Source: Patescibacteria group bacterium (GTDB lineage: Bacteria; Patescibacteriota; Gracilibacteria; UM-FILTER-43-11). From it: a DNA stretch of 34,657 nt. Under the pieces are notes generated by a model, which worked only from the letters and a program-made list of their open reading frames with translations, searched no databases and was not told where the DNA came from. Both the position numbers and the translations under genes were made by a program. Within the stretch, counting starts at the first letter, position 1. Every line of letters starts with the position of its first letter. The DNA lies in contig JAJDCF010000014.1 in assembly GCA_029260955.1 (NCBI GenBank), positions 1 to 34,657 of the forward strand, written 5' to 3'. Below are positions 1 to 34,657 of this stretch, in pieces.

Positions 1-171
1 AGACCCCCATGGCCTTAATTCAGCATCTCCCTTCCGTAGTGTTACCTCCACAAAACATCGCTTACCATAAAAGGGGTAAGCTTTTGTGATGTGAGTATTT
101 CGTATAAGATCTAGTTGTAGGCCATATTTCTTTTTGTTACAATCAGGCCTTATAGAATAAGCGATAAAACT

Positions 172-441
172 ATGAAAGCGTTAGTTGTGGAAACCAAAGA
201 CAATCCCTGTTTGCCGTGGGTGCGCAGTCTTCACTTGCCAGATGGTAATGACCATTTGGCCATTCATAGGGCATGTGAAAAGCTATTCGCAACAGTTGAG
301 AGTCCAATGTTTGCGATAAGGATTCCAGGAACAGTTGAAGTTCCTGATGATTTAGTCATTGCGGTACGGGAATATATTCAGAATCGAGTTGCAATTCCAT
401 TATCTATTGATGAATTTAATGGCTTGATCAGCAGTGTTTGA
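172..441 (+). CDS. Hypothetical protein (89 aa)
   Basis: ATG-started ORF with an AT-rich upstream region, ending before the bidirectional terminator at 477-509. No recognisable motif. Confidence 0.55.
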   Translation: MKALVVETKDNPCLPWVRSLHLPDGNDHLAIHRACEKLFATVESPMFAIRIPGTVEVPDDLVIAVREYIQNRVAIPLSIDEFNGLISSV

Positions 442-476
442 AACACAACCTACAACAGCCCTCTTAATAGATCATC

Positions 477-509
477 AAAAAAGCCCCACCAATTACGGTA
501 GGGCTTTTT
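477..509. terminator. Bidirectional intrinsic terminator between the 89-aa ORF and pnp
   Basis: AAAAAAGCCC-C-ACC-AATTAC-GGT-A-GGGCTTTTT hairpin with A and T tracts on both sides, between convergent genes. Confidence 0.8.
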
Positions 510-527
510 AGTTTTAAGCTTTTAGCT

Positions 528-2642
528 TTAGTCCTGCTTAGGCTGAGGAATTCCCTTCATGCTCAGCTTGAAGCGGCCTTGTCGTTCGTCGACAGCTAGT
601 AGTTTCACGTTTACGATCTGGCCTTCGCTAATGATGCTATTCACATCTTTCACGAACTCATCAGCGATTTCTGACACATGGATCATTCCTTCCTTGCCTG
701 GCATGAACTCACAAATGGCACCAAATTCAAGTACCTTAGTTACCTTAGCGTTCTCGTATAGCTTACCAACTTCCGGGTCAGCAGTGATTTGCTCTACCCA
801 GGTCTTGGCCTTAGCGGCTGACTCACCGTTAAGCGAGGTAATAACCACAGAACCGTCATCTTCGATGTCGATTGATTCAACACCGGTTTCTGCGATTATC
901 TTGTTGATCATTTCTCCTCCTGGGCCAATGATGAAGCGGATCTTTTCTGGATTAACCATCATAGAAAGTAATCTTGGAGCAAATTCGGACATTTCGGCTG
1001 GTTTGCTGATGATAGCGTCCATCGAATCAAGAATCGATATGCGGCCCACTTTTGCAGCAGCAAGAGCTTCTGAGAATATATTGTCATTAAGACTCTTGAG
1101 CTTGATATCCATTTGGATACAGGTAATACCCTTGCGAGTACCAGTTACCTTAAAATCCATGTCTCCACCAAAATCTTCTTCGTCTTGTAGGTCAGTCAAA
1201 ATCTTGTAGTTGCTTGGATTGTCGTGATCAGTCATAAGACCCCTCGCGATTCCTCCCACAGCTGCCTTTAGAGGCACACCGGCGTCCATCAAAGCTAGAC
1301 TTGAGCCACAAGTGGCTGCCATAGAGCTGGACCCGTTAGAGGCCAGTATTTCGGTTACAGTACGAATGGTGTAAGGGAAGTCTTCCTTGGATGGTAGAAC
1401 AGGCATGAGCGCCTTTTCGGCGAGAGCTCCGTGTCCGATTTCACGATTACCGGTGAATAGACGACCAGAAGTTTCACCAACAGAAAATGGCGGGAAGTTG
1501 TAGTGGTGGAAGTAGTGCTTCTTCTCTTCACCTTCAATTCCATCGATCAACTGAGCATCTCCCGGGCTTCCAAGGGTACAAATAGTTAGCCCCTGAGTTT
1601 CTCCACGATTGAAGACAGCAGAACCATGAGTTCTTGGTAATAGTCCAGCTTCTACGCTTACAGGGCGAATTTCGTCCATTTTGCGTCCGCCAATACGTTT
1701 GTCGTTTTCCAGAATGTTCTTACGAACGGTTGTTTTAACAAGTTTATCAACAGCAGACTGCACCTGACCTAGTTCCTCTTCAGTAACTTTATCAGTAAAG
1801 TGCTCTTTAACTTCTGCTCCGAGCTCTTGGAAGTAACCGTAACGTTCTAGCTTTTGAGTCTTGGTAGCTAAAGCGTCCATTACTTTGTCGGCATAGTTGC
1901 TATTTACGTAGTCGATGATCTCCTGATTTGACTCTGGAGCTTCAAAAACGAACTTTTCTTTACCGATTTCATCCTGAATACCCTTAATGAAGATAGCGAC
2001 CTCGTTAGCGGACTTCTTACCCATCATGATAGCCTCGTACATCACATCTTCAGTGACTTCGTTGGCACCGGCTTCAATCATTACAACGTTACCAGTGGTG
2101 GCAGAAACTATCAGGTCAAGGTCAGAGGTTTCACGTTGTTGGTGAGTGGGGTGTAGCATGAGTTTTCCTTCGATCAGACCCACACGTACGGTAGCAGTAG
2201 GGCCTTCAAAAGGAGCATCAGAAAGAGAAAGCGCTATAGAACCAGCAATGGTTGCAACCATGTCGTGTTCATTTTCTATGTCATATGACAGTGTGGTAAG
2301 CATTACCTGAATGTCACGGTGAAATCCTTTTGGGAAAAGCGGGCGATAAGTACGATCAGCCACTCTGGCCATAAGTACTTTGTCGTCACTAGGGCGGGTT
2401 TCACGCTTAATGAAGCGAGATCCCTTAATTTTACCTGAGGCGTACATCTTCTCTTGGTAGTTCACCATAAGAGGTAAGAAGTTTACCCCGTCACGAGCAC
2501 GCTTGCTCATAACAGCCGTTGCTAAAATAACCGTATCGCCGTAACGAACGGTGCAGCTTCCACTAGCAAGTTTAGCTAGTCTACCTGTCTCAACAATGAG
2601 CTCTTTGTCGCCGAGCATCATTTTATAAGTTTTGGGTTCCAT
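528..2642 (-). CDS. pnp: Polyribonucleotide nucleotidyltransferase (PNPase)
   Basis: 704 aa with RNase PH motifs (HGSAVFNRGETQ, HHYNFPPFSVGE, REIGHGALAEKAL, SNGSSSMA, GDMDFKV), a KH domain (IIGPGG) and an S1 domain (EGMIHVSEI). Lies downstream of rpsO. Confidence 0.98.
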   Translation of the reverse strand: MEPKTYKMMLGDKELIVETGRLAKLASGSCTVRYGDTVILATAVMSKRARDGVNFLPLMVNYQEKMYASGKIKGSRFIKRETRPSDDKVLMARVADRTYRPLFPKGFHRDIQVMLTTLSYDIENEHDMVATIAGSIALSLSDAPFEGPTATVRVGLIEGKLMLHPTHQQRETSDLDLIVSATTGNVVMIEAGANEVTEDVMYEAIMMGKKSANEVAIFIKGIQDEIGKEKFVFEAPESNQEIIDYVNSNYADKVMDALATKTQKLERYGYFQELGAEVKEHFTDKVTEEELGQVQSAVDKLVKTTVRKNILENDKRIGGRKMDEIRPVSVEAGLLPRTHGSAVFNRGETQGLTICTLGSPGDAQLIDGIEGEEKKHYFHHYNFPPFSVGETSGRLFTGNREIGHGALAEKALMPVLPSKEDFPYTIRTVTEILASNGSSSMAATCGSSLALMDAGVPLKAAVGGIARGLMTDHDNPSNYKILTDLQDEEDFGGDMDFKVTGTRKGITCIQMDIKLKSLNDNIFSEALAAAKVGRISILDSMDAIISKPAEMSEFAPRLLSMMVNPEKIRFIIGPGGEMINKIIAETGVESIDIEDDGSVVITSLNGESAAKAKTWVEQITADPEVGKLYENAKVTKVLEFGAICEFMPGKEGMIHVSEIADEFVKDVNSIISEGQIVNVKLLAVDERQGRFKLSMKGIPQPKQD

Positions 2643-2674
2643 AATAAAATAGAATTAATAGAAATATATTTATT

Positions 2675-2753
2675 CTGGAACCTATGAAAGTTTCAAGTGG
2701 TTAGCCCCGACCTATCGGGATTACTCATTTGAAACTTTCTTTCATGATTCCAG
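2675..2753 (-). promoter_or_regulatory. Long imperfect stem-loop in the rpsO-pnp spacer (candidate RNase III processing / pnp autoregulation stem)
   Basis: Inverted repeat CTGGAA..ATGAAAGTTTCAAGTG..CCCGA-CCTA-TCGGG..CATTTGAAACTTTC..TTCATG..TTCCAG fills most of the spacer. Function is inferred from the E. coli pnp leader. Confidence 0.6.
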
Positions 2754-2754
2754 C

Positions 2755-3051
2755 TTATTTACGTAGTTTAAGTCCTTTGATTACTTCTTCGTATACTTCC
2801 GGCTTGGAATTCTTGAGGTAATTCAAAAGTTTTCGCCTTTTACCTACCATGAGTAGTAGACCGCGGCGAGAGTGGTTATCCTTTTTATGCTCCTTCAGAT
2901 GACCAGTTAATTCATTAATGCGCTTTGTCAGAATTGCAATCTGTACTTGAGCAGATCCGGTGTCCTTGTCGTGCTTTGCGTAGGTTTTAATGACCTTCTT
3001 CTTAATATCGTGTTTTGTAGCAGGTTCTTTCTTTTTCGTGCTTGTCTTAAT
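2755..3051 (-). CDS. rpsO: 30S ribosomal protein S15 (start probably ATT; absent from the ORF track)
   Basis: Manual translation: ...[54 protein letters not shown]...LKLRK* with TAA at 2755-2757. No in-frame ATG/GTG/TTG between the conserved N-terminal region and the upstream stop at 3103-3105. Start position is uncertain. Confidence 0.93.
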
Positions 3052-3085
3052 GTATTTGGAGGAATAATAAAAAGTTAACAGAGAA

Positions 3086-3114
3086 ATTTTATCAGAAATC
3101 TGTTACTTCTGCAA
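3086..3114 (-). promoter_or_regulatory. Sigma70-type promoter for rpsO-pnp
   Basis: TTGCAG-17 nt-TAAAAT with an extended -10 (TGA TAAAAT). Confidence 0.55.
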
Positions 3115-3125
3115 GTCAAAGTGCT

Positions 3126-4052
3126 TTAGAGCCATTTCTTTAGTTTGAAAATGGCAAATAGTGCTATTCCAACAATCCCCATTATGGCAATGATGGACCA
3201 AAAATGCCCTGCATTACTCATAGCTTCTACAAAAGGGAGCTGTACATTCATACCAAAAAGCCCTGTCAAAAAGGTAAGTGGCAACATGATGGCTGAAAAC
3301 ACCGTTAAAGTGCGCATTGTCAGGTTAATGTTGTGAGAAAGCAGTGATTCATTGGTATCTTCCAGTGATTCGATGATTTCTTTTTGAGTTCCCAGAATAT
3401 TCCACAGGCTTTCAATCTGGTCTACTATGTCGTCAAAATAAATAACAAGATCTTCTGGCAGGAAGCGCTTTTGCTTGTGCTCTAGTGCAGCAATTACGGA
3501 TCTTTGCGGAAGTAAAATCTTACGCAGAGTAATAACGTTCTTTTTTAAGATCATTATGTTAAATAGCTCGTCCTTAGCCCTCATAGACTCAAATATTTTT
3601 TCTTCAATTTTCTTGGTAGAGATCTGAATTTTATCAGTTATAGGAAAGATGGCATTAAAAAGCACGCTGATAATTTCGTAAAGCAGGTAGCCTGTACCTT
3701 GTTTTTCACCAAAGAATATTTTTTTGGATTTTATGGAGGACTGGCAAGCTTCCGCGATCTCATTCAAGGCCTTAAGCTTACCTTTGTGCACAGTAATCAG
3801 GTAATCCTGGCCGATAAATATATTTAGTTGCTCGGTGTCGAAACGATGATGCTTCTTGTTGTAAACCGGAAATTGCAGAATAATAAATAGATATTTGTCA
3901 TATTCGTCAATTTTGGGTCTTTCTGTCTCCTGCAGGCAGTCTTCTAAATCAAGTTCGTGAAAACGATACTTTTTTGCCAGCTTTACCAAGTCTTCATTGC
4001 TTGGATCTACCAGATTTATCCACTTATTTTTCTTGTATTTAATTTCTTGCAA
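3126..4052 (-). CDS. corA: CorA-family Mg2+/Co2+ transporter
   Basis: FHELDLEDC and RPKIDEYD N-terminal motifs; C-terminal LPLTFLTGLFGMN signature with two TM helices. Confidence 0.93.
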   Translation of the reverse strand: MQEIKYKKNKWINLVDPSNEDLVKLAKKYRFHELDLEDCLQETERPKIDEYDKYLFIILQFPVYNKKHHRFDTEQLNIFIGQDYLITVHKGKLKALNEIAEACQSSIKSKKIFFGEKQGTGYLLYEIISVLFNAIFPITDKIQISTKKIEEKIFESMRAKDELFNIMILKKNVITLRKILLPQRSVIAALEHKQKRFLPEDLVIYFDDIVDQIESLWNILGTQKEIIESLEDTNESLLSHNINLTMRTLTVFSAIMLPLTFLTGLFGMNVQLPFVEAMSNAGHFWSIIAIMGIVGIALFAIFKLKKWL

Positions 4053-4064
4053 GAATGGGGTGGG

Positions 4065-4469
4065 TTAGCGTTTCTTTTTGGGTAAATATTTGTGCTTCAC
4101 AGCATTGCTTTTCATCCTTTTTTTCCTTTTTCTATATGCCTTTCTGTAGCCAAATGCTAGTGAAAGAAAGGTGTACAAAAAGAAGGCCAGTACTACGAAC
4201 CACCAAAGGCGCATTGAAAGGAAGGGGATGCCTTGTTCACGGAAAAGCAATAAAAGAAGTACTAGAAAGCCGTATAGCCTTAGTCTTCCTGGGTAAATTT
4301 TAATAATTTTCTTGGCAATGGCGTCCTTTAGGTACTTTTTTCGATAAATTCCCAGGGCAAAACCACATAAAATTAACAAGGCACCAATCAAAAGGGTCAG
4401 TTTGGTGTACTGAAAATTAGGATTTGGGAGTGGGGTGAGATAGTACTGAAGAGTTAGAAAACGTTCCAT
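4065..4469 (-). CDS. Hypothetical membrane protein (3 TM, basic C-terminal tail)
   Basis: 134 aa, three hydrophobic segments, Lys/Arg-rich tail, tightly packed in the minus-strand gene run. Confidence 0.8.
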   Translation of the reverse strand: MERFLTLQYYLTPLPNPNFQYTKLTLLIGALLILCGFALGIYRKKYLKDAIAKKIIKIYPGRLRLYGFLVLLLLLFREQGIPFLSMRLWWFVVLAFFLYTFLSLAFGYRKAYRKRKKRMKSNAVKHKYLPKKKR

Positions 4470-4480
4470 GACTTAGATGG

Positions 4481-4981
4481 TTAAGATTCAGAAGATTTTT
4501 TGTTACTGCGTTTTGATTTTTTTTCGGCTTTGTGTTCCTTGCCACAAAAGGGGCAAATATTCCAAACGTTTGGAAAGGTTTTTTTGCATTTTGAGCAGGA
4601 TTTTTTTAGACTTTCGCCGCAATTGGGACAATAGCTGTAATCCTTGTCGGCTGGGGTAAGGCATTTGTCGCAAGTATTAAGCTCAGACTGACTTTCTCCC
4701 TCCATCATGTTTCTTTCGAGTTCTTCGTAGTAACGTTCAGTGCGGGTTTTACCAGGTCTTACGATTAAATACAAAAGAACACCAAGGATTGGCACAATAA
4801 TGACCAGTAAGATCGAAAAGGCCTGGAATAGAATGCTTTTACTTCTTTGTAAGACATCTCTGGTTACCCATATAATGATTGCTAGCCAAAGTAGAGAGAA
4901 ATAAGCCAGAACAGCTATTTTGACTGTACCGAACGTATCTGAGCTAAGAAAATCGATGGCTTGAGTTAGCAAAGGAGGCAT
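4481..4981 (-). CDS. Membrane protein with PLDc N-terminal-like hairpin and double zinc ribbon
   Basis: WVTRD...PILGVLLYLIVRP followed by four CxxC pairs (CDKC, CPNC, CSKC, CPFC). Confidence 0.85.
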   Translation of the reverse strand: MPPLLTQAIDFLSSDTFGTVKIAVLAYFSLLWLAIIIWVTRDVLQRSKSILFQAFSILLVIIVPILGVLLYLIVRPGKTRTERYYEELERNMMEGESQSELNTCDKCLTPADKDYSYCPNCGESLKKSCSKCKKTFPNVWNICPFCGKEHKAEKKSKRSNKKSSES

Positions 4982-4991
4982 AAGGATTTGG

Positions 4992-5732
4992 TTATGAGGT
5001 GATATGTGTTTTGTGTGTGCAGTGTATATAACCCACGAAGGCTAATGCTGCCAGAACGCCGTAAGAGATTTTAACATAAATTGAGGGTGATCCGTGAAGA
5101 AAATCTATTCCAAGCATTCCCAATGAGTAAATCATGAGTGCTCTGGCTCCTACAACTCCCGAAAGATGAATACGTTTACTCTGCTTTACGCTGTATGCGA
5201 GCAGAATAGCGGTTAGCAGCGCTGCATAAAGCTGCGTGGGGTGTATTGGTGAAACGAAGGGTATATTAGTGGCCTCAAACGATATGCCCCATGGCAGACT
5301 GGTTGGTAGGCCATAATTCTTGCCTGCGAAGAAGTATCCAATATGTACGAAAATAAGCATACCGAGCGATGACAGAAAGAAGGTATCAAACCAGGCCCAA
5401 AAATCCTCTTTATTTTTACGAGCGGCAAAGTAAAGTGTTGCAATAGCAGCAGCTAACATACCAAAAAAGCTGAATTTTAAATCCCATATGTAGATCACTG
5501 AAAGAAAATTGTGTTTAAACTCAGAAAGATTACTGATTACGTAAACCAGTCGACCTCCTAGAAGTGCAGCAACAATGACATGAGCCAAATACTCCGTTAC
5601 AAAGGCAAGGTTCATTTTATGCTTGTTGACGTAGCGGATCACAAAAGTTCCGGTAAAAAGAAAGCCTAAGGCTAGCAAAATATTAAGAGTGCGCACGGTA
5701 ACGAGAGAGTTCTGAAAGAGAATTTCAAGCAT
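4992..5732 (-). CDS. lgt: Lgt-family (prolipoprotein diacylglyceryl transferase-like) protein with degenerate catalytic motifs
   Basis: LLGGRLVYV, YGLPTSLPWGI and HPTQLY motifs with about 7 TM segments. Key residues appear substituted (see findings). Confidence 0.8.
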   Translation of the reverse strand: MLEILFQNSLVTVRTLNILLALGFLFTGTFVIRYVNKHKMNLAFVTEYLAHVIVAALLGGRLVYVISNLSEFKHNFLSVIYIWDLKFSFFGMLAAAIATLYFAARKNKEDFWAWFDTFFLSSLGMLIFVHIGYFFAGKNYGLPTSLPWGISFEATNIPFVSPIHPTQLYAALLTAILLAYSVKQSKRIHLSGVVGARALMIYSLGMLGIDFLHGSPSIYVKISYGVLAALAFVGYIHCTHKTHITS

Positions 5733-5774
5733 ATAAAAGAGTTGTGAGTGTTGGGTGAGTGTTGAATATAAAAA

Positions 5775-8700
5775 CTACCTAATTTCCTGGGAGCTAGTAA
5801 GGCCGCCACTGGAACTAAAGCCAGGAGGTACAGGGCGGTTATCCCTTTCGATAAAGAAGGTATCAAGGGATTTTGAATTTGCTACATCAATAGTATTGCC
5901 CGCATTTAGATCAATAGTGGTTGGTAGAGTTGCTGGTGTACAGGCGATGGATGGTAATAATACGCAATATCCACCGCCACTAAAGAACGTGCCAGGTGAG
6001 GTATAGTCAACATTTGCCGGATCAGCATGAATCGTAGAAAAGCGCCTAATAAAATCAAAATCGTAAGCCTGAGCGCATCCTACTTTATCGATAACTCCTG
6101 AACCGTTATCCCATGGGGAGCAGTCGGCACCAACAGGGGTCACTTTTTTAGGCGCGCCTCCGATCGTGTTTTTAGAGGCAATACTACCTTGCCAGTAAAG
6201 CTGGTTCTTTAGTTGATTGCTATTGCCTCCCGCGGCTCCGTAGTAGAATGTTGCACCTGAATCAGGACTGGAACGAACACTTCCTTCGGCATAAAGAAGG
6301 CCGACAACGTTGGTTACACTAGGGTGAATAAAGACTTCTCCGCCGTCTCCGTTGGAATCTTTCATTACAATTATTCCAAGTGAGTTATCTTGGTCGTCAT
6401 ATATTAAGTTCGCGCCTATATTTAGATTAATACCTTCAAGAATAATGGTGTATTTGTAGCCGGCAGGCACTGTTATAAGATCAGCAACATTTTCAAGGCT
6501 CAAAGTACTATTTAGCCCAAGGTCAAAATAGGCAGTGTATGTATTTTTGTTGTCATCAATAGTAACACAAGGGCCGCTTGTAGGCAGATCTCCAAGTGTG
6601 GCAGGGCCGTTACATGAATCAAAATTTCTGGTGAGTACTGCTACATTCTTGCGAATCTCTTTTCGAAGATCGGCAGAAGAAGTGGTAGTGATTGTTTCAA
6701 GGTCGCGGCCTGTTTCGAATACCTGACCTCCACTTACTGTACCGCTGGTCGATAGACCGACTGATTTAACCTCAATTCCATCGATATATTTTGTCGCGGG
6801 ATAGAGTGCTGATAGGTGGGCATATGGGGCAGGAGCAGGATGACCAATATATTGAGTTATTCCGAAGTTTATTTGAGCGTCTACCGTTTCGCCAATGTAT
6901 TGCGATGGAGTGAAAGCGAAGGAAAATGTATCAGTTTTGCCCAATGGAGTAGATACATCAATACTAAATGGATCGCTTCGATCAAGATCAACTTCTGGGC
7001 ATGTAACTAGGGGGTCTGTTTGACATTCATGAGTTGGCTCCACGTAAAGGTCTCCACTGATTTTATAAATGCCATCAGCGTCCAAGTCAGAGCCAAAACT
7101 ATAAGATGGATCATGGTAGTTTTGCTCTGGATTGTGAAACATATTATCATTTGAAATTCCAGCACCCTGAAATAGGGAATAGCGCGTTTCTCCACTGTCT
7201 GGATCCGTCTGACCTGGTGCATCAGTTGGAATGGAACTAAGATTAATACTGCCTATCTCTAGCAATGCTTCACCGATTCCAGCGCTTACGTCTTTTAGCG
7301 ACAGAATATGATCAAGATTATATGCATTTAAAACAATATTGCTATTGTTAACTAATTCGTAAGTAGCTTCGGCAGGCGTACTGATCACGATGAATGGAAC
7401 ATCAAGCTCTCCACTTGTTACCTCAAGAACAGGATCAAATTCAAAAATATGCGGCAGGCCTGCAATTGAAACAGAGCCAGAGGTACCAAGAACTACTGTG
7501 TCAGAAACAGCTGGTATACCAGGTTGGCTAGGTGAAACGGCGGGTAGTGCAAGATCTGTAGCTGTTGTTTCTACATTGCCTACTACAAGTGAGTTGCCTA
7601 ATGGGCTTGATGGAGCATAGCCAATAACGTCGACTATATAGTTGCTGTTAACTAGAGTAGGTCTGGATGCGCCATCTGGTGGATATTGGAATGGAGTTAC
7701 AGGATCTGCAAAAAGACTGCTCCAGGAACCGTACTTTGTACCTTCAATGTCGACTGGAATATTATTGCCCAGAATAACGTCACGAGTCCAATCCAAGCTG
7801 TCAAAATAGTATTCACTTGAATCAAAATCATAGAGTAGCTCGACGTCACGTACCCATAGGTCTGAATCGGGCTCAGGTATTACTACGGGAGTTATTGCTG
7901 ACTTAATAGGCATAATAGAGTTACCGGCTACGTCCATTAATCTTAAGGCTAATCTGATTGTCTCACTACCGTCAGCAATGGGTTTTGCAGAAGAGTAAAC
8001 ATTAAGATTTGAAAAATAAGGAATAAGCTCACCTGCTTTTACGTATAGATTTACTGGATTAGGGTCATAAATATTAGGCGCGGGAGAGAGAAGGTTTACT
8101 CCATCGTCATTTACAGCTATTAATGCCCCTTCTGGTCCAAAGTAGTGGCCAAAGCCTGATGCGTTGTAAAGGACTCCTCCCAAAGTGTATCTACAAAAGC
8201 CGTTAGTGGGGGCTCCGATTCTTCCAATCGCTGGAATAGTAAGGTTAGCTTCGCCTGTATTGCCATGGCTGATTACTAGATTGCCATTTGTTTGCGCGGT
8301 AGGAACCACGCATGGTGACGGGTCGATTGAGGTTACTGTAATAGTACTTTTATGCGGGGCTACAAGGTTTACATATGAGTCATTTTCGTCAGCAAACTCC
8401 AACCAGTCGATGTTGCCAAATGTGTCGTCGGTGCTAATCCATGCAGGTTCAATACCTTTGTATACAGGCGGAGTTAGGTCGGGAAACCACTCCGTAAATG
8501 CGCCTGCAAACTCAGTTTCACCGCTCTCCGGGCCAAACTTGATCCATCCAAGGTGCTCACTCCAGGCATTACCCTTAAATGGTTGACCGTTTGGATTGTT
8601 GACCCTGTCAAAAACACAGACATTATCAACTCCGTCCCAGTTACAATAGGTATCAGAATCATCTAAAACATTCGTACAGGCGTTTTGGTCGGCTTTTTGT

Positions 8701-9236
8701 GGGCAAAAATCAATATATACCCCCCAATCATCGTTGTCTTGGGTGCCTACCCTTGGTATCTGGCCAAATTCATCGATGTCACAGCTGCTTCCTGTCCATT
8801 TACAGTAGTTCACAGCAGGGCCTGTGGTACATTGCGTCTGATCCTTTGTGGTGCAAGCCGATAGCGACACCCATCCGTATTTTTCTCCCCATATAAAGCC
8901 GCTTAGATTTCCGTTGTATGTAGCCTTTGCTAAATATTCATCAGGAAAGTTGCCAGCTCCCATGCCTGGTGTATTTCGTATATCCATTCCGTCCCATACG
9001 GTCCATCCAATTTTGTCCGCCCAAGAGAATCCCTCAAATAAGCAGGTTTGTGCAGAGTTGTCACAATTTTCACTCATGTTTAGGTCTTCGATAGTCACGC
9101 CGTAACCCACATCGCCCATATTCATTGTGCTTACCAGCCCGTTATATGCGTCGCCAGTAATATCCGTTTTGGCATGAGCAGATGACGCTAAAGATAGTGT
9201 AAGCAATATACCTATGATGAAGATTCTACTCTTCAT
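5775..9236 (-). CDS. Large secreted/surface protein (1153 aa)
   Basis: Signal peptide (MKSRIFIIGILLTLSLASSAHA). Three G-x-x-W-x4-GW repeats (FEGFSWADKIGW, LSGFIWGEKYGW, FKGNAWSEHLGW) typical of CPR surface proteins. Two Cys-rich C..DQ..C..YC-W..C units; beta-rich acidic body. Confidence 0.85.
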   Translation of the reverse strand: MKSRIFIIGILLTLSLASSAHAKTDITGDAYNGLVSTMNMGDVGYGVTIEDLNMSENCDNSAQTCLFEGFSWADKIGWTVWDGMDIRNTPGMGAGNFPDEYLAKATYNGNLSGFIWGEKYGWVSLSACTTKDQTQCTTGPAVNYCKWTGSSCDIDEFGQIPRVGTQDNDDWGVYIDFCPQKADQNACTNVLDDSDTYCNWDGVDNVCVFDRVNNPNGQPFKGNAWSEHLGWIKFGPESGETEFAGAFTEWFPDLTPPVYKGIEPAWISTDDTFGNIDWLEFADENDSYVNLVAPHKSTITVTSIDPSPCVVPTAQTNGNLVISHGNTGEANLTIPAIGRIGAPTNGFCRYTLGGVLYNASGFGHYFGPEGALIAVNDDGVNLLSPAPNIYDPNPVNLYVKAGELIPYFSNLNVYSSAKPIADGSETIRLALRLMDVAGNSIMPIKSAITPVVIPEPDSDLWVRDVELLYDFDSSEYYFDSLDWTRDVILGNNIPVDIEGTKYGSWSSLFADPVTPFQYPPDGASRPTLVNSNYIVDVIGYAPSSPLGNSLVVGNVETTATDLALPAVSPSQPGIPAVSDTVVLGTSGSVSIAGLPHIFEFDPVLEVTSGELDVPFIVISTPAEATYELVNNSNIVLNAYNLDHILSLKDVSAGIGEALLEIGSINLSSIPTDAPGQTDPDSGETRYSLFQGAGISNDNMFHNPEQNYHDPSYSFGSDLDADGIYKISGDLYVEPTHECQTDPLVTCPEVDLDRSDPFSIDVSTPLGKTDTFSFAFTPSQYIGETVDAQINFGITQYIGHPAPAPYAHLSALYPATKYIDGIEVKSVGLSTSGTVSGGQVFETGRDLETITTTSSADLRKEIRKNVAVLTRNFDSCNGPATLGDLPTSGPCVTIDDNKNTYTAYFDLGLNSTLSLENVADLITVPAGYKYTIILEGINLNIGANLIYDDQDNSLGIIVMKDSNGDGGEVFIHPSVTNVVGLLYAEGSVRSSPDSGATFYYGAAGGNSNQLKNQLYWQGSIASKNTIGGAPKKVTPVGADCSPWDNGSGVIDKVGCAQAYDFDFIRRFSTIHADPANVDYTSPGTFFSGGGYCVLLPSIACTPATLPTTIDLNAGNTIDVANSKSLDTFFIERDNRPVPPGFSSSGGLTSSQEIR

Positions 9237-9253
9237 GAGCTAAAAAGTTTGGA

Positions 9254-10249
9254 TTAGGAATTGAAGCAAAATTGCTTTAGTTCATTATCAGAAATCTGGT
9301 TACAAAGGTCCTTGTCACGTGAAGCAAGAGACTGCCTTAAATAGTACTCATTAATCTTGTCACCTTGCTCCTTGTGGCATTCATCTGCCGCTGACTCACT
9401 ACTCACTTTGTCGCAATGGCTCAAATCTTTTTCATCAAAAGCTAGTCGGGGATAGATAGCGTCTTTGCATTTGGTGGATTTTGGTCCCGCGAGACTATCA
9501 CATAGTTGGACAACTTCTTTAAGCTCTTTTGTGTCAGTTGCATTCTTAGCTGCTTGTTTGCTTTGTTCAATAGCTGCAATGTTACTGGTGACTGTTTTCT
9601 TACACTGATTAGAAAGATAGGAATCAGAAATGCTGTCGCAACTTTCGATGTTTAATGTTTTTGCACTACTCTTTAAATAATAATTATCTTCGCACTGCTG
9701 CCTTAATGCATCGGAGGCTATTACGGTGCAATCATCAGCGCTTTTTGCGCTGTGACTCACAATCATCTGCATTTGATCAAGACACATTTGCTTTAAATCG
9801 GGGGCAGTTATTTTCTCGCAGAGTGAGACATCTCTTTGATCTATAGCCTTATTAAGGTAAATTTTGTCATAGCATTGGGTTTTTAATATTTCGCTGTGCA
9901 ATTCATCACACTGTTTTTCGTCATCGTTATTCAGTATTGTTGCATAATTTATATTATCCTCACATTGTTGGCGCATTTCCTCATTCCAGGTGATTTTTTC
10001 GCAATCAGATATATTCCCGGTATTCAGAGCTTCGACCATGGCATCTGCATCGCCTGACGCCTTTTCTTGCAGGCTGGGTTCAACTGGTTTGGCAAACCCT
10101 TTCGGTTTACTCGGCACTTTTACTACCGCTACTGGTATCTTTGGTGTCGGCTGCTCTTGCTGAGGTATTCGTCCTCTAAAAAAAACAAGTCCCGAAAGGG
10201 CAATTATAACGAGCAGTCCTGGGATGAGCCAGATTCTTAATCTGTTCAT
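9254..10249 (-). CDS. Membrane-anchored Cys-pair repeat protein (331 aa)
   Basis: N-terminal TM, Pro-rich linker, then eight C-x(10-12)-C helical repeats (e.g. CEKITAPDLKQMC, CNQISDNELKQFC). Confidence 0.85.
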   Translation of the reverse strand: MNRLRIWLIPGLLVIIALSGLVFFRGRIPQQEQPTPKIPVAVVKVPSKPKGFAKPVEPSLQEKASGDADAMVEALNTGNISDCEKITWNEEMRQQCEDNINYATILNNDDEKQCDELHSEILKTQCYDKIYLNKAIDQRDVSLCEKITAPDLKQMCLDQMQMIVSHSAKSADDCTVIASDALRQQCEDNYYLKSSAKTLNIESCDSISDSYLSNQCKKTVTSNIAAIEQSKQAAKNATDTKELKEVVQLCDSLAGPKSTKCKDAIYPRLAFDEKDLSHCDKVSSESAADECHKEQGDKINEYYLRQSLASRDKDLCNQISDNELKQFCFNS

Positions 10250-10347
10250 ATATTTTGCTTCCTAATAGATTGATTCACTCTTGTGAATACTAGCAAAAAC
10301 CTTGCTCAAAATAAATTGACACATATGCTCGGATTGGGTGCGCCATA

Positions 10348-11829
10348 CTAAAAGTTTACGACTATTAGGGTGTATCCCCCAAAGCACAAAAAAAATAGAA
10401 AAAGTGAGCCAAGAAAATTTGATCGAAAAAACTTTATTTTAAGCGTGAAGGCAAGGTGTGCAATGACAAGGAAAATACTTATATTGATGATTAGCGGACT
10501 GGCTATAGTTTTTAGTACAAGCTCCTGAGACAGGCCTACATTTTTTTCAATCGCGAAGCTGACCATGAAAAAGTAAGCAATATAAAAAAATAGCAACCAG
10601 CCTGCGAAGCTATCTAGTTCCATAAAAAATGCTACGAAATCCTTTCTTTCCACAGGTATTGTGTCTATTGAATCGGTGGTAGTATCAGCAGGCGTAGACT
10701 GCCTCTCTATTCTGTCCACCAGCTTTTTAGTTTTTGACTGCTTTCGATACTCCTTCCATTTTGTGAATGCCTTAGCTATGTCTTGCTTCCTTGCTCGGCG
10801 AAGAATTACATTTGGCGCACTGATGAAGGAAAAGAATTTTGAAAAAATCCTAAATATGCTTGGTGCTTCATCTCCATTCTTGCCTTTAAGGCCTCTGCTT
10901 AATTTTGCAAGCCAGCGAGCTCGACGCTTTTTGATCCTACTAGCCATGTTCTGATCAATTTTGTCTGCCCCTTTTCGGTTGAAGACTTTCTTGATCTTAG
11001 AAAAAACCTGCTGGGTCCTTTCGAAGCGTGCCAACTTTTTTTGCAGACTGTGAAGTTGCTGGAATTGAAAGCTATTTGCAACAAAGCCGCTACCTTTCAG
11101 TTTAGAGACAGTACTACTGTATTCGGAATCTTCTGTCACATCTTTTCCCAATTTGTCTGGATTGGATACTAGCTCGTAGAGCTCATTGCAGATTTTTGTT
11201 ATGTGCTTTAAATTGTTACTCGATCTTATTCTTTCAAGCTCATTGAGCGTATTCTGAATTTCTTTGAGAAATGCTTCTGAATAATTGTCAGGGTGATTTT
11301 TCAATATCATCTTAGTGTTGATGATGAACTGATCCATCTCTGCAATTATATCCTGGCTTATTTTTTCGCCATCTTCCTCTTCACTTTTTGCCTCAGCTGC
11401 TGATTTGTTTGTAAGGTCGATGCCTTCATCCTCCATCTGATGCTTCCATTCTTCAAATTTCTCCTTTGAACTATCGGCAGCTGGATTGGTAGAACTTTGC
11501 GGATACAAATCAACAACATCAAAACGATACTCCGTTAACAATCTTCTGTAGGCCGAGTTTGCATCTTTAGCATCGATAGTTCCATTCACTTCCTTAGCCT
11601 GAGTGTCTTTGGCAATAAAATAGAATGTTACAATGCCTCCCTGGGTACTTGCCTGAACTTTACTTTGGCTTTCAGCAACCGCTGCCTCTTGGGCTGAAAC
11701 TTCGCTTATACCAACCACAGATAAGCCCATTTTGTGCAGTTCTTCACGTGCAGCATCAATAGACTCGGCATCTAAGACTCCTTCGAGTTTTTGGTTGCTT
11801 GCTCCTAGTGCGGTATACTTGAACTTCAT
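10348..11829 (-). CDS. Membrane protein with two PilC/GspF N-terminal-like domains and 3 C-terminal TM helices
   Basis: MKFKYTALGASNQKLEGVLDAESIDAAREELHKMGLSVVGI and FYFIAKDTQAKEVNGTIDAKDANSAYRRLLTEYRFDVVDL both resemble the PilC N-terminus. No T2SSF domain recognisable. Confidence 0.75.
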   Translation of the reverse strand: MKFKYTALGASNQKLEGVLDAESIDAAREELHKMGLSVVGISEVSAQEAAVAESQSKVQASTQGGIVTFYFIAKDTQAKEVNGTIDAKDANSAYRRLLTEYRFDVVDLYPQSSTNPAADSSKEKFEEWKHQMEDEGIDLTNKSAAEAKSEEEDGEKISQDIIAEMDQFIINTKMILKNHPDNYSEAFLKEIQNTLNELERIRSSNNLKHITKICNELYELVSNPDKLGKDVTEDSEYSSTVSKLKGSGFVANSFQFQQLHSLQKKLARFERTQQVFSKIKKVFNRKGADKIDQNMASRIKKRRARWLAKLSRGLKGKNGDEAPSIFRIFSKFFSFISAPNVILRRARKQDIAKAFTKWKEYRKQSKTKKLVDRIERQSTPADTTTDSIDTIPVERKDFVAFFMELDSFAGWLLFFYIAYFFMVSFAIEKNVGLSQELVLKTIASPLIINISIFLVIAHLAFTLKIKFFRSNFLGSLFLFFLCFGGYTLIVVNF

Positions 11830-11896
11830 TTTATTTCTATTTAAAGGAATTTTACCACAGCTAGAGCTTATTATGCAACAAGAGTATAGTCACAAT

Positions 11897-13900
11897 ATGA
11901 GTTATGCAAAAGTCAGTATCCTAAAACGTCCGGGCGAGTTTGATCAGCCACTTACCTACAAGATTCCAACGGCCTTGAGTCAAAAGTGCTCTGTGGGGCA
12001 GGGGGTGAGTGTTGAGCTACGCAGTCAAATGACCAGAGGCATTGTTATTTCGCTTGAATCAAAACTTTCCGAAAGTGTTGAAAATGTGAAGGAAGTTCAG
12101 GATTTTTTGCCGGATTTGTTTTTGGAGTCCGAAACGATTGAGCTAGCTAAACGAATCGCAGATTATTATCAGTGCTCACTACTTCGTGCTCTCAAACTTT
12201 TTGTTCCCAGAACGCTGTGGCAAGGTAAAGGTAAGCGTACGCTGGCTAAAATAGAAAAGGAGGACTACAAAAAAGCTGATCCAAAGATGTTTCCACTGGC
12301 GCCTCTTGAGCATGAGCTTACAGCAGAACAGAGCAAAGCGCTCAAAACAATTGCCTCAGAGGAAAGGCCGATTTTGCTTCATGGTGTGACTGGCTCCGGT
12401 AAGACAGAAATTTACCTTCGCATGATTCTGGAGGCCGTCAAAAAAGGTCAGCAGGCTATTTTGCTTGTGCCCGAAATTGCTTTGACCCCACAGATGATCG
12501 AGTATTTTCAGCGCTATTTTGGCCCTTATTTGGCCTTACTTCATTCTAAACTTTCTGATGGTCAGAAGCTGCATGAGTGGTTCAAAATCAAGAGTGGTTA
12601 TGCGCCACTAGTCATTGGTTCACGTTCGGCCATATTTGCACCCGTAAAGAATCTTGGCGTACTCATTTTGGATGAGGAGCATGAATGGACCTACAAGCAG
12701 GAATCTTCGCCTTACTACGAAACACATCGAGTTGCCGAGATGATGAAAGAGATGACAGGTTGCCAGATTATTCTTGGAACAGCCACACCCCGACTTGAAA
12801 GCTTTTATAAAGCGGAAGTAGGGGATTATGCTCATATAAAATTACCCAACCGAATTAATTCCTTTGCGTTGCCCAAAGTCGAGGTGGTGGACTTGCGCGA
12901 TGAGTTTAAACGAAAGAATTTCAGTATTTTTTCACATGCCCTGTTTTCCAAAATTCAAGATCGCCTAAAAAAGAAGGAACAGATCATTCTTTTTGTGAAT
13001 CAGCGTGGAATGGCAAGAGCCGTTGTTTGCCGCGATTGTGGCCTGTCACTCAATTGTCCGGAGTGCGAGGTTAGCTTAAAGCTGCATGGGGGAACTTATG
13101 GAGGTGCGCAATACATGCTCTGCCATTATTGTTCGTATAGGTGCGAGCCGCAACTTACTTGCCCTCATTGCAGTTCATCCAATATTCGCCATGCGGGCCT
13201 TGGAACCGAGCGAGTTGAGGAGGAGCTTTCTAAGGCATTCCCCGATGCTAGAGTCGTTAGGGCCGATAAAGACACGACATCTAACAAGCTAGGCTTTGAG
13301 CCCATTTACGGAGCTTTTAAAAAACGTGAATACGATATTCTCGTGGGCACTCAAATGGTGGCCAAAGGTCTGGATTTTCCGAATGTTACCTTGATTGGCA
13401 TAATGCTGGCCGACATTGGTCTTCATGTGCCGGATTTTCGCAGTCATGAGCGCCTGTTTCACATAATAACTCAGGTGTCCGGGCGTGCTGGCCGAGGAAA
13501 GGCTAAGGGCGAGGTTGTTTTGCAGACATACCAGCCTGAACACCATGCTATTCGTATGGCGGCTGATTATGCTTACGATGAGTTTGCGGCAAAGGAGCTT
13601 AATTTTAGAAAGCGCCTTAAATACCCGCCCTTTTCTCACTTGATCAAGTTTGTTGTGACGGGTTTTGACCTGGAAAAGCTAAAGAAACATGTTCAATTAG
13701 AGCAAGAGGTCCTGGAAGATATTTTTAAAGTGAATAAGCTGCCTGTAACCATTACCTCGGCTCCTGCCATGATGTCAAAGATAGGTAAGAACTACTATTA
13801 TCATGTACTTTTAAGAAGCCCAGATCCTCATTTAATATTCAACCATTGGAAGCCACCAAGAGGATGGAGGATCGATATTGACCCGGTTAATACTGTTTAA
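11897..13900 (+). CDS. priA: Primosomal protein N' (replication restart helicase)
   Basis: LLHGVTGSGKTEIY, LVPEIALTPQ, DEEHE, four CxxC zinc motifs, GTQMVAKGLDFP, QVSGRAGR. Start moved to ATG 11897 to avoid overlap with the divergent gene. Confidence 0.97.
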   Translation: MSYAKVSILKRPGEFDQPLTYKIPTALSQKCSVGQGVSVELRSQMTRGIVISLESKLSESVENVKEVQDFLPDLFLESETIELAKRIADYYQCSLLRALKLFVPRTLWQGKGKRTLAKIEKEDYKKADPKMFPLAPLEHELTAEQSKALKTIASEERPILLHGVTGSGKTEIYLRMILEAVKKGQQAILLVPEIALTPQMIEYFQRYFGPYLALLHSKLSDGQKLHEWFKIKSGYAPLVIGSRSAIFAPVKNLGVLILDEEHEWTYKQESSPYYETHRVAEMMKEMTGCQIILGTATPRLESFYKAEVGDYAHIKLPNRINSFALPKVEVVDLRDEFKRKNFSIFSHALFSKIQDRLKKKEQIILFVNQRGMARAVVCRDCGLSLNCPECEVSLKLHGGTYGGAQYMLCHYCSYRCEPQLTCPHCSSSNIRHAGLGTERVEEELSKAFPDARVVRADKDTTSNKLGFEPIYGAFKKREYDILVGTQMVAKGLDFPNVTLIGIMLADIGLHVPDFRSHERLFHIITQVSGRAGRGKAKGEVVLQTYQPEHHAIRMAADYAYDEFAAKELNFRKRLKYPPFSHLIKFVVTGFDLEKLKKHVQLEQEVLEDIFKVNKLPVTITSAPAMMSKIGKNYYYHVLLRSPDPHLIFNHWKPPRGWRIDIDPVNTV

Positions 13901-16900
13901 ATTCTGGTGACGATATTGGCTAGGATTTCTTGGAACCTATCTTCACTCATTTGGCTAAACATGGTGCTGATTATCAGATCCAAGTTGTTGTATATTTGGT
14001 CAATCACTGTTACTTGCCCAAGCTCTGCGGCTAGCGATGGGTAACGTTGTATTAAGTGATCCCTTGCTTGAATACCTAGCTCTTGTTTTCTCGTATCGCC
14101 TCTGGCTTCTTGTCCTCTTAGCATGCCGAAAAAATCTGCATCAATTTCAAAAAGAAATTGTTGGGTTATTTCGCGGTGTTGTCTGGTGTTTGCATCATGG
14201 TGATTACCCACTTTTCGTTCACGAGGCATATCTTGATTCATTGCTTCGTTTGATCTCGTATTGATATCCTTTTCACCGCTTAAATAGGCCGTTCCATCTA
14301 GCATACCTTCTGACATCGCGATCCAGCCGGCCATACGGGCGAAGTTCTTCTTGTTAGCATACTGCGGATTTTTGGCATTTTCTTCAAGCCACTGAACTGC
14401 TCCAACGTAGGCGTTACTCACACCTGTAATTTTTGTTTCGGTCTGCCCGGATCTACCCGATAGGAAGCTTTTAGCCGTGTTTGCATCACCTAAACAAGCA
14501 ATACTGCGTCCCCAGTCATGATCCCATCCACGTTCATTCACAGATTTCTTTACACGCTCTATGACCTGGTTGTTGTTTTGAACCACCGTCCAGTACCAGT
14601 TTTTAAATTCATCCCCAAATCCGTCCTCTGAAATGCTACCTTTTTCGAAGTCTCTGCCAAAGTTTTGTTCTGCGTATCTCTTCCAGTCGGCTGTGGTCAT
14701 GGGGGGTGACAGAGTAGAGAACCAGTCAATTGATGGCCATACGTTTAGGTGTTCGCCAAGCGCTAATCCGCGATCAGGCGCTAAAAGACCTCTGGCCATT
14801 CCTGATATCAAATGAAACATTACGTTTTCCGCATATGATTTTCCGTTCTTAATACCATATTCCAGAATGGACTCATATTGCATGGGATCTACATGTTCAC
14901 CTTCTCTAGCTTGTGCCAGGAGCTCATCCAGTCTTTCAGTTAATACATTCTGGGTTCTATTGTTTTCTGTGTCATATTTCCCTTTCTCGCTTTGGTAAGC
15001 GCTTTCCTGATCTCGCACTAGGCTGGGAAATTCATCAAAGTCGTAGATTTCACCCAGAGCCCTGTGTAATTTTTGTCTTAGTAGAATTGGATTGTGGTGT
15101 AGAATCTGGTCGCCTGGTTTAAGTAAAACGCTGGACTGAAGATTGTTCAGTACTTTCCATAAATTTTCATTTCGCAAATTGAAACGGCCCTTTTTTGCCA
15201 AAATTCTCAGAATGGCTTTGAGCTGATCCTTGCCGGGAAAGGTGCTGTTGGCGATGCTTTCCAGTTCTTCTTCTAGTTGCCAGGCATCCAGGTTTTCGTA
15301 TCTGCTCTGCCATTCTTGCACCTCATCTGCTTCCGCCTTTTGCTCTCTGGCTCTGGCTTCACGTCCCATATCGGTGTTACCGAATAGTGCCATGCCAATT
15401 TTGGCAGCATGATCGGCTACGGTTCGGTCGTTTCTTCGACTAATAAATTCATAAACATCGGTACCCATTTGCACGAAGTCTTGCATTGAAAGAAAGGTGG
15501 TGTTTAGCCATAGTTTCTGAAGAATGTTCATTTCGGTATTTGGAGACTTGCGTGCGGCCTTCCCAACCTTGTCTTCCACATCACCTAGGTCTTTCGAAAT
15601 TTTTTCATTGCGACTTGTAATAGCGGCAACAATTACTTCACTATCCTCGTTCCGCAGAAGATCCTCATTAAGATCTTCAGTGGCATCGTTGAAGCCCTTC
15701 ATAGCGCGAATTAGTTCGGGACCTCCGGTTACTTTGTCAAGATGTTCCGATTTATCCAGCTCTTCCAGTCGCCGCCTGATATGTTCGATTTGCTCCAAAT
15801 TCTTTTTGTGAACAGCATGCTCCTTGGTTTTTGGGCCGCTGGATGGACCACCTGATCCACCTGAGCCTCCTGATGCATTGCCCCCATAGTCTCCTGCATC
15901 TTCATCTGCTCCACCTGAATAACCAAATTTTTCCTTTTCTGACTTGGGGTTTTTATTGTAGTCTTCATATTCGCGAGCTTTATTTGCAATGTTGCCCAGG
16001 ATTCCTGTTCCAGCACCAAGTATGAGGTTGTGTAGTCTCGCTTTGTTTTTTTGTTTAGTGGTGCCGCGTTCTTCGACAAAGTCTTTATTCAGCTCATTTT
16101 GCATGGCGTATATCTCGCTGAGAATGTAATCGTCATGCGAGGGATCGTCTTTCCACTTTCCACCGTCAGGAGCTGTTTTTCCTTCGGCATTCTCCATTTT
16201 TACAAAGGCTGCTCTGATCTTTTTCCAGTGATCTGGATCGGCTTCAATATATGCCTTTCTGACATCGTCTCTTATTTTTGAATTCCTTTCGAATTCAACA
16301 TGAAGTAATTCGTGAGTTACTTGTTTCTTAAGTCCAATAAGATCACCTCCTTTACCAAAAACAGTTTCATCTATGATGATTTTCCATTTGCTGCCTTCCT
16401 TCTCAAAAACCATATCTCCTTCCGGAGTGGTCTCTCGGTGTTCCTTTTCAAATTCAGCATGAGACACTAATTCTAAGTGCTCAGCGCCAAGATTGGTTTC
16501 TAGAATATGGCGAATATCATCAGGGTTTTTAGCTTTTCCTAGCTCTTTGATTGTTTTGTGGGCCAGCTTTGCATCTTGATTCTCTGGGCTGCGAGCTTCG
16601 GCTAGGCTGGCATCCAGGTTTTCAAATATGGCTAATTTTGGAGCTAGGGTATTTAAGTCATTCTTGATGGCGATTAGTTCTTCAGGTCCTATGTCATCCA
16701 TATTTTCCAGGCGACTGCCAAAGGCTGCCATTTGCTGTCTTATTTCGCCCTCAGGGTCGATAAAGGCGTCCAGAGTATTCAACTCCTTTTTTAGAATTGG
16801 TGAAACACCCTCCCATCCTTTCCCCCCCTGTTCAGCTATGGCAATCTCCTTCAGTTCTGCAATTTTTTGAGGTGTTAGATTGTCAATAACAGTACTAAAT

Positions 16901-18159
16901 TTTTTGTAGTTCCATGTGATCTCATTTTGAATGGCAGACCTATTTTCTTCGCCTGCTTCAACCTCTTCGAGACTTGTGGAAAGAGCTAATTTTGTAGACT
17001 TAAAGTTTCTGGCTATTCTATTATATATTTTTGGATCGCTATGTTTTTGTTCAATAAGAAGATGCTTTGCTTCTGCAAATTCATCTTCGATGGACTTTAT
17101 CGTTTCCTCACTAAACATACCGCGCTTTTTGGTGTCAGCTAGTTGTTTTTGGAGTTCGTCGAATTCCTTGGTCAAGTAATCTCGTACTCTTTCTGCTCGA
17201 ATTCCCTGAGCTTCAATGATAAGTCGCTGGAGCTTTTCGAGAGTACTCGGGTCAACATTGTCAGTAACTGGCCTTGAAGCCTCTTTTCTCTCCTCCAATT
17301 TTCTTTGTCCGTGAGTCCAATCAGATCGACCTTTCTTTATTTGTGCTTGGTAGTGGGGGATTAGCGAGTTTATTTGCTTGAGTCTTTGCCTTAGGCGTTC
17401 TCTTTCGTCGGTCTCGGCTTCTGCAATCTTGACGTTGATTTCGACTTCTTCATTTTCGAGAGCTTTGATTTCTTGCTCGGTAGACTTCTTACCCTCAAGC
17501 CATTTTCTATCAGCATCTTCGAATAGTTTCTCTCTGGTTCTACCCAAAGCATATTGCGCGTTATCGTTGGTGGTCATTTGATCGCTGGCATCTTTAAGCT
17601 CCTTTTCCAGTTTGCTATCAACAAACTGCAGCATGTCGGAGTTCATAAAAAGATACATATCGACTTCATCGATCGTGCGATTTGTTAGGCTATTTATGAG
17701 ACGTTGATCACTTTCAATTTGGTCTACTGCATCATTCAATTCCGTGGCATTTGTCACTGGTTTTTGCCTTTCTGATAAAGCCTTAATGCAGTTTATCCTG
17801 TTTGTTTCAAGTTCCTCACGCTTCGCAGTACTCTTTTCTGTTTTCAGAAAGAACTCAATGTCATTGATTCTGTTCTGTAGGCCGTTTAGAAGATCTGGAT
17901 TGAGGGGTGTAGATGCTGATTCAAGTTGATCCATTTGATCCTCTATGCTTCTTATCTCCTTTTCTATTTCAGCGCGTTTAACCAGATCCTTTTCTGTTTC
18001 GAGTCTCGCAACCAAAGCGCCCCAATCTCTTGCCAGGACCGCTTGTGAGCTTTCAGCACTTTCTTCAAGCTTCAGAAATATGAGATTTGTATCCAAAATT
18101 GGATTACAGGAATATATCTCTCTGAAACAGTAGCCGATGTTTCTTTTCCAAAAACTCAT
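13897..18159 (-). CDS. Giant coiled-coil protein with HEXXH zincin-like motif (1420 aa)
   Basis: About 550 aa of Glu/Lys-rich heptads, then VTHELLH with a downstream ILSEIYA, a GS-rich linker, and a Trp-rich globular C-terminal region. Has its own consensus promoter. Confidence 0.85.
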   Translation of the reverse strand: MSFWKRNIGYCFREIYSCNPILDTNLIFLKLEESAESSQAVLARDWGALVARLETEKDLVKRAEIEKEIRSIEDQMDQLESASTPLNPDLLNGLQNRINDIEFFLKTEKSTAKREELETNRINCIKALSERQKPVTNATELNDAVDQIESDQRLINSLTNRTIDEVDMYLFMNSDMLQFVDSKLEKELKDASDQMTTNDNAQYALGRTREKLFEDADRKWLEGKKSTEQEIKALENEEVEINVKIAEAETDERERLRQRLKQINSLIPHYQAQIKKGRSDWTHGQRKLEERKEASRPVTDNVDPSTLEKLQRLIIEAQGIRAERVRDYLTKEFDELQKQLADTKKRGMFSEETIKSIEDEFAEAKHLLIEQKHSDPKIYNRIARNFKSTKLALSTSLEEVEAGEENRSAIQNEITWNYKKFSTVIDNLTPQKIAELKEIAIAEQGGKGWEGVSPILKKELNTLDAFIDPEGEIRQQMAAFGSRLENMDDIGPEELIAIKNDLNTLAPKLAIFENLDASLAEARSPENQDAKLAHKTIKELGKAKNPDDIRHILETNLGAEHLELVSHAEFEKEHRETTPEGDMVFEKEGSKWKIIIDETVFGKGGDLIGLKKQVTHELLHVEFERNSKIRDDVRKAYIEADPDHWKKIRAAFVKMENAEGKTAPDGGKWKDDPSHDDYILSEIYAMQNELNKDFVEERGTTKQKNKARLHNLILGAGTGILGNIANKAREYEDYNKNPKSEKEKFGYSGGADEDAGDYGGNASGGSGGSGGPSSGPKTKEHAVHKKNLEQIEHIRRRLEELDKSEHLDKVTGGPELIRAMKGFNDATEDLNEDLLRNEDSEVIVAAITSRNEKISKDLGDVEDKVGKAARKSPNTEMNILQKLWLNTTFLSMQDFVQMGTDVYEFISRRNDRTVADHAAKIGMALFGNTDMGREARAREQKAEADEVQEWQSRYENLDAWQLEEELESIANSTFPGKDQLKAILRILAKKGRFNLRNENLWKVLNNLQSSVLLKPGDQILHHNPILLRQKLHRALGEIYDFDEFPSLVRDQESAYQSEKGKYDTENNRTQNVLTERLDELLAQAREGEHVDPMQYESILEYGIKNGKSYAENVMFHLISGMARGLLAPDRGLALGEHLNVWPSIDWFSTLSPPMTTADWKRYAEQNFGRDFEKGSISEDGFGDEFKNWYWTVVQNNNQVIERVKKSVNERGWDHDWGRSIACLGDANTAKSFLSGRSGQTETKITGVSNAYVGAVQWLEENAKNPQYANKKNFARMAGWIAMSEGMLDGTAYLSGEKDINTRSNEAMNQDMPRERKVGNHHDANTRQHREITQQFLFEIDADFFGMLRGQEARGDTRKQELGIQARDHLIQRYPSLAAELGQVTVIDQIYNNLDLIISTMFSQMSEDRFQEILANIVTRI

Positions 18160-18180
18160 AAAGGTATAAATAATCTATAT

Positions 18181-18209
18181 ATTATACATCAAATCGGGCC
18201 ACTTTTCAA
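18181..18209 (-). promoter_or_regulatory. Near-consensus sigma70 promoter for the 1420-aa gene
   Basis: TTGAAA (18204-18209), 17 nt, TATAAT (18181-18186); 21 nt separate the -10 from the ATG. Confidence 0.75.
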
Positions 18210-18244
18210 GGGGGATTTGGCTTCCTGAAGCTAATATTTTATAT

Positions 18245-18322
18245 AAAGAAAGCCAGCCCCGATGGACTGGAAATGATGATGGATGGCCGAGTCGCAAAAT
18301 GAGTCGTTACTAGCTCACAGCC
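18245..18322 (-). ncRNA. Putative ~78-nt small RNA (promoter-to-terminator unit with no ORF)
   Basis: TTGACA-16-TATACT promoter with extended -10 (18329-18356); 5' GGCUG..CGGCC stem; terminator CCAGUCC-AUCG-GGGCUGG-CUUUCUUU (18245-18270); no ATG on this strand. Confidence 0.45.
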
Positions 18323-18362
18323 GTACCGAGTATAGCACCCTATGATTATTTGTCAAGTCGAA

Positions 18363-18394
18363 GTCCCGAGCCCACCCGAAGGTGAGCTCAGGAC
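18363..18394 (-). terminator. cUUCGg hairpin ending the 355-aa orphan gene
   Basis: GUCCUGAGCUCACC-UUCG-GGUGGGCUCGGGAC just after the stop codon; weak U tract. Confidence 0.65.
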
Positions 18395-18410
18395 GGTTGA
18401 CTCCGTTCGA

Positions 18411-19478
18411 CTACATGAAGACTGAACAGCGTGAGGGGCGAAGTTCGTCCTTGTTGTACTTGCTGCACTCCTTTTTGGCTCGGTTCTTCACTCGCGACCT
18501 GGCTTGGTCGTAGACGCCGAGCATGTGGTTGTAGACGCCGATGAGCAGACCGACGCCCTGCTTCTGTTCCTCGGTCAGTTTTTCGGGCTCGAGGGATAGG
18601 CCCACCACGGCGCTGAGCCCGCTCTCGATCTCGGCCTTTATTTCGGGGTCGATCTGGCCACGTAGAATGGCAAGGAGATCCTTCTTGTGTTCCGCCTCGC
18701 TCTTGCCTTGGCACTTCGGGTCGTCAGCGTCTTTGCCGAGGCAACCGATTGCTCGCAGGCCGTCATCGATCGCTTTCCAGAGCCGGCCGTAGTTCTCCAG
18801 CGCCAGGAACTCGCCCGAAGTGACGAGCGCTTGCTGAGTTATCGCTTTGGCGAGTTCCTCACCCTCACGCACCTGGTCGGCGAGTGCCTCCGGGGGCTTG
18901 ATGGAGGTGAGGAGTTCGGAATCGTCGTTCAGAGTAGAGGCGGGTATGAAGTCCTCCAGTACGGAGCCACCGAAGGAATCGCACTCGTTGGGTAGGGTGA
19001 TGAAGGGGGTCATGGGCTTCCGTGTGAAGCACATCTCCACCTTGGCCGCCCACTCTAGGTTGTGTTTGGCGGGTGGTGGCAGCTTGCAGATGTCTTCCTT
19101 GGGGAACTTCTGGCAGATTTTTTTCGCTTTTGCGATCTTTTCTGCCTTCTTGGCAGCCTGCATTTCGAGCTCGGCTTGCTGCTTGTAGTGCTTGTAATAC
19201 TCGACGGGTGCGCTGCCGATGGGGATTCCCAGGACGAGTGCCCACGAGAGCACAAACTGCATGTGCAGCGGGGCTTTCTTGCGCAGCTCGCGAACGGTGT
19301 AGTAGGTCAGGACCCCGAGCAGCGCTAGTGCAACGGCGATGTTGACCGAACTGGTCCTCTCGAGGGAGACATTAAAAGACATGACTCCAGTGTGCACAAG
19401 GAAGAGCATGGTAGCCGCTACCAAGCCCGTGGCGTTGAGCAAGGTATTGCCCATGAGTTTCTTCAGTTTTGTCTGCAT
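18411..19478 (-). CDS. GC-rich orphan membrane protein (3 N-terminal TM, Cys-containing soluble domain)
   Basis: 355-aa ORF. Two sampled 60-nt lines are 52% and 65% GC versus 42% in a sampled neighbouring line. Has its own promoter, leader and terminator. Confidence 0.75.
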   Translation of the reverse strand: MQTKLKKLMGNTLLNATGLVAATMLFLVHTGVMSFNVSLERTSSVNIAVALALLGVLTYYTVRELRKKAPLHMQFVLSWALVLGIPIGSAPVEYYKHYKQQAELEMQAAKKAEKIAKAKKICQKFPKEDICKLPPPAKHNLEWAAKVEMCFTRKPMTPFITLPNECDSFGGSVLEDFIPASTLNDDSELLTSIKPPEALADQVREGEELAKAITQQALVTSGEFLALENYGRLWKAIDDGLRAIGCLGKDADDPKCQGKSEAEHKKDLLAILRGQIDPEIKAEIESGLSAVVGLSLEPEKLTEEQKQGVGLLIGVYNHMLGVYDQARSRVKNRAKKECSKYNKDELRPSRCSVFM

Positions 19479-19640
19479 ATACTATTCGTTTTCTCGACTG
19501 TGTAGTCGAACAGAGGCCTTATCGGACGTAAGACTGATCCCGTAGTGGATCACCTTTCGCCTGAAGTTGGCCTCTGTTCAAATAATGATTTGAATGAGCA
19601 TTTGGCCTGTGATTCTACAATATATTAGGCTGTAAGTCAA
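19479..19640 (-). promoter_or_regulatory. Promoter, boxA-like motif and long-hairpin 5' leader of the 355-aa gene
   Basis: TTGACT (19635-19640), 17 nt, TAGAAT (19612-19617); TGCTCATTCA at 19591-19600; perfect 11-bp inverted repeat GAACAGAGGCC at 19508-19518 / 19569-19579. Confidence 0.55.
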
Positions 19641-19681
19641 ATCTAAAAGGCCTTGCTGCGCTGTAAGGCATTCCATTTTTT

Positions 19682-20071
19682 CTAAATGTGATAGTCAGAC
19701 CAGCTTCGAGGCTCGCTGAGTAAAGCGTTTTGCAAAGCCAAAAGTCCCAGTAAGGCACATTTACTTCTTCGTATGCTGATTTCGATTCCTAACATTGCGT
19801 AAATTTCTTCTTTTGTGAGCTTAAGAATTTCTTCCTTGGTCATTCCCTCAATTAGGTCGCCAAGCATGTCAGCAGAAGCCATGCTTACGGCACATCCGTT
19901 ACCGGAAAATGCGTAGCCTGTTACTTTGTCACCTTCTATTTTTAGACTGAGCTCTACTTTATCGCCGCAAGAGCGATTAGCCTCTTTATGATTAATAACT
20001 GCATCCAGCTTTTTATCCTTGTAGAAGGGATTTTTATAGCGATCCAGAATGTTTTGAGCGTAAAGATCCAT
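19682..20071 (-). CDS. sufU: SufU/NifU-like Fe-S assembly sulfur-transfer protein
   Basis: NRSCGD, GCAVSMASA, RSKCAL (three conserved Cys); directly after sufS. Confidence 0.92.
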   Translation of the reverse strand: MDLYAQNILDRYKNPFYKDKKLDAVINHKEANRSCGDKVELSLKIEGDKVTGYAFSGNGCAVSMASADMLGDLIEGMTKEEILKLTKEEIYAMLGIEISIRRSKCALLGLLALQNALLSEPRSWSDYHI

Positions 20072-21267
20072 TAATTGAAATACTGATAAATTTCTTCCAA
20101 TGCTTTTACAGTTTTATCAACATCGCTCTTAGTATTGTAGAATGCGAGGCTTATTCGAGCAGTTGCAGAAAGGTCGCAATAGTCCATCAGGATCTGACCA
20201 CAATGTTGTCCGGAGCGGATGCAGATATTGCTTTGAGAAAGGCCTTCGGCAATGTCATGTGGATGCACACCCTTTATGGTAAATGATATGACTGAGCCAC
20301 GATTCTTGCTGGTTTTGGGGCCAACTAGGCTCAGATAGGGGAGTGACTTCAGCTTTTCAAGTGCATACTCGGTCAATTCGTGTTCTTCTTTCTGAATCTG
20401 ATCAAAACCGATTTTGCTAATGTAATCGATGGCCGCCTTCATAACAACTACTCCGGCAATGTTTGGCGTGCCGGCCTCGAATTTATGAGGGATTTCGGCT
20501 GGACTGAAGTGATCTTCAAAAACCTCCTGAATCATTTCGCCACCACCCATGAATGGAGGCATTTGTTTGAGCAGCTCTTCTTTGCCATAAAGTACACCAA
20601 CGCCCGTTGGTCCGTATATTTTGTGCGCCGATAAAACCAGGAAATCTACATCCAGCTCTTGTACGTCGATGGGGGAGTGCACTGCCAGTTGGCAGGCGTC
20701 GATCAGTACTTTGGCGCCCTTTTCGTGGGCGGCCTCAATTATTGGTTTAAGATTGGGGATTGATCCCAAAATATTCGACATGCCAGTTAGTGAGACGAAT
20801 TTGGTTTTGCTGGTGATTTGTGACCCGTCGAAAACAAATTGACCGTCGTCATCGATGTCTAAATATTTAACTACAATACCTTTTCGTTCCTTGAGCTGAA
20901 GCCAGGGAACAATATTACTGTGGTGTTCCATTTTACTAAGTAAAACTTCATCGCCTTCATTCAAAAATTCATCACCATAGCTTCGTGCAACCAGATTAAT
21001 GCCCTCGGTGGCGTTGCGCGTGAATACAATTTCATTTGTCTTGCCCGCCCCAATGAAGTCTGCCACTGCTTGCCGAGTACCTTCGTATGCAATCGTTGCC
21101 TCCTCGGCTAAAAAATGAGCACCGCGATGTACGTTGCTATTCAGCCTTTCGTAATAGTTTTTTTCCGAATCTAAAACAGCCTGTGGCTTTTGGCTGGTTG
21201 CCGCATTGTCTAAGTAAACTAGCTCTGGCCGCTGCTTGAAAATAGGAAAGTCCTTTTTGTAGTCCAT
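20071..21267 (-). CDS. sufS: Cysteine desulfurase, group II
   Basis: YLDNAATSQKP, MEHHSNIVPW, SAHKIYGPTG (PLP Lys), FEAGTP, RSGQHC. Confidence 0.96.
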   Translation of the reverse strand: MDYKKDFPIFKQRPELVYLDNAATSQKPQAVLDSEKNYYERLNSNVHRGAHFLAEEATIAYEGTRQAVADFIGAGKTNEIVFTRNATEGINLVARSYGDEFLNEGDEVLLSKMEHHSNIVPWLQLKERKGIVVKYLDIDDDGQFVFDGSQITSKTKFVSLTGMSNILGSIPNLKPIIEAAHEKGAKVLIDACQLAVHSPIDVQELDVDFLVLSAHKIYGPTGVGVLYGKEELLKQMPPFMGGGEMIQEVFEDHFSPAEIPHKFEAGTPNIAGVVVMKAAIDYISKIGFDQIQKEEHELTEYALEKLKSLPYLSLVGPKTSKNRGSVISFTIKGVHPHDIAEGLSQSNICIRSGQHCGQILMDYCDLSATARISLAFYNTKSDVDKTVKALEEIYQYFN

Positions 21268-21276
21268 GGAAGGCGA

Positions 21277-22182
21277 TTATATCAGTTTCCTGATGGTTTC
21301 ATAAGCGGTTTTGTGCTCTTTGATCTTCTTCAGCTCTTTTCCCAAAAACCCAGTAATCAGAAGCTTTTTGGCCATCTCCTTTTTTATTCCTCTGGCGCCA
21401 AAGTAGTACAGGTCCTCATCGTTTAGATTGCGTACAGCGGCGCTGTGGCCGGCTTTTACGTCATTGGTATCAATCTTAAGTCCAGGCACGGCTCGAACGG
21501 TGGTATTAGGGCTGAGGTTCAGAGTTTCTTGTTTCAAGTATCCAGCGGATCCTCCTCCAGTTTGTTTGATGTTCACCATTCCATCAAAACTTAGCATGGC
21601 TTTGTCTTGGGCAATGCCCTTCATGCCGACTTCGCCTGCCCCCTGTTTTTCGGCATACTCATGTTCGCAATTAAAGCTTAAATCTTGGTCGGTGGCTGAT
21701 TTGGCTATGATGTCGGTGTTGATCTCGGCGTTTCTGCCGGATGCTGTTTGAGTTAGCTGGCTATCTAGCTTCTTGCTGCCAAAATGATAGGTGTAAATGT
21801 GACATTTGGCGTCGCTTGCAACATCTGACGTTCGTTTTTCGGTCATTTCAGTTTTTTGTGAACTACAATTGAGCACAATGTATTTAAGATTTGAATTGGC
21901 TTGGCATTTTATGTGCTGCTCAAAGTGGATGGTGGGGGATTTAACTTCATTACTCCAGTCCTCTATGATGGTGGCAGAGCTGCCCTCACCTAATTCAATC
22001 ACCAACTTCAAATCCAGGTCATTCGCGGTGGGTTTTAGCTTGATGTAAATGGCTTCTTCAAGCTGTTTTTGGGCAGGAATCGTTAGCTTGTAACACTCTC
22101 GTTTTTCTTCATAACACTTGGCCAGGACAAAGTCCTTTTTACTAGGGTGTTCGATGCTGAAAGGTAGTTTGAATTGATTCAT
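21277..22182 (-). CDS. sufD: Fe-S cluster assembly protein SufD (short form)
   Basis: PGLKIDTNDVKAGHSAAV and LYYFGARGI motifs; lies between sufB and sufS. Confidence 0.88.
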   Translation of the reverse strand: MNQFKLPFSIEHPSKKDFVLAKCYEEKRECYKLTIPAQKQLEEAIYIKLKPTANDLDLKLVIELGEGSSATIIEDWSNEVKSPTIHFEQHIKCQANSNLKYIVLNCSSQKTEMTEKRTSDVASDAKCHIYTYHFGSKKLDSQLTQTASGRNAEINTDIIAKSATDQDLSFNCEHEYAEKQGAGEVGMKGIAQDKAMLSFDGMVNIKQTGGGSAGYLKQETLNLSPNTTVRAVPGLKIDTNDVKAGHSAAVRNLNDEDLYYFGARGIKKEMAKKLLITGFLGKELKKIKEHKTAYETIRKLI

Positions 22183-22231
22183 TATTGCTATTCACTTTTG
22201 CTTCGCCCTATCTAGGTTCGGCTATCTAGGG

Positions 22232-23671
22232 TTATAAGTTTTCCATTTCGAGTTCGATCAGTCGGTTCATTTCGACGGCGTATTCCAGGGGTAGTTCGCG
22301 GACGATTGGGTTGATAAATCCATTTACGATCATGGCCTCGGCCTGAGCGACAGGTATACCGCGGGAGGTCAGATAAAAGATATCTTCTTCGTTTAATCGG
22401 CCCACTCTGGCTTCGTGGTTTACCGTTGCTGAATTGTTATCGACTTTTATATTGGGGTATGTGTCCGAAACAGAAATCGGATCCAGGATCAGCGCGTCAC
22501 ACTCCACCTGACTGATGGCGTTTTTTGCGGTTTTTACAATGCGTAGGTCGCCACGGTAAATTGATTTACCACCCCCCTTACTGATGGACTTCATGACAAT
22601 TCTCGAGCTGGTGTTTTCGCCTAGATGAAAAATTTTGGCGCCGGTGTCCTGAGTTTGCCCTGCATTGGCAAAAGCAATACCTAAGTGGTCGGCGCGCGAA
22701 TTTCGACCCTTTAAAATGCTACATGGGTAAAGCATGGTAACTCCAGAGCCCATATTTCCGCCAACCCATTCCATAATGCCGCCTTCTTCGATGATGGCGC
22801 GTTTGGTATTTAGGTTGTAGGTGTCTTTCGACCAATTCTCCACGCTCGAATATCGGAACTTGGCACCTTTGCCTACAAAAACTTCTACACAACCGGCATG
22901 CAGGGCATTGCTGCCGTACTTTGGTGCGCTGCAGCCTTCAATGTAGTGCGCCTCCGCTCCGTCATCGATGATTATGAGTGTGTGTTCGAACTGCCCCATG
23001 TTCATGGCGTTCATTCTAAAGTAGGCCTGAAGCGGCTTTTCGACTTTTACACCTTTGGGGACGTACAAAAAAGTTCCACCAGACCACACTGCGCCATGCA
23101 AGGCGGCAAATTTGTGGTCGTTGGCCGGGACACACTTCATAAAGTACTTCTGCACAAGTTCTGGGTGTTTTTCGACGGCCACGTCCATATCTAAAAACAA
23201 CACACCTTGCTCTTCCAGTTCTTTTTCGATGGAATGATAAATTACTTCGGATTCATATTGAGCACCCACACCCGCCAAAACCTGTTTCTCGGCTTCGGGA
23301 ATTCCCAGTCGGTCAAAAGTGTTTTTGATGTAAGCTGGGACTTTATCCCAAGAGTCGTAACCACCCTTTTTGTCTGCAGCCTTGGCAAAAAAACAAATTT
23401 CATCAAAATCAAGTTTCTCCAAACTTGGACCCCAATCGGGTAGGGGAATTCTAGTAAAATATTCGTAAGCCTTCATTCGCTGATGAAGCATCCACTCCGG
23501 TTCATCTTTGTCTTTCGAAATATGTGCCACTAGTTGCGGAGAAATACCTTTCTTGAACTTTTCCATGTACTCCGATGGATCTGAATGGTCGAAGGTATCA
23601 CGATTAAGCCCAGCAAATATGCCCTCACTTTTTTCCTCTTTTACCTCTGATTTTACGTGGGGGTCTGCCAT
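22232..23671 (-). CDS. sufB: Fe-S cluster assembly protein SufB
   Basis: AQYESE, AVWSGGTF, GQFEHTLII, HYIEGCSAP, HEARVG, LPLEYAVE. Confidence 0.97.
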   Translation of the reverse strand: MADPHVKSEVKEEKSEGIFAGLNRDTFDHSDPSEYMEKFKKGISPQLVAHISKDKDEPEWMLHQRMKAYEYFTRIPLPDWGPSLEKLDFDEICFFAKAADKKGGYDSWDKVPAYIKNTFDRLGIPEAEKQVLAGVGAQYESEVIYHSIEKELEEQGVLFLDMDVAVEKHPELVQKYFMKCVPANDHKFAALHGAVWSGGTFLYVPKGVKVEKPLQAYFRMNAMNMGQFEHTLIIIDDGAEAHYIEGCSAPKYGSNALHAGCVEVFVGKGAKFRYSSVENWSKDTYNLNTKRAIIEEGGIMEWVGGNMGSGVTMLYPCSILKGRNSRADHLGIAFANAGQTQDTGAKIFHLGENTSSRIVMKSISKGGGKSIYRGDLRIVKTAKNAISQVECDALILDPISVSDTYPNIKVDNNSATVNHEARVGRLNEEDIFYLTSRGIPVAQAEAMIVNGFINPIVRELPLEYAVEMNRLIELEMENL

Positions 23672-23686
23672 ATCTCTCTTTGGTCA

Positions 23687-23738
23687 TATTAGTGGGCTAA
23701 TAGCCGGCTAATATTCCACTAATAGTGGGCTAATATTG
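23687..23738. repeat. Short direct/inverted repeat patch between sufC and sufB
   Basis: TAGTGGGCTAATA twice (23690-23702, 23724-23736), GGCTAATA three times, and inverted TATTAGTGG/CCACTAATA. Confidence 0.65.
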
Positions 23739-23748
23739 CTCAAAATGA

Positions 23749-24504
23749 CTATAGGTGCTCGTATCCTTCTTCTTCGAGTTCGTGAGCCAGTTTTGGCCCT
23801 CCGGATTTGACGATGCGGCCGTTTTTCATCACGTGTACATAGTCTGGCTTCAGGTGTTTTAGAATGCGTTGGTAGTGCGTGATGAGGAGGGTTCCTGTTT
23901 TTTCACGTTTACGCATTACCTTGTCGATGTTAGCTGTGATCGTTTTTAGGGCGTCAACATCCAACCCGGAATCGGTTTCATCCATAACTGCCAATGTCGG
24001 TTGTAAAATGGCCATTTGCAGCGCTTCCGCCTTCTTCTTTTCACCTCCGGAAAATCCGTGGTTCAAAAATCTTTCAGCGAAGTCTTCGGGCATTTTTAGC
24101 TCAGCCATGACTTCCTTGAGCATCTTTTTAAATCGGAAAACCAAAATTGGTGGCTTGCTTGGATCAGCGTGTGCTTGCTTAGCTCGATATGCGGCTAACA
24201 AGAATTCTTCGAGCGTCACTCCTGCAATCTCTTTTGGGTACTGAAAAGCTAGGAATATTCCGATTAGGGCTCTTTCATGGGCTTCCATTTTAAGAATACT
24301 CTTGCCTTTGTAGTAGATATCGCCGCCTGTGACTTCATATTTTGGATGACCCATGATCACGTTCGAAAGCGTGCTCTTTCCAGAGCCATTTGGCCCCATG
24401 AGCGTGTGCACTTCACCTTCGTTGATGGTCAGATTGACCCCCTTAAGAATCGCCTTGCCGTCGATGGCTACTTCCAGGTTTTTAATGTCGAGGAGTGCTG
24501 TCAT
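23749..24504 (-). CDS. sufC: Fe-S cluster assembly ATPase SufC
   Basis: MGPNGSGKST, FLAFQYP, GFSGGEKKK, DETDSGLDVDAL, ITHYQR. Confidence 0.97.
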   Translation of the reverse strand: MTALLDIKNLEVAIDGKAILKGVNLTINEGEVHTLMGPNGSGKSTLSNVIMGHPKYEVTGGDIYYKGKSILKMEAHERALIGIFLAFQYPKEIAGVTLEEFLLAAYRAKQAHADPSKPPILVFRFKKMLKEVMAELKMPEDFAERFLNHGFSGGEKKKAEALQMAILQPTLAVMDETDSGLDVDALKTITANIDKVMRKREKTGTLLITHYQRILKHLKPDYVHVMKNGRIVKSGGPKLAHELEEEGYEHL

Positions 24505-24573
24505 ATTATTCAGGAGTTAGATGCTCAAGATTATATCAAAAAGCCGCTGAGCGCAAAGGAAAATGAGCCTTGA

Positions 24574-24649
24574 TGGAGCCACCTGGCGGGATTGAACCGC
24601 CGACCTACGCGTTACGAGTGCGTCGCTCTACCAACTGAGCTAAGGTGGC
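24574..24649 (-). tRNA. tRNA-Thr(CGT)
   Basis: GCCACCTTAGCTCAGTTGGTAGAGC...CT-CGT-AA...GGTTCAATCC...AGGTGGCTCCA; 76 nt, encoded CCA. Confidence 0.95.
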
Positions 24650-24725
24650 TGGTCGGGGAGACAGGACTCGAACCTGCGACCACACGACCCCCAGCCGTGC
24701 ATTCTACCAACTGAACTACTCCCCG
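24650..24725 (-). tRNA. tRNA-Pro(GGG)
   Basis: CGGGGAGTAGTTCAG...CACGG-CTGGGGG-TCGTG...GGTTCGAGTCC...CTCCCCGACCA; 76 nt. Confidence 0.95.
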
Positions 24726-24851
24726 TTTAGTGTTATTGCTTCATAATAGCTACGATGTAGGATATCATTTCAATGAAGTGCATGCTACTTTTTCTAGCTT
24801 TGCCTTATCTATCATCTGAAATTTAGGGGAATATGAAATTAAGCTGTGCTT

Positions 24852-25382
24852 ATGACTAGAGACTACAAGTCAATGCTGGGTGCCAAAGTTCTGGAATTTG
24901 ATTCCGGTGATCTGTTGGCTATGGTTAGCGGAATCATTGTTGATCCTGACAGTGGTATGGTCGAGGCATTTTGGGTAAAACCTACCACGCTTCCAGTTAA
25001 GAACGCAGTCTTAAGGGTTTCTGAAATCGTTGAATTGAAGAAGAATCTTTATATCAAATCAGAAAAAGTCCTAGCTCAGGCGGAAGATGTTATTAAAATT
25101 AACGAAATACTTGAGGATGGTCGTACTTTTATAGGCAACGCTGTTCAGAATGAAGCAGGTGATTCTTTTGGCACTTGCGTCAATCTAACTTTTGATACTG
25201 GTACATACGCCCTTAAGCAGGTTTACAGCAAGCGATCAATTTTGGGCCTTATCACTTTGGATGAACGTATTTTTTCTTACAACAACATAGTCAAAGTTCT
25301 TCCAGAAATGATTCTGGTGGATGATGATGGGAAGAAAAAGGAATCCGTGATGGCTACAACGCCGGAAGCAGCTGCAGGATAA
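24852..25382 (+). CDS. Tandem PRC-barrel domain protein (YrrD-like)
   Basis: Two LGxxV...G....V..I.VD-like units (MLGAKVLEFDSGDLLAMVSGIIVDP; FIGNAVQNEAGDSFGTCVNLTFD). Start may instead be GTG 24846. Confidence 0.75.
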   Translation: MTRDYKSMLGAKVLEFDSGDLLAMVSGIIVDPDSGMVEAFWVKPTTLPVKNAVLRVSEIVELKKNLYIKSEKVLAQAEDVIKINEILEDGRTFIGNAVQNEAGDSFGTCVNLTFDTGTYALKQVYSKRSILGLITLDERIFSYNNIVKVLPEMILVDDDGKKKESVMATTPEAAAG

Positions 25383-25396
25383 TAAACTAAGTTACT

Positions 25397-25435
25397 AAAA
25401 AAGCCCGCGTCTTAAAGACTTGGGCGGGCTTTTTT
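25397..25435. terminator. Bidirectional intrinsic terminator
   Basis: AAAAAAGCCCGC...GCGGGCTTTTTT between convergent genes. Confidence 0.85.
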
Positions 25436-25455
25436 GCTTGTGTAACAAATTCGCT

Positions 25456-25842
25456 TTATCCGAGAGCGGACGCAACGAAGGTGACGATAGTCCAAGAGAG
25501 AAGGATGATCACGATACCGATAACGGCATAAGTGATGATCTTTCGAGCTTTTCCGACTTGTTCGTCGTTTCCTCCAGCAGTGACCATAAGGACACCAGCG
25601 TAGATTAGGAATGCAACGGAAATCAATCCGAGAATTCCCAGGAAGTAGTTGATTATAAGTGTGATGTTCTGCCCTAGGGTTCCTTGAGCTGCGGCAGAAG
25701 GGGCAGCGCCTCCTTGTGGATTATCAAAAAATGATGCGCTTTGAGCGAATGCATTTGTAGCAAATGCTCCGAAAGCGGCCATCATTGAAGAGGTTTTTAA
25801 GGCGAGTTTTTTCATTTTTGTCTTATTAGTTTGTAATTTCAT
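25456..25842 (-). CDS. CPR-type VirB2/TrbC-like pilin
   Basis: Signal peptide ending AFA, then two TM helices around YAGVLMVTAGGNDEQVGKARKIITYAVIG. Alternative start at 25815. Confidence 0.85.
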   Translation of the reverse strand: MKLQTNKTKMKKLALKTSSMMAAFGAFATNAFAQSASFFDNPQGGAAPSAAAQGTLGQNITLIINYFLGILGLISVAFLIYAGVLMVTAGGNDEQVGKARKIITYAVIGIVIILLSWTIVTFVASALG

Positions 25843-25931
25843 ATTTAATTATACCAAATGGCCCTAATAGCCGTCAATAATTAGCAGCCACATAATTTTA
25901 GTTTCTGATTGACAGAATAGATTAGTATTTC

Positions 25932-26441
25932 TTATTCCATTAGCCACCTAAGGGTTGCGACAAGACTTTTTTCTAGGTCATCTGAGAACCATCCATCAAT
26001 ATACTTGATCACATCTTCCTGCTTTGTGGACTTATGGTCTCTAATGATTTCGGTTGCACTCCTTTCTTTGCTGCCTGTTGCAAGATCAACCAGTTGATTC
26101 CCACTTATGAGTTCCAAGGTGATGGGCTTTTCGCAGTCTGCTTCTATTTGGGCTAGCTCTTGGGGGTCCCAACTTAAAAGATCGCAGAATTTTCCAAGAT
26201 TTCCACTATTCATTGCTTTGAGTGTGAATAGTATCTTTGTGCGCACATCTTCAATGGTGTCAGTTTCTTTTATACCAATATCTTCCATGACTGTTGCCAA
26301 ATCTCTGGTGCCTTTATTGTCTATGGTTAGGTAATCTCCCTTTTTTTCTATCGTACCAGATGCATCAGAAGCAGTTAATAATGTGCGGCCAACTGGCTCG
26401 CCTTCTAGTTCATGGTGTTCAACATATGCTTTTAGCCCCAT
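25932..26441 (-). CDS. Hypothetical acidic protein (169 aa)
   Basis: Clean ORF with its own promoter TTGACT-16-TATAAT (26469-26496), downstream of the tRNA cluster. Confidence 0.7.
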   Translation of the reverse strand: MGLKAYVEHHELEGEPVGRTLLTASDASGTIEKKGDYLTIDNKGTRDLATVMEDIGIKETDTIEDVRTKILFTLKAMNSGNLGKFCDLLSWDPQELAQIEADCEKPITLELISGNQLVDLATGSKERSATEIIRDHKSTKQEDVIKYIDGWFSDDLEKSLVATLRWLME

Positions 26442-26520
26442 AATGATGTGAGGTTGGAAATGGTGTTTATTATAGTATATACCAAAGATAAGTCAAGTTA
26501 TTCAACTTCACATAAATGGA

Positions 26521-26597
26521 TGGTCGGGGAGACAGGACTCGAACCTGCGACATCACGCTCCCAAAGCGTGCACTCTAGCCAACTGAGCTACTCCCCG
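26521..26597 (-). tRNA. tRNA-Pro(TGG)
   Basis: CGGGGAGTAGCTCAG...CACGC-TTTGGGA-GCGTG...CTCCCCGACCA; 77 nt. Confidence 0.95.
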
Positions 26598-26618
26598 ACA
26601 TGTCGATTTTGGAATGGA

Positions 26619-26703
26619 TGGTGGGCAGGGAGGGATTCGAACCCCCGAAGGCGGAGCCATCTGGTTTACAGCCAGACCCGGTTGACCACTTCGGTACCTA
26701 CCC
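26619..26703 (-). tRNA. tRNA-Tyr(GTA)
   Basis: GGGTAGG...TCTGG-CTGTAAA-CCAGA, long variable arm, GGTTCGAATCC...CCTGCCCACCA; 85 nt. Confidence 0.95.
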
Positions 26704-26730
26704 ACGTTTATCCCATTGTAACAGAGTTAC

Positions 26731-26806
26731 TGGAGCCACCTTCCGGGTTCGAACCGGAGACAATCCGCTTACAAGGCGGGCGCTCTACCAACTGAGCTAA
26801 GGTGGC
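26731..26806 (-). tRNA. tRNA-Thr(TGT)
   Basis: GCCACCTTAGCTCAGTTGG...CCGC-CTTGTAA-GCGG...AGGTGGCTCCA; 76 nt. Confidence 0.95.
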
Positions 26807-26879
26807 TTACGATTTACATAGTGCTATTTTTACGCTGCACCGAGCGTACCTATTTTAGCTTTGTCGTCTCTCGACAACG

Positions 26880-26897
26880 CAACTGAGCTAGGGTGGC
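26880..26897 (-). repeat. Upstream duplicate of the first 18 nt of tRNA-Thr(TGT)
   Basis: GCCACCCTAGCTCAGTTG versus GCCACCTTAGCTCAGTTG (26789-26806); 17/18 identical. Confidence 0.85.
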
Positions 26898-27010
26898 CGA
26901 CATTATGCGTCAATTAAATTAATTCAATTTTATGCCAGCGTCAATGAATAGATTAGATTATCTGGCAAAATTATAGTAAATGTGTTATAAACCCTAATGC
27001 TATTGAATCT

Positions 27011-27357
27011 TTTAAACCGTAGTAGTCGCTCTTCCGCCACGGCGGAGGAGAGGAAAGTCCGAGCACCCTAGAGCAAGGGTGGTCGCTAACGGCGACCGGC
27101 GTGTTGGTAACAGCGCGCAAGGGAAAGTGCCACAGAAACTATTTCTTTCGTTTCGACGGATAAGAATGAAAAGTCCGTGATAATTAGCACGGTCCCTCTA
27201 TCAGTGATGTTAGAGGGCGGCAAACCCCACCTGGTGCAAGGTATGCATGGGGGAATGGAATATGTAATGGCTCGTTATACCATTTCTGCTACCGCTTAGA
27301 TAGATGACTACTCGCCTGGCTTCGGCTAGGTGACAGAACTCGGCTTATGAGTTTAAA
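27011..27357 (+). ncRNA. rnpB: RNase P RNA (bacterial type A-like, apparently lacking P18)
   Basis: GAGGAAAGTCCGAGC (CR-I), AGTGCCACAGAAA, CGGCAAACCCC, GTGCAAGG, AGATAGATGA, ACAGAACTCGGCTTA (CR-V); P1 TTTAAAC/GTTTAAA. Confidence 0.95.
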
Positions 27358-27383
27358 TTTTTCACTGGCATTTACCTTTTTTT

Positions 27384-28805
27384 ATGAAGAGATCAAAGCT
27401 TTTCTTTGAAATCCTGCGCCTTCCTGTTGATTTTCTCGCCACTGTCGCGGCTTTTTTGGTCGCTTATCGGATTAGGCCAATTACAGACCTTATTCCGGGT
27501 GTTCAATTCCACTTTTTTCCCGAGCAACTACCGCCTTTTGACGAATTTTTTAAGTTCTCGATTGCGGCGACAATCTTTTTGATCATCCTGCTCATTTTCA
27601 ACGGGCTTTATTCCATTAAGTCGGTAGAGCGATTTGGTAAAACTTTTTTGCGAATCGTTTTTTTGGTATCGGCTTGGCTGATGTTCATTATTGCTTACTA
27701 CTTCCTGGTTGTTCACGAACTCTTCTTCTCGCGTATTGCCCTGGCTCACATTTGGCTTTTTGCCATCGTCTTTATCACTTTGGGGCGAGTGGTCATTCTT
27801 TTTATACAGGAAGCCATGTATCGCTTTGGAATCGGGCAGACTCGAGTACTTTTTGTTGGAGTAAATACCTTTGCAGATCGTTGCTATAGCGTGCTGGCTC
27901 AGGACAAGAAATATCATGTTATCGGTGCGCTTGCCGATGAACATCATTCTCGCAAGAAGGGGACACTTAAAATCGTTGGAACCGTTGATCAGATGGAGCC
28001 CATAGTGCACAAATATAAGGTGGATGAGATTATTCAGGCCGAACCAACCTTTGAAAGCGTTTCGAATGCCGACATTCTCTCCTTTTGCCGTTCGCACCAG
28101 ATTTATTACTACTTTATTCCCGAGGTGCTCAGGCTTCAGAGTGTGAACATCGAAATGGAGATGATCGATGATGTGCCGGTGATCAGCCTTAAGCAGACCC
28201 CGCTGGAGGGTTGGGGGCACGTTTATAAGCGGCTTTTTGACATTATTTTTAGTTTGATACTGATTCAAATACTGATTCCGATTTGGATCATCGTGCCGAT
28301 TCTTATTAAACTGGATTCACATGGTCCTGCCTTTTACCGAAGTAAGCGCAAACACAAAGATAGGGTTTTCGATATCTTCAAATTTCGCTCTATGATCATT
28401 AATGCTGATGCGAAGAAGGCAGAGCTTCTTCATCAGAACGAGCGAGAAGGACCGCTTTTCAAGATTAAAGATGACCCACGTGTGACAAAGCTTGGTCGCT
28501 TTCTTCGTAAAACCAGCATCGATGAGCTTCCTCAGTTATTTAATGTTCTACTTGGAACCATAAGTGTTGTTGGCCCAAGGCCCCACCTGCCCGAAGAAGT
28601 CGCTCAGTACAAAAAGGACTACCATAAAGTCTTTACCATCAAGCCGGGTCTCAGCGGACTTGCTCAGACCAGTGGGCGCTCTAATCTGGACTTTGAGGAT
28701 GAGGTAAAGCTTGATTTTTACTACATCGAAAACTGGTCCATGTGGCTGGACCTCAAAATAATACTAAAAAGCATCCTCGTCGTGTTTCGCGCTGACGGAC
28801 ATTAA
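27384..28805 (+). CDS. Polyprenyl-phosphate glycosylphosphotransferase (WcaJ/WbaP-type sugar transferase)
   Basis: Four N-terminal TMs, a CoA-binding-like domain, KRLFD, FKFRSM, DDPRVT, RKTSIDELPQL, VGPRP, KPGLSG. Confidence 0.93.
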   Translation: MKRSKLFFEILRLPVDFLATVAAFLVAYRIRPITDLIPGVQFHFFPEQLPPFDEFFKFSIAATIFLIILLIFNGLYSIKSVERFGKTFLRIVFLVSAWLMFIIAYYFLVVHELFFSRIALAHIWLFAIVFITLGRVVILFIQEAMYRFGIGQTRVLFVGVNTFADRCYSVLAQDKKYHVIGALADEHHSRKKGTLKIVGTVDQMEPIVHKYKVDEIIQAEPTFESVSNADILSFCRSHQIYYYFIPEVLRLQSVNIEMEMIDDVPVISLKQTPLEGWGHVYKRLFDIIFSLILIQILIPIWIIVPILIKLDSHGPAFYRSKRKHKDRVFDIFKFRSMIINADAKKAELLHQNEREGPLFKIKDDPRVTKLGRFLRKTSIDELPQLFNVLLGTISVVGPRPHLPEEVAQYKKDYHKVFTIKPGLSGLAQTSGRSNLDFEDEVKLDFYYIENWSMWLDLKIILKSILVVFRADGH

Positions 28806-28806
28806 A

Positions 28807-28989
28807 CTAGGAAGAGCTGTGCTTGATTTCACTACCACTGACGTGCGCAACATGCTTGTTGCATTTACCGCAGTACTTCTTGCTCTCTAATTTACCCGTG
28901 ATCGTCTTTTTGTTGATACGAGTTTTGTAGTTCTGCATTTTGCAGTCCTTACAAGAGAGGTAAACGTTGGTGTTCTTTCCGCGTGGCAT
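28807..28989 (-). CDS. rpmG: 50S ribosomal protein L33 (Zn-binding form)
   Basis: LSCKDCKMQNYKTRINKK...LESKKYCGKCNKHVAH. Confidence 0.92.
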   Translation of the reverse strand: MPRGKNTNVYLSCKDCKMQNYKTRINKKTITGKLESKKYCGKCNKHVAHVSGSEIKHSSS

Positions 28990-29049
28990 GTGAAATAGTG
29001 TTATCTTCTGAAATTAGCCCGCTAAGTGTAATGAAAGTGTGGTTTTTTG

Positions 29050-30516
29050 TCAAAACTTATTCCAGAGTACCTGATTCGTAACTTCGTGGTGATACCAAAC
29101 TTCACCTGCTTTGACGCGCGTGCCAAGCTCACGAGGGCAACGATCGGCTGATGCTTCCTTCAATCCTGCATATTTCTCGAGGTTCTCTTCTAGCATGACA
29201 TCCTTGATGAAGTCACTTTTTTTGAAGGCACGAATTGCCTGATCGATGTTGGCTGGCAATTTCTTCACAGGTTTGTCGTGAAGCTCAGCGTAGGCTTTCT
29301 TCTGTTTGGGTGAAGCCTTCATTCCTTTTAGTCCGGCTCTTAGAATTAAGTAAAACGTTAGGTAAGGGTTGGCATCCGGTGCCACAGTGCGAACTTCCAT
29401 GCGCGCTGATTTTTCGTTTCCGAATGGAATTCTAACCATGGCACTGCGATCAGAAGGGGATACCTTGATCTCATTTGGTGCCTCAAACTTAGGATCCAGG
29501 CGGCGATAGGCATTTACGCTGGAGTTTAGACCCAAGCAAATACCATTTGCGTAATACAGAACGCCTGTAACGAATTCGTGAGCGTCTTTTGAAATCATGT
29601 ATTTACCCTTCGCATCATAAAAAATGTTCTTTCCATTTTTAGATAGAGATAGGTTTACATGCATTCCTGAGCCATTTATGTTCATTTTAGGCTTTGGCAG
29701 GAAGCTTGCGGTCAGGCCAAAGTTCTTTGCGAGCTGGCGAGCGACCACCTTGTACAGCTGAACTTGGTCCGCGGCCTGAACGACTTCGGTGTATTTGTAG
29801 TTCATTTCAAACTGTGAAGGTGCAACCTCTGGATGATCCTTCTCGTTTTCGAAGCCTAGAGCTCTTGTAGCTTCTGCCAGACGATCGATGAATTGCCTAA
29901 GAGTGTCTTGAGGCAATGCGTTGAAGTAACCGCCCTTCGATGCTAATTCAAATCCCTCCTTTTCATCGTAGTTTTGTTCGGCATTTTCACTCTCCAAAAT
30001 GAAGCCCTCAATTTCTGGTGCCACGTTGACCAGAATCTTATCTTTTTTCATAAGTTCCTTTGCAAGTAGCATCAAATTGGAACGGTAGTCGCCAACATAT
30101 GGCTTTTTGTCCCTTCCTAGTACATTAGCGAAGACGATCACCTTTCCATGGCCAAAAATATCTGCCGGAAGCCAACGAAATGATGACCAATCAAGTTGAA
30201 GGAGTAGGTCGGAGCTATGCTGAGGAGTGAAGCCCTTAATGGATGAGCCATCGAAGGTAAGGTTGTCGTGCGCGCCGAGCATGAAGTTCTTGTTGTAGTC
30301 GAGCATATGAAATTTTCCTTCCATGTCCGAAAAACAAACGGTGATAGCCTTGATCGCTTTTTCTTTTTTTAGAATCTCCAGGAATTTTGTTTCGAAGTAT
30401 TTCTGAGGTTTTCCTGCATCGCGATCCTTTTTGATCGCTAAATTTCTATCTTCCAATTCTGAGTAACTAAGCTCAAGGAAGTTTGAACCATCTTTTAGCC
30501 TAGGAGTTGTAGTCAT
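29050..30516 (-). CDS. glnA: Glutamine synthetase (type I-like)
   Basis: FDGSSIKGF, PEIEGF, HPEVAPSQFE, FLPKP..NGSGMHVNLS, NAYRRL, DRSAMVRIP, RMEVRTVAPDANPY. Start set at ATG 30516 (MTTTPRL); stop is TGA. Confidence 0.93.
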   Translation of the reverse strand: MTTTPRLKDGSNFLELSYSELEDRNLAIKKDRDAGKPQKYFETKFLEILKKEKAIKAITVCFSDMEGKFHMLDYNKNFMLGAHDNLTFDGSSIKGFTPQHSSDLLLQLDWSSFRWLPADIFGHGKVIVFANVLGRDKKPYVGDYRSNLMLLAKELMKKDKILVNVAPEIEGFILESENAEQNYDEKEGFELASKGGYFNALPQDTLRQFIDRLAEATRALGFENEKDHPEVAPSQFEMNYKYTEVVQAADQVQLYKVVARQLAKNFGLTASFLPKPKMNINGSGMHVNLSLSKNGKNIFYDAKGKYMISKDAHEFVTGVLYYANGICLGLNSSVNAYRRLDPKFEAPNEIKVSPSDRSAMVRIPFGNEKSARMEVRTVAPDANPYLTFYLILRAGLKGMKASPKQKKAYAELHDKPVKKLPANIDQAIRAFKKSDFIKDVMLEENLEKYAGLKEASADRCPRELGTRVKAGEVWYHHEVTNQVLWNKF

Positions 30517-30603
30517 ATTTGATTTTGTTAGTGGAGCTAAATACATAGCTATCATTCTTTTTTTGAGCGCGTCTGACAAGTTTTTTCTAGGCAGAATATT
30601 TTG

Positions 30604-30676
30604 TGTCCGAAAAATCGGCAGGTCTTGTTTTCGCTCTAAGGCCGTGATAATTTATGAACTGTCGGAATTTTCGACA
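30604..30676. promoter_or_regulatory. Two related 17-bp imperfect palindromes (candidate TrmB operators)
   Basis: TGTCCGAAAAATCGGCA (30604-30620) and TGTCGGAATTTTCGACA (30660-30676) in the glnA/trmB divergent spacer. Confidence 0.5.
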
Positions 30677-30706
30677 ACAACTTTAAATAGCACTAAATTT
30701 TGAATT

Positions 30707-31450
30707 ATGGTCTCGTATGAAGTTCTCTCAAAAAATGGATTCACAAAAAAGGAGGCACGAGTCTATTTGGCCTGTCTGGCTCTTGGCTCAAGTACTGTTT
30801 TAAAGATTAGCCGGAAAGCGGATGTATCTCGTGGTTCCTGCTATGACATTCTTGAAGACATGCTCGATAAGGGTTTTGTAAGTAAGCTTGATGAGGCGAA
30901 ACATGTCGTTTTTTCGGCGGTTGATCCCGATGCTCTACTTCGTCGGAGCGAGGATAATGTTAGGCAACTTGAACTTGCTCTTCCCGAGTTGAAGGGGCTT
31001 TTTCATAAGCATGCCAAACCTCGCGTTCGTTATTTTGAGGGATTGGAAGGAGTGAAGCGGGTATATATGGATACTCTTACCGCTACCACCGAGATTTTGA
31101 ATTACGCGAATTCCCGTGAAATCAGAATTCACTGGCCTGATTACGATGCCGAGTACGTGGCTAAGCGTTATAAAAAGAAGATATTTTTGAAGGGGATTGC
31201 ACCCGATGATGAGTATGGGCAGACTGTTCAGTGTGATGACCCAAAGTGTTTGCGAGAAACCAGACTTCTTTCGGCTAAAGACTTTAATTTTACGAATGAA
31301 ATCAGCATTTATGATAACAAGGTAGCCATTACCTCTTTTGAAAACGAAATGATTGGCATCTTAATCGAAAGTGATGCCATTGCCGATACACAGCGGGACA
31401 TCTTTAAAATGGCCTGGGGTTTTGCCCAGATGCAGAAGAAATTGTGTTAG
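30707..31450 (+). CDS. TrmB-family transcriptional regulator
   Basis: GFTKKEARVYLACL..G..T...ISRKADVSRGSCYDIL..M..KGFV HTH; KPRVRYFEGLEGV; IYDNKVAI; typical CPR TrmB. Confidence 0.9.
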   Translation: MVSYEVLSKNGFTKKEARVYLACLALGSSTVLKISRKADVSRGSCYDILEDMLDKGFVSKLDEAKHVVFSAVDPDALLRRSEDNVRQLELALPELKGLFHKHAKPRVRYFEGLEGVKRVYMDTLTATTEILNYANSREIRIHWPDYDAEYVAKRYKKKIFLKGIAPDDEYGQTVQCDDPKCLRETRLLSAKDFNFTNEISIYDNKVAITSFENEMIGILIESDAIADTQRDIFKMAWGFAQMQKKLC

Positions 31451-31458
31451 CGAAAGCA

Positions 31459-31478
31459 GCGGACACCGAAGTGCCCGC
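31459..31478 (-). terminator. cUUCGg hairpin ending the 172-aa orphan gene
   Basis: GCGGGCAC-UUCG-GUGUCCGC-UGCUUU between convergent genes. Confidence 0.65.
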
Positions 31479-31502
31479 CGCCGTTGCCCTGTTCCTTGCG
31501 CG

Positions 31503-32021
31503 TCAGCCGCTGGGGAAGACGTTACGACAAATCGTTGCGCTTGCCTCCTTCGCGATCTCAGCTCGCACGGCCTGCATGAATACCAGCAGTGCCTGAGCCT
31601 GCACCTTGATTGTGCGCTGGTTGATCGACTTGGTAGCGTGGTGGCGCAGGCTCTCAGATTGACCTTCGGTTGCTGCATGTAGGAGGGCAACCGTTGTGGG
31701 CACGCACTTGTGATCACGGAGGAATCTGCCAACAATTCTTTTTTGCAGATCTGCTTCACAGCACTCGTGAATTCCCTCGATCTGGTCGATGTGGAATGCT
31801 CCGATGCGTTGTAGTGCATTGCAGATGGCTTCGATGGCTTCCGGCTCATCTGGCCTGCATGCCAGCGCTGCCGCTGCGTGTTCGATGTGAAGGTAGCGTA
31901 GGTCCACTCTGAAGAGGTCTATGCCGAGACCAAGTTGGAGGATATCGATCAACTCCGTAGTGGCCTTTCCTTTGTAGTTATACTCACCGAGCGAGTTGTA
32001 CCTGTACTGTATGTCTGTCAT
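31503..32021 (-). CDS. GC-rich orphan protein (~172 aa)
   Basis: Start preferred at ATG 32021, which has GAGG upstream; the track start at 32108 lies inside the leader hairpin. Sampled lines are 47-62% GC. No recognisable motif. Confidence 0.6.
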   Translation of the reverse strand: MTDIQYRYNSLGEYNYKGKATTELIDILQLGLGIDLFRVDLRYLHIEHAAAALACRPDEPEAIEAICNALQRIGAFHIDQIEGIHECCEADLQKRIVGRFLRDHKCVPTTVALLHAATEGQSESLRHHATKSINQRTIKVQAQALLVFMQAVRAEIAKEASATICRNVFPSG

Positions 32022-32196
32022 TTTTAGACTAACCTCGTTCACGATGTCATACCCTGCTGTTAGCAAACAGGGCATCTGTGCCTGATTTTTGAATGGATTA
32101 TCCCTCAAATATCAATGACGTCAGATCACTGCTCGCTAGATTGAAATGCTAAAGATCAAAGGTTGGTATTAAACCATGCATGATTAAATAAGTCAA
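32022..32196 (-). promoter_or_regulatory. Promoter, boxA-like motif and long-hairpin 5' leader of the 172-aa gene
   Basis: TTGACT (32191-32196), 17 nt, TTTAAT (32168-32173); TGATCTTTAGCA at 32147-32158; 10-bp stem TAGCGAGCAG (32129-32138) / CTGTTTGCTA (32061-32070) closing nested helices. Confidence 0.5.
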
Positions 32197-32234
32197 TAGG
32201 CTTCCCATATTTTCGTTGCGAATCATTGATTAAT

Positions 32235-32310
32235 TGGAGCCACGACCCGGAATCGAACCGGGGACCTCACCCTTACCATGGGTGCGCTCTACCAACTGAG
32301 CTATCGCGGC
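32235..32310 (-). tRNA. tRNA-Thr(GGT)
   Basis: GCCGCGATAGCTCAGTTGG...CACCC-ATGGTAA-GGGTG...TCGTGGCTCCA; 76 nt. Confidence 0.95.
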
Positions 32311-32367
32311 TAACTATGATTTCTTCCTACTCTGCGCATCACGACGAGCGCGACGCAGATTCTAAAG

Positions 32368-32385
32368 CAACTGAGCTATCGCGGC
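32368..32385 (-). repeat. Upstream exact duplicate of the first 18 nt of tRNA-Thr(GGT)
   Basis: GCCGCGATAGCTCAGTTG identical to 32293-32310. Confidence 0.88.
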
Positions 32386-32426
32386 TTACACATCTTGCCG
32401 ACATAAATTACCTTAGGCCTTGTTTC

Positions 32427-32717
32427 TTAGTCAAGCTTAGAGATCATTTTTCCGATGATTTTGTTTTGACTGACTAGGCCAAAGCTGTCAGTGCTTTCTT
32501 CCGAGTTTGCTCCCCGTAGCCTTAGTCGACCGTCTGAAGTAATGAGTTCGATTCGTTTGACGATGATCAGGTCAGTTTGAATGGGATGTGTTGCTACCAC
32601 AATATCGCCAACTTTATATATGGGCATGGGTAACACGGAAATCCGGTCCCCATTGCAGAGAAGGGGATTCATGGAGTTGCCCGATACCATGTAAGTTGTT
32701 AGCTGGCTGTCATCCAT
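32427..32717 (-). CDS. sodX: Nickel-SOD maturation protease (S26/S24-like)
   Basis: VSGNSMNPLLCNGD, GDIVVATHP, IIVKRI, GAN...STDS.FG; overlaps the end of sodN. Confidence 0.9.
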   Translation of the reverse strand: MDDSQLTTYMVSGNSMNPLLCNGDRISVLPMPIYKVGDIVVATHPIQTDLIIVKRIELITSDGRLRLRGANSEESTDSFGLVSQNKIIGKMISKLD

Positions 32718-33139
32718 TCGACGTTGCGGTCTTTAGACTTCCAAAAGATTTCGTGAATATTCTTTACGGCTGCCATCAATTCCTCTGCGTGTGCCTGACT
32801 TACCTCTACTTTGCAGCTTGAGCAAAGTTTGGCTGCCTTCCAGAAAATGTCATGAAGTTCAGGGTTGGCTTCCAAATGTTTTGGCTTAAAATAGTCCGTC
32901 CACAGGATTAAAAGTTCATCTTTGCACTTTTGTGCCTGCTCTTCCTTTATTGCAACATATCGAGACAGAGTGTTTTGATAGGTCAGTATGGCAACTTGAT
33001 CGAGTGAGGTTGGCATTTTAAGTGCAATAAGCTTCTTGGTCATAGAAAGAACAGCTTCGGCATTAATACGTGCTGCGGCTGGATCGTAGACTCCACAAGG
33101 GCCATCACAGTGGGCGTGGGCGATTGGTTCTGAATTCAT
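32699..33139 (-). CDS. sodN: Nickel superoxide dismutase precursor
   Basis: Short leader MNSEPIAHA, then the Ni-hook HCDGPCGVYDP; ILWTDYFKP; IFWKSK. Confidence 0.96.
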   Translation of the reverse strand: MNSEPIAHAHCDGPCGVYDPAAARINAEAVLSMTKKLIALKMPTSLDQVAILTYQNTLSRYVAIKEEQAQKCKDELLILWTDYFKPKHLEANPELHDIFWKAAKLCSSCKVEVSQAHAEELMAAVKNIHEIFWKSKDRNVEWMTAS

Positions 33140-33234
33140 GGGATTTGTTTTAGATTATGTGAATTCAATTTAGCATCATCATGTGTCAACCGCAAATCCT
33201 TGATCAATGAACACAAATTTGGTTCAATGGTTTC

Positions 33235-33401
33235 AGAAACAAAAATAAAAACTCGAGCCTGCACGCTTAGCTCTGCGCATTAACTCGTTCGCCTTGCTGA
33301 AGGGATATGGTTTTACGTCTGGCATCCCCGGACCGGCCTCTCCCCCTTGAACGCATGGATTAAATAGCGCGGATCGAATGTCAGTATTGGGGTTTTTGTT
33401 T
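33235..33401 (+). ncRNA. Putative 6S RNA
   Basis: About 165-nt rod-like fold with closing stems, a central bubble and a CCUUGAAC..GG motif. Upstream TTGATC-17-TTCAAT. No ORF. Confidence 0.45.
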
Positions 33402-34005
33402 ATGCAAAAAAGCTTTTCACGCCGTAATAAAGACCAATCAAGAATATAATGAGTAATACTCTTTTTATCGTTTTACCTGTTTCGTAAGAATCTGGTGAGC
33501 CCATTTTTCTTGAGCTGACAGTTTGCGTACTGGTTATTTTTGAGGAGGCTGAGTGAGGTGTTTTGGCAACCTTAAACTGGGTTTGTTTGCTTCCGGATTG
33601 AACTTGTCCTTTATCGTTGACGAGTTTTCTGAGGATTCCCGGAAGTTGAGCAAGTTGTGTTACTTCAAGCTCTGTGGGCTTTAGCGTGCTATCACCTTCT
33701 CTTCCTGCAGTCGTTTTCGTATTCACGGTTACCCGTCCTGTTTGGCGATCCATCTTTATGTCCCACTCATTCTTTAGCTGAGACCAGTTTATGCCCTTTG
33801 GAAACTGCTTCACAATCTTGTTTATCTCTTTAAGTGAGGCACCTGTAGGGAGCTGCTTGGCGACGTTTTTGAGCACGGATTTGGCAACGGCTCCCATGAA
33901 TCCGAATACAAGAAAGAATATTACTATGGAAATAATTGGAAAAACCAAGTTAGGCATCATGTCCGAATCGAAGGGGATTGTTACGCCGTTAATCGTTATA
34001 TCCAT
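33400..34005 (-). CDS. Hypothetical protein with N- and C-terminal TM helices (~201 aa)
   Basis: Start reset to ATG 34005 (MDITING) because the track start lies inside tRNA-Ser. Confidence 0.75.
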   Translation of the reverse strand: MDITINGVTIPFDSDMMPNLVFPIISIVIFFLVFGFMGAVAKSVLKNVAKQLPTGASLKEINKIVKQFPKGINWSQLKNEWDIKMDRQTGRVTVNTKTTAGREGDSTLKPTELEVTQLAQLPGILRKLVNDKGQVQSGSKQTQFKVAKTPHSASSKITSTQTVSSRKMGSPDSYETGKTIKRVLLIIFLIGLYYGVKSFFA

Positions 34006-34025
34006 AGAAGCTAGAGGTAATGAGC

Positions 34026-34115
34026 TGGAGGAGAGAAAGGGATTCGAACCCTCGAGAGACTTGCGCCCCAACACGCGTTCCAGGCGTGCGCCTTAAACCA
34101 CTCGGCCACCTCTCC
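34026..34115 (-). tRNA. tRNA-Ser(GGA)
   Basis: GGAGAGGTGGCCGAGTGG...CACGC-CTGGAAC-GCGTG, long variable arm, ...TTCTCTCC-T-CCA; 90 nt. Confidence 0.93.
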
Positions 34116-34180
34116 TTGGTATAATAGAAAACCCCGCTTTACGGGGCCATTCTGAATGTAAATGATGAAGCCCTATTCGA

Positions 34181-34369
34181 TTAGGCTTTTGCGGAAGTTC
34201 TTAGGCATGCCATACAGATCTTCTTCTTTTCCATGTCACCTGTTTTGTTGTTGTAGACCTTTTTAGTGGTCAAATTAGGTAAAAAGCGACGTTTGGTACG
34301 ACGGACAGAGTGACTGACGTTGTGACCTGATTTAGGACCTTTGGAGCAAACTTGGCAAACTTTGGACAT
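34181..34369 (-). CDS. rpmB: 50S ribosomal protein L28 (Zn-binding form)
   Basis: [33 protein letters not shown]...ICMACLRT; start at ATG 34369. Confidence 0.95.
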
Positions 34370-34443
34370 GGCGTAATAAATGAGTATAGTAAGAAAGCTC
34401 ATGAAAGGTACCAACTAAAGCCTGTCCTTGTCAATTTATATTT

Positions 34444-34657
34444 ATGGAAATCCTTTATCTCGTCGTTGCCTTGGCCGTGTGCATTACGGTGCACGAAGCA
34501 GCCCATGCCTGGGTGGCTTATAAGCTTGGTGATCCCACCGCTAAAATGGAGGGTCGTGTTTCACTGAACCCTATGAAGCATTTGGATGTTCTTGGGACGA
34601 TCATGATTTTTATAGCCCATTTTGGTTGGGGAAAGCCTGTTCCGTTTAATTACAACA
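34444..34657 (+). CDS. Site-2 protease family (M50, YwhC-like), partial at window edge
   Basis: Manual translation MEILYLVVALAVCITVHEAAHAWVAYKLGDPTAKMEGRVSLNPMKHLDVLG...FGWGKPVP. Confidence 0.92.
   Translation, partial: MEILYLVVALAVCITVHEAAHAWVAYKLGDPTAKMEGRVSLNPMKHLDVLGTIMIFIAHFGWGKPVPFNYN

Follow-up and report, generated by a model that had tools for sequence, protein, structure and literature searches.

The closest described counterpart of the arrangement reported here is the leader of the rRNA operon, in which a promoter, boxA, 5' helix strand, body, 3' helix strand and terminator follow one another in the order also seen below (PMC10250234; PMC11404451). In the prevailing view, boxA and the Nus factors belong to rRNA operons and phages, and reach at most a few mRNAs in any one genome (PMC5725501). 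The boxA in the 5' UTR of suhB and other mRNAs extends the Nus factors beyond rRNA (Baniulyte et al., 2017; PMC5725501). Putative boxA sites numbered from 0 to 7 per gamma-proteobacterial genome in a search confined to the 50 nt before annotated starts, and few targets per species are expected (PMC5725501). The units described here differ from suhB, where repression proceeds via Rho termination and where pairing with a trailer is not described in the available part of that account (PMC5725501). Integron cassettes are likewise single-gene modules that are variably present and sometimes tandem. However, the present units carry their own promoter and terminator and show no common recombination core, and the borders of the first of them, cassette A, lie outside its repeats. 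The phage lambda N leader carries the nutL boxA and then an RNase III-sensitive hairpin, and shares with the units the succession of boxA and a large leader hairpin before the ORF. Unlike them, it needs the N protein and boxB, is not known to involve trailer pairing, and belongs to a phage circuit rather than to a chromosomal gene class. A literature search conducted mostly outside subscription journals returned no paper on boxA combined with leader-trailer pairing around protein-coding genes and none on boxA in Patescibacteria. The rRNA-operon layout around protein-coding genes seems to be undescribed.

The window, the whole stretch of DNA analysed, comprises 34,657 nt of a Patescibacteria group bacterium (contig JAJDCF010000014.1, assembly GCA_029260955.1) whose genome of 1.22 Mb has a GC content of 0.432 and about 27 GC-rich ORFs. 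Two cassettes in the window, A and B, can be assigned with moderate confidence to a large class of single-gene transcription units that follow the layout of the family's 16S rRNA unit and would be loaded with Nus factors. The order of elements in the units is a strong sigma-70-type promoter, boxA a few bases into the predicted transcript, a structured leader, the ORF, a leader-complementary trailer and a stable 3' hairpin. All features listed for A and B in the original prediction are present at the positions given below, on the minus strand.

Cassette A is an inserted block of 1318 bp (18358-19675, minus strand). It is bordered on one side by a nifU-type gene (stop codon at 19684-19682) and on the other by the promoter of a 1420-aa ORF (CTTGACA from 18357). 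At its 5' edge, the block carries a weak 5-bp hairpin and then TTTT (19645-19669, minus strand); read from the sequence, this element resembles a terminator, and it may serve to insulate cassette A from the suf operon. The predicted sigma-70-type promoter (19612-19640, minus strand) consists of a -35 element TTGACT (19640-19635), a 17-nt spacer and a -10 element TAGAAT (19617-19612). The boxA-like motif TGCTCATTCAAA (19589-19600, minus strand) lies 12 nt past the -10 hexamer and is followed by a long imperfect hairpin (19508-19579, minus strand), in whose 11-bp basal stem GAACAGAGGCC pairs with GGCCTCTGTTC. The 137-nt leader has a predicted fold of -46.0 kcal/mol (z = -5.14), which none of 200 shuffles equalled, and a separate shuffle set gave z = -6.1 for the hairpin. 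ORF A (18411-19478, minus strand; GC 0.58, GC3 0.76) encodes the 355-aa protein P0001, and past it stands a 12-bp hairpin with a C-UUCG-G loop (18365-18392, minus strand) that is not followed by a U-tract.

A further feature, absent from the original prediction, is a leader segment complementary to the bases directly past the stop codon. In A, the leader strand CTCTGTTCGACTA (19503-19515, minus strand) overlaps the 3' arm of the hairpin, and the trailer strand TAGTCGAACGGAG (18401-18413, minus strand) contains the TAG stop codon. The predicted helix spans 13 bp (19515-19503 with 18413-18401), includes one G-U pair and scores 24.5, a value reached by about 1% of non-cognate leader-trailer pairs. 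When the leader is folded alone, the helix-forming strand is predicted to sit inside local hairpins; co-folding keeps the large hairpin alongside a 9-bp helix of leader and trailer (ddG -3.7 kcal/mol).

The corresponding elements of cassette B are also on the minus strand. Its predicted promoter (32168-32196) has a -35 element TTGACT (32196-32191), a 17-nt spacer and a -10 element TTTAAT (32173-32168), and boxA, TGATCTTTAGCA (32147-32158), lies 10 nt past the -10 hexamer. The predicted leader hairpin (32061-32137) is weak, with z = -1.77 and 9 of 200 shuffles equally stable, or z = -2.7 with a separate shuffle set. ORF B (31503-32021; GC 0.54-0.55) encodes the 172-aa protein P0002 and is followed by a hairpin with a C-UUCG-G loop (31456-31481) and a short TTT. 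The leader strand TGCCCTGTTT (32065-32074) is complementary to the trailer strand GAACAGGGCA (31485-31494) over 10 bp (32074-32065 with 31494-31485); about 15% of non-cognate pairs attain its score of 18.5, which is not significant alone. The co-fold of B favours another pairing, that of the trailer with the boxA-proximal end of the leader.

The original prediction noted an ordered layout common to the two cassettes and took them for portable expression cassettes or a leader RNA class. The layout is above chance when about 25 further units in this genome, and more in relatives, are counted, whereas the resemblance in sequence is at shuffle level, so that A and B do not have a homologous leader RNA. 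Local alignment of the A and B leaders scored 19, no higher than the shuffle mean (19.0), and this score was reached in 246 of 500 shuffles. When the leaders and trailers of both cassettes were searched with BLASTN against the genome, they returned self-matches only. Model R1, a covariance model for the leader family with the best conservation, matched neither leader when the window was scanned without filters (best E = 3.5, elsewhere). Rfam at the gathering score identified RNase P RNA and seven tRNAs in the whole window and no leader or cis-regulatory family. Since the leaders are unlike in sequence, the resemblances between CATTCAAATC and CATTTCAATC, between GAACAG and GAGCAG, and in AACGA..TAGT carry no weight; since, in addition, the R1 model misses both, a single covariance model built from A and B is not meaningful. 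The sequence TTGACTTA is present in 23 copies genome-wide, several of them within ordinary promoters, which is not above chance. Thus, what A and B have in common is the layout of their elements and not their sequence, and several unrelated leader families share this one layout.

The boxA core of the units matches the boxA found in the genome's own 16S leader, TGATCTTTTGAA, 3' of its promoter, and this match strengthens the boxA reading of the original prediction. The first 8 bases of the motif in B are identical to the 16S boxA. In A, position 6 is A where the rRNA boxA has T, and the same variant is seen again at the equivalent site in several other units. Compared with the published pattern GYTCTTTAANA, both B and the genome's rRNA boxA have A instead of Y at the second position. 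For the lambda boxA, a transversion at position 2, 5 or 6 is reported not to be tolerated (PMC3177189). Within the genome, the core G[ACT]TCTTT is present between -250 and -20 of 15 of 26 GC-rich ORFs versus 65 of 896 others (Fisher p = 1.2e-10, with paralogues counted although not independent); kin and paralogues inflate the significance of all p-values in this analysis. Inspection by eye of 28 listed upstream regions showed promoter and motif in nearly all. A composite promoter-boxA pattern had 9 matches versus 2 control matches in G000, and 115 versus 32 summed over 31 genomes of the family. Further units of this layout occur across 17 genera of the family, and four stand in a row on C32 of G000.

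The original prediction had pointed to nusB and rho as genes to look for. NusB is encoded next to rnc, and nusG and nusA are also present; Rho (Rho_RNA_bind) was found in 0 of the 31 family genomes searched, and no SuhB (Inositol_P, PF00459) was found in G000 (90.6% complete). In an alternative account, the boxA of the units would either mediate Nus-dependent repression or attenuation, the way it does in E. coli suhB, or bind some other protein, while the hairpin and trailer set mRNA stability or translation independently of Nus. Nus factors do repress suhB via a 5' UTR boxA, and boxA-like sites precede other mRNAs (PMC5725501); the boxA core is also present upstream of nusB in this genome. 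However, suhB repression ends in Rho-dependent termination, with Rho not found in the 31 family genomes, and the boxA of the units stands 50-150 nt from the start codon, while the published search covered 50 nt only (PMC5725501). The layout is moreover a copy of that of the rRNA unit, a setting in which the Nus complex promotes transcription, and this alternative is considered unlikely.

What links the units to the plan of the rRNA operon is leader-trailer complementarity. A score of at least 24 was reached in G000 by 7 of 27 GC-rich ORFs versus 18 of 905 others (p = 2.5e-6). Among 62 units from 24 genomes, it was reached by 9 of 62 cognate versus 37 of 3544 non-cognate pairs (MWU p = 6.6e-6), and in other genera alone by 8 of 41 versus 13 of 1480. 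For 30 units, the mean leader-by-trailer score was 17.9. Control sequences from the same loci averaged lower, at 14.0 upstream of the promoter (p = 4e-4), 15.3 far downstream (p = 0.008) and 13.7 within part of the ORF (p = 8e-5). These scores are from local alignment in smaller windows, which replaced RNAduplex energies and the longest G-U-tolerant run in large windows, measures that discriminate poorly because of their high background. Most helices measure 9-20 bp, perfect helices of 20, 16, 15 and 14 bp occur among the units, and helices of about 26-30 bp are present in G009, G019, G016 and G020. Roughly half of the units lack a clear helix, given the windows and ORF calls used.

The complementarity covaries in one leader family spread over 6 genera. 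Model R1 has 25 places in 14 of 31 genomes and 6 of 17 genera. An ORF could be called at 14 of the R1 places, and in 11 of these the best helix forms between the hairpin's 3' arm and the trailer, with matched changes (TGATTCCCCC/GGGGGAATCA, CGATTCCCCC/GGGGGAATCG, GGATTCCCC/GGGGAATCC, GGTTCTCTCAGC/GCTGAGAGAACC and GTGAGTCCCCCC/GGGGGGACTCAC). The C32-type leader has compensatory changes in 11 of 30 hairpin pairs, G-U pairs included, and in the C39 family, leader-trailer complementarity is, by eye, kept through compensatory change. The C67 family points to constraint on the flanks: identity is 70-77% among leaders and 79-84% among trailers, but 36-39% among the proteins, or 25-30% in another comparison. 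A search for related loci with the C67 family returned two distant relatives only.

A plainer account would take A and B for ordinary orphan genes with their own promoter and 5' and 3' hairpins, in which the boxA-like motif of A is non-functional and the helix matches of A and B are due to chance. The unrelated leaders, the commonly reached helix score of B, the off-consensus position 6 of the A motif and the weak hairpin of B all agree with it. However, GC-rich ORFs are linked genome-wide to boxA and to leader-trailer complementarity, the helix score of A is rare among non-cognate pairs, and the layout recurs in other genera with covariation. This account is thus regarded as quite unlikely.

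By eye, P0001 begins with three hydrophobic segments in its N-terminal region and contains Cys in its C-terminal part. The protein matched only itself among 5.8 billion proteins and is an orphan; its best score in the Atlas, 0.79, gave no functional lead. Neither P0001 nor P0002 matched a Pfam family, and no signal peptide was seen in P0002. Cassette ORFs in this genus usually encode a fast-evolving membrane protein or lipoprotein, and their GC content lies 12-20 points above that of the genome. Between species, gain and loss affect each unit as a whole block. Precise empty sites, which the original prediction had proposed to look for, are present for both A and B in genomes of the same genus. 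In G001, G002 and G004, no more than about 45 nt separate the nifU orthologue from the promoter of the 1420-aa ORF. G003 has a different insert at the site of A.

The original prediction regarded the units as portable cassettes, or a leader RNA class, used to express or mobilise foreign single genes, here taken as recent imports. Its family of single-gene units is borne out by about 27 self-contained units in the genome and more in 17 genera; the foreign-gene role is not. The insertion of A and B as whole blocks with empty sites in congeners would suit recent import, as would ORF GC well above background and the lack of P0001 and P0002 orthologues in same-genus genomes. However, neither a donor nor a homologue of P0001 was found anywhere searched, and the borders of A showed neither a mobility gene nor a shared end sequence. 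Orthologous cassettes also hold their high GC and conserved flanks across species and genera, which is unlike recent import and points to a maintained property. A role in handling imported genes is therefore very unlikely.

Internal mismatches in 40 helices comprise 8 G-U, 8 A-C and 4 others, and this equality of G-U and A-C means that the mismatch test gives no preference for RNA over DNA pairing. The complementary segments could thus in principle act in DNA, as inverted repeats for inversion (phase variation of surface proteins) or for recombination that moves cassettes, and the repeats do flank whole ORFs, many of them encoding lipoproteins, in cassettes whose presence varies between species, with a common core retained in the R1 family. 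This is highly improbable, however, as the repeats differ wholly between leader families and offer no single recombinase site, the 5' repeat lies within the transcribed leader and not 5' of the promoter, block A extends about 160 nt and 43 nt outside its repeats, and the leader hairpin that shares the helix strand covaries with G-U pairs. Contigs from three DNA runs of one study that cover cassette A contain no strand-changing joints, with the proviso that contigs drop rare variants; one short divergent contig leaves the window sequence at 18337, which is too slight to draw on. No RNA run was found to contain this stretch. In a crude test, no clear antisense GC-rich cassette was found among 87 promoter-boxA units, of which 71 were sense, 15 antisense (mostly low-GC stretches) and 1 neither; orientation was called by codon-position GC, which is unreliable for low-GC ORFs.

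The favoured assignment of A and B to Nus-loaded units on the 16S plan draws on a close parallel. The 16S unit of a relative, G014, consists of a promoter, boxA, 6 nt, a helix strand of about 29 bp that pairs 70 nt past the 16S, and a terminator. The units use the boxA motif of the genome's 16S leader, with the variant base noted for A, and nusB, nusG, nusA and rnc are all encoded. There are also differences. The body of the units is a translated ORF and not a stable RNA, their helices are mostly shorter than the roughly 30 bp of the rRNA operon, and their 5' strand is often the 3' arm of the leader hairpin. Dozens of units occur per 1.2-Mb genome, where Rho and SuhB were not found. The helices of A (13 bp) and B (10 bp) are far shorter than that of the G014 16S unit. 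In rRNA-type units, the RNase III substrate is a long helix of about two turns. A and B fall below this length, and the units of some relatives reach 20-30 bp.

In the proposed mechanism, boxA RNA would load NusB and S10, together with NusG and NusA, onto RNA polymerase. The modified polymerase could then cross the GC-rich ORF without pausing or stopping while it holds the 5' leader near. On emergence, the trailer would pair with the leader, and the ORF would become enclosed by a helix, as is the 16S rRNA. Such a helix might leave the mRNA with paired ends that resist exonucleases, or else might provide a site for RNase III. What the sequences show is the elements themselves, their genome-wide association, the complementarity with its covariation, the rRNA parallel and the presence of the four genes; pairing in RNA rather than DNA is inferred, as are Nus binding, tethering of the leader and any processing. 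More tentatively, the family may route the mRNAs of mostly fast-evolving lipoproteins and membrane proteins through rRNA biogenesis. In this possible scheme, a Nus-tethered leader would close a helix with the trailer, yielding end-paired or RNase III-trimmed messages, and leader and trailer together would act as reusable "expression sockets" for diversifying ORFs that keep a GC-rich composition and are exchanged from strain to strain.

If the assignment to Nus-loaded units is correct, the Nus machinery can be a general mode of expression for a class of genes, in a 1.2-Mb genome without Rho. The family would then offer a model for asking what role the Nus complex plays where Rho is missing, whether in speed, anti-pausing or the pairing of RNA ends. 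The layout marks fast-evolving, probably surface-exposed proteins of uncultured episymbiotic bacteria, and the proteins so marked, which are without annotation, are likely to be products of host-interaction genes.

Cassette A lies on the minus strand and carries every feature that the original prediction had listed for it: a -35 element TTGACT (19640-19635), followed after a 17-nt spacer by a -10 element TAGAAT (19617-19612); a boxA-like TGCTCATTCAAA (19600-19589); a long leader hairpin (19579-19508) identified by folding and shuffling; a 355-aa ORF (19478-18411); and a 12-bp 3' hairpin whose UUCG loop is closed by a C-G pair (18392-18365). The leader folds with -46 kcal/mol (z = -5.14), and none of 200 shuffles was equally stable. 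In cassette B (~31456-32196, minus strand), the elements follow in identical order and the hairpin is weak (z = -1.77; equally stable shuffles, 9/200). The GC contents of ORF A (0.58) and ORF B (~0.55) compare with 0.432 for the genome (1.22 Mb, 112 contigs). Both genes are orphans: neither 60 related genomes nor a large protein database contains a relative of P0001, the product of A, and P0002, the product of B, has none in four same-genus genomes. The A at position 6 of the cassette A boxA was counted against an RNA reading; in the lambda boxA, a transversion at this position is not tolerated (PMC3177189). Other units also carry the A6 variant in the corresponding place. Rfam matches in the window are limited to RNase P RNA and seven tRNAs; the class A RNase P RNA (27009-27363, 176 bits) and five clustered tRNA genes (24574-26806) are ordinary.

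The leaders of A and B show no sequence similarity to each other. BLASTN finds no match between them, and aligned locally they score 19, the mean of the shuffles being 19.0, with 246 of 500 shuffles equal or better. The short words common to both leaders are therefore meaningless, and TTGACTTA has 23 copies genome-wide, several of them in ordinary promoters. What survives is the class of cassettes, which is real and larger than proposed, and not the idea of one single leader RNA family.

Scanning and flank reading identified ~27 non-overlapping GC-rich ORFs on some 20 contigs of the window's genome (GC 0.54-0.63, GC3 0.6-0.9). Upstream of nearly all of them, a TTGAC-type promoter is followed a few bases on by TG(A/C/T)TC(T/A/C)TT and then an A-rich run. 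Since the 16S rRNA gene of this genome has the same motif, as TGATCTTTTGAA, after its promoter, the motif is assigned by sequence as the boxA of this organism. The core G[ACT]TCTTT occurs at -250 to -20 in 15/26 GC-rich ORFs vs. 65/896 others (Fisher p = 1.2e-10, paralogues being non-independent), and the matches before ordinary genes lie mostly within upstream coding sequence. Many of the products have an N-terminal signal peptide and a lipobox cysteine. At E <= 0.01, 18 of the 26 ORFs lack any Pfam match; the other eight comprise one SLH domain above the cut-off and seven matches below it (including VanY three times, DZR twice, and PhdYeFM once). These matches therefore do not give a function. 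Contig C32 (7000-12800, locus L037) carries a tandem array of four lipoprotein genes, each with its own promoter, boxA, R1-type hairpin (described below), trailer match, and terminator. An ORF on C46 (~4920-5040, L027) has a promoter and boxA and is not GC-rich; by eye, its N-terminus resembles ribosomal protein S1.

One feature was missed in the original prediction: in many units, part of the leader is complementary to the sequence right after the stop codon. In cassette A, CTCTGTTCGACTA (19515-19503, minus strand) can pair with TAGTCGAACGGAG (18413-18401, minus strand, stop codon included) over 13 bp with one G-U, and in cassette B, TGCCCTGTTT is complementary to GAACAGGGCA. Perfect matches of 12-14 bp occur on contigs C58, C82, and C23, and a 12-bp match with one G-U on C67. 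Weighing against the RNA reading, A and B have short helices, and the score of B is not significant alone. When co-folded, A retains its hairpin and gains 9 bp of leader-trailer helix (ddG -3.7 kcal/mol); for B, the preferred partner of the trailer is the boxA-adjacent end. Genome-wide, 260 nt around the start were compared with 33 nt at the stop by scored local alignment. A score >= 24 was reached by 7/27 GC-rich ORFs vs. 18/905 others (p = 2.5e-6), and a score >= 20 by 15/27 vs. 125/905. The gene for an 871-aa secreted protein at C111:4570-7185 has a GC content of only 0.46 yet a perfect 14-bp match (CTATCACCAACATC/GATGTTGGTGATAG), so the pairing is not tied to high GC.

The layout extends to relatives. 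A composite promoter and boxA pattern, run on 31 family genomes from 17 genera, is present in 28 of them, with a sum of 115 matches vs. 32 when the pattern is reversed as a control. In genomes of the class that fall outside the family, counts are mostly 0-4, reaching about ten in a few. Units in other genera follow the same plan, their ORFs often lying far above the surrounding GC (e.g., 0.55 in 0.36, 0.67 in 0.43), with leader-trailer helices of 20, 16, 15, and 14 bp (perfect), 13 bp, and, in two cases, ~26-30 bp. Across 24 genomes, 62 units had a complete ORF; in these, cognate leader-trailer pairs outscore non-cognate pairs made across different genomes (score >= 24 in 9/62 vs. 37/3544; Mann-Whitney p = 6.6e-6). 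With the window's genus excluded, the counts are 8/41 vs. 13/1480. Within loci (30 units), leader against trailer averages 17.9, whereas the region upstream of the promoter against the trailer gives 14.0 (p = 4e-4), the leader against sequence 90 nt farther downstream 15.3 (p = 0.008), and a piece of the ORF against the trailer 13.7 (p = 8e-5). As all these controls score lower, the partner of the trailer sits in the transcribed leader. A separate promoter and boxA leader is conserved in six genomes (L017, L023, L084, and genomes G011, G021, and G023), reading TTGACAAT..CATATTATAAT..CTCCAC..CTGATCTTT, and is followed by ~250 nt that are not GC-rich and then a short ORF. In relative G018 (L079), a tRNA also lies downstream of a boxA.

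The leaders of the four C32 genes and their relatives (alignment A3) form a ~90-nt hairpin with compensatory changes in 11 of 30 pairs. The covariance model built on this type, R1, finds 25 places in 14/31 family genomes and 6/17 genera, and the ORFs behind them encode lipoproteins almost without exception. A complete ORF was callable by rule in 14 places; seven ran off the locus end and four lacked an identifiable start. For 11 of the 14 callable places, the best pairing is between the trailer and the hairpin's 3' arm, with both sides changing together (TGATTCCCCC/GGGGGAATCA, CGATTCCCCC/GGGGGAATCG, GGATTCCCC/GGGGAATCC, GGTTCTCTCAGC/GCTGAGAGAACC, TGGATTCCCCTC/GAGGGGAATCCG, and GTGAGTCCCCCC/GGGGGGACTCAC). 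The trailer complements the 3' arm better than the hairpin's own 5' arm does, which suggests that the 3' arm may exchange the 5' arm for the trailer once the latter is synthesized.

Complementary flanks could also be repeats in the DNA. Mismatches inside 40 helices (8 G-U, 8 A-C, and 4 other) and those with at least four pairs on either side (by eye, ~5-6 G-U vs. 2 A-C) do not discriminate RNA pairing from DNA repeats. A crude orientation test gave no clear case of an inverted GC-rich cassette among 87 units, and no joints at a cassette were seen in contigs of three DNA runs. Empty sites exist for A in three congeners and for B in one. All four same-genus genomes have an orthologue of the nifU-type gene that precedes A. 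In G001, G002, and G004, the giant downstream gene, starting with its promoter and conserved leader, follows this orthologue within ~45 nt. This makes cassette A (18358-19675, 1318 bp) a clean extra block, and since the block extends well beyond the complementary segments, these are not its ends. The fourth congener, G003, has an unrelated insert of ~0.9 kb at this site downstream of nifU (L054). It contains an AT-rich ORF on the reverse strand, and the 3' end of nifU is repeated after it, directly ahead of the giant gene's promoter. For cassette B, the TrmB-type gene of G001 abuts the tRNA-Thr gene, leaving no room. In the window, the conserved non-coding leader (18160-18357, minus strand) of a 1420-aa ORF (18159-13897) has a strong promoter (18356-18329), begins GGCTGTGAGCTAGTAACG, is conserved throughout the four same-genus genomes, and has no Rfam match. 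In the C67 family, identity is 70-77% for leaders, 79-84% for trailers, and 36-39% for proteins (25-30% by multiple alignment); the flanks are conserved and the ORFs evolve fast.

Leader-trailer helices are known for rRNA (PMC10250234, PMC11404451), and a term search of the latter gave no mention of mRNA units. Likewise, boxA upstream of mRNAs is already known as such: 407 putative sites were reported in 314 gamma-proteobacterial genomes, at 0-7 per genome, few targets per species are expected, and boxA-linked repression of suhB ends in Rho-dependent termination (Baniulyte et al., PMC5725501). Our literature search turned up no description of boxA together with leader-trailer pairing that encloses ORFs, and no work on boxA in this phylum. 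The window's genome has nusB and an RNase III gene side by side (C70:6235-7077; L005, L006), as well as nusG and nusA; the SuhB family was not found in this genome, which is 90.6% complete. A boxA core, GCTCTTTCAAAA, ~144 nt upstream of the nusB ORF may reflect Nus autoregulation. The Rho RNA-binding domain is detected in nine control genomes and in 0/31 family genomes, so boxA, if it loads Nus factors here, would not serve to fend off Rho. In the one-contig relative G014, the 16S unit consists of a promoter, boxA, and, six bases later, one strand of a ~29-bp helix, whose partner lies 70 nt past the 16S 3' end and precedes a terminator. This is exactly the plan of many mRNA units; in others, among them A, B, and the R1 family, the 5' strand is carried by the 3' arm of a leader hairpin. 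The class would thus represent rRNA-type Nus units applied to mRNAs, with a mechanism that we infer only from anatomy and comparison.
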